This document shows, one piece after another, positions 1-64,000 of a stretch of 64,000 nt of DNA. Position 1 is the first letter of the stretch, and each line of letters starts with the position of its first letter. The stretch comes from Octopus vulgaris (lineage: Eukaryota): assembly GCA_951406725.2 (NCBI GenBank), contig OX597829.1:35402001-35466000 (forward strand). The letters run 5' to 3'. The position numbers and the translations under genes are program-made. The notes below the pieces were generated by a model. It was given only the letters and a program-made list of their open reading frames with translations. It ran no database searches and had not been told where the DNA came from.

Positions 1-144
1 TCGAGTTGGTCACGGGGCGGTTGCCTCCATTGTCAGCAAGTGTGTATACATTCTGTGGTCCTCCTACAGCATTAAGAGTATTTTCACCCTTATTTCTAGC
101 AATGTAGGTGCTAGTGTATGTGCGTATACGCGTACACACTCGCG

Positions 145-546
<402 letters not shown>

Positions 547-903
547 CGCGACTATGTACGCGTATATGCACATACACATTCACCCAAACATGTTTCAAAC
601 AAAAATGGCACTTGTAATAACAGTAGCACCGGAAGATAAGGAGCAATAGGATGATGGGGAGCAGCAAACAATTGATCACTTCTTAATGTTATGATTAACG
701 TTAATAGTGTAGTTGCTACGATTGTTGTGGCTGCTGCTTTTGCTGTTGTTGTTGTTATTGATGGTATGGTGCTTTTCATACATATTTGCCATTCTTTCCT
801 TTCCTCATTCTTTTTCCCGTTTGGATGGAAGGAAGACACACAGGGTGGGAGTTGGTGTTCGCTAAAGTAAAATAGGAAGAGAACCAGTTATTGAGATAAG
901 AAA

Positions 904-910
904 TGAGAGA

Positions 911-953
<43 letters not shown>

Positions 954-1102
954 AGAGAGAGGAGGAGAGGGAGACAAACAGTTTGACTGACGGAGAGTCA
1001 GTCAGGAGGTGGACAAAGGGAGATATATTCTGAAAGAAAGAATGAAGTAGCAGAGGAGACTGTGTTATGAAGAATGGATGCTGGAAGCAGAAATATAGGG
1101 AG

Positions 1103-1157
<55 letters not shown>

Positions 1158-1305
1158 GAAAGAGAGTGAGAGAAAAAAGAGAGAGAAAGATAGAGAGAGT
1201 GAGAGAGAGATAGATAGAAAGAAAGTGAGAGAAAGAGAGAGACTGAGAAAGTGAAGTGGAGAGAGGAGCGAGAGAGAACGATGACGGAGAAAGAGAAAGA
1301 AAGAA
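904..1305. repeat. (GA)n-rich purine tract with an internal (TA)n
   Basis: Direct reading. Confidence 0.9.
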
Positions 1306-1793
1306 TTGATAATAGAGGGGGTTGGTGGTGGTGAAGGTTGTTTTTAAAAGCAAAGCGGCGATTTGAAATGAACATAATAGTAGACATCATTTTACTCTTT
1401 GATAGAAACCAGATGTTACAAATAGCAAGTTGAGATGGCAATCTCAGATGTTTGCCTGCCTATGACGGAAGTAATAAATAATGTGACATACTGGACTAAT
1501 GTCATAAAAAAATCGAACAAAACCTATGCATTGAGAACCAAATATTCTTATCCCTACATACATTTCCTTCCTTCCTTCCTTCCTTCCTTCCCTCCTTCCT
1601 TCCTTCCTTCCTTCCTTTCTTTCTTTCTTTCCTTCCTACTCTTACCTCTTCTCTGCTCTAGTTTGAAAGAATAGAGCAGAGAAGGGGCTTATTATTGAAA
1701 TATTCTATAATTTAAATTTTCCACTAATCAAAATTTTAGGCCATTTAAATGATGAGCAAATGACAATGACAATATCAAACCAAAAGCAAGACT

Positions 1794-1819
1794 GCAGCAG
1801 CAGCAGCAACAACAACAAT

Positions 1820-1874
<55 letters not shown>

Positions 1875-1890
1875 GCAACAACAACAGCAA
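1794..1890. repeat. (CAG)/(CAA)n microsatellite
   Basis: Direct reading. Confidence 0.95.
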
Positions 1891-2442
1891 TCTAAAGAAA
1901 ACGAACATTAACGTCATGAAGAACAACGGTGGGAACAATAGTAACATCAACAACAGTATCGTCAACAACATGAACAATGTCGACTGCAAATATTTAGAGA
2001 ATGACCTCCTGACCTGCGACAAATAGCTGCCAATTTCCAATGGCAGTAAGTTGTGTAGTTCTAGACATATCTTCTAAAAAGTTGTGGTGTCATGGCAAGA
2101 AAGCTTTCGTTCATAGGTCTTCTTGATTGAGGCTGACATAGTTTTAAAAATAACAGCAATAACCACAACGGTTTGCTAAAACTAACAACAATAATACCAG
2201 CAACGACAATAACGTTGCACGCTTTTGTCTTTCTGTGTAGTTCTGTTCACTCCTCTCACGGCCTCCGCCTTGTATTATTACGAATTATCGTACTTTCACT
2301 TTCATTCCGTTATTCAAGTTTTCGTTTCTTTCAACAACTACATCATTTGATCAGTTCAGTTCTTGTCTCACCAGCGATTATGTTGTTTTCTGGGTTCGTT
2401 GAAAAATAACAGCCAAATTTATTTTTGATTCCACTTTACCGA

Positions 2443-2444
<2 letters not shown>

Positions 2445-2512
<68 letters not shown>
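2445..2512. repeat. (TA)n microsatellite
   Basis: Direct reading. Confidence 0.97.
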
Positions 2513-2515
<3 letters not shown>

Positions 2516-2818
2516 ATGGAAACATCAGATATAGTTATTCAGTTAAATAAAAAGGAGAATATTTTGGTCATGCCTGAAACACTTTTGATCATAGTTTAGC
2601 TAGATCAGAGATGACTTAGGTGCTGCGACAGCGGAAGCAGCAATAACAGAATTTGTCTTAGCTATTTATTGTTCGAATCTCTAATTACTGTATCCTCTAA
2701 GCACAAGGATTATGGACTGGCAGAAGCAATAGAATAGAATTCAGTTGCATCCTTTTCTGTTCTGTGTTCAATACTCGCTGTAGGAAATACTGCAAAGGAT
2801 TTTGTCAGTTTACTGCCT

Positions 2819-2925
<107 letters not shown>

Positions 2926-3053
2926 GCAAAACATATGAAAGAAAATTATTTCTTGGTGTAAATCATTTCAGGACGTCGAAATATTTATCTCGTATATGAA
3001 ACAGAATTGCTGTCGGGTCCGTTGTCATAGAAAAACACGTGTGTGCGAAAACA

Positions 3054-3285
3054 TATTTCTTTACTACCCACCAGGGGCTAAACACAGAGAGGATAAACAA
3101 GGACAGACAAACGGATTAAGCCTATTACATCGACCCCAGTGCGTAACTGGTACTTAATTTATCGACCTCGAAAGGATGAAAGGCAAAGTCGACCTCGGCG
3201 GAATTTGAACTCAGAACGCAACGGTAGACGAAATACGGCTGCGCATTTCGCCCGGCGTGCTAACGTTTCTGCCAGCTCGCCGCCT
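3054..3285 (-). mobile_element. tRNA-derived SINE, family B (central GTCGAC...CCTTTCATCCTTTCG...GTCGATAAA...AGTACCAG domain)
   Basis: The minus strand begins aggcggcgagctggcagaaacg and has B-box-like GTTCAAATTCC. Close copies at 20321-20552 and 46835-47063. Confidence 0.9.
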
Positions 3286-4384
3286 ACGTGCGTGAAAATA
3301 TAAACCACACGCGGAGATGCGATTTGCCCATAGAAGAATTGAAACAATGCGCGAGGATGCGGTGTCGCTATAGAAAAAAAGACAGGAAAAACTGTGAGTA
3401 CAAATAATAATCGTATATGCAGTCTCATAAATACACATAAATGTAATGCTTACATTGTTCACACAAGCAATCGTACATTTCGTATATGAAGAAGACAACG
3501 TATAACACACAGTGTTTAAACAAATTAAACGAGATAAATAATGATAACCATAGTTATAAAATGCAATACGTTGCATTTTAAATAGAGAGAAAAAAGATAT
3601 GCTTGATAATAAAACTTCGAAAACAAATAAAGGCGAATTTTTATCTATGAGTTTGAGGCGCTCAGATACGAAAACAACAATTGCACACAACCAGAGACGA
3701 AGTTCTGCCAAAAAGGTAACTCTAAACAGGTAGACCCCTCTCCTATTGTCACTGCCCAAGCGATAAACAAAACTAAAAAGGAACTGCAAAACTGTACCTG
3801 GGAAACACAGAAATAACAAGAGAAACATAGCAAATATGGAGAAGAAGAAATACTGATAGAAGCGGAAATGTTTCGGAGAATACTCTTGAGAATATCCAGG
3901 GATATATCCTACGAAAGGGAAAAGTGCCCCAAACCGAAATAGACAAACTAATAGATAAAATACACATGGAAAATAAAATAAAACTATTGAAATGGTTGCA
4001 AGACACAACGAAAATTTTAGGAAAATAAAAATAAGGAATAAGTGGAAATTTTACAGGTGAGTGTGTTACATTATAAGGCACAAAAAGAAAATGACTATCC
4101 CCAGACACAACAGAATATGTTTCAACCAAATCCAAAAACGAAAAATAAAACACATCACAACTCAAAACAATTGGACGCAATCAGGGAAAAACAGTACATT
4201 AGACATATCTCCGAAAACGCATAGGACACCACAAAAGAAAGGAGGGAACACAAAAGAGATAACACAACAAAGGGTAAATAACAGGCTATATCAAAGTTAA
4301 ATCTCTACACAGCTATCCAGCTCAGAAATAAATAGAATAGCACAGCAAATCAATAACACACAGGCGAATATTAACAATTAACAA

Positions 4385-5345
4385 TTAACAATCAAAAAGG
4401 CCAAAGAGATCCAAATAGTGACAAACGCATCATTGATGCAAAAACCATCAAACAAAAAGCAAAGAAGGCTTGCATAAATAATATCGAAGACAACTGGAAA
4501 AGTAAACTCCATGGAAAATACCATAACCGTCTGTCCAAGCCAGATATTGATCAAAATCTAACACACCAATGGCTACAACGGACAGGTCTGAAAGAGGAAA
4601 CTGAAGGTTTTGTTATTGCAGCGCACGGTCAGAGCGTACCTACCAGAAACTACCATGCAAACCTTCTTAAAGATGGATCTGACCCCTCGTGCAGAATTTC
4701 CAAAAAATTCACTGAGACTATTGATCATGTTTTTTCTAGCTGCCCAGTACTCGCTGAAAAGTAGTATCTCATAAGACATGACAGACTATGGCAGTACATC
4801 CACTGGAATGCTTGTAAATACTACAAAATTAAATCCCATGATAAGTGGTATAGGTACATTCCAGAGGATGTAGTAATATCGAGGCCATCACCATCTTTTG
4901 GAACTTCCCAATACAAACAGAGAGAAAAATTGACTCTAATCGACCTGAAATTGTGATCAAGGCCTACAACATAGGAACTAATCTGTTAATAGATATGTCT
5001 GACCCACATGATCAAAATATCTCAAGAAAGGAATACGAAAAGCTTTCTCACTATAAAGATCTGCAAGTTGAAATCACAAACATGCAGAAGCTGAGTACTA
5101 CAATAATACCAGTGGTAACTGGTGCGTTGGGAATGATAAAGTAGGGAGCTGAGAAGTATATTAAGCAACTCCCTGTTAACTCCAATCTCCGTGAACTACA
5201 AAAGATAACTTTGATGGGTACGGCCTATATACTACGGAAAGCACCCCTCATCTAAAATAGAATAATATGGTGATAATTTTAGCCTGCATAGTAAAACAAC
5301 AGTGCCCTTGCTACTCTTGGCTTCTGGAAGTTGCTCGGTACTAAG
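4385..5345 (+). mobile_element. R4/Dong-clade non-LTR retrotransposon, decayed 3' part (CCHC knuckle plus restriction-like endonuclease)
   Basis: Translations: KLHGKY, GLKEETEGFVIAA, CRI..ETIDHVFSSCPVL, RHD, NRPEIVI, LLIDMS, IIPVVTGALG. Stops and frameshifts present. Confidence 0.9.
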
Positions 5346-5349
5346 GCAA

Positions 5350-5865
5350 CTGATCTTAACTGATTGGAAATGTTATCATGTACTTTTTTTTATCTTGGTA
5401 TAAATGATGGGCTACAGCAAATATTTTGCTCAATACCACTGATTTGCTTATCAGTTATTTGCCCTTAACTAGTTGAGCATGTCCCTTAGTGGCTGACGAT
5501 ATGTGCATCTCTGATCATAAGCAGAAGTAGTGGGGGAGCATCATAGCCATGTGTTGAGAGGAAGTCTTTGAGGTTTGAATAATTCACCCGTGGAAACACG
5601 GGTGTTTTGTTCATAATCCTTAAAACAAGTCTTATTCAGGGACCTTTTGAGCGGGATGAGTTACTCGATCTGAAGAAAATTGTAACTGGGTCCCACCTGC
5701 AAGGTCATGTGCTGTTTATCTTGATATGAGATCACCATGTCGCGCACATATGGTTGTGACGCATGTGCCTGGTGTACCCTTATCAGATGGGTAGTCATGA
5801 TGGGTATACTGGGCTTCGTATATTTTACCCCAGTGTTACTTTGATGGCATGCACTGATCTCACTC
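5350..5865 (+). mobile_element. ~550 bp non-coding (TAA)n-associated element, family T
   Basis: Reverse-complement match to 33246-33799. Ends directly in an (AAT)/(AAC)n tract. Confidence 0.85.
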
Positions 5866-6984
5866 AATAATAATAACAATAATAATAATGATAATAATAA
5901 CAACAACAACAACAATAATAATAACAACAACAACAACAACAGCAGCAGCAGCAACAACAACAACAACAATAAAATAATAAACCCTGATCATGATACCCTA
6001 AAAGTGAGTATAAGCGAAGAATTAAAAGGCATAGAAGAAATTAGTGTGAAACCGAATGTACACTACAAAAATTTGACTTAATATGACAGCAAAAACAATA
6101 AAAAAACCCACTTAAATTTGGCTATCAAAGACATAATTCAGAGGCAAATATCAATATGATTAGGCTAAATGAAATGATATATGCAACTAATTAAGAATAA
6201 CAATATCATACTACACAATAAAAGAAAAAGAAAAAAAAAAGAAAAAATGGTATAAGAGGACTAAACCAAACCCAGATATACAAATGCCTAGAAATGAAGA
6301 ACTAGATAGGGTACAACATGAACAAAGGAAAGGAAAGACAAGATTCTTTTGGTACAATCCGCTGAAAGCAGAGAGAAGATCCTTTTCATATACTCCACTG
6401 GTAGCCAAGTCCCTCCTACATATGACAACATTTGCTCCAAACTATTTTACAAGTCAATGGTGCTCGGACACAGCGTATCCGAGCAGAAATGTTTCGACTT
6501 TCGAATTGCATTTTGGATAAGCTTAACTGCCGGTACTTCTTGTCTGACAAGTTTATCCCGTACCATCATTCCTATTTCGTTGTAATGCAACGATAGAATT
6601 TCTTGAAGATGTCCATAGACGTTGGGCTAAATTCTGAGGGATAGGTTGTTCAGTTCATATTCCTGCACGCCAACGGTCCTCCAGAGAACGTCATCGATTT
6701 TTTTCCTGCCGTTAATCCCTTCAAAATGCTATAGTTGAAATACCATCGATAACATTGCATTTATGGTAAACAACTGCAGACATCCGAGTACAATCCGTAA
6801 TAAACTAGTAATTAAGATAGATAGATCAACGGATAGCCAAATAGAGGAACACGTAGCAAGGGTGCAACATATAAAGTATAGTGAGTTGCAGAACATCGAT
6901 TGCTCTTGCAAGTGAAAGATAATGATATCATCTAGGGATGTCTAAAATCTAGAAATAGCAAGGAAGTGAAATTACTTCAATGAT

Positions 6985-7150
6985 AGGCGCAGGAGTGGCT
7001 GTGTGGTAAGTAGCTTGCTAACCAATCACATGGTTCCGGGTTCAGTCCCACTGCGTGGCATCTTGGGCAAGTGTCTTCTGCTATAGCCCCGGGCCGACCA
7101 AAGCCTTGTGAGTGGATTTGGTAGACGGAAACTGAAAGAAGCCTGTCGTA

Positions 7151-7248
<98 letters not shown>

Positions 7249-7445
7249 TCCCCCTAGCATTGCTTGACAACCGATGCTGGTGTGTTTACGTCCCCGTCAC
7301 TTAGCGGTTCGGCAAAAGAGACCGGTAGAATAAGTACTGGGCTTACAAAGAATAAGTCCCGGGGTCGACTTGCTCGACTAAAGGTGGTGCTCCAGCATGG
7401 CCGCAGTCAAATGACTGAAACAAGTAAAGGAATAAAAGAAAGAAA
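6985..7445 (+). mobile_element. tRNA-derived SINE, family A, full length, with internal (TA)n(TG)n and a CR1-like tail
   Basis: A-box TGGCTGTGTGG, B-box-like GGTTCAGTCC, CORE-like segment gtggcatcttgggcaagtgtctt, tail ggtgctccagcatggccgcagtcaaatgactgaaac. Many copies in the window. Confidence 0.92.
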
Positions 7446-7684
7446 GAATATCTGCTGATCTCTGGAAAATGAAGACAGTATAGTCAAGAGTGCATCTGGT
7501 CTTTAAAGCCAACCAATAGCAGCAATGGAGATGTTGTTGGCTTATTAGACTTCCTTAGCGAACTGTATTCATCTCAGTTCGTTAGAGATGATCAGTTATA
7601 TGCAGAAACAGGGAAAGTAGTTACACTAATTGCAATAAGGACCTCGGAAAATATCTTAGGAAGAAACACATGTAACATAATGAC

Positions 7685-8020
<336 letters not shown>

Positions 8021-8734
8021 ACGTGAGAGGGAGAGAGAGAGAGAGATTTGTACATAAGCTGATAGGTTTATGCGGTTGTATGACATCAAGTATGTCGATC
8101 ACAAAGCTATGATAAATATACCATGAAATACATGAAATCAAGCAGAAATAATGTGACTGGGACAAAGAATATTAATGTTTTGCCTACATTGCCTGGAGTA
8201 TGTTTAATGATATTGCATATAACGACAACCAGCGACATGCAACTGGAACACACAATATGGAACATAGATACAACGGCGAAACGACCAACGCAAAAAAAAA
8301 GTTATCGACATATATTGCACCACTACAGCTTAAGACAACACGCTGTAACGATTGTGACATTAGGAAAGAACGAAAGGCAGGAACAAGTCAGCATAAATCC
8401 ATGCACATACAAATAGAAATACAAAGCGCCCAACACATCTAAACACATCACCGAATAACAACAATGCATCATAAAAACCCAACATATTTCCTTTCCTTAA
8501 TGTAACAATTTTCTTTATCATTCCCATATCATATCACTTCCCTTCGCCTTACTGTTTTCCCCTCAAGCAGGATACTTAATTTTCTTTTGTTTACTTTTTT
8601 ATTTCTTGTCGTGGTGGGGGAAGTAAAATTGTTTATTGTCCAATGCAAAACATAGGGTTCGAATCCATATAATGCTTAGTGTATTGTTGTTAACAAAAAG
8701 ATATATTCTCTCACAATTTATACTAATCTCTTCT

Positions 8735-9890
8735 GGAACCTCTTCAGTTCAGCTTCCACTTTTTGAAATTTTATAACTAAGTGAAAACTTTCAAATTTGG
8801 TATATTGATGTAATTTTTCACACTGAGTCTGATACAGCTCTTAACTTCTAGAAAAATTTTAGAAAAATCTTACAGATATTTAAAGTTTGGTTATTTCTAC
8901 CCAATCGGAAAACGGGATTTGAAAGCTGGTGGTAATTTCGGCGTGATAACTTTTAACTAAGCAAAACGAAAGCAATATATTTCTACGGCGTAAGTTGTAC
9001 GAAGTTTTGAAGTTTTAATAAGTTTAAATGAATAAAATCAAGTGAAACGGCGGAACAGGCAAAATTAAAAGGAAAAAATGTTCAATGATATAATTTTTCT
9101 GCGAAAAATTGGAAAAAATAAACAAAACCAACGAAACGTTAAATTACAAAAAATATAAAAACAAAACAAAAACAAACTACGTTATACTACTGTAGTTCAG
9201 TTCACGTAAACAATTGATAGCAAAAATTTAACGAGTTTTAAGGCTAGACATAAGGTTTAGGGTTGGGATTTAGGATTAGGGTTAGAATAAGGATCTAGGG
9301 TTGGAATTAGGGTTTAGGTTTAAAGTTAAAGTTTAGGGCTAGAATTAAAGTTTAGGCTTGAGTTATGGGTTAGGATTAGAATTAAGGTTTAGAGTTAGAC
9401 TGAAGACTTAGGGTTGGCGTTAAGGTCAGTTCAACTAGTGAACGATCTGGGGGTTAATCAATAAGTAACATTTTTAGTGAACATTTTCTAAAAGTTTTCT
9501 GGAATAAATGAATAATGAAATTAGACTCAGCGTGAAAAATTACATTAATTTAGTAAATTTGTAAAAAACAAACAAACAAACAAACAAACAATACATTTTT
9601 TTAAAACAAAAATTCAAAAACGATAAGTTCTGAATATAGGTACGTAGTGGTAGTAGTTTTAAGCAGGCAGCAGCTTGGCTTGTTACTATAGGAACAGGAA
9701 CCAATATGTCTGTGGCTTTCGTTTCGCTAAAATACCCCAAATTTTCAAACTTTAAAAGCTTATTTATTAATGTATGGCAAAAATGAATTTCAGTTCCGTA
9801 GCACACAAAACTGCAACATTACATAAAATTTGAAATGAATGGAACAAAATTAAAGGTATTGAAAAGTGAAAGCTAAACAGAAAAAATCCC
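8735..9890. mobile_element. Non-autonomous DNA-transposon-like element with imperfect outer inverted ends, an inner inverted pair (8805-8872 / 9481-9548) and a degenerate TTAGGG array (9250-9425)
   Basis: cttcagttcagcttccactttttg resembles the reverse complement of gaaaagtgaaagctaaacagaaaa. tgtaatttttcacactgagtct pairs with agactcagcgtgaaaaattaca. A module is shared with 42159-43244. Confidence 0.6.
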
Positions 9891-12367
9891 TCCTCAGCAA
9901 AATATAATGTGTGGGTTCAAATTTATTAAAGTATTTTGCTTTATTGTTTCTTTTGTCTTTCATTTGTAGACACGTTTCGGTATTGTTATATCTTACAACT
10001 CAATACATATCTAAGGAATTTAAGCCAATGTGAATTAAAAAAAATTTATATATAGACCATTGTTTACAGGAAAAATGAAATTGAATAGAAATCGTATAGT
10101 GACACATTCCTCAATCTAGCTGGACGTGTTCAGGAACATGCATAATGTTTTTCGCCATGATTTTTCATTGGAATTAGGGAGAGTTTGTTTGGTAAGGATG
10201 AAACCATCGATTGCGCTTTAGAAAATTTGTTTACCCTGCAGCGAGGTTCAACTAATAATGAAAGGCTTTGGCCCTTGTTTGTTCGAACAAAATAATCATA
10301 AAGTACAATTCTAAAATAATGATAATGTGCAGGTTAATTTCATGTAAAATGGCTTTAATATAGTATAGTAAGACAGCAGGGTAACGCTGTTAGTAGGTTA
10401 GATTAGCAAGGTGGTATTGTAACTGAATAAACTAAGGGGAGTTGAGCTCCTAAAAATAAAGCAAGATGAACGGTTTCACAAGTAACAGAATCATGTATTT
10501 TTTACTAATACTAAAACTTCAGCAAATACACTGTTGCCATCATATCACTTTTGGAGAAACAATGAACATTGAAAAAGTGGAAATAGAACAAAAAGAAAAA
10601 CGGAAAATTAATAAAATAAAATAAAATAAACACAACACAACAGAATCAGAACAGAAACCATCACAAAAGATGTAAAATTGTCTGCGATGAAATTTTGTGT
10701 AGAACAGAAAATTCCAAATAGGATGAAATCATAAACTTTTTGACAAAATATTTACACTCACGTGATGCTTAACCAATGCTTTTCAATGGAATATTAATAA
10801 AATCAGACCCAAAATAGACATCGTAATCCAAGCAATCAGCCAATCAACCAACCAACCAAGCAAAGCAAGCAAGCAAGCAATAAATAAATAAATAAATAAA
10901 TAAATGAGGTCAGTAAAATTATTTAGAAAAACTTTCTCATCAATAATATATCAAACACTGACATCTGTAATCAAGAACATGCTTCCTACTAATCTGTTGG
11001 CTAATGGTATATCACTTTGGTACATTCCAGGAAGCATCAAATGAGAAAGAATGAAAGAACGGATGGATATATGGATGGCAGAGCAGGTAATTACTGAAGA
11101 TAGATAAAAACCAGAAAATATAGAAGTATGACACAAATTGATTACCGAAAAGTCTTTTATAACATACCATGGTCTTAAAGATAATGCAGATATATAATTA
11201 AGAGTCAATAAGTCAGTATACTGACCGTGACGTCATATAACATTAGTTATATAATTATTTTCCCAGAAATGTATCCTTCCGGAATGATCTCTACACAAAC
11301 ATCGAGCTGCAGAGGATAAGATATTTCCAGATCATCCTTTTATGTGGTACCTTTTAAATAAGTCATTAAAAAAGGGTAGAGAATCAGCCATGACGTTTGA
11401 GTTAATCATAATCTGGAAAGATCGTTGCAGCTCACGCTCAGCCTGAACATTCGGTTAGTGTCTAGTGGAAAAAGTCTACAAAGGCAATTGCTATTATCGT
11501 TATAGAAACAAATTACTATTTAGACCACTGGCACAAGGATAACACTTAAGTGTGAATCTCTTGGTAATCAAATCGACTAGAAATATTTCATTGGCTACCA
11601 ATGAAGGACAAGTAGACTCGTCTCACATGTAGCTAAATTTATATTTATTACTTACATATAGTGCATCCAGGGGCGGGGAGACATACTAAGACGTAGACTT
11701 ACAAAACTAAAAATTCCAAAGAATTTACTCGCTAGCTTCGAACCAGACCAATACCCAAAACGAATCGACGTAAATTTTTTGAGAAGGCCCAGTTACTGAT
11801 AGAGTGCATTCTCTCAGTAAAGAATAATGGTCCAATAAAATATAGACGGAATTTGACAATTCTGTGTATTCCCCGAATCTAAATTGATACTGATCTCGAA
11901 ACTTGAAATAAACAATTAGATTAAAACATCTAGGGTAGCTAAAATATATATCTGAACAGAGAAAACTTCATTTGGAATACGTCAAAAATATTCGAAAGAA
12001 CTATATCAGATAAGACTTAAAATAGAAGCTGAAGAACAATAGAGCAACTTGCTCAATTCCACCGGATATTTCTATGGATGAACACGTACTGTATTAATAG
12101 TTGAAAAAGATAGAAAACAGCTCCCTGGAACAACAGAATCCATGCTTTAAAAATATATGGCAAGATAGGTGAATTACTCTCCCCGTGAGGAGTGTCATCA
12201 AATTCGTGATCAATTCAGATAAAAGAAGAGAGACAAAACCATAAGCTCTAATTAAAATTTAAGACAGAATGTAGGCAATATATTTGGATGTGATTTGGAT
12301 CTATTCCCTCTCTCTCTCTCTCTCTCTCTCTACATACATACATACATACATATACATATACATATAC

Positions 12368-12691
<324 letters not shown>

Positions 12692-12873
12692 AAATGAGAA
12701 AATGGAGAAATATATCTAAATCAATCATCAACTATCAGATAATACCGAATCATATACTTTATTAAAACACTACACAATAGCAATGAGATTAGACATTAAT
12801 ACAGTACAATAATTACAATCAATATGGTGAGATATAACTAAATAAAATATAACAAGATATAAAAATACATTTA

Positions 12874-12999
12874 CATTATAACTGACTGCTGTTTCGGCCA
12901 TGAAGATAGGTATGTCTCATTTAACCTATTAGCCATATAATGCAGGTATAAATGAGACATTAACAAGACTATCTTACGGCCTCTTCGGAGATTCTAATG
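12874..12999 (-). ncRNA. Type I hammerhead-like motif with a very long stem II (U4C core variant)
   Basis: Minus strand: ct-CCGAAGA-ggcc...ggcc-GAAAC-agca-GTC-ag. Stem II pairs: ggccgt/atggcc, aagatag/ctatctt, atgtctcattta/taaatgagacat, acct/aggt. Confidence 0.65.
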
Positions 13000-13377
13000 C
13001 AAGTATGAGTACAAACCCTAAAATAATTTACATATAAATATAAATATGAGTGCATACATACTCATATTCTTACATATATATACATATACACAATAATACA
13101 ATATAAACAATATAAATCAATATACATCAACAAACACAATAATGTTCCATATTGAACGCCACAGCTCCTCAACCAACATCGAGAAACCACAACAGACACA
13201 CTCACACTCAGTGCAGGCATATATATTAAACAGTTCAATATATTAAAATGTGTCACTTCACAAAAAGCCAATAAAGTTAATACCACCACCATAGTACCAT
13301 CCAAGGCAAGTGGATATCTGCATTAGCAGTATATTGGATATATGTTATCCCATGGAGGGTTGAATTTACAACCCCTA

Positions 13378-13461
<84 letters not shown>

Positions 13462-13465
<4 letters not shown>

Positions 13466-13683
13466 TGTGTGCGTTTGTGTGTCTGTTTGTCCCCTAGCAT
13501 TGCTTGACCGATGCTGGTGTGTTTATGTCCCCGTTACTTAGCGGTTCGGCAAACGAGGCCGATAGAATAAGTACTGGGCTTACAAAAGAATAAGTCCCTT
13601 ACAAAAGAATAAGTTGCTCGATTAAAGGCGGTGCTCCAGCATGGCCGCAGTCAGATGACTGAAACAAGTAAAAGAGTAAAAGA

Positions 13684-13685
<2 letters not shown>
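13462..13685 (+). mobile_element. SINE family A, 3' half
   Basis: Matches 7240-7430. Confidence 0.9.
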
Positions 13686-13717
<32 letters not shown>

Positions 13718-13821
13718 AGACATTTGAAATTTTATCCCTAATGTAATCGGTAAAACTAAGCACGTGTCTGTCTTGGCACAGAAAGCTGGGGTTAGTTTTT
13801 CAGATTGCATTTACACTGAAC

Positions 13822-13900
13822 GAATGCACTGATGAAGCCACGGACATTTGAATTATGTAAGTAATTCTTTTGTTAAAGGCCGAAACCGAGGTATGCATTT
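13822..13900 (+). ncRNA. Type I hammerhead ribozyme motif, canonical core
   Basis: gaatgca-CTGATGA-a gcc...gaatta tgtaag taattc...ggc c-GAAAC-cgag-GTA-tgcattt. Stem I aatgca/tgcatt; cleavage triplet GUA. Confidence 0.85.
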
Positions 13901-14163
13901 AATTCTGTTTTTTATATAAATTTTCATCTGTCCTGCCCGCCAAATTTGGTTCTGGTGTTCGCTGAATTTTCCCTCTAGAGAATTTCCTTTGTAGTTTGAT
14001 CGTTGATGATCTATTTCTAGCATACGGCCGACTACCTAGCAGTCTTGCCCTGCCAATATACGCATATATTAGAATTTTCTCTGACTTCTCAGATTTTTTG
14101 TATGCTGGACTAGTGGTTTTAAATTGATATTAAAATTAATATTAATTTATATCCCTCATTATT

Positions 14164-14218
<55 letters not shown>

Positions 14219-14236
14219 TATACGTACATACATACA

Positions 14237-14452
14237 TATATATGTATTTTATTTGTTCCAGTCTTTTAAATGCGGCAATGCTCGAGCACCGCCTTTAGTC
14301 AAACAAATCAACCCCATGACTTATTTTTTGCGAGCCTATTACTTATTCTATCGGTCTGTTTTGCCTAACCGTTAGATTACGGGGACGTAGACACGCCACC
14401 ATCGGTTGTCAAGCGATGTTGGGGAACAAACGCAGACACATAAAATACATAC

Positions 14453-14528
<76 letters not shown>

Positions 14529-14688
14529 GACGTACTTCTTTCAGTTTCCGTCTACCAAATCCACTCACAATGCTTTGGTCGGCCCGAGGCTATAGTAGAG
14601 GACACTTGCCGGGAGTGCTACTCAGTGGGAATGAACCCGGAACCATGTAGCTGGTAAGCAAGCTACATACTACACAGCCACTTCTGCA
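14237..14688 (-). mobile_element. SINE family A, full length, diverged
   Basis: Reverse-complement similarity to 6985-7445, with internal (TA)n. Confidence 0.9.
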
Positions 14689-14702
14689 TATATATATATA
14701 AA

Positions 14703-15253
14703 TAGGTTTAAGGACTGTACAATGATTAACATAAAGTCACTTCGAAGGGATCCAAAGGCCATAGAAACCTTTGCTTCTGATCGAGCAAAAGTGTGGATTA
14801 GAGTGAAAGCTTTTGAAGAAACCAAGATGACCCATGCGAAAATCATGAAATTTAAAGAAAAATGCTATACTCAACGAGAAAATGAATCTCAACCACCTAT
14901 TTATGTGTATAATTTGTGAAAGAGCGTCTATCTTTTGCTGGGCTCAAATCTCATTTGCAGATGCATGAAAACGAACCTCCACCAACTACTCAGCCTATAT
15001 ATTTCTGCACAGTTTTCAATGCCGTGTATGCCATAAAGTCTGTAAATCCAAAGGAGGTTTCAAAAGACATTTTAAGATACACAAAGATCAAAACTTAAGT
15101 GCTGCTCTTGATGGTTCAAAACAGATAGGCAATTTATGTGGGTGTCTTTTCAAAACATTGTCTGGTTTAAAAACCCACATCAGATAGCATGATAGATCTA
15201 AGGTGTACGTACGAGAAGTGGTCAGACTGTGCATAAGGAGGAGACAACCACCA
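14703..15253 (+). mobile_element. RTE-like LINE 3' end with three C2H2-type zinc fingers, decayed, ending in (TA)n
   Basis: RTE-like ETFASDRAK..VKAFE followed by CIICERA/LSFAGLKSHLQMH, FQCRVCHKVCKSKGGFKRHFKIH (15014-15082) and xNLCGCLFKTLSGLKTHIR*H. Confidence 0.7.
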
Positions 15254-15398
15254 TATATATATATATAAAGAGATGGGAATCACACCACTGCTATTTAGCC
15301 CTAAGAAACAGCAACGCTTCCTGTCGGCGTTGACACATTTCCTGTGTCCTTACGTTTACAAGGGGGAGATAAGCACCTCCACCCAGCTAAGTCTGCAA

Positions 15399-15439
15399 CC
15401 AGAAACTAGTTTCTGAGTCTTTGCTCGTCATCAGTCTGG
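15399..15439 (-). ncRNA. Minimal type I hammerhead ribozyme motif inside a ~225 bp cassette (15269-15491) flanked by TA runs
   Basis: Minus strand: ccaga-CTGATGA-c gag caaaga ctc a-GAAAC-ta-GTT-tctgg. Perfect 5 bp stem I; palindromic stem III AACTAGTT. Confidence 0.85.
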
Positions 15440-15589
15440 AGTAGCATGGCCTGCTAGTTGGATATGCTCATGTAAGTATAGCCCTTGTAGATATATAAGA
15501 ATTCTAGTGAAATAAATTCACTAATTACAAAAATAGAAATATTACATTTCTAAATATCTCAGAGAGATATAAGTACTTTGATAAAAGAA

Positions 15590-16235
15590 CTAACTCGCCA
15601 CAGTTTAGGATGTGCTCTGAGAAGGGAGAAAGTATAAGCCACATTGTTTCTGAGTGCACAACGCGAATACAAAAGGAGAAACAACAATGTGACCAGATAT
15701 GTCCACTGGTTGTTGTGCGGTAAAGTAAAGCCCAAGAGAGCCGAACAATGGTATGAACAGAAGGCAGGAGTAATGGGAAACGAACATTACAAAATACTCT
15801 GGGATTTTAACATACAGTGCGACCAAGTCATAGAAGAAAGACGACCAGGTATCGTGCTCATCCATAACGATGAAAAAGAAGCAAAGATAATAGATGCTGC
15901 AGTATCAGGTGATTCAAGGGTGAAATGTAAGGAAACAGAAAAGTGTGAGAAATACCAGCCACAGCGGGACGAGATAGATAAGTTATGGAGCATGAGAAAA
16001 GTAATGGTGATACCAGTGGTAATTGAAGCATTAGGAGCAGTTTCCAAGAGCTTTGAAAAACATATTAAGAATACTGGAGCTGCTGTCATGCTCAAAGTGA
16101 TGCAGAAGACAGCATTGTTGGGTACAGCTCGCATTCTAAGAAGAGTATTATCTCTTTGAGTCACAGGAGAAAGCACTACTTGAAACTGTTGGTGATTTCT
16201 CATTGCTTGCTTTCAAGTAAAGAGTAACCGGTAAT
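15590..16235 (+). mobile_element. R4/Dong-clade LINE 3' fragment ending just before (TAA)n
   Basis: ORF 15644-16159 contains KILWDFNIQCD, RRPGIVL, KIIDAAVSGD, VIPVVIEALG and TALLGTARILRRVL. Confidence 0.92.
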
Positions 16236-16256
16236 TAAGGACAATCCGAAAGTCTT

Positions 16257-16299
16257 TCATAATAATGATAATAATAATAATGATGATAATAATAATAAC

Positions 16300-16385
<86 letters not shown>

Positions 16386-16608
16386 TAATAATGATAATAA
16401 CAATAGTTGTTGTCTTGATATAGTAATCGCCGAAAAAAGATATCTTTTAAGTAGATGTGTGTAAAACTGTGTGCGTCACCGGCAAACAATAAAAACAATA
16501 AAATCCCCACCACTACCACCTTCATCAACAACTTCGATGACAACAACAACAACAACAACAAGAGTAGTTGTAACAGTAGCAGCAGCAGTTGTAGTAGTAG
16601 TAGTAGTT

Positions 16609-16647
<39 letters not shown>

Positions 16648-16653
16648 ACAATG

Positions 16654-16731
<78 letters not shown>

Positions 16732-16732
16732 T
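16257..16732. repeat. (TAA)/(CAA)/(TAG)n trinucleotide microsatellite cluster
   Basis: Direct reading. Confidence 0.95.
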
Positions 16733-17454
16733 TCAATTTATAAAAATTATTTCTTCCAGCGACCATATTCTATTAACTTGTTATGCAGTTGTATTAGTTT
16801 GATGAGATTATCAAATTTCCATTGGTATTCTACAGCGTTCTCTTGTAGTTTAGGCGATAATCAAGAACAATTAGTCAAATCAGTGCTTTTGGAAACGCTG
16901 ACTCTGTATATGACTATTTATTTTACATTAACGTTTTTTTCAACATATTTTTGCTTAATATTTTATTTTATTTTATCATTTCATATTTTATCATATTTTA
17001 AAGTATTATTATGTTTCGTAGTTATACAGTGTATAATTTTATAGTTTTGACATTCATATTCCTTTTTTTTTATTGTAGTTTTTCCTTGTTCTTGTTCATT
17101 CCTTATATCATCCTCTAAGCTATTTTCATGAAGACGATAATTATGGAGATGGTAATGTTGGCCTCTGCTGCTGCTGCTACTGCTGCTGCTACTGGTTGGT
17201 GCCTATGAAGATGAAGCTAATGATGACGAATCTGATGAGGATGATGATGATGATGATGATGATGGTGATAGTGATGATGGTGGTGGTAGTGGTAATGATG
17301 ATCATAATCATCATCATCATAGTGATGATGCTGTTGACAATGATAATCAGAATAGGAATTTGATGGTGGTGGAGCTGTTGTTGTTGCTGTTACTGGCGAT
17401 GCTGCTGCTGCTGCTGATCATGTTGTTACTGACGATATATTGATTATAATTTGC

Positions 17455-18026
<572 letters not shown>

Positions 18027-18656
18027 TTTCAAATTATGGCACAAGGGCAACAATTTTAGGGAGGTGTGGAAGTCGATTAATTCGACCCTAGGGCTCAACT
18101 AATACTCATGGAAAACATCGCCCTCAGTTCATCTGGTGCTTTCTTTGTCGGATCTGGAAAAATGAAGGGTTGCTGTTCACCGCAGCAGGATTTGAACTCA
18201 GAATGCTGATTAAGTAAATATTATTAAGACCCTGCATTTATTTCACAAAATGTATTTGAAATTTCAGCCATCATCTTCTATGTTGGAATAACGAATATAG
18301 CAGTACAAATAGAGTGCTGGTGCTGCTGATGACGATGCTGATGATGGTGATCATTATTATTGATGTGACTATTGTTATTACTATTATCAATAAAGAAAAC
18401 ATTCATATTTAGGCAAGAAAACGTCATTAATAATATTGCTATTACGATTTAGCATTGGTGGCGGGTTTTTTTTTCCACAGAAAGACATACACGCGCAGGC
18501 ACAAGCGGGTAAATCTATGTGTTTATAACGCAAGAATGCATTATATTCCATTATAAATTGCATTATGTTTTGTTATAATAATTGTATAATTTATGTTCTG
18601 TAACATATGTAGTAATGGTATGCGTTACAATATTTAAAACAATATTTAAAACAATT

Positions 18657-18718
<62 letters not shown>

Positions 18719-18732
18719 TATCATCATCATCA

Positions 18733-18764
<32 letters not shown>

Positions 18765-18928
18765 GAGTGAGAGAGCAGTTCATGTCATCAAAGTGACACT
18801 GGGGTAAAATATACGAAGCCCAATATACCCATCATGACTACCCGTCTGATAAAGGTACACCAGGCACATGCATCAGAACCATATGTGCGCGACATGGTGA
18901 TCTCATATCAAGATAAACAGCACATGAC

Positions 18929-18929
<1 letters not shown>
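18765..18929 (-). mobile_element. Family T element, 3' fragment embedded in (ATT)n
   Basis: Matches 33246-33410; both ends abut (ATT)n. Confidence 0.88.
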
Positions 18930-18985
<56 letters not shown>

Positions 18986-19059
18986 CATTATTATTATTAT
19001 TATTATTATCATCATCATCATCATCATCATCATTATTATTAATATTATTATTATTATTA

Positions 19060-19371
19060 AGTGTGAGAGCAAATAGGGGTACAATTATACGAAGCCCAAT
19101 ATACCCATCTTGACTACCCGTAAGGATAGATCAGGCACATGTATCACAACCATATGTATGCGACATTGTGATCTCATATCAAGATTAACAGCACATCACC
19201 TTGCAGGGATGGGGCAGTTAGAATTTTCTTTAGGCCGAGTAGCCCATCCTGCTCAAAAGGTCTGTGAATAAGGGTTGTTTAAGGACGTTGAACGAAACAC
19301 CCATGTTTCCAGAGGTGAATTATCCAAACCCCAAAGAAATCCTCTGAACACATGGCTATGATGCTCCCCCA
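19060..19371 (-). mobile_element. Family T element, 5'-truncated
   Basis: Matches 33246-33581. Confidence 0.85.
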
Positions 19372-19384
19372 TTATCAGTATTAT

Positions 19385-19778
<394 letters not shown>

Positions 19779-19855
19779 TATCATCATTATTATTATCATT
19801 ATTATTATCATTATTATTATCATTATTATTATCATTATTATTATCATTATTATTA

Positions 19856-19947
<92 letters not shown>

Positions 19948-20049
19948 TTCATTAGCATCTTCTTTCAATTCTGTTTCCATTTCTTGCCGAGTGTCTTCCT
20001 GACACCTAAGGCAGAGAAACGTACTGTATACATTTGTAGGCCATTAAAA

Positions 20050-21202
20050 ACGAGCACATCAGTTTGTTCATTTACAAATTCACGTGACAGAGAAAAGGGG
20101 TAAGACAGAGGGAAAAAGGAACAATAAAAAATAGAAGAGTAAACGAATAAAGTAAAAGAGGGAAAAAGGAAAGAAAATTTTCAACGACAATGTGTGTGAC
20201 GTACCAGTTGAGGCAATCTTTTGTACATCCTGCATGGATGGTAAGACAGGAATCATTCTTAAATAATTCTCAGTTCCTTTTCTGATCACTCCAAGTCCTC
20301 CTACAATCATGGTATTGTAAAAGGCGGCGAGCTGGCAGAAACGTTAGCACGCCGGGCGAAATGCTTAGCGGTATTTCGTCTGCGTTACGTTGTAAGTTCA
20401 AATTCCGCCGAGGTCAACTTTGCCTTTCATCCTTTCGGGGTCGATAAATTAAGTACCAGTTACGCACTGGGGTCGATGTATTCGACTTAATACCTATGTC
20501 TGTCCTTGTTTGTCCCCTCTGTGTTTAGCCCCTTGTGGGTAATAAAGAAATAGGTATTGTAACCGTTTTCAGATGCCACATCTTTTCGATTTCGATTAGC
20601 ACCTATCAGCCAGTTGTTGAAACGCATTTTGCTTTGCCATTGGTTTCACCTTCCTTGCAACTACAGTTGCAACACTACCCTCATGCTGTTCAGCCTGAAT
20701 ATTATGCATAAATGCACTTGAAAAGTTTTTGCTTTCCTTCATAACAGAATGAAGTTTCTTACGTGTTTCATGGTTTTCAACGAGCTTTAGCATCCAAGAT
20801 ATTTCACCAGTCCAATAGTGGTGGTTTTGTAGGAGATTTCAAATTGGATCAAAACCTCAACCTCCTTGAGCTCTGGGTAGGTAAAGACGATCTGCATCTG
20901 CCTTTGGGCAGTGCATATTATTGCAAGTCAGCAGCTTACACATTTTCCTGTCAGTCTCCCTTATTTCGCTTATATTTGAGTCCAAACACATTGGAACTGA
21001 AATAACAATAGGAACTGCTAAGGAATTTATAGCTAACACCTTGTTACGTGCATTTAGCTCGGATTTTAGGACTGCTTGAACTCTCCTGTAAAGCTCCTTC
21101 CTGATCTTCTTTTTCATACTTGCATGCTGAATGCCAGAGCCCTCGGTTATTCAGAGGTATTTGTAAGTTTCTCGAGATCTTTTATGACTATGTCAATATC
21201 CA
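20050..21202 (-). mobile_element. R4/Dong-clade LINE fragment (late RT to 3' end, internally deleted), interrupted by a SINE
   Basis: KELYRRVQAVLKSELNARNKVLAINSLAVP, RLYLPRAQGG, IVGGLGVI, VQKIASTGTSH. Confidence 0.88.
20321..20552 (+). mobile_element. SINE family B, full length, with 10 bp target-site duplication GGTATTGTAA
   Basis: TSD at 20311-20320 and 20553-20562. Inserted into LINE coding sequence. Confidence 0.93.
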
Positions 21203-21213
21203 ACACGCGCACG

Positions 21214-21284
<71 letters not shown>

Positions 21285-21679
21285 ACACATGCACGCGCGC
21301 ACACACATACACACAAATGTTTTATTTTTATGGCTCCGGAGAAAAAGAACTGCAGAACTTTGCATTTTCTATGAACATTTCATTGTTGCCTTGTTTTCAA
21401 CAATTTTTCAGATAGATGGGTAAATGCATGGATAGACAGATAGATAAATAGATAGGCAAGTACGCAGAGAGATAGTTCGATAGGTCGATCGATAGATAGA
21501 TGCTTACCTACCTAGGTAAGTTGGTAGGTAGGTGGATAAATAGTTAGTTAGTTACTTAGGTAGGGAGATAGACATATAGAGAGAGATTGATTGATCGATT
21601 ATCCCTTCAATACTGCTTATCCGTATTTTCACATCTTATTCTTAGTTTTGATCTTTTTCCTTGTGGAATTTATGCAGGT

Positions 21680-24252
21680 AACTGGTTACTTATGTAGGTA
21701 AGGGGTAATCTTAGATATCCACATAGTTTTAATAAACCATCAAGTGCTCAAAACCCTTCTGATAATCTTTCCTGTTCATAAGAGGCGACCTTTCTGTAGA
21801 ATCGGTACAGTCCATTGTAGCCCATTTTCATTTATTTATTTTTCTAAGACTCATTTATAGTTCCCAATATACCAATTATCACAGGCCCAACCTTTACAGA
21901 TTTCATGTTCCAAATCCATGCAATCACAAATTTTAAGGATTCGTTATTTTTAAACTTTTCATCTGCTTTCTTCATGATCCTGGAATCAAAGGACATGATG
22001 GATCAATCAATAAGCAAATTCGCTTTTCTTTGTCTATTATCGTAATATCTGGCGTGTTATGCTCTATCTTCAGATCCATTTGAATTGGAAACTCCCACAA
22101 AATTTTGCATGTTTCCGATTCAAGTACTCTTTTTATCTGATGATTTTGCCACGTACCCTGCTTCAAACCTGCACTTTAGACATTCGGTAGCAGTGTGTAC
22201 CACTGTTTCATCCAAACTTCCACATAATCTAGATTTTTTTCCGACAAATTCTCCTCTTTCACATATTCTTTCAAGTTGTTTGTTCGATCTTGAGCTGTTA
22301 AAACAAGGCTCTCCGATTCTTTTTTCAATTTTCCCCTTTTTCAACCAAGTCCATGATTTTATTCCATAAATATCCTCAGTGGTTTTTCAGAACTGGCCAT
22401 ATATATGGAACTCTTCAGAACTGACCATATATATGGAGCTCATTTTGGAATCTGTCAAGTACAACCAGTACCAGTGGAGTCTCTACCACCTCTAACTTAT
22501 TTTGACCTGATGTTAGCTCAGCTTTCCATTTCACATACTGTTGTTTAAGAGCCGAACAACATTCTCTACTATACCAAATATATACTGAGGCATCCTTGGA
22601 TCTATGAGTGTGGCACGTTATGCCTTTTGGCAATCAAACCATGCAGTTAAGTTTTTCTTCTCACATTTGACCTCTCGGAAGACTTGTTCATCAATATACA
22701 ATGGGTTGTTTGAGCCCTTAGAGCCTTTTCTAAAACCTTTCAAGTTTTTTTGGCAGTAGATTTCCCTTCTCAAGATATTTATAGGTATCGTTTGCAATAA
22801 CACCTGTCAACAGGTATCAGTAGTTACTTGCTATATTTCCTTTCTTTTGACCTTCCTCCATCAACACCTTCCTGCCTTGCGTTATCTATTCGGGGACATC
22901 ACCTGTCTCAATGTTTAGTTGTGTGCTTATTTTATCATAAAGAGCAGAGAAGCTTTTTAGTCGAATTCCTTGGACTAATATAGTCGTCCAAGAGATTTCC
23001 AGTTTGACATCCCTTTCAAGATAAATTTCAGCTTTCCTCCACTGATCTCTGTGTTTTGGCCAATCTTGCGTTATTTGTCTTTATATTTTTAACCATTCTG
23101 CATCACCATTGTGCTTCACTTCTTGGGTCCAAATGTCTCTCCAGAATTGCTTTGTGTCTATCTTGTTAGATGGTCCATTTACCGTAACATCTCCGTTTAG
23201 TTCCTTGCAAAATCTACTTTGATCTGTTTCGAACAATTCATATTGTCTGATGTGTTAAATTCTATCGTCGAATCTCTTGATGTTGGCAGTTTTTGCTTTT
23301 ATCCTTTGTTTTAATTCTTCTATTACTCTCCTATATCCTTTTTTTTTCTGTCAGTACATTCTTTGGATTGCTTCAGCGAATCTAGTTTTTATCTTATTCC
23401 CGTTGCCCAGAATTTCTATTCTGCAAGGGCTTTTCGCAACTGGTCTACCTGTCCCTGCAATCGCCTTTTCTACCAGGGTACTCTTCCTTTCTTTTAAGAT
23501 TATGATATTTTTTCACTCCAAGTCCTCCCGTTACTATTACTGCTACAGTAATAGTTCAAAACCTTGCTAACTATCTGCGCCTTTTTGATTGTTGAGTTTT
23601 CTGTTATATCTTTTATTGATAGTAATCTTTTTCTTTCATCTGACTCAATAATATCATGTAATCTACCAGCAATAAACAACACTTCATCAGAAAAGTTGTT
23701 CTGATTTTCCGTGCATAGTCAGCAGCCTCACGATACTGAACTTCCCTGTCTCTGTTTTCAGAGTCATTGACATCCACTATACATATATCAATCAGCTTTT
23801 CATAATTTTTGGTCTCACTTGGTCACTCCATCTCTGTCAGGTTACACCAAACATTCTTTTTCGAATCATATCTCTCTTATTCTGTCCATGTAGTCAAATC
23901 TACAAGGTTCACTCCGGATGTAACATTCCCGCACAGTTGCATTCAGTCTGCTCTAGTCGATCGTTCCTCTTTTATTTTGTCTGCAGTAGCTAGATTGACG
24001 ACCGTGTATTATCTTGCTGTGCAAAAGGATACCTGCTGGGTGAGAGACATTCATAGTTATCAGTTCCAACCTCATTCACGCCGTTGTTTAATACATTTCA
24101 TTTGACATTTTCGCTTATATTGTACGTTGTAGTAATGATATGACATAACCACTGGTGTTTTTGTTGAGGCACCATCTGTGGAGGGGTTGCAAGGAGAAAG
24201 AGGACCCTACCCATTAAAAAGACTCAACATTGCCAGACACCAATCCGGCACT
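21680..24252 (-). mobile_element. R4/Dong-clade LINE retaining 5' and 3' regions, internally deleted; 5' end abuts the (GAA)n tract
   Basis: RT motifs (LTAWFDCQKA, WKAELTSG), RLCGSLDETVVH..ECLK, KILWEFPIQMD..HNTPDITIIDKEKRICLLIDPSCP. Confidence 0.85.
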
Positions 24253-24406
24253 TCATTCTTCTTCTTCTTCTTCTTCTTCTTCTTCTTCTTCTTCTTCTTC
24301 TTCTTCTTCTTCTTCTTCTTCTTCTTCTTCTTCTTCTTCTTCTTCTTCTTCTTCTTCTTCTTCTTCTTCTTCTTCTTCTTCTTCTTCTTCTTCTTCTTCT
24401 TCTTCT
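24253..24406. repeat. (TTC)n microsatellite
   Basis: Direct reading. Confidence 0.97.
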
Positions 24407-24414
24407 AATTCTTA

Positions 24415-24668
24415 AGTGAGATAGCAGTGTATCAATGTGACACTGGGCTAAAATATACGAAGTCCAGTATACCCATCATGACCACCCGTTTGATAAGGGT
24501 ACACCAGGCACATGCATCACAACCATGTGTGCTAGACATGGTGATCTAATATTAAGATTAATGACGCATGACCTTGCAAGCGGGGCCCAGTTAGAATACT
24601 CTTCAGGTCGAGTAGCTCGTCCCGCTCAAAAGGTCCTTGAATAACGATTGTTTGAGGATGTTGAACCA
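24415..24668 (-). mobile_element. Family T element, diverged 3' fragment
   Basis: Similar to 33246-33505. Confidence 0.8.
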
Positions 24669-24669
24669 C

Positions 24670-25025
24670 GCTCTTCGTATTTATACAATCTCTGGAGATC
24701 TTTTTTTTAAGATTCAGTTTTTCGAACGAGCGTACGTGACATCTTTTCCAATGTTAATATAAGGTTTGATTATAGAAAGGCTCTTCAATCTGATGTTATT
24801 GTCCTTAATCTTTAGATTAATGGTTGTTGCATGTCTCATTTCACATCGTTTTAAATTAGGTAGCCGGTATGTGTACCTAAATTTTAATTTTCTTTTCAGA
24901 GACCCCATATAACGTTTGGTCTCTGCATGTCCTTGTTATAATTTTCGGTACTGGTGCTTCATAAACAATACAGGACGTTTAGAATTATCTTTGTATGTGC
25001 ACGGGCATCGGTTCCTTACCGTTAT
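24670..25025 (-). pseudogene. Penelope-like element GIY-YIG endonuclease fragment
   Basis: Minus-strand frames give RCPCTYKD...SCIVYEAPV...ETKRYMGS..KFRY..ATT..KIKDNNI..KPY..KRCHVRSFEKL. This matches the PLE pattern CxC...IVYxA...YIG...FKxRY...LKDNNI...KPY...CxLCxxEK. Frameshifted. Confidence 0.7.
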
Positions 25026-25090
25026 TGACTTTCGATTGAGTGTGGGTGGGGCACGAATATATAATTTTAATTGCGTGGCTATTAAGTATC

Positions 25091-25141
<51 letters not shown>

Positions 25142-25172
25142 CATATCAATAATAATATGACATCAAAAGAAT

Positions 25173-25244
25173 TAGTCATAATAATTGATGAGATGCCGGA
25201 GGAGATACCCCGGCATCCGAAGCTCTTGAGTTTTATTATGACTA
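25173..25244 (+). ncRNA. Hammerhead-like motif (C3U and A15.1G variant) filling a ~115 bp insert between two (TA)n tracts
   Basis: tagtcataataa-TTGATGA-gatgccgg...ccggcatc c-GAAG ctc tt gag TT-ttattatgacta. 12 bp perfect stem I and 8 bp stem II. Confidence 0.7.
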
Positions 25245-25259
25245 CCAACTAATTGTCAC

Positions 25260-25323
<64 letters not shown>

Positions 25324-25325
<2 letters not shown>

Positions 25326-25478
25326 TGTCTCAGTGGTCTTGTGGGTAAAGACATTGACACATCAACACCTATACCCCTTAGAGAAAGGTTCAATCCTTGT
25401 AAAAACATTTAGTGTTTTTAAATGGCGGTGCCCCAGCATGGCCACAGCTCATGAGCTGAAACTAGAATCAATCAATCA

Positions 25479-25482
<4 letters not shown>
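25324..25482 (+). mobile_element. Short tRNA-derived SINE with a CR1-like tail and (ATCA)n end
   Basis: A-box TGGTCTTGTGG, B-box GGTTCAATCC, tail ggcggtgccccagcatggccacagctcatgagctgaaac. Confidence 0.75.
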
Positions 25483-25530
<48 letters not shown>

Positions 25531-25536
25531 TATGTA

Positions 25537-27011
<1,475 letters not shown>

Positions 27012-28687
27012 CATACATACATACATATATATATATATATATGACATCAGATATTGCTGGATTTTCTCATTTTTTTCAGTTGTTCATAATCTATTTGTAT
27101 TGATTTAATTGTTACTACTTCATTTTCTTTATTTTTTAATTCCTTATATTATTATGCTAGTAAGTGTGTATGAATATTTAAATATCTGAATACACTTACA
27201 CAGATGAACGACGTTGATTTATTAGATTTTCTACCTCTAATACTTTTACGTCATAGCATAAGAGAAATTACTTTAGCTGCCATAAATCAAATTTGTTCCA
27301 GTTATTTGAATCGCAAAGGAATGTTATAACGACGTTTATAGTTTAAAAAACTGTAGTTTCTGAAGAGCTATTCGTATTAATGAAAGCAGAGATTCTTTGG
27401 TAAAACATTAAATCTTTAAGACAAAATGCTATTAAGTCAGCAGTTATATATGTTACACTCTGAATTTTTGGTCTCATGAATTCCGAGTTAAGAGTTTGTT
27501 TGTATATGTATATATATGTATGTGTGTGTGTGTATTTATGTGTGTGTGTGTGTGGGTGTATGTGTGTGTGGGTGTATGTGTGTGTACATATGAGTATTTA
27601 TGTGTGTTTGTGTGTGCATACGCTGTCGCATACGTATTTGTTTATATGCATATGTAGTGTGCTACATGTGTGTATATAGGCTCTTTATGTACTACTTGAG
27701 TGTTCGCGCCTGCTTAAATGTATGTACACAAACGCTTCCCCTTGAAGATTTCAGAAGGCTTTGAATCCCAATCGCGAAATTATCAATTCGCTATCATGAA
27801 TAAGCTACAATTGGACAATACGAGTTTCACGTGAATAACCTATATATTGATCAATCAGCGTGACTGTTCTTGAGATTCGTGCCCTTTCCTTTTGTGAAAA
27901 TATCTAAGCGCTGAGTGTTGAGGGTAGCCGAAGGATTCACATATACCTCCCCTCCTACCAAGCAGAGGCTCAAGACTATCACCTCACCACATACCTAAAC
28001 CAGACCCGGGCAGAACTTTGATAACATTTTGAAACAGGACAAACCTCAGCTCACGCCTAGCAAACCAAGTAAATATAAGTTACGGTGTCTCTCATCTTTC
28101 ATCTAACGGTTGAACAAATGCAATTAAGTTGAATCCTAATTCCTAATCTCGCCACTTAGTGAAGATTTGATAATTTATATCTGTATACATGCTTAAACTT
28201 CCAATAATAAAATCCATTGTTAGATGTTCGCAAGTTAGCTTTGTAATATACGTAGTCAGCCTAATCTCATACCATAACTGATACAACACCTAATATGATA
28301 GAAGCACAATAATACAACTCGCGACAGATGTGTGTGCATTAAGTACGATACACTAAATATGATACTGCTTTTGGTGCACATAAAGAATTTTCATTCAGCC
28401 GCCCACCTAATTGTAACTCGGGTGTTTTCTCAATTATTGTTTTCCTATATGAGTGATGACAGATTTTGTTTTATCATACGGTTGGCAGGATGTATATTCT
28501 ACTGCCACTGCTCAGCAAGGTATAAATGCGCATATAACATTCTCTCCACATTTCGTCTGTTACTGATATATTTGTGTTTCTAAATACAATGTGTTCATAA
28601 GAGATATTATCGCTGAATGAATAGGCTTTTCGTGATGAATTTGTATTAAGTGTGTGTGTGTGTGTGTGTATGCATGTATGTATGTAA

Positions 28688-30505
28688 ATTTAGATTACTT
28701 TGATTACTTAGATAAGTTTCGGCCGAAGTTGGCCCAGGCCATGTCTAATTTAATAGCAGCACCTGGAAGAGATACGCAGTCAGGTCTTGGGCACCGTAGC
28801 CCATTCGAGCAGAGAGTTATTGATTTCAGGGACATATCTAGGTGTGGGTGGTTTGTATGGTATTTGTTGGAGGTAATCATCGAGGAGCCGTTTGAATGCC
28901 GTGAAATCACTTTCCTCCTTTATGTGGGCTGGTACATTGTTGAAGAGAGCAGGGCCAGTTGAGGTGAAATAGTTTTGTCGTAGTGTTGTGATACGACACG
29001 AACATTTCTGTAGTGGACAGATGGCACGGGGGCCAAATATCGGATGAATTTTAAAGTTGATATCTATATCATTTGGGCAATGCTGATGAATATTTTCCAC
29101 ATCATACAGATGATATAGCGCTCACGGCGACGTTGGAGGGAGTAAAGCCTGAGCTTTTTTAGTTGATCCCAATAGTCAAGGCTTGTCATGTCATCTATTT
29201 TTTTGTGATTGATCTCTGGAGCTTCAATTTTCATAATATTCTGTATCTTGTGGGGGGATCACAGCGGACAACAGTATTCAAGGTGAGGGCAAGCAGAAGT
29301 AGAGAAAAGCAGGATAATGATTGGGTCGTCTCTAGACCGGAAAGCCCTGAGGATCCAGAAGCACGCCCTGCGAGCCATGTCACCTTTGCTGTTTATGTGA
29401 GCACTCCAGCTTATTTTGTTGTCAACAGTAACACCCAGGTCTCTAGGATTTTTGAATTGCTGGATGCTACGAGGGTTTTGCTCGATGGAAGAGTGTATGA
29501 TTGTTGGAATGCAGTCTCTTTACCGAAGTGGACTAACTTGAATCTTTTCTCGTTTAGCTGTGTAATATTTTTTTCCGCCCGTTGGATAACAGCTAACAGA
29601 TCAGATTGATGATTTGTCTGGTCTTCAACAACCTTCAGTAACTTAGAGTCATCCGCGAAAATATGCATGATACTGTATTTAATGACGTCAGTGATGTCGT
29701 TAATATAAATTATGAAAAGGAGTGGGCCTAATACAGTGTCTTGTGAGACTCCATTTATAACCCCGACTGAGGTCGATCGGACACCATCAATCACTACATG
29801 TTGTGTTCTGTTCATTAGAAAACATTTAATCCAAGTTAACAGTTTTCGTTGGACACCAATGTTGGACAGTTTCTTTAACAGGGTGCAGTGATCAACGCTG
29901 TCAAAAGATTTGTTGAAGTCAAGGTATATGACATCTGCATTGGAGCCCTTTAAAATGTCATTGAAATGATGAAAGAGCTGTGTTAAGCAGTCCCTTCCGT
30001 TGCGGAAGCCATGCTGGTTGCGAATAAGTAGGCTGTTAGATTCCAAGATGTGAGTTACGTGAGATCTCACCACACTCTTGATGATATGAGAGGTAAGTGA
30101 GATCGGTAGGTAGTTCACGGCGCGTGGCATTTTGTTTTTCTTGAAAACTGGGGTAATCGCCTGGGAGAGGAAATTTTCAGGGATATAGCCTGCATCCATT
30201 GATTTTCACCAGAGAGTAGCTAAGGGGAGAGCTAACTAGAGTCGGCACTCCTTCAGGACTCTAGCGGAGAACCTATCGGGGCCTGCAGTTGAGTTATTCT
30301 TTATTTTGGTAATAGCTGCTATGATGTCCAAGGCGTGAAATGATATGCCAGAAAGGGTGTGCTGTGGGTTTTTTTTTTTTCATATATGTTGGCCAGGTTA
30401 AATATACTAGGATTACTGAAAGCAGAGCAGTATTGTTTCTGCAGAATCTCAACTATATCTTCTGCCGTACTACGGAGAGTGATGTCTTCGGCAATCAGAG
30501 GTCCG
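28688..30505 (-). mobile_element. CR1-clade LINE, 5'-truncated, decayed
   Basis: NYLPISLTSHIIK, QHGFRNGRDCLTQL, YLDFNKSFD, VLGPLLFIIYIND, FADDSK. Tail homologous to 26798-26868. Confidence 0.93.
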
Positions 30506-30973
30506 ACATATACACATATACTCACACACTGACATACAACGAGCACACGCACTTATACATTTAAGAGTAGGGTAAATTACTCTGTTTCAGTTGATTTGAA
30601 ATTTTCATGTGGCCGATTGCTGTGTTTGTCAGCCATAAAAATTTGTTTATTAGAAAACCAATGTGTTCTTTACAACCGAAACAAGATCCAGAAAAATTGG
30701 TGAGGCAGACAAACATATCTAAATTTATATTGTTTGCCGATGTCTTTTTTTCAGTTCAAACGGAAAAATTTCGTCATAAATATTATTAATGAGTTCAACT
30801 GTAACTTCGAAGAATTTATAATTCTTTGTAAATTCTCGATGCTCTATTTTGTCGGTTACATTTCAATTTAAATACATTCTGCTAAGTAATTTGTGTTTAT
30901 TTTATTCATTATGTATATGAGTATGTATAAATGTATGTATAAATGTCTGTACGAATGTATGTGCGGATGTAAG

Positions 30974-31004
<31 letters not shown>

Positions 31005-32262
31005 GTATATATATATGTGTGTGTGTATGTATATAGTATGTATATATATATATATATATATATACACATACACACATATATATGTATGTGTGTGTATGTG
31101 TATGCATGTATATATGCTTGTATGTATGCATGTATGTATGTATGCATGTATGTATGTGTGTATTTATATATGTATCACCTCTCTTTCTCTCACTATCCTT
31201 TATCTGTCACTCACTCTCAGAACAACACCTAAGGACGCGCGCGAACACATATATAATGTTCGTTCGTATTCGTACATATCTCAGTGTCTCTTTTTCTCAT
31301 TTATATGTCATTGCATGCGCTTGCCAGCCTCTTCCTCTCTATTGATAACGTTTCTTTAGACCACCTCTATTATCTCTTTCCGACTAACTTGCCAATCTCA
31401 TTAACTCATAACAACAACTACTACTACATATGGACACAACTTCATATAAGCTAGTACTTACATGCACAAACAAAATATTTCTTGCTCCCTCACTTAACCG
31501 TACACTTGAAGAAACCCACGCACTAGCAGAAACCCACAAAAAGCATTGACAGAAGTACATCCAGCAATACATACATACACGCATATGCATCACAAAAATG
31601 ATGCAAGTACGCTCACATTTCAAGAAATGTGCTGCTTTCATACAAGAGCACCAACGAATGCACGTTCACACAGGCACATGCACCAGTACAGACTCGTACA
31701 CTCATAATTATACAGATACATACAATCACGTACATACACGCCTAAAAGAGATGGAAATGTAAGAGCGCGCAAACACTTTGGAAGGAAAAACGCAAACTCA
31801 TAGCCACACACACACACACACCAGATAGGCAGATGCGGATACACGTACGTGCACTCTACAACACGTCCGTGCATACACTAAAAGAGACACAAACGTGCAC
31901 ACAAGCACATAATAATAGCGTACACCGATTGAGACAGATGCAAACACAAACACGTACATGAACAGCGACACGCGCGCACACACGTACACACACACACACA
32001 CACACACAGAGTGTCGTCTCTCCTTACATCTACCATATTGATTTAAAACCTCACTTACTCATATATACACAGACATCTTGTATGACAGTCACATTTTCCT
32101 GTCGGCCACATCTTCATGATCTCCAGCATCTCTTCAAGACTCTTAGACATCTTGGTATTAATTCCACGTACTTCACGTCTTCATTTCTCTCACACCTTTT
32201 ACTGTCTCCCATACTTCTACCTTCTGCTCTACTTCATACTCGTCGCCGTCGTCGTCCTCCTC

Positions 32263-32292
32263 TTCATCATCATCATCATCATCATCACCTTT

Positions 32293-32334
<42 letters not shown>

Positions 32335-32432
32335 GTCATCATCATCATCATCGTAATCATCATCATCGTAATCATCATCATCGTCGTCATCATCATCGTC
32401 ATCATCATCATCATCGTAATCATCATCATCGT

Positions 32433-32498
<66 letters not shown>

Positions 32499-32624
32499 AT
32501 CATCATCATCATCATCAACATCATCATCACTAAGTTTCTTTTCTCTCATTTCTTAAAGTTCTACCATCTCTTCTTCTTCTTCTTCTTCTTCTACTTCTTC
32601 TACTTCTACTTCTACGTCTACTTC

Positions 32625-32656
<32 letters not shown>

Positions 32657-32805
32657 CTTCTTCTTCTTCTTCTTCTTCTTCTTCTTCTTCTTCTACTTCT
32701 TCTTCTTCTACTTCTTCTTCTTCTTCTTCTTCTTCTACTTCTTCTACTTCTTCTTCTTCTTCTACTTCTACTTCTTCTTCTTCTTCTTCTTCTCCTCCTC
32801 CTTCT
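32263..32805. repeat. (CAT)n followed by (CTT)/(CTA)n microsatellites
   Basis: Direct reading. Confidence 0.96.
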
Positions 32806-32887
32806 TCTGTAGCAATCCTCCTGGTGCCCCTCCTCCTGCTGTTCCTCCCGCCCCCTCCTGCACCTTCTGCTCCTCATTGCTATTATT

Positions 32888-33160
32888 TAGCTTGCAGAAA
32901 CGTTAGCTCGTCAGATGAAATGCCCCGTGGTATTCGTTCCAATTCCTTACAGTCTAAGTCATTTTAGTGTCGATAAAACAATTACCAGTTGTCTTGATCC
33001 TCTTCCTTTATGTTCTGAGTTCAACTTCAGTCGAGTTCAATTTTACCATTCATCCTTTCAGGGTCCTAAAAAAATAGAACCAGTGACGTATTGGAGTCGA
33101 GGTAATCGACTTACCACATTCCCTAAAATTTGATGGTCTAGTGTCAAAATTTGAAACCAT
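32888..33160 (+). mobile_element. Old, diverged SINE related to family B
   Basis: gcagaaacgttagc head, ttctgagttcaa, ttcatcctttcagggtc...aaccag. A similar relic lies on the minus strand at ~18030-18205. Confidence 0.65.
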
Positions 33161-33176
33161 TCATCTTCTTCTTCTT

Positions 33177-33245
<69 letters not shown>

Positions 33246-33798
33246 GAGTGAGAGAGCAGTTCATGCCATCAAAGTGACACTGGGTTAAAATATACGAAGC
33301 CCAATATACCCATCATGACTACCCGTCTGATAAAGGCACACCAGGCACATGCATCACAACCATATGTGCGCGACATGGTGATCTCATATCAAGATAAACA
33401 GCACATGACCTTGCAGGTGGGGCCCAGTTAGAATTTTCTTCAGGTTGAGTAGCCCATCCCGCTCAAACGGTCCCTGAATAAGGGTTGTTTAAGGATGTTG
33501 AAAGAACCACCCATGTTTCCAGAGGTGAATTATTCAAACCCCAAAGAATCCCTCTCAACACATGGCTATGATGCTCCCCCACTACTTCTGCTCGTGATCA
33601 GAGATGCACATATCGTCAGCCACTAAGGGACATGCTCAACTGGTTAAGGTCAAACAACTGACAAGCAAATCTGTGGTATTGAGCAGAATATTTGCTGTAG
33701 CCCATCTTTTATACCAAGACAAAACAATGTACATGATAACACTTCCAATCAGTTAAGATCAGAAGCCATGAGAGCCATTGCCTGGTACTGCATCAGGG

Positions 33799-33799
<1 letters not shown>
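33246..33799 (-). mobile_element. Family T element, apparently full length, (ATT)n on both sides
   Basis: attatt|gagtgagag...catcagggc|attatt. No ORF; six copies in the window. Confidence 0.9.
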
Positions 33800-33850
<51 letters not shown>

Positions 33851-35440
33851 TGTCTGGTTTTGCTTAGTATTCCAAGTTGATTCCAAGTCTCACTCAGAGA
33901 CCTCGAGAGACAAGTTAGAAGTTCAAGCTGGTATTATGCCTAGGATATTATGCCTATATTGTTTTGCATATTGTATTGTTCTAGAGAATGTTTAAGGAAA
34001 CAAGAAAATTATAAGTCTGTTTTAAAATTTGAGATTATATAGAGAGTATTTTACGTAGATATGGGCAGTTCCTATGAGCACTATCTTTTGAATTTCTGCC
34101 ATTTTGGGGTTTCCTGGTATCTGAGTTAGGTAGCAACTAGCCCCTTTTACTATCATTCCTAGGCACCTATGACGACAGGTATTGTTTTAGTCTTCAGGTT
34201 CCACATTTTGCTCATTTCTATTTCGAGATCTTTATACTTGCTCAGTTTTTGGTAGGTCTTGACAGATACATTTATATCGATTGGGACAGTCATATCAATG
34301 AGGAGGCATGTTCTTTGTTTGAAGCCTTTCAATATGATGTCTGGCCTATTTGCATCTATCTTTCTGTCAGTTTTAATGGTGAAGTTCCGGAGGAGTGAGA
34401 TGTGTTCATTTTCAAGCACTGGAGATGGTTTCTGTTCCCAACAGTTTTTATCAGGTGGCAGGTCCAGGTGTTTGCAAATTACCCAGTGAATATACTGAGC
34501 TGCTCTATCATGCCTGTTGAGATATTCTGTAGGCGCAAGAAGACTGCACATGGAGACATGTTCAATGGTTTCATTTCGTTGTTGACATACACGACATGTT
34601 GGGAAGCTGGTAGTTTCTTGTAGGTAAGCATTGATCTTGGGCTGTTATGATAAACCCTTTTGTTTCTGATTTTAAGGCAGAAGCCATTAACCATTGATGA
34701 GTAAGGGCTTTTTCAAAGTCGGCATTATTAGTTCTCTTTGGGTATTTGCCAGAGGTTTATCTTGCCATTTATCGGTCAGAATATCTAAGGTAGCTGTTTT
34801 AGCACGGGTTTTCATACGCTTAACTTTATCTCAGCTTGTTTCTAGTAAGACAAATTCTGGAATTTGAATTTGGAATTCACTTAGATATTCCTTTGCTTGT
34901 TTTGTTACTGAGTATGATGCTTTCTTGCTTTCATGTTTTGAGATAAGTTTTAACATCCAGTCCTCAGAATTTTACAGGTAGGTGTTGAGGCCAATTGTGG
35001 CAATCTTCATTGTTAATGCTAGTTGTAAAAGTCCACGGCCTCCCTCTTTTCTTGGCAGATAAAGTCGTTCTATATCTACGTTAGGGTGGTGCATTCTATG
35101 CATTGTCAACAAGTTTCGTATTTTTCTGTCAATATTATATATTTCAGCAATTGACCAGTTAATGATATTGAAACTGTAAGTCACGACAGGTACAGCTAAA
35201 TTATTGATCACTTCTATCCTGTTTTTTGCATTCAGCTCTATCTTCAGTATTGCTCTCACCCTGCGATAACATTCTCTTCCGATCCTTTCCCTCATCACCG
35301 AATGCCTGATTCCGTTCCCTTCAAGTACCCTTAGGTATTAATAGCTCTCCACTGGTTCTAACTCTTTTACGACATTCTGCTAGTCAAGGTTAACGTTAGA
35401 TGTTTCTGTCATTTTTCCTTTGATAAAGGTAGGTATTGCA
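33851..35440 (-). mobile_element. R4/Dong-clade LINE, 3' half, ending in (TAA)n
   Basis: RRVRAILKIELNAKNRIEVINNLAVPVVTYSF, RLYLPRKEGGRGL, YLNRHD, ANRPDIIL, CLLIDMTVP, IPVVIGA. Confidence 0.93.
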
Positions 35441-35442
35441 CA

Positions 35443-35698
35443 TTAGTGGCTGACGATATGAGCATCTCTAATCACGCGCAGGCTTAGTGGGAGAGCATGA
35501 AAGCCATGTGTTGACAGGAATTGATTGGAGTCTGGGTAATTCACCTCTGGAAACATGGGTATTTCATTCAACATTCTTAAAGAACCCTTATTCAGAGACC
35601 TTTTCAGCAGGATGGGCTACTCGATCGAAAGAAAATTCTAACTGAACCCTACCTGCAAGGTCATGGGCTGTTCATCTTGATATGAGATCACCACGTCA
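35443..35698 (+). mobile_element. Family T internal fragment
   Basis: Similar to 5486-5740. Confidence 0.8.
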
Positions 35699-35730
35699 AG
35701 CAAATATTGTTAATAATAATAATAATAATA

Positions 35731-35788
<58 letters not shown>

Positions 35789-35907
35789 CGACGACGATGA
35801 TGACGATGACGATGACGATGACGACGACGACGACGATGACAACAACACCAACAACAACAACATCGAAAAATATCTTAGGAATGAGAACCCAGGTTCGAAA
35901 TTTCCCC

Positions 35908-35945
35908 AAGACCTGAAGAAGGCTGGAGAGTATATCAGCAGAAAC
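35908..35945 (+). ncRNA. Truncated hammerhead-like motif in a ~170 bp cassette following a (GAT)/(AAC)n tract
   Basis: CTGAAGA-ag gctg gagagtatat cagc a-GAAAC. No NUH triplet or stem I 3' strand follows. Confidence 0.45.
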
Positions 35946-36039
35946 AAAATGAGGACAAATATCCGTTGAATGTAAATAATGTAAATAATGTAGATAATGC
36001 ACATACTTCCTCATCTCTTAAATATAGAACTCTAAAATC

Positions 36040-37091
36040 AAAGCTCACCCATTGAATTTGTGACTCTTCAAACAGTTGTACTCTGAAAACGATGAAGAAT
36101 TTCAGAGGCTTTTACACAGATGTGCGATTGCTTTCTAAAGGAAACTGCCTTGCTCGCCTTTTCTCGCTCTTTACCTGCGTCTTTAGTTTCTTACAGTCGG
36201 TGGAATCATCGCTAGCATCGTCGCAGCCATCAATTTCTACGTTGCCTACTTGGCTGACATACTCGCGAAGTTCAACTACCTGAACCTCCACCTGCAGGGT
36301 GATAAAACCAACCTAATCAAATCCAAGTCCGTTATCTATGGTTTTTATCATGAAACTGCCCTTTTACTGGCGAAATATTGGACGCAAAGACTTCTGTCAA
36401 TTTCCAAGCCTTAGAAAACTGGGAGAATACTCATCTGATCATACGCCTTATCTTTTCACAGAGCATCTCAAGAATGCTGAAGCTGACACGAAACTGCGTT
36501 TTCAGGATCTGTCAGATCTGGAAATCCCTCCTTGGATCTTGGACACTTTTCAGATCACAGATATCGACATGGACGGATCAATTGAGCGAGAATTTATTAC
36601 TTGCAAAATGATTTTGAATTGAAACCTTTTTTTAAGCGGCACGCTTACCAAGAAATGTTGGCTGCAGTCCACTGTTCCAGAAACTGCATTGTGAGAAAAG
36701 GCAAAGTCATTTTCTATTGCCTTCCCAACCTCGCATTTAGTTGAAAGAGGTTTCAATGTAGTGTCCCAGATTCTCAACAAGTCGAGAAATCGCCTGGATT
36801 TTGTGCAGAAAGGAGACCTGTGACTTCGCCTTACCGTTATGAAGCCCAGTATTGTATAACTGTTGACCAAACGCCATATTCATCCTTCACATTAATTACA
36901 TGTATTTCCATGCTTAATGAAAAAAGAAAATGCTATTCAGAACTACGTTTCTATAAATTTTACTAAGATTAGATGACAGAAACGACAATTTTACTTCAAG
37001 TATCTTCTTATCCCAATAAACGTGGTGTCGAACATTTTTATTAGGATGGGTGAAAATGTTGGAAAAGTTTGGACAAGTTGGGGAACCACTG
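36040..37091 (+). mobile_element. hAT (Charlie/Buster-like) transposon, decayed 3' part with right TIR
   Basis: TDVRLLSKGNCLAR, AYLADI..LNLHLQG, dimerisation motif FPTSHLVERGFN. Terminus ...ttggggaaccactg. Confidence 0.88.
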
Positions 37092-37590
37092 GTCTACAAC
37101 ATCACGAAGGCGATATATAACCTCCTGTAAGTATTCCTTATTTATTGTTTGGACTTGTGATGTGTATTCATGATACACAATACGACAGGGGTCAAAGAAA
37201 CTGGTCAACATAGTCTTCACATTGCTGTGAACATGTGGTGCTATTTTGGGGTTCTGGTGATGACGGATACTTCCTTTGGGAAGGCTGGAACTTGGTTTAT
37301 GGGTCGTAACCATAAACCCACTGATGATGGTCTTCCTGAAGTTTGGGTTTTCGTTTGCACAGTCAAGCACATCCTGAGTGATTTCCATGCAGAGCTGCTT
37401 CTGCTGTTTCGCCAGTATCTTGGGGACGAATTTCGTTGACACTCTTCTTATGCACAAAACGGCTGTTAAATTGGAATGCGCTGATGCTTATTCCCACTCC
37501 GTGAGCAATTTCCTGGATTGGTACACTACGGTATTCCATAACTAATCACCGAACCTTTTCAATCGGTTCCTCGGTTCGGCTTGTAGATGG
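37092..37590 (-). mobile_element. mariner transposase fragment
   Basis: VSTKFVPKIL, KTMLTSFFD..IVYHEY..QTINKEY. Confidence 0.88.
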
Positions 37591-38325
37591 TATCCGCGTA
37601 TGTATACATGCACATCTATACGCCTAATTCATATACACTCACTCTTTCTCCTTTTAGTACCCCTTATAATTTATTTCCTCATTTCTTTTTCTTGCTCCTT
37701 TTCTCTCACATATCTTGGTATTCTCTTTCTTTGACCTCTCTATTTTCCTTCGTTATCTCCCTTGTACCTCTCCCTCTGTCCCTTACTCTCCTAACTCTCT
37801 CTCTAGTTCGTAATTCTTCAATCCCTTTTCATCCTATCTCTCTCTATTCCTTCCACGAGACCTGTGTTCAGCCAAGCATGAGCTTTTTTTCTCAGCCTGA
37901 CCGCCGCCCGTACAACAACTTATTTTCCTATCTCTTTCATCTATGTTTGTGCCTCAAGGCATTCACTCAACACGCCAGCTCAACTTAATTTCTCCCGTTA
38001 TTATTCTCTTGTTTGTATTTGTAATCGTGTAACATTTCCTCCGTTTTCTCGTTTTATTTTTGTCTGTCTTGTACACATTCGCTTGCTATCTTCCGAAAAT
38101 CCAAAAATGTAATGCTTAGATTTTTTTGGGGGGGCCTAACAATTTTGAACATTCTCAAGTGTAACAGGCTGAAACTGTAATGATAATTGGAAGATTGACT
38201 GATGAATACAGGGCCACGTATGATCCGACCTGGGTTTTCCTGTCCGTCTTTGTATCGTCTATCTGTCCGCATGTTTTTATTGTCGTCCGTTGCGTTCTTA
38301 TTCCATTTTTGCATTTATATATACA

Positions 38326-38715
38326 CTAGCAGTATCGCCTGGCGTTGCTCGGGTTTGATTCGACCCGCTGGAATTGGAATTTTCGAAAAGTAAAAATTTT
38401 GCATTATGTAGCTTGTTATTCTCTTCAAGTGAACATTTTTCTGGTTGAAATACACCGAAAAGTGGCGACACAGCAGTGAAAAAATCGTAAAAAATAGGGA
38501 TTTTCATAGAAAAAAGCACCTTTTGATGTAAATAATTTTTGGTGTTAACATGGTCCGATTTGAATTTTATCTTCTACGGAAGGAAGAGCAACCCTTCTTC
38601 TATCATACTCTCAATTTTGGTTAACTTGTGCCGCAGGGTCTCGGAGGAGATAGTGTTAGTTGAAGGTTACCAAACCTGGCGCACACAGACAACTTCAGCT
38701 TTATATATAGAGAGA
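38326..38715 (-). mobile_element. Non-autonomous Helitron-like element
   Basis: Minus strand reads A|TCTCTCTATATATAAAG...cccgagcaacgccaggcgatactgCTAG|T: 5' TC, 3' CTAG preceded by an imperfect GC-rich hairpin, inserted between A and T. Confidence 0.8.
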
Positions 38716-38845
38716 TAACACACACACATTAATACACATACATAGATACACACACACACACACATGTATGTATGTATGTATGTATGTATGTATGAATATA
38801 TATACATCTGTCCACTTCTTGCCATATTTTTATCCTTCACTTCCT

Positions 38846-38891
<46 letters not shown>

Positions 38892-39227
38892 ACACACAGA
38901 CACAAACACACACACACACACACGCGCACGCACACACACACACACACACACCTTCTTAGCTTACAATTTCTTTCTTTTAACAATTGACAACTGAAGTACG
39001 CTCGCAAATTAATACTACCAAAACTTAGCGACAGAAAAAACTTTATATGCCATGACCCAATCGAATCTACTTCGAAAAATCATAGGTAAATTCCAATTGA
39101 AGAAATTCTATATTGTACAATTGTATTAAAAACAAACTATGTGAGAGGCAGAGAAAATCTGCCTTTTATCGTAAGAGATATAGCGGCGTACGTACACTTT
39201 TTGCTCACTTTACATATATACATTCTT

Positions 39228-39700
39228 TTATTTTTTTATTTCTTTCAGTCACTTGACAGCTGCCATGCTGGATCATCGCCTTTAGTCGAACAAATCGACC
39301 CCAGGACTTATTATTTGTAAGTCCAGTACTTATTCTATTGGTCTTTTTGCCGAACCGCTAAGTTATGTGGACGTAAAGACACCAAAATCGGTTGTCAAAA
39401 GACGAAGGTTGGACAAGCGAGGTCGACTTTGCCTTTCATCCTTTCGGCTTCGATTGAATAAGTACCAGTTATTCACTGGGGTCGATGTACTCGACTTAAT
39501 CCCTTTGTTTGTTCTTGTTTGTCACCTCTATGTTTAGCCCCCTGTGGGCAATAAAGACAGGCTTCTTTCTACCGAATCCACTCACAAAGCTTTGGTCGGC
39601 ACGAGGCTATAGTAGAAGGCACTTGCCCAAGGTACCACACAGTGTGATGAGAATCTGGAGCCCTGTTGTTGGTAAGCAAGCTTCTTACCACACAGCCATA
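39228..39700 (-). mobile_element. SINE family A with its central microsatellite replaced by an opposite-strand family B 3' fragment (39418-39560)
   Basis: Similarity to both SINE families. Confidence 0.8.
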
Positions 39701-39779
39701 TCTTAAGACAAAGTATCTGATAGGGAAAATTAAGGAGCCATAGAAGATTATCATTGTAGGCGGAAACCCCTAAAGTCTT

Positions 39780-40278
39780 TTTTGCTCTGGGTGTAAAAAT
39801 TGGGAACACAGAGGGTAACATAAATAGTTGAGAGGAAGAGCAAAGCCTGGGTGGCATGCCACAGTTTGAGATCTGTATGGAAGTAGGACCTTCATAAAGA
39901 CCTGAAGATCCGTCTCTATGTTGCTGCAGTGGAGTCTGTGCTGTTGTACTGGTCTGAGACTTGGATACTGACTAAGAAGCGCACTGAAATAGTGGATGGG
40001 TGCTACATAAGAATGCCGTGGATGGCTCTCAACATTAATCAGTATACTCTGAGATTGAAAAACTCAGAGCTGTACAAGAGTATCTCAATAATTAGCTTGA
40101 AATTAACACAGAGGAGACTGGTGTTAGTTGGACACACTAGAAGAGGGAGAACGAGGATGACATAGGTTGATGCCCTAAGGACAGATACTGGTCTTTGGGA
40201 GCCACAGGACACGGCAGCCATGGTGAAGGACAAAGACTACTGGACAGAACTCGTCCATGGATCTCGGGAAGTTTACCC

Positions 40279-40282
<4 letters not shown>
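39780..40282 (+). mobile_element. RTE-like LINE 3' fragment ending in (TA)n
   Basis: LKIRLYVAAVESVLLYWSETWILTK, DGCYIRM, RRLVLVGH. Confidence 0.8.
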
Positions 40283-40324
<42 letters not shown>

Positions 40325-40326
40325 TT

Positions 40327-40358
<32 letters not shown>

Positions 40359-40368
40359 TGTATGTATG

Positions 40369-40427
<59 letters not shown>

Positions 40428-40595
40428 CATAAGGGACATTAGCCATTTGAATGTGGCTAGGGACAGGGCAGGGCGGTAGGGGTGTTACTGATGCATTTAG
40501 CCCCAGGCGATCATCAACGTCACCAGATAGGCTGACACCATCACGGTGTCCTCTATCCTGCAAAGGGAGATCATTCCCCGAAGAAGCGGATGCCA

Positions 40596-40640
40596 CATAC
40601 GGACCCAGGTTTCAAGGTATTTGCCTATCGTCAACGCATG
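40596..40640 (-). ncRNA. Type I hammerhead motif (C3U variant), inverted copy
   Basis: Minus strand: catgcg-TTGACGA-t agg caaata cct t-GAAAC-ctgg-GTC-cgtatg. Confidence 0.78.
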
Positions 40641-40853
40641 GCAGGCACCGCTCACCCCCACCGCCCTGCCCTGTCCCTAGCCACATTCAAATGGCTAATG
40701 TCCCTTATGTTATGGAGCAGTTACTGTCTATATCTCGTATAGAGAATTATTATTGCTGTCGAACAGATTTTCGAAATCAGTAAATGTATTTACGTGAAAA
40801 TCTATATATAAATATCCTGCACAGAGAGTTGTTCGTCGAGGAGCGGTGCCTGC

Positions 40854-40898
40854 CATGCGTTGACGATAGGCAAATACCTTGAAACCTGGGTCCGTATG
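40854..40898 (+). ncRNA. Type I hammerhead motif (C3U variant)
   Basis: catgcg-TTGACGA-t agg caaata cct t-GAAAC-ctgg-GTC-cgtatg. Stem I can extend via tgcca/tggca and gagcgg/ccgctt. Confidence 0.78.
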
Positions 40899-41126
40899 TG
40901 GCATCCGCTTCTTCGGGGAATGATCTCCCTTTGCAGGATAGAGGACACCGTGATGGTGTCAGCCTATCTGGTGACGTTGATGATCGCCTGGGGCTAAATG
41001 CATCAGTAACACCCCCACCGCCCTGCCTTGTCACTAGCCACATTCAAATGGCTAATGTCCCTTATGTTATGGAGCAGTTACTGTCTATATCTCGTTTAGA
41101 GAATTATTATTGCTATATATATATAT

Positions 41127-41232
41127 AGTTAATCCAAACAAGAAAACACAGAAAAAAACACAGCAACGCAGGACGTGGAACAATTAAAGTATTATTGACG
41201 GTCAGGAAAGAAGGGAAGGAGGGTTTAACGTT
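41127..41232 (-). mobile_element. Terminus of the 51338-51568 cassette family, abutting (TA)n and cut at the hammerhead stem III
   Basis: Reverse-complement similarity to 51459-51568. Confidence 0.75.
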
Positions 41233-41760
41233 CCTTAACCTTACAAATAGAAGCATGAAATTTTGATACAATATAAAGAACACAATGGAAATTAATATGC
41301 TTACGTCACATTTTGCAACACCGCTACATCACATACGAAAAATGACATCGATTAAATGGCTACCATTTTCGATTTCGCACGCCCGTACCCTTTTCAAAAC
41401 TGGCACCATAACAACTTCAAGAGTTTCAGACCCGCCTATTGATGTTTTCCTTCAGTTGTACCAGAGTCTCCGGTTTGTTGACGTAAACCCTAAATAGAGA
41501 AATCAGAGAAGTGGGGCCTGAAACTCTTCATTTTGTTATGGTGCAAATTTTGGAAAGAGCTTAGGCGGACGAAGCCGAAAATGGCTGCCATTTAAGCGAA
41601 GTCATTTTTCATATGTGATGTAGTGGTGTTGCAAAATCTGACTTGTGCATATTTATTGCCATTGTATCTGTTATATTGTATCACAATTTCATCCATATAT
41701 TTGTAAAGTTAAGCAATTTATTAAAAATTGAAACCCATCAGTAACTTTTGGGACACTCTG
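41233..41760. mobile_element. Palindromic Tc1/mariner-type MITE, left end lost
   Basis: Arms ~41233-41430 and ~41530-41713 are imperfect inverted repeats. Right terminus reads TA|CAGAGTGTCCCAAAAGTTAC on the minus strand. Confidence 0.8.
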
Positions 41761-42158
41761 TATACATATGTATGTATGTATGTACGTATGTATGTATGTA
41801 TGTATGTATGTATGTATGTATGTATGTATGTATGTATGTATGTATGTATGTATGTATGTACGTACGTACGTATGTATGTATGTATGTATGTATGTATGTA
41901 TGTATGTATGTATGTATGTATGTACGTACGTATTTATGTATGTATGTACGTACGTATGTATGTATGTATGTATGTACGTATGTATGTATGTATGTATGTA
42001 TGTATGTCTGTATGTATGTCTGTATGTATGTACGTACGTATGTATGTATATATGTATATGTGTGTGTGTGTGTGCGTGTGTGAGTATATATATATATATG
42101 TATGTATATGTATGTATATGTATACACCCCCCCATATATATATATATATATATATATA
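41761..42158. repeat. (TATG)/(TACG)/(TG)/(TA)n compound microsatellite
   Basis: Direct reading. Confidence 0.96.
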
Positions 42159-43242
42159 GGATCTTATCAGTTTGGCTGCTAACATTTCAACAGTTCAATT
42201 TACCGAAAAGTTAAAAAATTTGTCACAATAGTACACATGGCCAAACTGAATTTCTGGAGTTATTTCGTTTTTCCAGGAAAATGTTTTAAAAAAGTTATGG
42301 GAGTTTTATCGAGAACGTCCAGAAAATACCACGTGTTGTCAATATCTGTAAGCAATACCTGTTATGTCTCCGGTAATTGTCTTTCGTGTAAATAAATGTT
42401 TATGTTAATTTAAAAGATTTTTTCTAAAAATATCTGATTTAGCTTTTATTTTTAGCACGCAACACAATCACTTCAATACTCAATGATAAAAAGAAACGAG
42501 TAAACATACATTTGAGCACTCAATATGCATTTAATGCAAATGCGATAAACAACACATTACATGCGATAAACAAATTACAATTTTTAACAGAAAGATCTGG
42601 AAGAAGTAGACGAAAGTTCTGCGGTAATTGTCTTTCATGTAAATAAATGCCTATGTTAATTTAAAAATTTGCCAACAAAATCTTATAAAATTACAATTTT
42701 CCACAAGTTGTACATGTTTATATATGAAAATAAGAGTGAACAAAATATGTTTAAAAACAAACATTTAAGCATTAAAAAGCAAACATTTAAGCATTAAAAA
42801 AAAAACATTTAACCTTCGGTTTTAATTTTTAAAATATCCTCCTCGGTCTTCAATGTTTCCATAATAGAAGCGAAGTTACCAGAGGTTGCTGCCATAATCA
42901 CACAGAACACAGAACGTAGCGTAAAATTTGTCAACACGTGCTTCCTTGCTGATGAAAGACTTTTCAAAGACTGCTCGGATTCGCTTGTTACTATAGCAAC
43001 AGGCACGTTGAGAGACAAAAGAGTTCTCAAGTTCTTACTATCGAAACAGGCAGGAATGTGTCTGTGGCTTACGATTGACTCAAAATTACCAAAATTGTCA
43101 AACTTTAATTGCTAATAACTTTATTTGCTGATTTATTGCGAAAATTACTTTCACGTCATTAAATAGCCTATAAAAGTGTATCATTACTCTGAACAGGAAA
43201 TCAATTCGAACAGAACTCATGCTGGCAGCCAGACCGATAAGA

Positions 43243-43244
<2 letters not shown>
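42159..43244. mobile_element. Non-autonomous DNA transposon with ~20 bp TIRs
   Basis: gatcttatcagtttggctgc versus gcagccagaccgataagatc. Internal direct repeat at 42371-42414 / 42622-42665. Confidence 0.78.
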
Positions 43245-43278
<34 letters not shown>

Positions 43279-43313
43279 GACGGAACGCACGCATCCATTT
43301 CTAAGTAAGTTTG

Positions 43314-43388
<75 letters not shown>

Positions 43389-43391
<3 letters not shown>

Positions 43392-44368
43392 TGTTGGACA
43401 AAATAATGGAAATACCTAGCATCATAATTTTGAAACATCTTTAAAGTCGTCAAAAGCTTGTCTATTTTTATGTTTTTTGATTCGTTATTAGTGTTGCTTA
43501 ATATGTTTTGCTAAAATTGCTGTTTCTTTTCAGATATCACCAGAAAAGTTAATTAAAATACATAAAAATCACAGATCTATCCGACTTTCAAAGATGTCAA
43601 ATTGTTGGTGCTCGTATGGCAGGAGCTAGCGAAACGTAAACAGCCAAAATGTTTGGTGTCTCAAGAAATACTGTCTCAAAAGTAATGAGAGTCTTTGAGA
43701 AAGGGGAAAAACCTCCTCGTCGAAACGAAACTCCGGAAGAAAGCCAAAACTTTTAGATAGGGACCGTTGACTCTTACGCGAATTGCTAGAAAGGATCATA
43801 AAAGTACAGCCCCCCAAATTACTGTAGAGCTTAATGACCACCTCGGGAACCCAGTTTCCACAAAAACTATTCACCGGGAGCGGCACAAAGCTGGATTTCA
43901 CGGGAAGGCTGCAATCAGAAAACCGCTACTTTCAAAAACAAACGTTGCAAAACGTTTAGAGTGGAGTAAAAACCTATAGAATTAGTCCCCAGAGCAATGG
44001 AAGAATGTTATTTCCTCGGATGAGTCATCTTTTACCTTATTTCCGACCACCGGCCGAGTATACGTGTAGAGACAACCAAAAGAAGCATTGACCCAGACTG
44101 CATACTTTCAATTGTTAAACATGGTGGAGAATCTGTGACGATCTGGGGGGGGGGGGCTATATCTTGGAAATCCGTCGGTCTAAAGGTTTCCCTTTATGGA
44201 AGAATTAATAGTCAAGACTATTTAAGCATTTTATCTTATCAAATTCATCCGGAGGGAAACGCAATCTTTCACGATGATAATGCACCAATTCACACTGTTA
44301 AAGTTGTTACTGAATGGCACGAAGTTGAACATCTTATCTGGCCACCACAGTCCCCAGATCTCAATACT
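43389..44368 (+). mobile_element. Tc1-like transposon, decayed, 3'-truncated
   Basis: Left TIR-like ggtgttggacaaaataatggaaatacc after TA. Motifs NSGRKPK, AIRKPLL, VISSDES, VKHGG, FHDDNAPIH, WPPQSPDLN. Confidence 0.92.
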
Positions 44369-44373
44369 ATGTG

Positions 44374-44445
<72 letters not shown>

Positions 44446-44489
44446 TGTGTGTATATTTGTTTGTTTTGGTATGTGTAATTGTGTATGTG

Positions 44490-45735
44490 TGTGATGACGG
44501 GCGCAAGATTTCTTTCTTTACATATTTAGATGTGAAAAGAGCAGCAACTGAACAGCAATCTTTTTTATGCATGGCACAAAAGATTGTCCGGCAGCTGACC
44601 TGGCCTCAGACACAAACTTGAAACTACACTCACCACCACACAAGGCCACCACCATCAACGGATATAGGATGGTCACCACGGACACCAACACACACGCCCC
44701 CCCCCCCAAATATTTCTTCTAAATATAGAAGGGCTGTTGCATGGCAATTGTAAAACTAAAATCTTGTTCCTGTGAGAGATCGTGTGGTATGGAAACAAGC
44801 TCTATGCATGACACTTGTATAAACGCATCTTAGACATGATATAGGGGATGCAGATTACACATACCACAATATGTTGTCATCCGCTCAATTAGAAAGGATA
44901 GGAGTCATGGTGGAGTTGCTGTGTACATCACGGAGGACCTCACGCCCCAGGTCCTGCTGTCTTCAAATTCAGTGTGTGGCACTCAAATTGTACACATTAG
45001 ACAATTTAATATTGTTATATGTACTACATGTCGCCCACCGGATGCTCCAAGTCATAGAGGCAGGTTTGAAGATTCCCTAGCAAAGATAGAAGTTCTCACC
45101 AAACTGGGACAACACATCAGCGTATTCCTTTTGAGTGACCTGAACATCCTCAATGTGGGATGGCATGGGAACCAGATGCTCCCAGGAATGACATATCACC
45201 AGCAAGCACAGGGGGGGGGGGAATCCCTGCTCCACCTCACCAATGCTTCTTTCATGGAGCAAATTGTGCTGCAACCAACACTGGATTTCTGCTTCACGAA
45301 CAATAGGGACATTATCCATAATGTTAAAACGACAACGGCACTGGTCTCGGAACACAACATAATAGAACTGTCTATTTGTGGACCAAAAGTCCCTGCAGAC
45401 ATACAACTTATACGAAGCACTATGAATCTCTCCAAACTAAATTTCAATTAGAAGTTGATTGAGAAAGAGATCCTCAAACAGGATTGGCCTAAATGTCTCT
45501 CCACACCAGACATTGACATGATATACAGACGTTTCATGTCCATTGTACAAGCCATAAGTAACAAATTTGTCCCAGTGTGCAGGGCCAACATACAAAAAAA
45601 AAAACCGGATCCCTAGGGAAAGGAAGATTCTTATGAGATAACGACAAAGATTGCGAACCGCCTGAGCAAGCATCCCAAAAGTGGTGGCAGGTCTTGTCTG
45701 GAGAGAAGGCTATTGGAGATTGAGAAAACTATGCA
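44490..45735 (+). mobile_element. CR1-like LINE 5' fragment (AP endonuclease region), decayed
   Basis: RKDRSHGGVAVYI, CRPPD, LLSDLNI, QIVLQPTLDFCFTN, SEHNII. Confidence 0.82.
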
Positions 45736-45736
45736 T

Positions 45737-45859
45737 CAGGACTTATTCTTTGTAAGCCTAGTACTTATTCTACCGGTCTCTTTTGCTGTATCGCTAGGGT
45801 ACAGGGACGCAAACACACTAACATCGATTGTCAAGCGTTGGCGGGGAACAATGCAGACA

Positions 45860-45890
<31 letters not shown>

Positions 45891-46075
45891 GCACACACAC
45901 ATGTATATATATATATTTATACGACGGATTTCCTTCAGTTTCCGTCTACCAAATCCACTCACAAAGCTTTGTGAGTAGCCAGAAGCTATAGTACAAGAAG
46001 TTCGAACAAGGTGCCACGTAGTGGGAAAAAACCCCGGAGTCATGTGGTTGGGAAGCAAGCTTCTTACCACACAGT
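45737..46075 (-). mobile_element. SINE family A, diverged
   Basis: Reverse-complement similarity to 6985-7370. Confidence 0.85.
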
Positions 46076-46461
46076 CGTATGTTCCAAAGCCTGATTGATC
46101 TATTGGTTGTTAGTCCACGCGTTGTTTCGTTTGTCTGATGACCGTAAACAACCTGTAGAGATGAGACAAATGAGATAAGTGCATATAGCGTGACAGTTAA
46201 ACTTACGGCATGCAGATTAGTAGCTCCGGTTCTCTGCGCCTGCAGGATTTATTATGTATATAAATGGAATCGTTGCTTATTTCAGAGGGGTTGCTCAAAT
46301 TGACTTAGACACTTCTGATAACACCCCAATAAGGTCTGAAAATCGATTGTCCATTTTTTTTTCAGTCTACGGAGAAATCGGTACATTTACCCTGTTTACA
46401 TATATCTATGGCATTGGTTACGTTTATAATGCAGAATGATACACCCACACATACATAAATG

Positions 46462-46522
<61 letters not shown>

Positions 46523-46834
46523 TGTGTGTGTGTGTGTCTGTGTGTGTGAGAACCTCCCAAAACTAGACACCAATATCGAACCATTGTCCAAGCTTAATTA
46601 TGTTCTCTATGAAGAAAACCAAACGTTACCAAAAATAAGCGATTCAACTTTACAAGAATTAAGAACAACTCAGAATAGCGAGACAAAGATATGAGAAATT
46701 CACAATCGGGCAGATAGCTGCATTTCCGTAATCAGCTGCCCATATGAAATAAACGGATATCACTATATATACATACAAACAAGGCAAATTTAAACCATTT
46801 CTAAGGCAAATTATTATGGTACGGTTATAATACC

Positions 46835-47063
46835 TATTTCTTTATTACCCACAAGGAGCTAAACACAGAGGGGGACAAACAAGGACAGACATAGGTATTA
46901 AGTCGATTACATCGACCCCAGTGCGTAACTGGTACTTCATTAATCGACCCCGAAAGGATGAAAGGAAAAGTCGACCTCGGCGGAATTTGAACTCAGAACG
47001 TAACGGCATACGAAATACCGCTAAGCATTTCACCCAGTGTGTTAACGATTCTGCCAGACCGCA
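46835..47063 (-). mobile_element. SINE family B
   Basis: Matches 3054-3285. Confidence 0.9.
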
Positions 47064-47330
47064 GCTTTTAAATATCAACCACCGAGCAAGCCCGACTCTC
47101 CATTAAATAAACGCGAAAATAAACAGATAAAATTTGAAATTTTTATATCAGGTGGGTCAACATCACCGCACAAATTCTAGGTTAGTAGCCAATCTGTTTA
47201 TATGAGTTAGAAATTCAGTAGTTTCACTGAACAGGAGCTAACACTTTGCGTACCGTCAATGAGGGTATCCAAGCCATGATATAAGGTAGGCGAAACTTAT
47301 GTAATAGACATACAGACATGACAATTTCAA

Positions 47331-47404
<74 letters not shown>

Positions 47405-47469
47405 GTCAGTCTGTCTGTCTGTCTGTCTATCCATCTGCCTGCCTGCCTGTCTGCTTGTCTGTTTGTCTG

Positions 47470-47512
<43 letters not shown>

Positions 47513-47543
47513 GTCTGTCTGTCTATCTCTGTCTCTGTCTTTG

Positions 47544-47607
<64 letters not shown>

Positions 47608-47706
47608 CCTACCTATCTATCTATCTGCCTGTCTATCTATCTCCCTATCTATGACCGTAACAACTTTCCACCTTCGAGAAGTGAAGAGTAAAATTTGTTT
47701 TTAGAC

Positions 47707-47770
47707 TAGAGTCTGATTAGTCGTCCACGAAGCCACAGCCTTCGTGAATGCGAAACCATTGGTCACTCTA
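47707..47770 (+). ncRNA. Type I hammerhead-like motif (G8U core change) in a ~150 bp segment after (CTAT)n
   Basis: tagagt-CTGATTA-gtcgtc cacgaag ccacagc cttcgtg aatgc-GAAAC-cattg-GTC-actcta. Perfect 6 bp stem I; stem III acc/ggt. Confidence 0.7.
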
Positions 47771-47820
47771 TGACCAGACATTAACTTTATTAGTTTAATG
47801 TATGTATATATGTATGTAAT

Positions 47821-48139
47821 GAATGCGCGTGATTTAATAGCTCAGGTATTCGGTTCACGAACGTACGGTCGTGTGATACTCGGCACCACGTTGTGACCCT
47901 GAGCAAGACACTTCATTGCATGCCCCTCCAGTCCATTCAGCTGGTAAAATTGAGTAGTACCTGTATCTCAATGGACCAGCTATGTCGCACTCCATGTCAC
48001 GCTGAATCATCTTGAGAACTACGATCAAATTACGCGTGTTAATGGGGGAGGGGTTCGCAACTGGCGCGTAAATTTCGAGGACTGGCTGTTCTGTTGATCA
48101 GATCAAGATGAACAATCATCCGCCTAACCGACGGAGTAC
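47821..48139 (+). mobile_element. Old SINE related to family C
   Basis: gtgaccctgagcaagacactt core; body and tail aaccgacggagt shared with 54176-54558. Confidence 0.7.
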
Positions 48140-48178
48140 TAGTTTATATGCAATGTATATATAGATTTGATTATATAT

Positions 48179-48676
<498 letters not shown>

Positions 48677-49669
48677 CACACACACATACATACATGCATA
48701 CACACACACTCACATACACACAGGCAGATGCATCCATACACACACATACGCACACACACACACACATGCACACACACATATACACACACACACGAAAGCT
48801 GAAAATTTTTGTCATTATTGTCATTTGTTAGCTAATATCTCTATCTCCTTTCCTTTTACTCTGTATTCGATGCGTCTCTCCCCTTCTACATGTATACATG
48901 AATACATAGCCACATATATACACATGTATGTAAATATATATATATATATGTGCAAGTGTACCTCTGTGTGCGTGTATATATATAAAGATACACGCACACA
49001 CACACATGCACACATATCTATGTAAGACTGTGTTTGTATGCCTATTTATATAAATATGTGTGAATTTGTGCGTTGGATTCAACGCAGACACATGCATATA
49101 TATTTTTACATTCACACACACATACAACACACACACACAGACACACACACGCACAAGCCTACCCCCCCCCCCCAACACACACACGCACACACGCATACAC
49201 AGACATATGTACATCCACTGCGTGTGAGTGCGTATGTGTGTGCATGTGTGTTTTCATGTATCATATTATATGCAAACAATTGTACCCAAATAACGTAAAT
49301 GCATGCATATACATACGAGTGATCGTCTAATATGCATTGTGTTCGAAATTAAGAAAAATCGAAAGAAAAGAAATTGACGAAATCTTCAGAGAAAGAGCCA
49401 CAAGATTGTCTTAGATTAATTTAGATGAGTGCGAGAGGAGTGATTAACTCTCCTGGGGAATTATGTGTATTCTTTTCGGAGCCAAGAATATAATGTCATC
49501 AAGGCGAAAGCTTTTGAGACACAAGAAAGGTGTTCTTTAGCCGCGAGACAGCTACTCTTGTCTTCTGATGAGGAGAGGAATTTTTATGTTAAGAATAATG
49601 GCTTCAGAATGGTGGAAGCACGTCTAATAAACATGGTGGCAGTACTTGTTAAATGTGTGCATACTTGCT

Positions 49670-49805
<136 letters not shown>

Positions 49806-49806
49806 T

Positions 49807-49868
<62 letters not shown>

Positions 49869-49882
49869 CGTGTGTGTATGTA

Positions 49883-49939
<57 letters not shown>

Positions 49940-49990
49940 GCGTGTGTATGCATGTATGTGAATGTATGTTTGTGTGAATGAATACGAATG

Positions 49991-50035
<45 letters not shown>

Positions 50036-50314
50036 TGATGAGATAGATAAGCATGAATTAAAAGAGAGGAAATAAAAAGAGAAAGAGTGAAAAAAGAAAG
50101 AAACTGAAGAAAGAGAGGAAAATAGAGCCAGTGAAAGAGCGTGTGGTAGAAAACCAAATAGGAAATTAAGAATTATATTAAATTTTCTCATAGAAAGTTG
50201 GAACCAATGTACCTACCTTTGAAAGGTGTTTCAAGTATGTTGTTTCATCCTTCTCTATTTTTCTGAATCATTACGTCTCTCTTATTGTTCACCTCCCCTC
50301 TCTGTCATTCTCTA

Positions 50315-50365
<51 letters not shown>

Positions 50366-50459
50366 ATATATACATATATATGTGTGTGTGTATATATACA
50401 TATATTTATATATATATATATATACATACATACATATGTATGTATATATATATATATAT

Positions 50460-50532
<73 letters not shown>

Positions 50533-50965
50533 ATATTCCCACACACATCATATATATATATAAAGTGCGCGCTAGACAGGAGATAAGAATTACAACTCTT
50601 TTGTCTCCCTGGCACTCACTTTTCTGTCTATCAATTTGTCAATCAATACATCAGCTTATCTGCATATCTACATACATTTCTATTTTCTCAGGGTGCAAAC
50701 TTATATATATGTGCATAGATACATACATTCATTTAGGCATACATATGTGTGTACAGACACACACATAAAACAAAGGTGATTAAAGATGTATATTAAATAC
50801 CATACAACATAAAATTCTTGATTTATAGAACTTATCTCCGATTCCAGAGAAGGTGAAACAATCGCCTGGTGGCATTTGAAAACAACTCGAAAAAGAAGGG
50901 GATATAAATCAACAATCATGAATTCTGTAAAAGAAAATACAACCTGATTCTCTGGAGACAAAGGG

Positions 50966-51012
50966 ACTGCTTTGATACGTATTTCTATCTCAATAGACAT
51001 CATCAGGACAGT
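50966..51012 (-). ncRNA. Minimal hammerhead-like motif with canonical core and damaged stem I
   Basis: Minus strand: actgtc-CTGATGA-tgtct attg agata-GAAA-tacgta-TC-aaagcagt. Palindromic stem III ATACGTAT; triplet AUC. Confidence 0.6.
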
Positions 51013-51204
51013 AGTTGTTTTAATTTGTCTAGAGCAAACATGATACTTAGATATGTACAAAAAACAGTAGCATACATTTTTTGATTTACAAAATTTGCTC
51101 TATGCGCGCGCGTTAGTGTATATGTCTGTATGTAAGCTCTACCCTAATATTATACTGTCCTACTATTGAGTCCTTTATATTTTCATACATATGCATATCT
51201 ATCA

Positions 51205-51299
<95 letters not shown>

Positions 51300-51305
51300 A
51301 CCGCC

Positions 51306-51337
<32 letters not shown>

Positions 51338-51568
51338 TGCTTTTCCTTCCGGTCTTTCAAAATGTGACCTCGTGTGTACCGTTGGCGATTTTTTTCCTCT
51401 GTCTTCCCTTCTCTGGATCTTTCCTTTCACTATGCTTCCGACGAAGAGCTCCGCTCGAAACGTTACACCCTCCTTCTTTCCTTCTTTCCTGAGCGTCCAA
51501 TTATACTATATTTGTTCCACGTCCTCGCATTGTTGTGTTTTTTTTGTGCTTTCTTGTTTGGATTAACT
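51338..51568 (+). mobile_element. ~230 bp cassette between (TA)n tracts carrying a degenerate minimal hammerhead at 51434-51468
   Basis: CCGACGA-a gagc tcc gctc-GAAA-CG-TT, with palindrome AACGTT. The terminus ...ttggattaac|(TA)n recurs inverted at 41127 and 53421. Confidence 0.7.
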
Positions 51569-51717
51569 ATATATATATATATATATATATGTTCATATGC
51601 ACAATGTATTTATGGATATGCACATAGCTGCAAAACAATGTGGCAAAAATAGTACTTGAATACCAAACGCAAAGTAAAATATTATCTTATCGAAGTAGAT
51701 AAAAACGGTCGTAAGAC

Positions 51718-51759
51718 GACTGTCTGACGAGCGGTTACGCGAAACTTTGAACAACAGTT
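51718..51759 (+). ncRNA. Hammerhead-like motif with canonical core but mutated cleavage triplet
   Basis: gactgt-CTGACGA-gcg gtta cgc-GAAAC-tttga-ACA-acagtt. Stem I actgt/acagt is in the exact expected register. Confidence 0.65.
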
Positions 51760-52221
51760 TGTGATAATTGTTTTTGTTTTTGTTTTTAAGTTGGAGTTTA
51801 AAATAGATTGTAGTAAATGTTTGTAATAAATAAACAGAAAGAATTAAAGTTTTGTCTGAAGTAGTTTTCGTTTGAAGTTCAAATAGGTATCATGATGTGG
51901 TCTGTTCATTTGAAAGAGTGTGTTTCTGTATGAGTTAGATAGTGGTTTACGTGGTTCCAAATAGCAGTTCTTTTCTGGGGAGAATGGAGGATAAAAGTGC
52001 TCAAACTCATGTACCAATAAAATCACAGGCAATGCTTACAGTTTCAGGAAGATCCATAGAGGCATTCATATATGTAAGCTCACACACACACACAAATATT
52101 TTTACATACATAAGTACGTACATACAAATGTACATACGTAGGTACGTACGTACGTACATATATACATACATACACACATACATAAACATAAATAAATATT
52201 CTTTCATTCTTTTTCTTTTAT

Positions 52222-52435
52222 ACTTTTATTTGTCTCAGTCATTTGATTGCGACCAAGCGGGAGCACCACCTTGAAGGGTTTTTAGTCGAACAAATCGACC
52301 CTTGCAGTATTTTTTACTTCCAGTACTGTACTTTTCTATCGAGTTCTTCTGCCGAACCGGTTAGTTGTGGAGACGTAAACACAATAACAACGGTTGTCAA
52401 GATGTGATAGGGTTAAAACACAGAAACACACTCAG
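52222..52435 (-). mobile_element. SINE family A, diverged 3' half
   Basis: Reverse-complement similarity to the family A tail. Confidence 0.75.
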
Positions 52436-52880
52436 ACACACAGACACACAGACACATACGCACATACACGTACACTAATATATATAAGTTAAAATTAAAG
52501 TTAAGATTTAGATTTAAAATTTAAACTGCGTTTTGGGTATGTGTCTGGTAGTATGTCGACAAAATACGATCACTGCCAATGGTTACCTGGCGCCATCCAC
52601 AGTAGTTGTATAATCGTGGCTGAATCTACGTTAGAAATTCTTCAGTGCACACAGATAATAGTAGAAACAATGGATACGGAAGACATAGTATACTGGAAAT
52701 TTTATCATAGCGATCATTTCGTCACATTCTGCAGCGCTCTCTTGTTGGTGGGGAAACTAGACAAGGAATTATAGTGCTCCCCACAGTGCAGGCGTATCTC
52801 CGCAGGCGATGCAGCTCAGTTTCTCTCACTTGCATCACCCAAGGTGCCACGCACTGGGACTAAAACCCGGAATCGTACAC

Positions 52881-53169
<289 letters not shown>

Positions 53170-53385
53170 CCTGCATGTATACATCCATATATGTGCGTGT
53201 GTGTGTGTGTATGCTTGTGTGTGTATGTATGTGTTTGTATGTATATATTTGTGTGTGTGTGTCTGTTTGTCTCCTACCACCGCTTCACAACCGGTGTTGG
53301 TGTGTTTAAGTCCCCGTAACCTTGCGGTTCGACAAAAGAAACCGATTGAATAAGTATCATATACATATATACATATATATGTATG

Positions 53386-53420
<35 letters not shown>

Positions 53421-53425
<5 letters not shown>

Positions 53426-53491
53426 ATCCAGACAAGAAAGCACAAAAATACACAACAACGCGAGGACGTGGAACAAATATAGTGTTATTGG
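53421..53491 (-). mobile_element. Terminus of the 51338-51568 cassette family, abutting (TA)n
   Basis: Reverse-complement match to 51498-51568. Confidence 0.75.
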
Positions 53492-53528
53492 GGGGACACA
53501 CACACACACACACACACATACACACACA

Positions 53529-53642
<114 letters not shown>

Positions 53643-54175
53643 AGACATACATGGAAACTCTCACTAATCTTGCAGCAAGAAGAGCAATGATCTGGTATGC
53701 CTGTTGAAACACAAGTTATTTGGCGCCAACATTTGAATAACAAAGTTCTCCGAAGAATGTGATGTTAGCAAAGTTACTTTTGATTCTGTGCTATAGGTGA
53801 CATGATGCCGAAGAATCTAAAGGGATGACGTTTTTTGATTCTTATCGCCAGAAATACAACTGTCAGAAGAGACTGACCATTTCTGCTCTAAAAAATGGCT
53901 TTAACCTCACGTTGAAAACAGCATAAAATACTAGTTTTCTCGCACATTAATGAAAGAAAAAAGAAGCAAGTTTGTAAATCTGAAGTATAACAAGTCTGAT
54001 CTAACCACACATTTTTTTATAATGAAAAAGAACCTCCAGTAAATATGACATGCAATATCGCTCACAGCTATCGTACAACTGAACTGCAGCAAAATCGCAC
54101 GCAACTACAGGAGTGCCTTTAATTTAGGTGATTTTAAAGAAGATATAAAATATACCTTACAAACAACTTAGGAAG

Positions 54176-54558
54176 GAAGCACTCCGTCGGTTACGACGAT
54201 GAGGGTTCCGGTTGATCCGAATCAACGGAACAGCCTGCTCGTGAAATTAACGTGTAAGTGGCTGAGCACTCCACAGACACGTGCACCCTTAACGTAGTTC
54301 TCGGGGATATTCAGCGTGACACAGAGAGTGACAAGGCCGGCCCTTTGAAATACAGGTACAACAGAAACAGGAAGTAAGAGTGAGAGAAAGTTGTGGTGAA
54401 AGAGTACAGCAAGGACCACCATCCCCTACCGGAGCCTCGTGGAGCTTTTTTAGGTGTTTTCGCTCAATAAACACTCACAACGCCCGGTCTGGGAATCGAA
54501 ACCGCAATCCTATGACCGCGAGTCCGCTGCCCTTACCACTGGGCCATTGCGCCTCCAC
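54176..54558 (-). mobile_element. tRNA-derived SINE, family C, full length
   Basis: Minus-strand head gtggaggcgcaatggcccagtggtaagggcagcggactcgcggtc...ggtttcgattcc (A and B boxes). Tail cgtcgtaaccgacggagtgc. Confidence 0.88.
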
Positions 54559-55252
54559 TTACAAATAACTACAGTTCTAAAAACAAGAAAAAGCCTCATT
54601 TAATACAAGCCTCTTCTTTCAACATATAAGTACTTTCTTAACTTAGAAAACACAACTAAGCTTCCCACAAATGCAATAGTATTTTCAACAGTAATTCACT
54701 CAGGATGTTCCCAAACTTTGTATAGACTCTCGCCAACCTGAATTGCAAAATCACGATACCAACGTTAAAACTTGAAATTCTACACTCCAACATTATCCCC
54801 CCGCTCCTCTACAGTTACTATCCAGTTTTCTGATCGTCCCTACATAGTTCTCATCTCAACTTTTAAAAATCGCCTTGCTAAATACTTAGATTCAATCAGA
54901 ATTCCCAAGATTATCGAGAATCTATAATACACAAGACTGAAACTTAAATGATTCAAACAAGCTATTCTCTAAGACTTCGAACGTATTATATACTAGATAA
55001 TATCTAATATCTTAAATTATAAATTCTTTTATTTTTATCTCCGAGAAAACGCAATCTTATTTAGCTCCCATTATATCTTCAGCCTAAAATAGGAGCCATA
55101 TCTCATATTTACGGCACATAAAACAAAATGAAACATTTCTACTATATATGTATATCCATCCATCCATCCATCCATCCATCCATCCATCCATCCATCCATC
55201 CATCCATCCATCCATCGATCCATCCATCCATACATACATACATTCATGCATG

Positions 55253-55304
<52 letters not shown>

Positions 55305-55347
55305 CATATATACATATACATATACATTTATATATATATACATATAC

Positions 55348-55386
<39 letters not shown>

Positions 55387-55528
55387 AAAATGGTTTCAAA
55401 TGGTTATATAACCCTGATAGTTACCATATTTCTTCTTAAATCGGCCTTAAATGCCGGCTAACCACGGTGAATTTTGAATAAAATAATAGATGTGGAAAAT
55501 CTCCGTTCTTCTGACATAGAAATATTTC

Positions 55529-55565
<37 letters not shown>

Positions 55566-56225
55566 CACACACACACGCACATACACACACACATATAGAC
55601 AGAGAAAGAGGAAGATAGCAATAACTACTTCCTTAGATGTTCGAATAAACATCCACGATTTGCCTTGATACAAAATAGCTGTAAAAAAGTAGGCGAGATG
55701 AATAAAAGTTTATTTGAAAATTATAGTGGCTTAATAGTTTACTACATTTTCGAGTTTAACGTTCAAGTTAAATAAATTAAATTAAAAAATTAATTTAATT
55801 TAAATTTGGCACGTGTTGCTCTCTTCAGCACTATTTTACCCATATTTACGAAAAATATGTATAATTTTAAAGCATTACCTTATTCATTCACAGCCAAAGT
55901 TCAAAGTATGTAAAAATATTCAAAAGTTTAGAGGGTAAGAAGGTGTAAATTTCCATCCAAAATTTCAGCATGCTTCTTGCCGGGGCGGCAAATAGGTATA
56001 TATAGACCGAGAGAAAGAGAAAGACAGGAATAAATGCTCAATATGAAACTCTACATTTACTTTATAATTCCATATATGAAGGTGCCACTCATTTGCTTGA
56101 TTGTCAATATGTCTATTGATTTACTCCGGAATAAAGTTTTCCCTAAACTCCAATTTTTTTGTTTGTAGATTGGAAGTCTATTTATTAATGAAATTCATGC
56201 TTAATGAGTTATGGATCTTTTATCT

Positions 56226-56620
56226 TGTATATTTTACTTGTTTCGGTCATTTGACTGCAGCCAAACTTGGGTACCGCCTTGAAGGGTTTTTATTCGAAGA
56301 AACCGGCCCGGGGATTTATTTCTTAAAGCCTGGTACTTATCCTGTCGATCTCTTTTTCCAAACTGCTAAGTTACAGGTATATAAACACACCAACACCAGT
56401 TGTCAAGCGGCGGTGGGGAGTCAAACACAAATACAAAGACGTGAACACACACGGGCACAAACACTCACACACACATATACAATGGACTTCTTCCAGTTTC
56501 CGTCCACCAAATCCTCTCACAATGCTTTGATTGGTCCGGGGCTATAGTAGAAGACATTTGCCCAAGGTGCCATGCACTGAGACTGAACCCGGAACCATGT
56601 GGTTAGGAAGCAAGCCTCTT
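56226..56620 (-). mobile_element. SINE family A, diverged
   Basis: Reverse-complement similarity to 6995-7435. Confidence 0.85.
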
Positions 56621-56639
56621 CTCGGACGGAAGCCATACT

Positions 56640-57652
56640 GTGTATTGTTCAGCAGGTCATTTTCTTCTAGGAACATTATCAACTTCTTTCTGATAATTCG
56701 CTCCATGACTTTGTTCATATATGAAGTCAGAGAGCTTGACCTGTACTTTTTAGATTCCGTTCATGACGAATTTCGTCAAGGCCATGGACAAAAAAGTCGC
56801 TGCCTTTCACTACTTGTGCACTCTGTATCCAGCTATGATTTCTGCTAAGCTGAAGGAGGGGATCTTCGGTGGACATCAGATCCGAGAAGTGCTGAAAGAT
56901 AAGGACTTTGAGGAGCTTCTTACCTTAAAGGAACTGAGAGCATGGGAAGTATTTAAGTCAGTCTGCCATGGCTTCCTTGGTAATACACGGGTACTAGATT
57001 ACCAAGTGTGTATAGAGAAGTTGTTACAGTCTTATGAGGATATGGCATGCTGGATGTCACTCAAAATTCACTTTCCCTACTCCCACTTCAACTTCTCTTT
57101 GAAGCTCAGAGCAGTGACGGATAAGTATGGAGAACAGTCCCATCAATATATTACTAAGATGGAGAGCAACTACCAAGGCAAGTGAAAAGCCAGTATGATG
57201 GAGGACTTTTGCTGAATGCTGCTGCGTGACATCCCGAAGCTTGTGATAGTGGCTGTCCGAGTGACCGTGGGCATGTCCAAGAGGGCTATTATGAACAGTA
57301 ATGGTCCCAGAACAGTTTCCTGGGGGGGGGGGCACCACTTAGGATTTGAGTTCAAAAACTCACTTGTCTGCTGTACTATGATTTGTGTGTATTGTATCAT
57401 CCAAGTAATTTAGTTCCATCAATATTCTGTAATACCCCTTTGTAACAAATGAATTAAACGCATTATATTTTGAATTTATATGCAGTATAATTAAAATTGG
57501 ATATGTGGAAGCCAAAAAAAAAAAAAAAAAACTAGAGGAGACAGAGCAAAACTGTTCAGAAAATTGAAATCACCACATAGAAATTAGTAAAAAATCCCCT
57601 ATTCACATCCTTGGTTCAGAGAAAAAAGAAAAAAAAGTTTTCTAAACCAGTG
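56640..57652 (+). mobile_element. Chapaev3-like (CMC) DNA transposon 3' part, with an inserted ~95 bp CR1 RT fragment (57240-57338, minus)
   Basis: MTNFVKAMDK, AKLKEGIF.G.QIR, GFLGN, MSLKIHF..SH, GEQSHQ.I..ME..YQGK. Terminus ...aaaccagtg. The insert reads QETVLGPLLFII. Confidence 0.8.
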
Positions 57653-57789
57653 CTATTAGCATCACACATTTATCTATTTCAAACTTCTTACTAATGTCGT
57701 TACTCACAACTCTCAATTTAGTCTAATACATCTAAAACTTTCTCACTATTGACAAATAATTTCAGGTCATTCAAAAAACAGGTGGTTTA

Positions 57790-58110
57790 TTTTCTCATTA
57801 CTTCTAAATTCGTAGCTTGATTTAAACTTCTCTCAAAGTTATGAGCAACTACGAATAGCATCGGTAAGAGTGTATCATATTGAAATATTGCACTTCTTAT
57901 GCTTACCTCACCTAACTTATTTTGACCTGATATTAGCTCAGCTTTCCATTTCACATACTGTTGTGTAAGAGCCGAACAACATCCTCTACTATACCAAATA
58001 TACTGAGGCATCCTTGGATCTATGAGTGTGGCACGTTATGCCTTTTGGCAATCAATCCATGCAGTTATTAAGTATGTCTTCTCACATTTGACTTTTCGGA
58101 AGACTTGTTC
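57790..58110 (-). mobile_element. R4/Dong RT fragment, closely similar to 22494-22693
   Basis: QQYVKWKAELISGQNKLGEVSIRSAIFQYDTLLPMLFVVA. Confidence 0.8.
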
Positions 58111-58111
58111 A

Positions 58112-58405
58112 TTTATGTGTGTATTGTATTATTCAAGTAATTTAGTTATATCTATGTTCTTTATCTATGCTGTTTTTTTTCCTGCAATATCCCTTTGTGA
58201 CACATGAAATAAACATATTATATTTAGAATTTATATGCAATATAATTAAAATGGGATATGTGAAAGCAAAAAGAAAAAAAAAACTTGAGAAGAAAGAGCC
58301 AAACTGTTCAGAAAACCGAAATCACCACATTAAAATTAGTATAAAAAAAAACAACCTATTCACATCCTTGGCTCAGAGCAAAAAAAAAAGTTTGGTAAAC
58401 CAGTG
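58112..58405 (+). mobile_element. Second Chapaev3-like right end, a diverged direct copy of 57380-57652
   Basis: Ends gtaaaccagtg|tta. Confidence 0.75.
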
Positions 58406-59659
58406 TTATTAATGGAAGGCTAATGCATTTATTTCGCCTGGATCATCTCTGAACATGGTATTTGTTTTACTTTTGGGGCATAGAGAGATTTCCCTTCTGC
58501 AATTCTGAAATAGTGTGACCATGCTCTCCACTGTCAAAGCGTATCATTCAAATACTGGGTTATTGTTATAAAATATTTCCATAGCCAAAATAATTTCTTC
58601 TTTTGTTTTTTGATACTTTTATAGTAAACTCCTTACGTTATCAATAATTACCAGGTTTGATTTGTGTTGTGAAACATTATGCATTATAATGTCTCCTTAC
58701 AGATACACAATCAGCTGATGAGGGTGAGGGACTGATATAAAGTAACAAACTTTTCAAGTTTCATGTTTGCAGCCAGGTGTGTAAATTATGCATTTGTCTC
58801 AATTTTTTTTCAGTGCACAAACAGGCTTCTAGTTCATTGATGAAGCGTGGATTTTATTTTTGGGTACTTGTAATATATTATTAATACCATAATTGGGTAT
58901 AATGCTCATTGTGTTCTGTTTGGTGATATTTTTTATAAAGTGTTCAAATATTTTATAACCAGGGTGATTTTTGTCCTTGTAATATACTGTTGTATTTATT
59001 GTGTTAAATTTACTTCTGTATTGTTCTATAGTTTGGTCTGCTAAATTATTTGACTAACCACATATATGTGGTTGTTTTATTCTCTAAATTTCATTTTGTT
59101 GCTTTTTGTGGCTAAAAATTTGTAAGATCTTTTGCATAGTGATGCTATACTAATGAGGGCAGCTACTAATACAGAAATATGAAAAACTCTTTATACAAAA
59201 GTTAAAAATGTAGCTTAAATGTTTTTTCAACTAACTATTTTATGTCTAAGTACTGCCTATACGTATCTAGTTTACCATGTTTAAAGTTGACGACGGATTC
59301 TCCGTCGGTTTCGACGATGAGTAATCATTTGTTTGATTAAGTGAACTTCATGTTAACGGAGCATTCCTGAGACAGGGGTACACTTTATATAATTTTTGGT
59401 CGAACTATTGTGACCTAATGTCACAAAGTCGAATCTGAATATTTAATAAAATCCATCGGACGGGTTTCATACAGTTTCCGCCTACCATCATTAATTTACG
59501 AGGTTATGGTTAAGGAGAGACTGGAATAAAAAAAAAACATACTAAAGATGTCATGCGGTGAGATTAAACCAGGTATTTCATGAAGCATCCGTATTTACTG
59601 AACTAATATACATATATTGCATGCACGAATTAATGCATGAATACATGAATGCATGATGC

Positions 59660-60809
59660 GCGGTGGCTACTTGAGAATAACACTTTAATTTAAGGGGAAA
59701 AAAATATTCATTAGAAAATCAAAATATTTTAATAGAATTTGATACACATGTTCTTACATACACACAACAGAATGGTTATTTAGTAAAACCGTCATAAACC
59801 TTTATTTACTACCACGTGATTTTTCAAAATCAATGTTAGCCATGACATCACCAATGACAGACATTAACTAGTCCTTGGTATTATGGGCATGCTTGTGGTC
59901 TCCCTTTCAAAGACACCCCAGACATAAAAAATCCCAGCGGGATTTAATTCAAGAAAGTTAGGAGGCCGGGAAAGCATGATCATAAAAATTTTCAGCCAAC
60001 TACTGGACCATGCAGGCTGTATGAGAGTAAGCATAGTCTTGCTGGAACTGACACGGCCTCTATCCAGAGACATTCTTCATTGTCTCGACATAGGTTGCCG
60101 CATTGATCCTAAGACTTTGTGGGAAAAGGAGAAGTAGCATGACATGACCCTCATTGCTCAAGACTACCAAGACCATCACAGATAATGAGAACTTGGTTTT
60201 CATAAAAGTGGGGGCTTCAGTGGATTTGGTGAAGAGCCATCTGTCAATCCTTCTGCTCACTTTTTTATCTTGGACAAAGCTCTTCTTTTCTGAGAAGAAT
60301 TAGGGCATGTGGGTTTCTCGAGATACCTGGTTTTGTTTAGCAAGCACATCAACCAAGTCACGATTCTCTCGGCTCTTATTGGACACGAACTGTCCTTTTG
60401 GCATAAAAACAGAGTTTTACCTGATATCCTTTGTGCACCCGATGTCTAATCATTGATTCTATTAAGTGGAGATAATTAGCAATGGCCCTCATTGACTTGC
60501 CGGGATTCCCCTTGATGATGCCCTGGGCACACTCGACTCTTCCCATAATGTCTGACGGTAAAATTTTTTTATGGCCATAGAAGAAACATTCCCGCCATAT
60601 CTTAAACGCGAAGGAAATAGCGTCACCTAAGAAGGCTGCAATCTCAGAATCATTGTGGTTGATGGCCAAGGTGGGGAGAGCGACATGTCTTTTCATCGGC
60701 GCAGTTAGATTCAAAGCTTCCATATTTAGAATGAAAAAGAGAGAGTGTTGAAAGTTTGGATCACTTACGGTTCTTAAAACTTTTGCCCTCAAATAGCTGA
60801 TGCACCCTG
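59660..60809 (-). mobile_element. Tc1/mariner-superfamily transposon, probably maT/DD37D-like, decayed
   Basis: Begins TA|CAGGGTG. Motifs FFSEKKSF, KTKFSLSVMVL..NEG, FQQD, PPN..ELNP..FYVWGVFERET. Confidence 0.8.
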
Positions 60810-61642
60810 TACATGTATATATGCTTAAATATATACTAGACGCAACCAGGGGTATATGTGGTAAGGGTAAATTATTCATTGAATATACGATAAATAAATT
60901 TCTGACATCAGTCCTAGAACTATTAGCATTATTAAATAATTGATTATTCTTCTGAGCCTTTATTCAAGCTATTAATGATACTCGCCTCAGTCTTCCAGTC
61001 ACCATGCAGAAAAATATTGAAAAAGTAAACAAAATCTTTTCAGCTGGGCTTATAGAAGAAAGCGAAAAAATAAAATATGTAATGAACTTCAGTTGTTATA
61101 AAATAGTTAAAGAAGAACCCTCTTCTTGTATGATAAGTACGACAACATACTGGGTTGAAGTATACGTCAATTTAAATAATTTTGCATCAAGAAGCGAAAT
61201 TTATTGAACGCAAGAAAGAAGTTACTTACTGAAGTTTTATTCTAAAAAAAATTATATGTATAGTTTTACTCCTCAAAATGTAAACACTGCACACCGCAAC
61301 AAAGCAAATTCCTACAATCACTGTATACCTGGTAAGTAATTTGACCACTTTATAGCTATTATACTATCGTGCAATCAGACTAGTCGTATACATGCTATCA
61401 GAAAATGGTAACAACAGAATGGCAATAAAAAAAATATATATCACTAGCTTTTACATGTAATTATTAGAGCAGTTGCATATATCTCAGCATCAGTCATGAG
61501 AAGCAAGCTTCTCAAATTCGAAATGGACACACATTTTCAAATACTATGTGCAAGCGTTAAAATATACACAATTTATCAAAGCACATGTAATATTTACCGT
61601 TTTTGTTATTCACATGCATGCATACATACATGCATGTATACA

Positions 61643-61675
<33 letters not shown>

Positions 61676-61879
61676 GCATGCATGCATACATACATGCATA
61701 CATACATATGGTATGTATGTATGTATGTATGTATGTATGTATGTATGCATGCATGTATGTATGCATGCATGCATATGTATGTGTGTATGTATGTATGTAT
61801 GTATGTATGTATGTATGTATGTATGTATGTATGTATATATGTATGTACGTACCATATGTAGGGTGTGCGTTTGCAATCA

Positions 61880-62575
61880 AAGAACAGGAAATATCAGCCA
61901 AGTACCTGATGCACATAAGGGTTAGAGATGCAGGAAAAGGCGTAAAATGTGGCAACTGATGAAGACTTTGTGGAGTTCTCACTGAAGACATCACTCACAT
62001 CATAAGTAGTTGTCCGAAAATATCACCACGGTATTATCTATCAACGAGACATGACATTGTATAATGAAATTTGTCGGAAGTATAATTACTGAGGACAAAG
62101 AAATATAAACCCACAATATGGTAGAAGCCATAGCCACTCATAATGAAAAGGAGTACTGGTGGAGTGTACCAGTGAATACCTCAATAAAGTGTAAGTACTT
62201 CAGATCTGATATAATGATTTGGGATAGAGAAAAGAAGCTGCGCATGGTTGTGGAAATTAGCTGCCCAGCGGATGTTAACATAAAGCTGAAGATCAGCGAA
62301 AAAGATAACATCTGTGCTGAACTGTTGAGAAACCTGCAGTTACTCTATTCAGATTACAAGTTCAGCTCTATACCTGTAATTATTGGGGCCCTGGGATATG
62401 TAATAAAATGCCTAAATATCAATCTTGAGAAACCAGGAAAGAGAAAGCTAATTCGAAAACTACAGATCCAATCTGTCTCTTGAACGGTAAAAATCTGTAA
62501 AACTTTTCAGAAGTTTATCATTTAAATATATATGAGCATGCAACTATATGCATGAGAATACATGCATAAAACTTA
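61880..62575 (+). mobile_element. R4/Dong-clade LINE 3' fragment between (TATG)n and (CATA)n tracts
   Basis: RLCGVLTEDITHIISSCPK, RHD, SDIMIWDREKK..VVEISCPAD, IPVIIGALG. Confidence 0.88.
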
Positions 62576-62779
62576 AAAATCTGCACATACATACATACAT
62601 ACATACATACATACATACATACATACATACATACATACATACATACATGCATATTCTGTTGTTGATTTTGAAATTCCAATGAAGGAGCCTTGGATCTAGG
62701 TTAGAAAACGGTTCTTTCTCTATTGGCAAAAAATCGTGAAATAAACGGAATAGTGACATACATACATACATACGTATAT

Positions 62780-64000
62780 CTAAGCTGCACCCTCACTGCA
62801 GGAGAAAAGCCATTTGAAATGATTCATTATTGATGTCATGTGATGCCTTTATATGACGTTTAAGCCCAGTCAAGTTTTACATACTGGCTGGCAGGAGAAA
62901 AATGTGCCACCGTATGCACTCTCTTAACATGTCTTTTCTGACCCCCAAAAGAGAGGTATACTCTTCCACATTTTACACATATTCTGTCGTGAATTGTAAT
63001 AGTCACATCACTGTTTATCATGGGTCAATTCCTGTGAGATTTTTGACGGCTGACCTGGCCTGCACGATTCAAACACCTCCTCTCACAAACCACATACACA
63101 AAAAGCAACACTCTAAACTCTTCACAAGTTCCCTCCTTCTAAACTCCCTCCTAATTTTCTCATACTTCACTCTCTCCCTCTCAAACCCCAAACAACCACT
63201 GTGCAGTGCCTTTCACCATCCATCCCGATCCTATGCGTCTCTCTTCCAATCATCAACTGAAATTCCTGTCTGTATTGGAGCATTTTTAAGGCAAGCATTA
63301 AACCTTAGTTTAGGCCTATGCGCTGGTCTCTTGCCGTCTTCCAGCTTACCATACAATAGCTGCTTGGGCAGTCTCTCATCACTCATCCTTACCAAATGTC
63401 CCCTCCCACTTCAAACGTCTTTGCAGAAACATTGACTCTATACTTCTACTGCTACTCCGCTCAAGCACCTCCACATTATTAATGGCCATTTTCCAGTTTA
63501 TTTCCCAAATTCTTCTCAGACAGTATTGATGGTATTGATCCAGTTGCCTACATGCCTACGGTTTATAACCCATTTCTCGCTTTTATATAGCAAAGATGAC
63601 AGGACGCATGTGTTATATACCTTAATTCTAATTTTTGTAAATATATTACGTCATGTCCACAGACGCCTATCAAGCGTACCGAAAACACTAATAGCCCTGC
63701 TGATCCATATGAAATTTCATCATCAAGACTACCAGTGCTCAAGGTACTGCATAAAAAAATAAATCTAGACAGTTTCTAACCAGTTATAAAAGGTTCCACA
63801 TACATCTTGGAGGGAGTGGGCTGGTACATTATAACAGTTTTTTCCAGATTGATCGTTTGACCCAATGCTGCACATGCTGTAGAAATCACATTCAGCATGT
63901 ACTGCATATCTTTCTGGAAATGAGCCAACAGGTTACAATCATCTGCATACAGGAAATCAATGAGGTGAGAATGCAGAAATTACGTTTTTACATAGAGTCT
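62780..64000 (-). mobile_element. RTE-clade (BovB-like) LINE, RT to 3' end, decayed; runs off the window edge
   Basis: DFLYADDC, CLRRI..INW, NVEVLER, RLPKQLLYGKL..GKRP..RPKLRF. Confidence 0.9.

Follow-up and report, generated by a model that had tools for sequence, protein, structure and literature searches.

Two non-coding cassettes on opposite strands of the window, by which we mean the whole 64-kb stretch of DNA that was analysed, carry hammerhead ribozymes set within the same larger RNA fold, and downstream of the ribozyme they share a module of two hairpins that is real, structured and selected. Cassette A (15269-15545, minus strand, with an uncertain 5' limit between 15545 and about 15570) is an incomplete unit of a non-coding repeat that bears a hammerhead, with a GC content of 41.5%, and is colinear with positions 40729-41003 of cassette B, which belongs to a unit of 357 bp (40756-41112, plus strand, 45.9% GC). 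The two are probably representatives of anciently diverged families of non-LTR retrozymes, a known kind of repeat, that travel as non-autonomous passengers of Penelope-like elements (PLEs). The new detail, absent from the literature searched, is the combination of a conserved module outside the ribozyme with a twin-ended insertion.

Hammerheads and the similarity around them

A scan of the window for hammerhead cores, with stem checks, returned three sites, namely A at 15440(-), B at 40854(+) and, absent from the initial annotation, an inverted copy of B at 40640(-). The ribozyme features which that annotation had described were borne out in each sequence: stem I is formed by 15439-35/15403-399 in A (5 bp) and by 40854-59/40893-98 in B (6 bp including one G.U), and stem II consists in both of 3 bp with a basal mismatch (C.A in A, U.U in B) and a CAAANA loop. 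The type I hammerhead of A (15399-15439, minus strand) has a canonical core, a predicted cut after 15404 (GUU) and a palindromic helix III region that is capable of forming a self-duplex of -7.2 kcal/mol. That of B (40854-40898, plus strand) has a predicted cut after 40892 (GUC), a near-palindromic loop 3 and a U3 opposite G8. No variants at 40860 or 40865 are listed in four public sequence runs, and U3 opposite G8 is therefore taken as the state of the B family; because of this pairing partner, and because the active fold costs about 6 kcal/mol, cleavage by B is uncertain.

The loop CAAAUA is also loop 2 of the Schistosoma hammerhead. Canonical metazoan type I hammerheads in general have a helix I of 6 bp and a short helix III whose loop is palindromic (PMC4209133), so that the ribozymes of A and B are weak evidence of special kinship and the informative part is the sequence outside them. 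Focused Rfam scans of both cassettes gave no hammerhead match at E<=10, and none was present among the best 150 of 166 rows for the entire window, where the matches were microsatellite-driven.

Outside the ribozyme, the similarity is real. The cassettes are colinear over about 280 nt, longer than first noted, with an alignment score of 55 (the best of 1000 shuffles reached 39) and an identity of 49% (152/313 columns, counted by hand). A local alignment restricted to the downstream part scored 37, a value attained by 1 of 10,000 dinucleotide shuffles, and the B copies were the best non-self tiles among 2556. The downstream motifs that had been proposed as conserved are indeed present and colinear in both cassettes, except that the exact pattern ATCTCCCYTTG fails on A, which carries one C more. 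Matches at 1024(-) and 6624(+) are single motifs, not further copies of the cassette. A weaker part of the resemblance is found upstream, at 15491-15523 (minus strand) in A, where a small hairpin (15523-05) and a TATA-like stretch have a counterpart in B; none of 5000 shuffles matched as well, yet microsatellite tiles score equally. Runs of at least four T occur in either unit only at 40768-40771 (+) in B and 15533-15529 (-) in A, homologous places upstream of the TATA-like stretch, and could serve as Pol III stops in a tandem arrangement.

Neither cassette appears to code for protein. No reading frame common to A and B was found, which also led us to reject an ORF starting at the hammerhead of the type seen in the anole PLE PAc, and no Pfam family matched either unit among the low-complexity-filtered frames of at least 75 aa (132 of 226). 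In the frames scanned within the window, no PLE ORF (reverse transcriptase, RT, plus GIY-YIG) adjoins A or B. ARAGORN reported 0 tRNA genes in the window, although degenerate heads can escape it, and a tRNA-derived SINE identity was set aside for lack of a tRNA-like head.

The 3' end of A adjoins a (TA)n tract (15254-15268) and lies 135 nt past its own predicted cut site and 24 nt past the module, while its 5' side adjoins a LINE fragment; the tandem and inverted-copy pattern of B was not seen there. The neighbouring element, at about 15568-16260 (+), is the 3' end of a 5'-truncated non-LTR retrotransposon that ends in (TAA)n and, by our reading, includes a zinc knuckle and a restriction-like endonuclease region. 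Its homologues, coral or shrimp proteins among them, are at 63%; it stands head to head with the 5' end of A, and an inverted repeat of 7 bp is found at about 15554-15570.

The remainder of the window is AT-rich animal DNA with many microsatellites and transposon remnants, probably from an octopod to judge by a homologue and by the interspersed repeats described next. Two RT fragments, 25455-26868 (+) and 28697-30205 (-), match RVT_1 with E about 1e-17 and are 66% alike mutually; the second has its best named homologue, at 55%, in the octopod Argonauta hians, and none of the tests applied associated either fragment with PLEs. Two short interspersed repeat families, which resemble octopus SINEs, have many copies beside (TA)n or (TACA)n tracts (6983-7451, 12486-12637, 13465-13684, 14248-14687, 39223-39704, 45737-46083, 48180-48573, 52206-52412 and 56223-56620). 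Weak DDE_3, Transposase_1 and zf-RVT remnants below the Pfam cut-offs lie at 44024-44491 (+), 37044-37487 (-) and 4375-4761 (+).

A common RNA fold

Folded separately, A and B adopt the same plan, which consists of a rod of about 35-40 bp extending helix I, a GACAC/GTGTC hairpin, a GCC/GGC hairpin and the sequence UAAAU. Past helix I, the predicted rod adds 31 pairs in A and 33 in B. In A it spans 15357-15489 (minus strand), with helix probabilities of 0.83-1.0 when the hammerhead is constrained and of 0.99 for the basal helix (15489-82/15364-57); in B it spans 40813-40940 (plus strand), with probabilities of 0.82-0.99 and, for the basal helix (40813-21/40932-40), 0.98. The first hairpin of the module lies at 15332-15348 (minus strand, 6 bp, p 0.97) in A and at 40944-40960 (plus strand, p 0.79-0.97) in B. 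The second has GCC/GGC at its base and a loop of six bases that C-G closes and that contains CGTTG; it is found, together with the UAAAU that follows, at 15293-15328 (minus strand) in A, with the loop C(GUUGCU)G, a probability of 0.92-0.94 and an alignment by model R3, and at 40961-40999 (plus strand) in B, with the loop C(GUUGAU)G, placed by the fold and the model alignment. ATCTCCCYTTG had been listed among the downstream motifs and, allowing for the extra C, it does occur in both cassettes, but it is not a free signal, its CCYTTG being the 3' strand of the helix at the base of the rod. For a long-range helix of B (41004-10/41077-83, p 0.88-0.93), A lacks an obvious equivalent. Four other small hairpins in a row, considered at first, were abandoned because most of them scored a low probability when the folded sequence took in the upstream arm.

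The suggestion that the cassettes belong to a larger structured RNA is upheld because structure contributes about 20 bits beyond sequence alone in finding A, because the rod pairing is family-specific and because natural variants avoid the pairs; a unit RNA made of a rod and two hairpins is supported. A covariance model built from B alone recovers A at 34.6 bits, as against 14.9 bits without structure (both over 38 kb). Even with the hammerhead left out, a module-only model from B gives A a score of 24.6 bits (E roughly 3.5e-5), compared with 7.7 bits by nhmmer and 11.3 bits for the top unrelated match; the antisense strand of B reaches 15.9 bits with this model, so hairpin symmetry supplies part of the score of A. 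The rod was assessed by an alignment-free control in which arms were paired within and between families. Within families the arms pair at -36.2 kcal/mol in A (1/2000 shuffles) and -51.1 in B (0/2000), and across families at -23.6 (upstream arm of A with downstream arm of B, 26/2000) and -19.8 (upstream arm of B with downstream arm of A, 1313/2000), that is, each rod pairs far better with itself than with the other.

When the alignment of the two cassettes is fitted to the structure, both partners differ in 23 of the 63 pairs, compared with 1 to 3 in slid controls. The 17 pairs of the module include only 3 double-changed, 10 invariant and 1 broken, which counts against the proposed reading; such counts lean towards the model and come from two independent sequences. 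At five of the six GACAC/GTGTC pairs, and in the GCC/GGC base, A and B have identical letters. From an ordinary MAFFT alignment, RNAalifold predicted the GACAC hairpin as well as helix II and missed the rod. Taken alone, the module hairpins have z-scores of -2.9 and -2.6; the fold of the B unit has a z-score of -4.0, and that of the whole cassette A, at -1.5, is unremarkable.

The B insertion and its relatives in public sequence runs

The B locus consists, in order, of a (TA)n tract, an inverted copy, 1.28 direct units and a second (TA)n tract. The direct units (40653-41114, plus strand) are a head-to-tail arrangement of the 357-bp monomer in which 40653-40757 is repeated at 41010-41114 (97.1% over 105 bp), and the inverted, 5'-truncated copy (40424-40653, minus strand) corresponds to 40841-41070 (98.7% over 230 bp), with a 1-nt overlap at the inversion point. 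The outer ends of both rest on (TA)n and both are 3' ends of the hammerhead strand, offset by 42 bp, which leaves a 'tail' (41071-41112) on the right of the insertion and none on the left; it folds into small hairpins and is seen at one locus. The overlapping copies differ at only 3/103 and 3/230 positions and the insertion is therefore young. Both copies extend across the predicted cut of the hammerhead (by 240 and 52 nt), and one is longer than a unit; the template was therefore uncleaved, tandem or circular. The 3' ends lie 178 and 220 nt past the cut site, and 71 and 113 nt past the module. As side observations, the first 3' end (41058-41070) is by eye alike at 9/13 positions to the last 13 bases of Naiad_Obim, a short, AT-rich resemblance likely due to chance, and just to the right of the insertion lies a MITE-like, self-inverted repeat of about 490 bp (41231-41716, 75%).

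B is a dispersed, many-copy, non-coding family of at least three organisms. It was found in 20 of the 24 runs listed, from 10 studies with four organism labels, and in four of these, with three organism labels, contigs were compared with 40756-41118 at 80% likeness. All four contained contigs matching the unit (978, 14, 672 and 390), at most 1% of the matching DNA contigs extended into unlike sequence (a figure limited by the shortness of the contigs), and the unit-to-unit joint 41112->40756 was present in two (one contig in run X6, three in X5). Summed contig depth, which is no measure of copy number, is greatest at 40990-41002, in the second module hairpin and the UAAAU, in 4/4 runs, with a second peak over the tail (41068-41106); in run X1 the peak is 1.19 million, against 15,000-39,000 over 40795-40898. 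In agreement with this profile, a divergent 359-nt monomer from X6 matches 40759-40828 and 40961-41091 and thus keeps the module, while 134 other letters replace the rod and hammerhead. In the same run there are two permuted contigs of almost unit length (364 and 359 nt), which fit a circle or a tandem alike and, X6 being only guessed to be RNA, prove neither transcription nor circles. Among the runs with B none is recorded as RNA, which has no bearing on expression.

Variation within the family spares the predicted structure. Of 11 common substitutions in 40808-41003 (at least 15% in at least two of runs X1, X5 and X12), one breaks a pair or core base, where 5.2 were expected (P 0.006), and at a 5% threshold 2/14 are disruptive against 6.5 expected; the P values are generous, as B itself supplied the structure and the same subfamilies recur across the runs. 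The single disruptive common variant, at 40815, breaks a rod pair. Among the others are a change of the stem I G.U to A-U, one at the free N7 base, one by which loop 3 becomes perfectly palindromic and two in the last hairpin that preserve pairing; frameshifting indels also occur. Loose contig ends, inspected by eye, show another palindromic loop 3 and a third GACAC-type hairpin whose sixth pair is U-A, compared with C-G in B and A-U in A.

Proposed mobilization and possible role of the module

We propose that a PLE protein with RT and GIY-YIG domains copies retrozyme units in trans. The supported part of this scheme is the unit RNA itself, in which a long rod is tipped by the hammerhead and two hairpins, conserved in sequence and in pairing, come after it. 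The template would be tandem or circular unit RNA, and, judging from the anatomy of the B insertion, the PLE protein would nick both strands of a (TA)n target, after which reverse transcription would start at two sites about 42 nt apart to yield a copy longer than a unit on one strand and, on the opposite strand, a shorter one in inverted orientation. Cleavage probably takes place in hammerhead dimers formed through the palindromic loop 3, releasing monomers that may circularise. The weakest step concerns the module, for which we see a nearly even prospect that it is the cis element bound by the PLE protein. Such a role as a recognition signal would agree with the PLE-type insertion at B and with what is described for the anole PLE (PMC11167929). 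The more detailed version, in which the module would be the RNA recognised by the PLE RT and conserved while the hammerhead rod drifts, and in which circular unit RNA would be copied by twin priming from two internal starts, is advanced tentatively. A fixed distance from module to RT start is contradicted by the 3' ends, which lie 24 nt past the module in A and 71 and 113 nt past it in B, unless A is truncated. Moreover, (TA)n flanks other repeats in the window and is not by itself specific to PLEs.

The cassettes might instead be the truncated pseudo-LTR (pLTR) ends of two autonomous PLE families, the module being part of the pLTR of the PLE itself. Most PLE hammerheads occur singly, in elements that are truncated (PMC4209133), the retrozymes of Xenopus match pLTRs (bioRxiv 10.64898/2026.07.22.740005) and A is a single partial unit, and yet the hammerheads are of the canonical and not the minimal PLE build, the B units stand head to tail without an ORF, and hardly any DNA contigs run from B into unlike sequence, within the reach of such short contigs. 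This reading is improbable, and it would still leave the module a cis element of PLEs. That shared motifs are a functionless residue of common descent, or a convergence of hairpin-rich satellites, is far less credible: although there are two full sequences, three double changes in the module and a depth profile that gives no copy number, neutral descent would not have kept the module while the rod changed almost wholly and yet stayed paired, and the variants avoid pairs.

A different function for the module has to be taken more seriously, even if we consider it on balance unlikely. It could have been kept at the DNA level, or for transcription or the stability of circular RNA, and not as an RT-binding RNA signal, which would cover an internal promoter, an endonuclease recognition site and a site for a ligase or host protein. 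The sequence invariance of most GACAC/GTGTC pairs and of the GCC/GGC base could be explained in this manner, as could the TATA-like stretch upstream in both cassettes and the unequal distances from the module to the 3' ends of A and B, and the Penelope endonuclease of D. virilis recognises tail DNA (as cited in PMC11167929). On the other hand, the wobble-tolerant and double changes suggest that RNA pairing is under selection, ARAGORN detected no tRNA-like head, and retrozymes seem, in the published text consulted, to be without promoters (PMC7761336).

For the preferred reading of A and B as PLE-mobilized retrozymes, a partner PLE carrying the module was sought in the window and in scans of public prokaryote, viral and metagenome sequences and was not found there. 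The hammerhead-core pattern had 7 viral and 55 prokaryote matches, none with the module (best module score 26), and the module pattern had 5 viral matches without an upstream hammerhead and 0 prokaryote matches. One metagenome match (L063) was rejected as chance, as it lies inside an ORF that we read as fatty-acid synthase III. Viral contigs L003, L005 and L006, and also L026, were noticed to have hammerhead-like motifs in which the stems pair and loop 2 is CAAANA, but not the module; in the first three, a start-codon region follows the motif.

PLEs are the suspected partners in the mobility of animal retrozymes, and a module within a PLE-like twin-end insertion provides a concrete RNA for testing. 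If the proposal is true, the module is the missing motif that identifies the partner enzyme of retrozymes and can be used as a probe to find it; if the module has no such role, A and B add one more retrozyme family, probably in a new host group.

Comparison with known systems

B resembles the metazoan non-LTR retrozymes (PMC7229834, PMC7761336) in its non-coding unit within the range of 150-450 bp and with GC below 50%, and both cassettes share with them the canonical type I hammerhead, the weak palindromic helix III and the self-paired fold, to which B adds tandem joints. Its 357-bp unit is similar in size to the 350-390-bp units of mussel retrozymes, and the basal U.U mismatch in helix II recalls that of axolotl HHR_Amex2 (PMC7229834). 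B differs from the canonical retrozyme hammerhead in U3 opposite G8, and whereas two or more consecutive hammerheads are a retrozyme trait, the tandem extends to 1.28 units at the B locus and A is single. Retrozyme repeats are described as showing no conserved motif that would indicate a partner element (PMC7761336, in the text consulted); unlike that description, the A and B families, at about 49% identity, have a structured non-ribozyme module in common. Neither a cephalopod retrozyme nor such a module was found in the openly accessible papers searched; a consensus may exist in repeat-database libraries.

The hammerheads of A and B are unlike the minimal form of PLEs, which has a helix II of 7-8 bp, a short helix I whose loop 1 is not well defined, and no helix III (PMC4209133), in that helix II has 3 bp plus a mismatch, helix I is a long rod and a short helix III is present. 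The octopus Naiad PLEs (Naiad_Obim and Naiad_Ovul, supplement of PMC8557442) show in octopods the same (TA)n insertion preference as is seen at B but, as described there, have no canonical hammerhead and have long been inactive in cephalopods. The motif GGGCTAAAT occurs in that supplement once per orientation, in coding-like contexts outside the octopus entries, and Naiad was rejected as the partner on the absence of the module motif from those entries (a text search, in which line breaks can hide matches).

The anatomy of B, by contrast, matches the insertion pattern of PLEs, which includes partial tandems, an adjacent inverted 5'-truncated copy, a one-sided tail of 30-40 bp and a bias for (TA)n (PMC8557442). 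The protein of the anole PLE, Poseidon PAc, cuts both strands of AT-rich DNA, requires the first 172 nt from hammerhead stem II and uses uncleaved RNA, and its two RT start sites delimit the 30-40-bp tail (PMC11167929). B is like the PLE pLTRs (PMC11167929, PMC8557442) in its partial tandem with inverted copy, its one-sided tail, at 42 bp on the upper edge of the PLE range, and its AT-rich target; in both cassettes the module, situated after the hammerhead, lies at the position of the region required by the anole protein. Unlike PAc, A and B lack an ORF starting at the hammerhead, and the 3' ends of B, at 178 and 220 nt past the cut, are further away than in PAc, where RT starts 111-118 nt into the ORF and the cut is at 26 nt.

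Li, Clavereau and Pollet regard retrozymes as non-autonomous derivatives of PLEs (bioRxiv 10.64898/2026.07.22.740005), which is the same conclusion on origin and likely mobiliser as the one reached here for A and B. Their case rests on vertebrate co-occurrence and pLTR similarity, the main text describing no RNA module, twin-end or tail signature and leaving the mechanism of retrozyme mobility unresolved, whereas ours comes from a folded module and the anatomy of an insertion. If the host is an octopod, a partner PLE is plausible, because 30 Penelope families have recently been active in Octopus vulgaris (PMC13282606).
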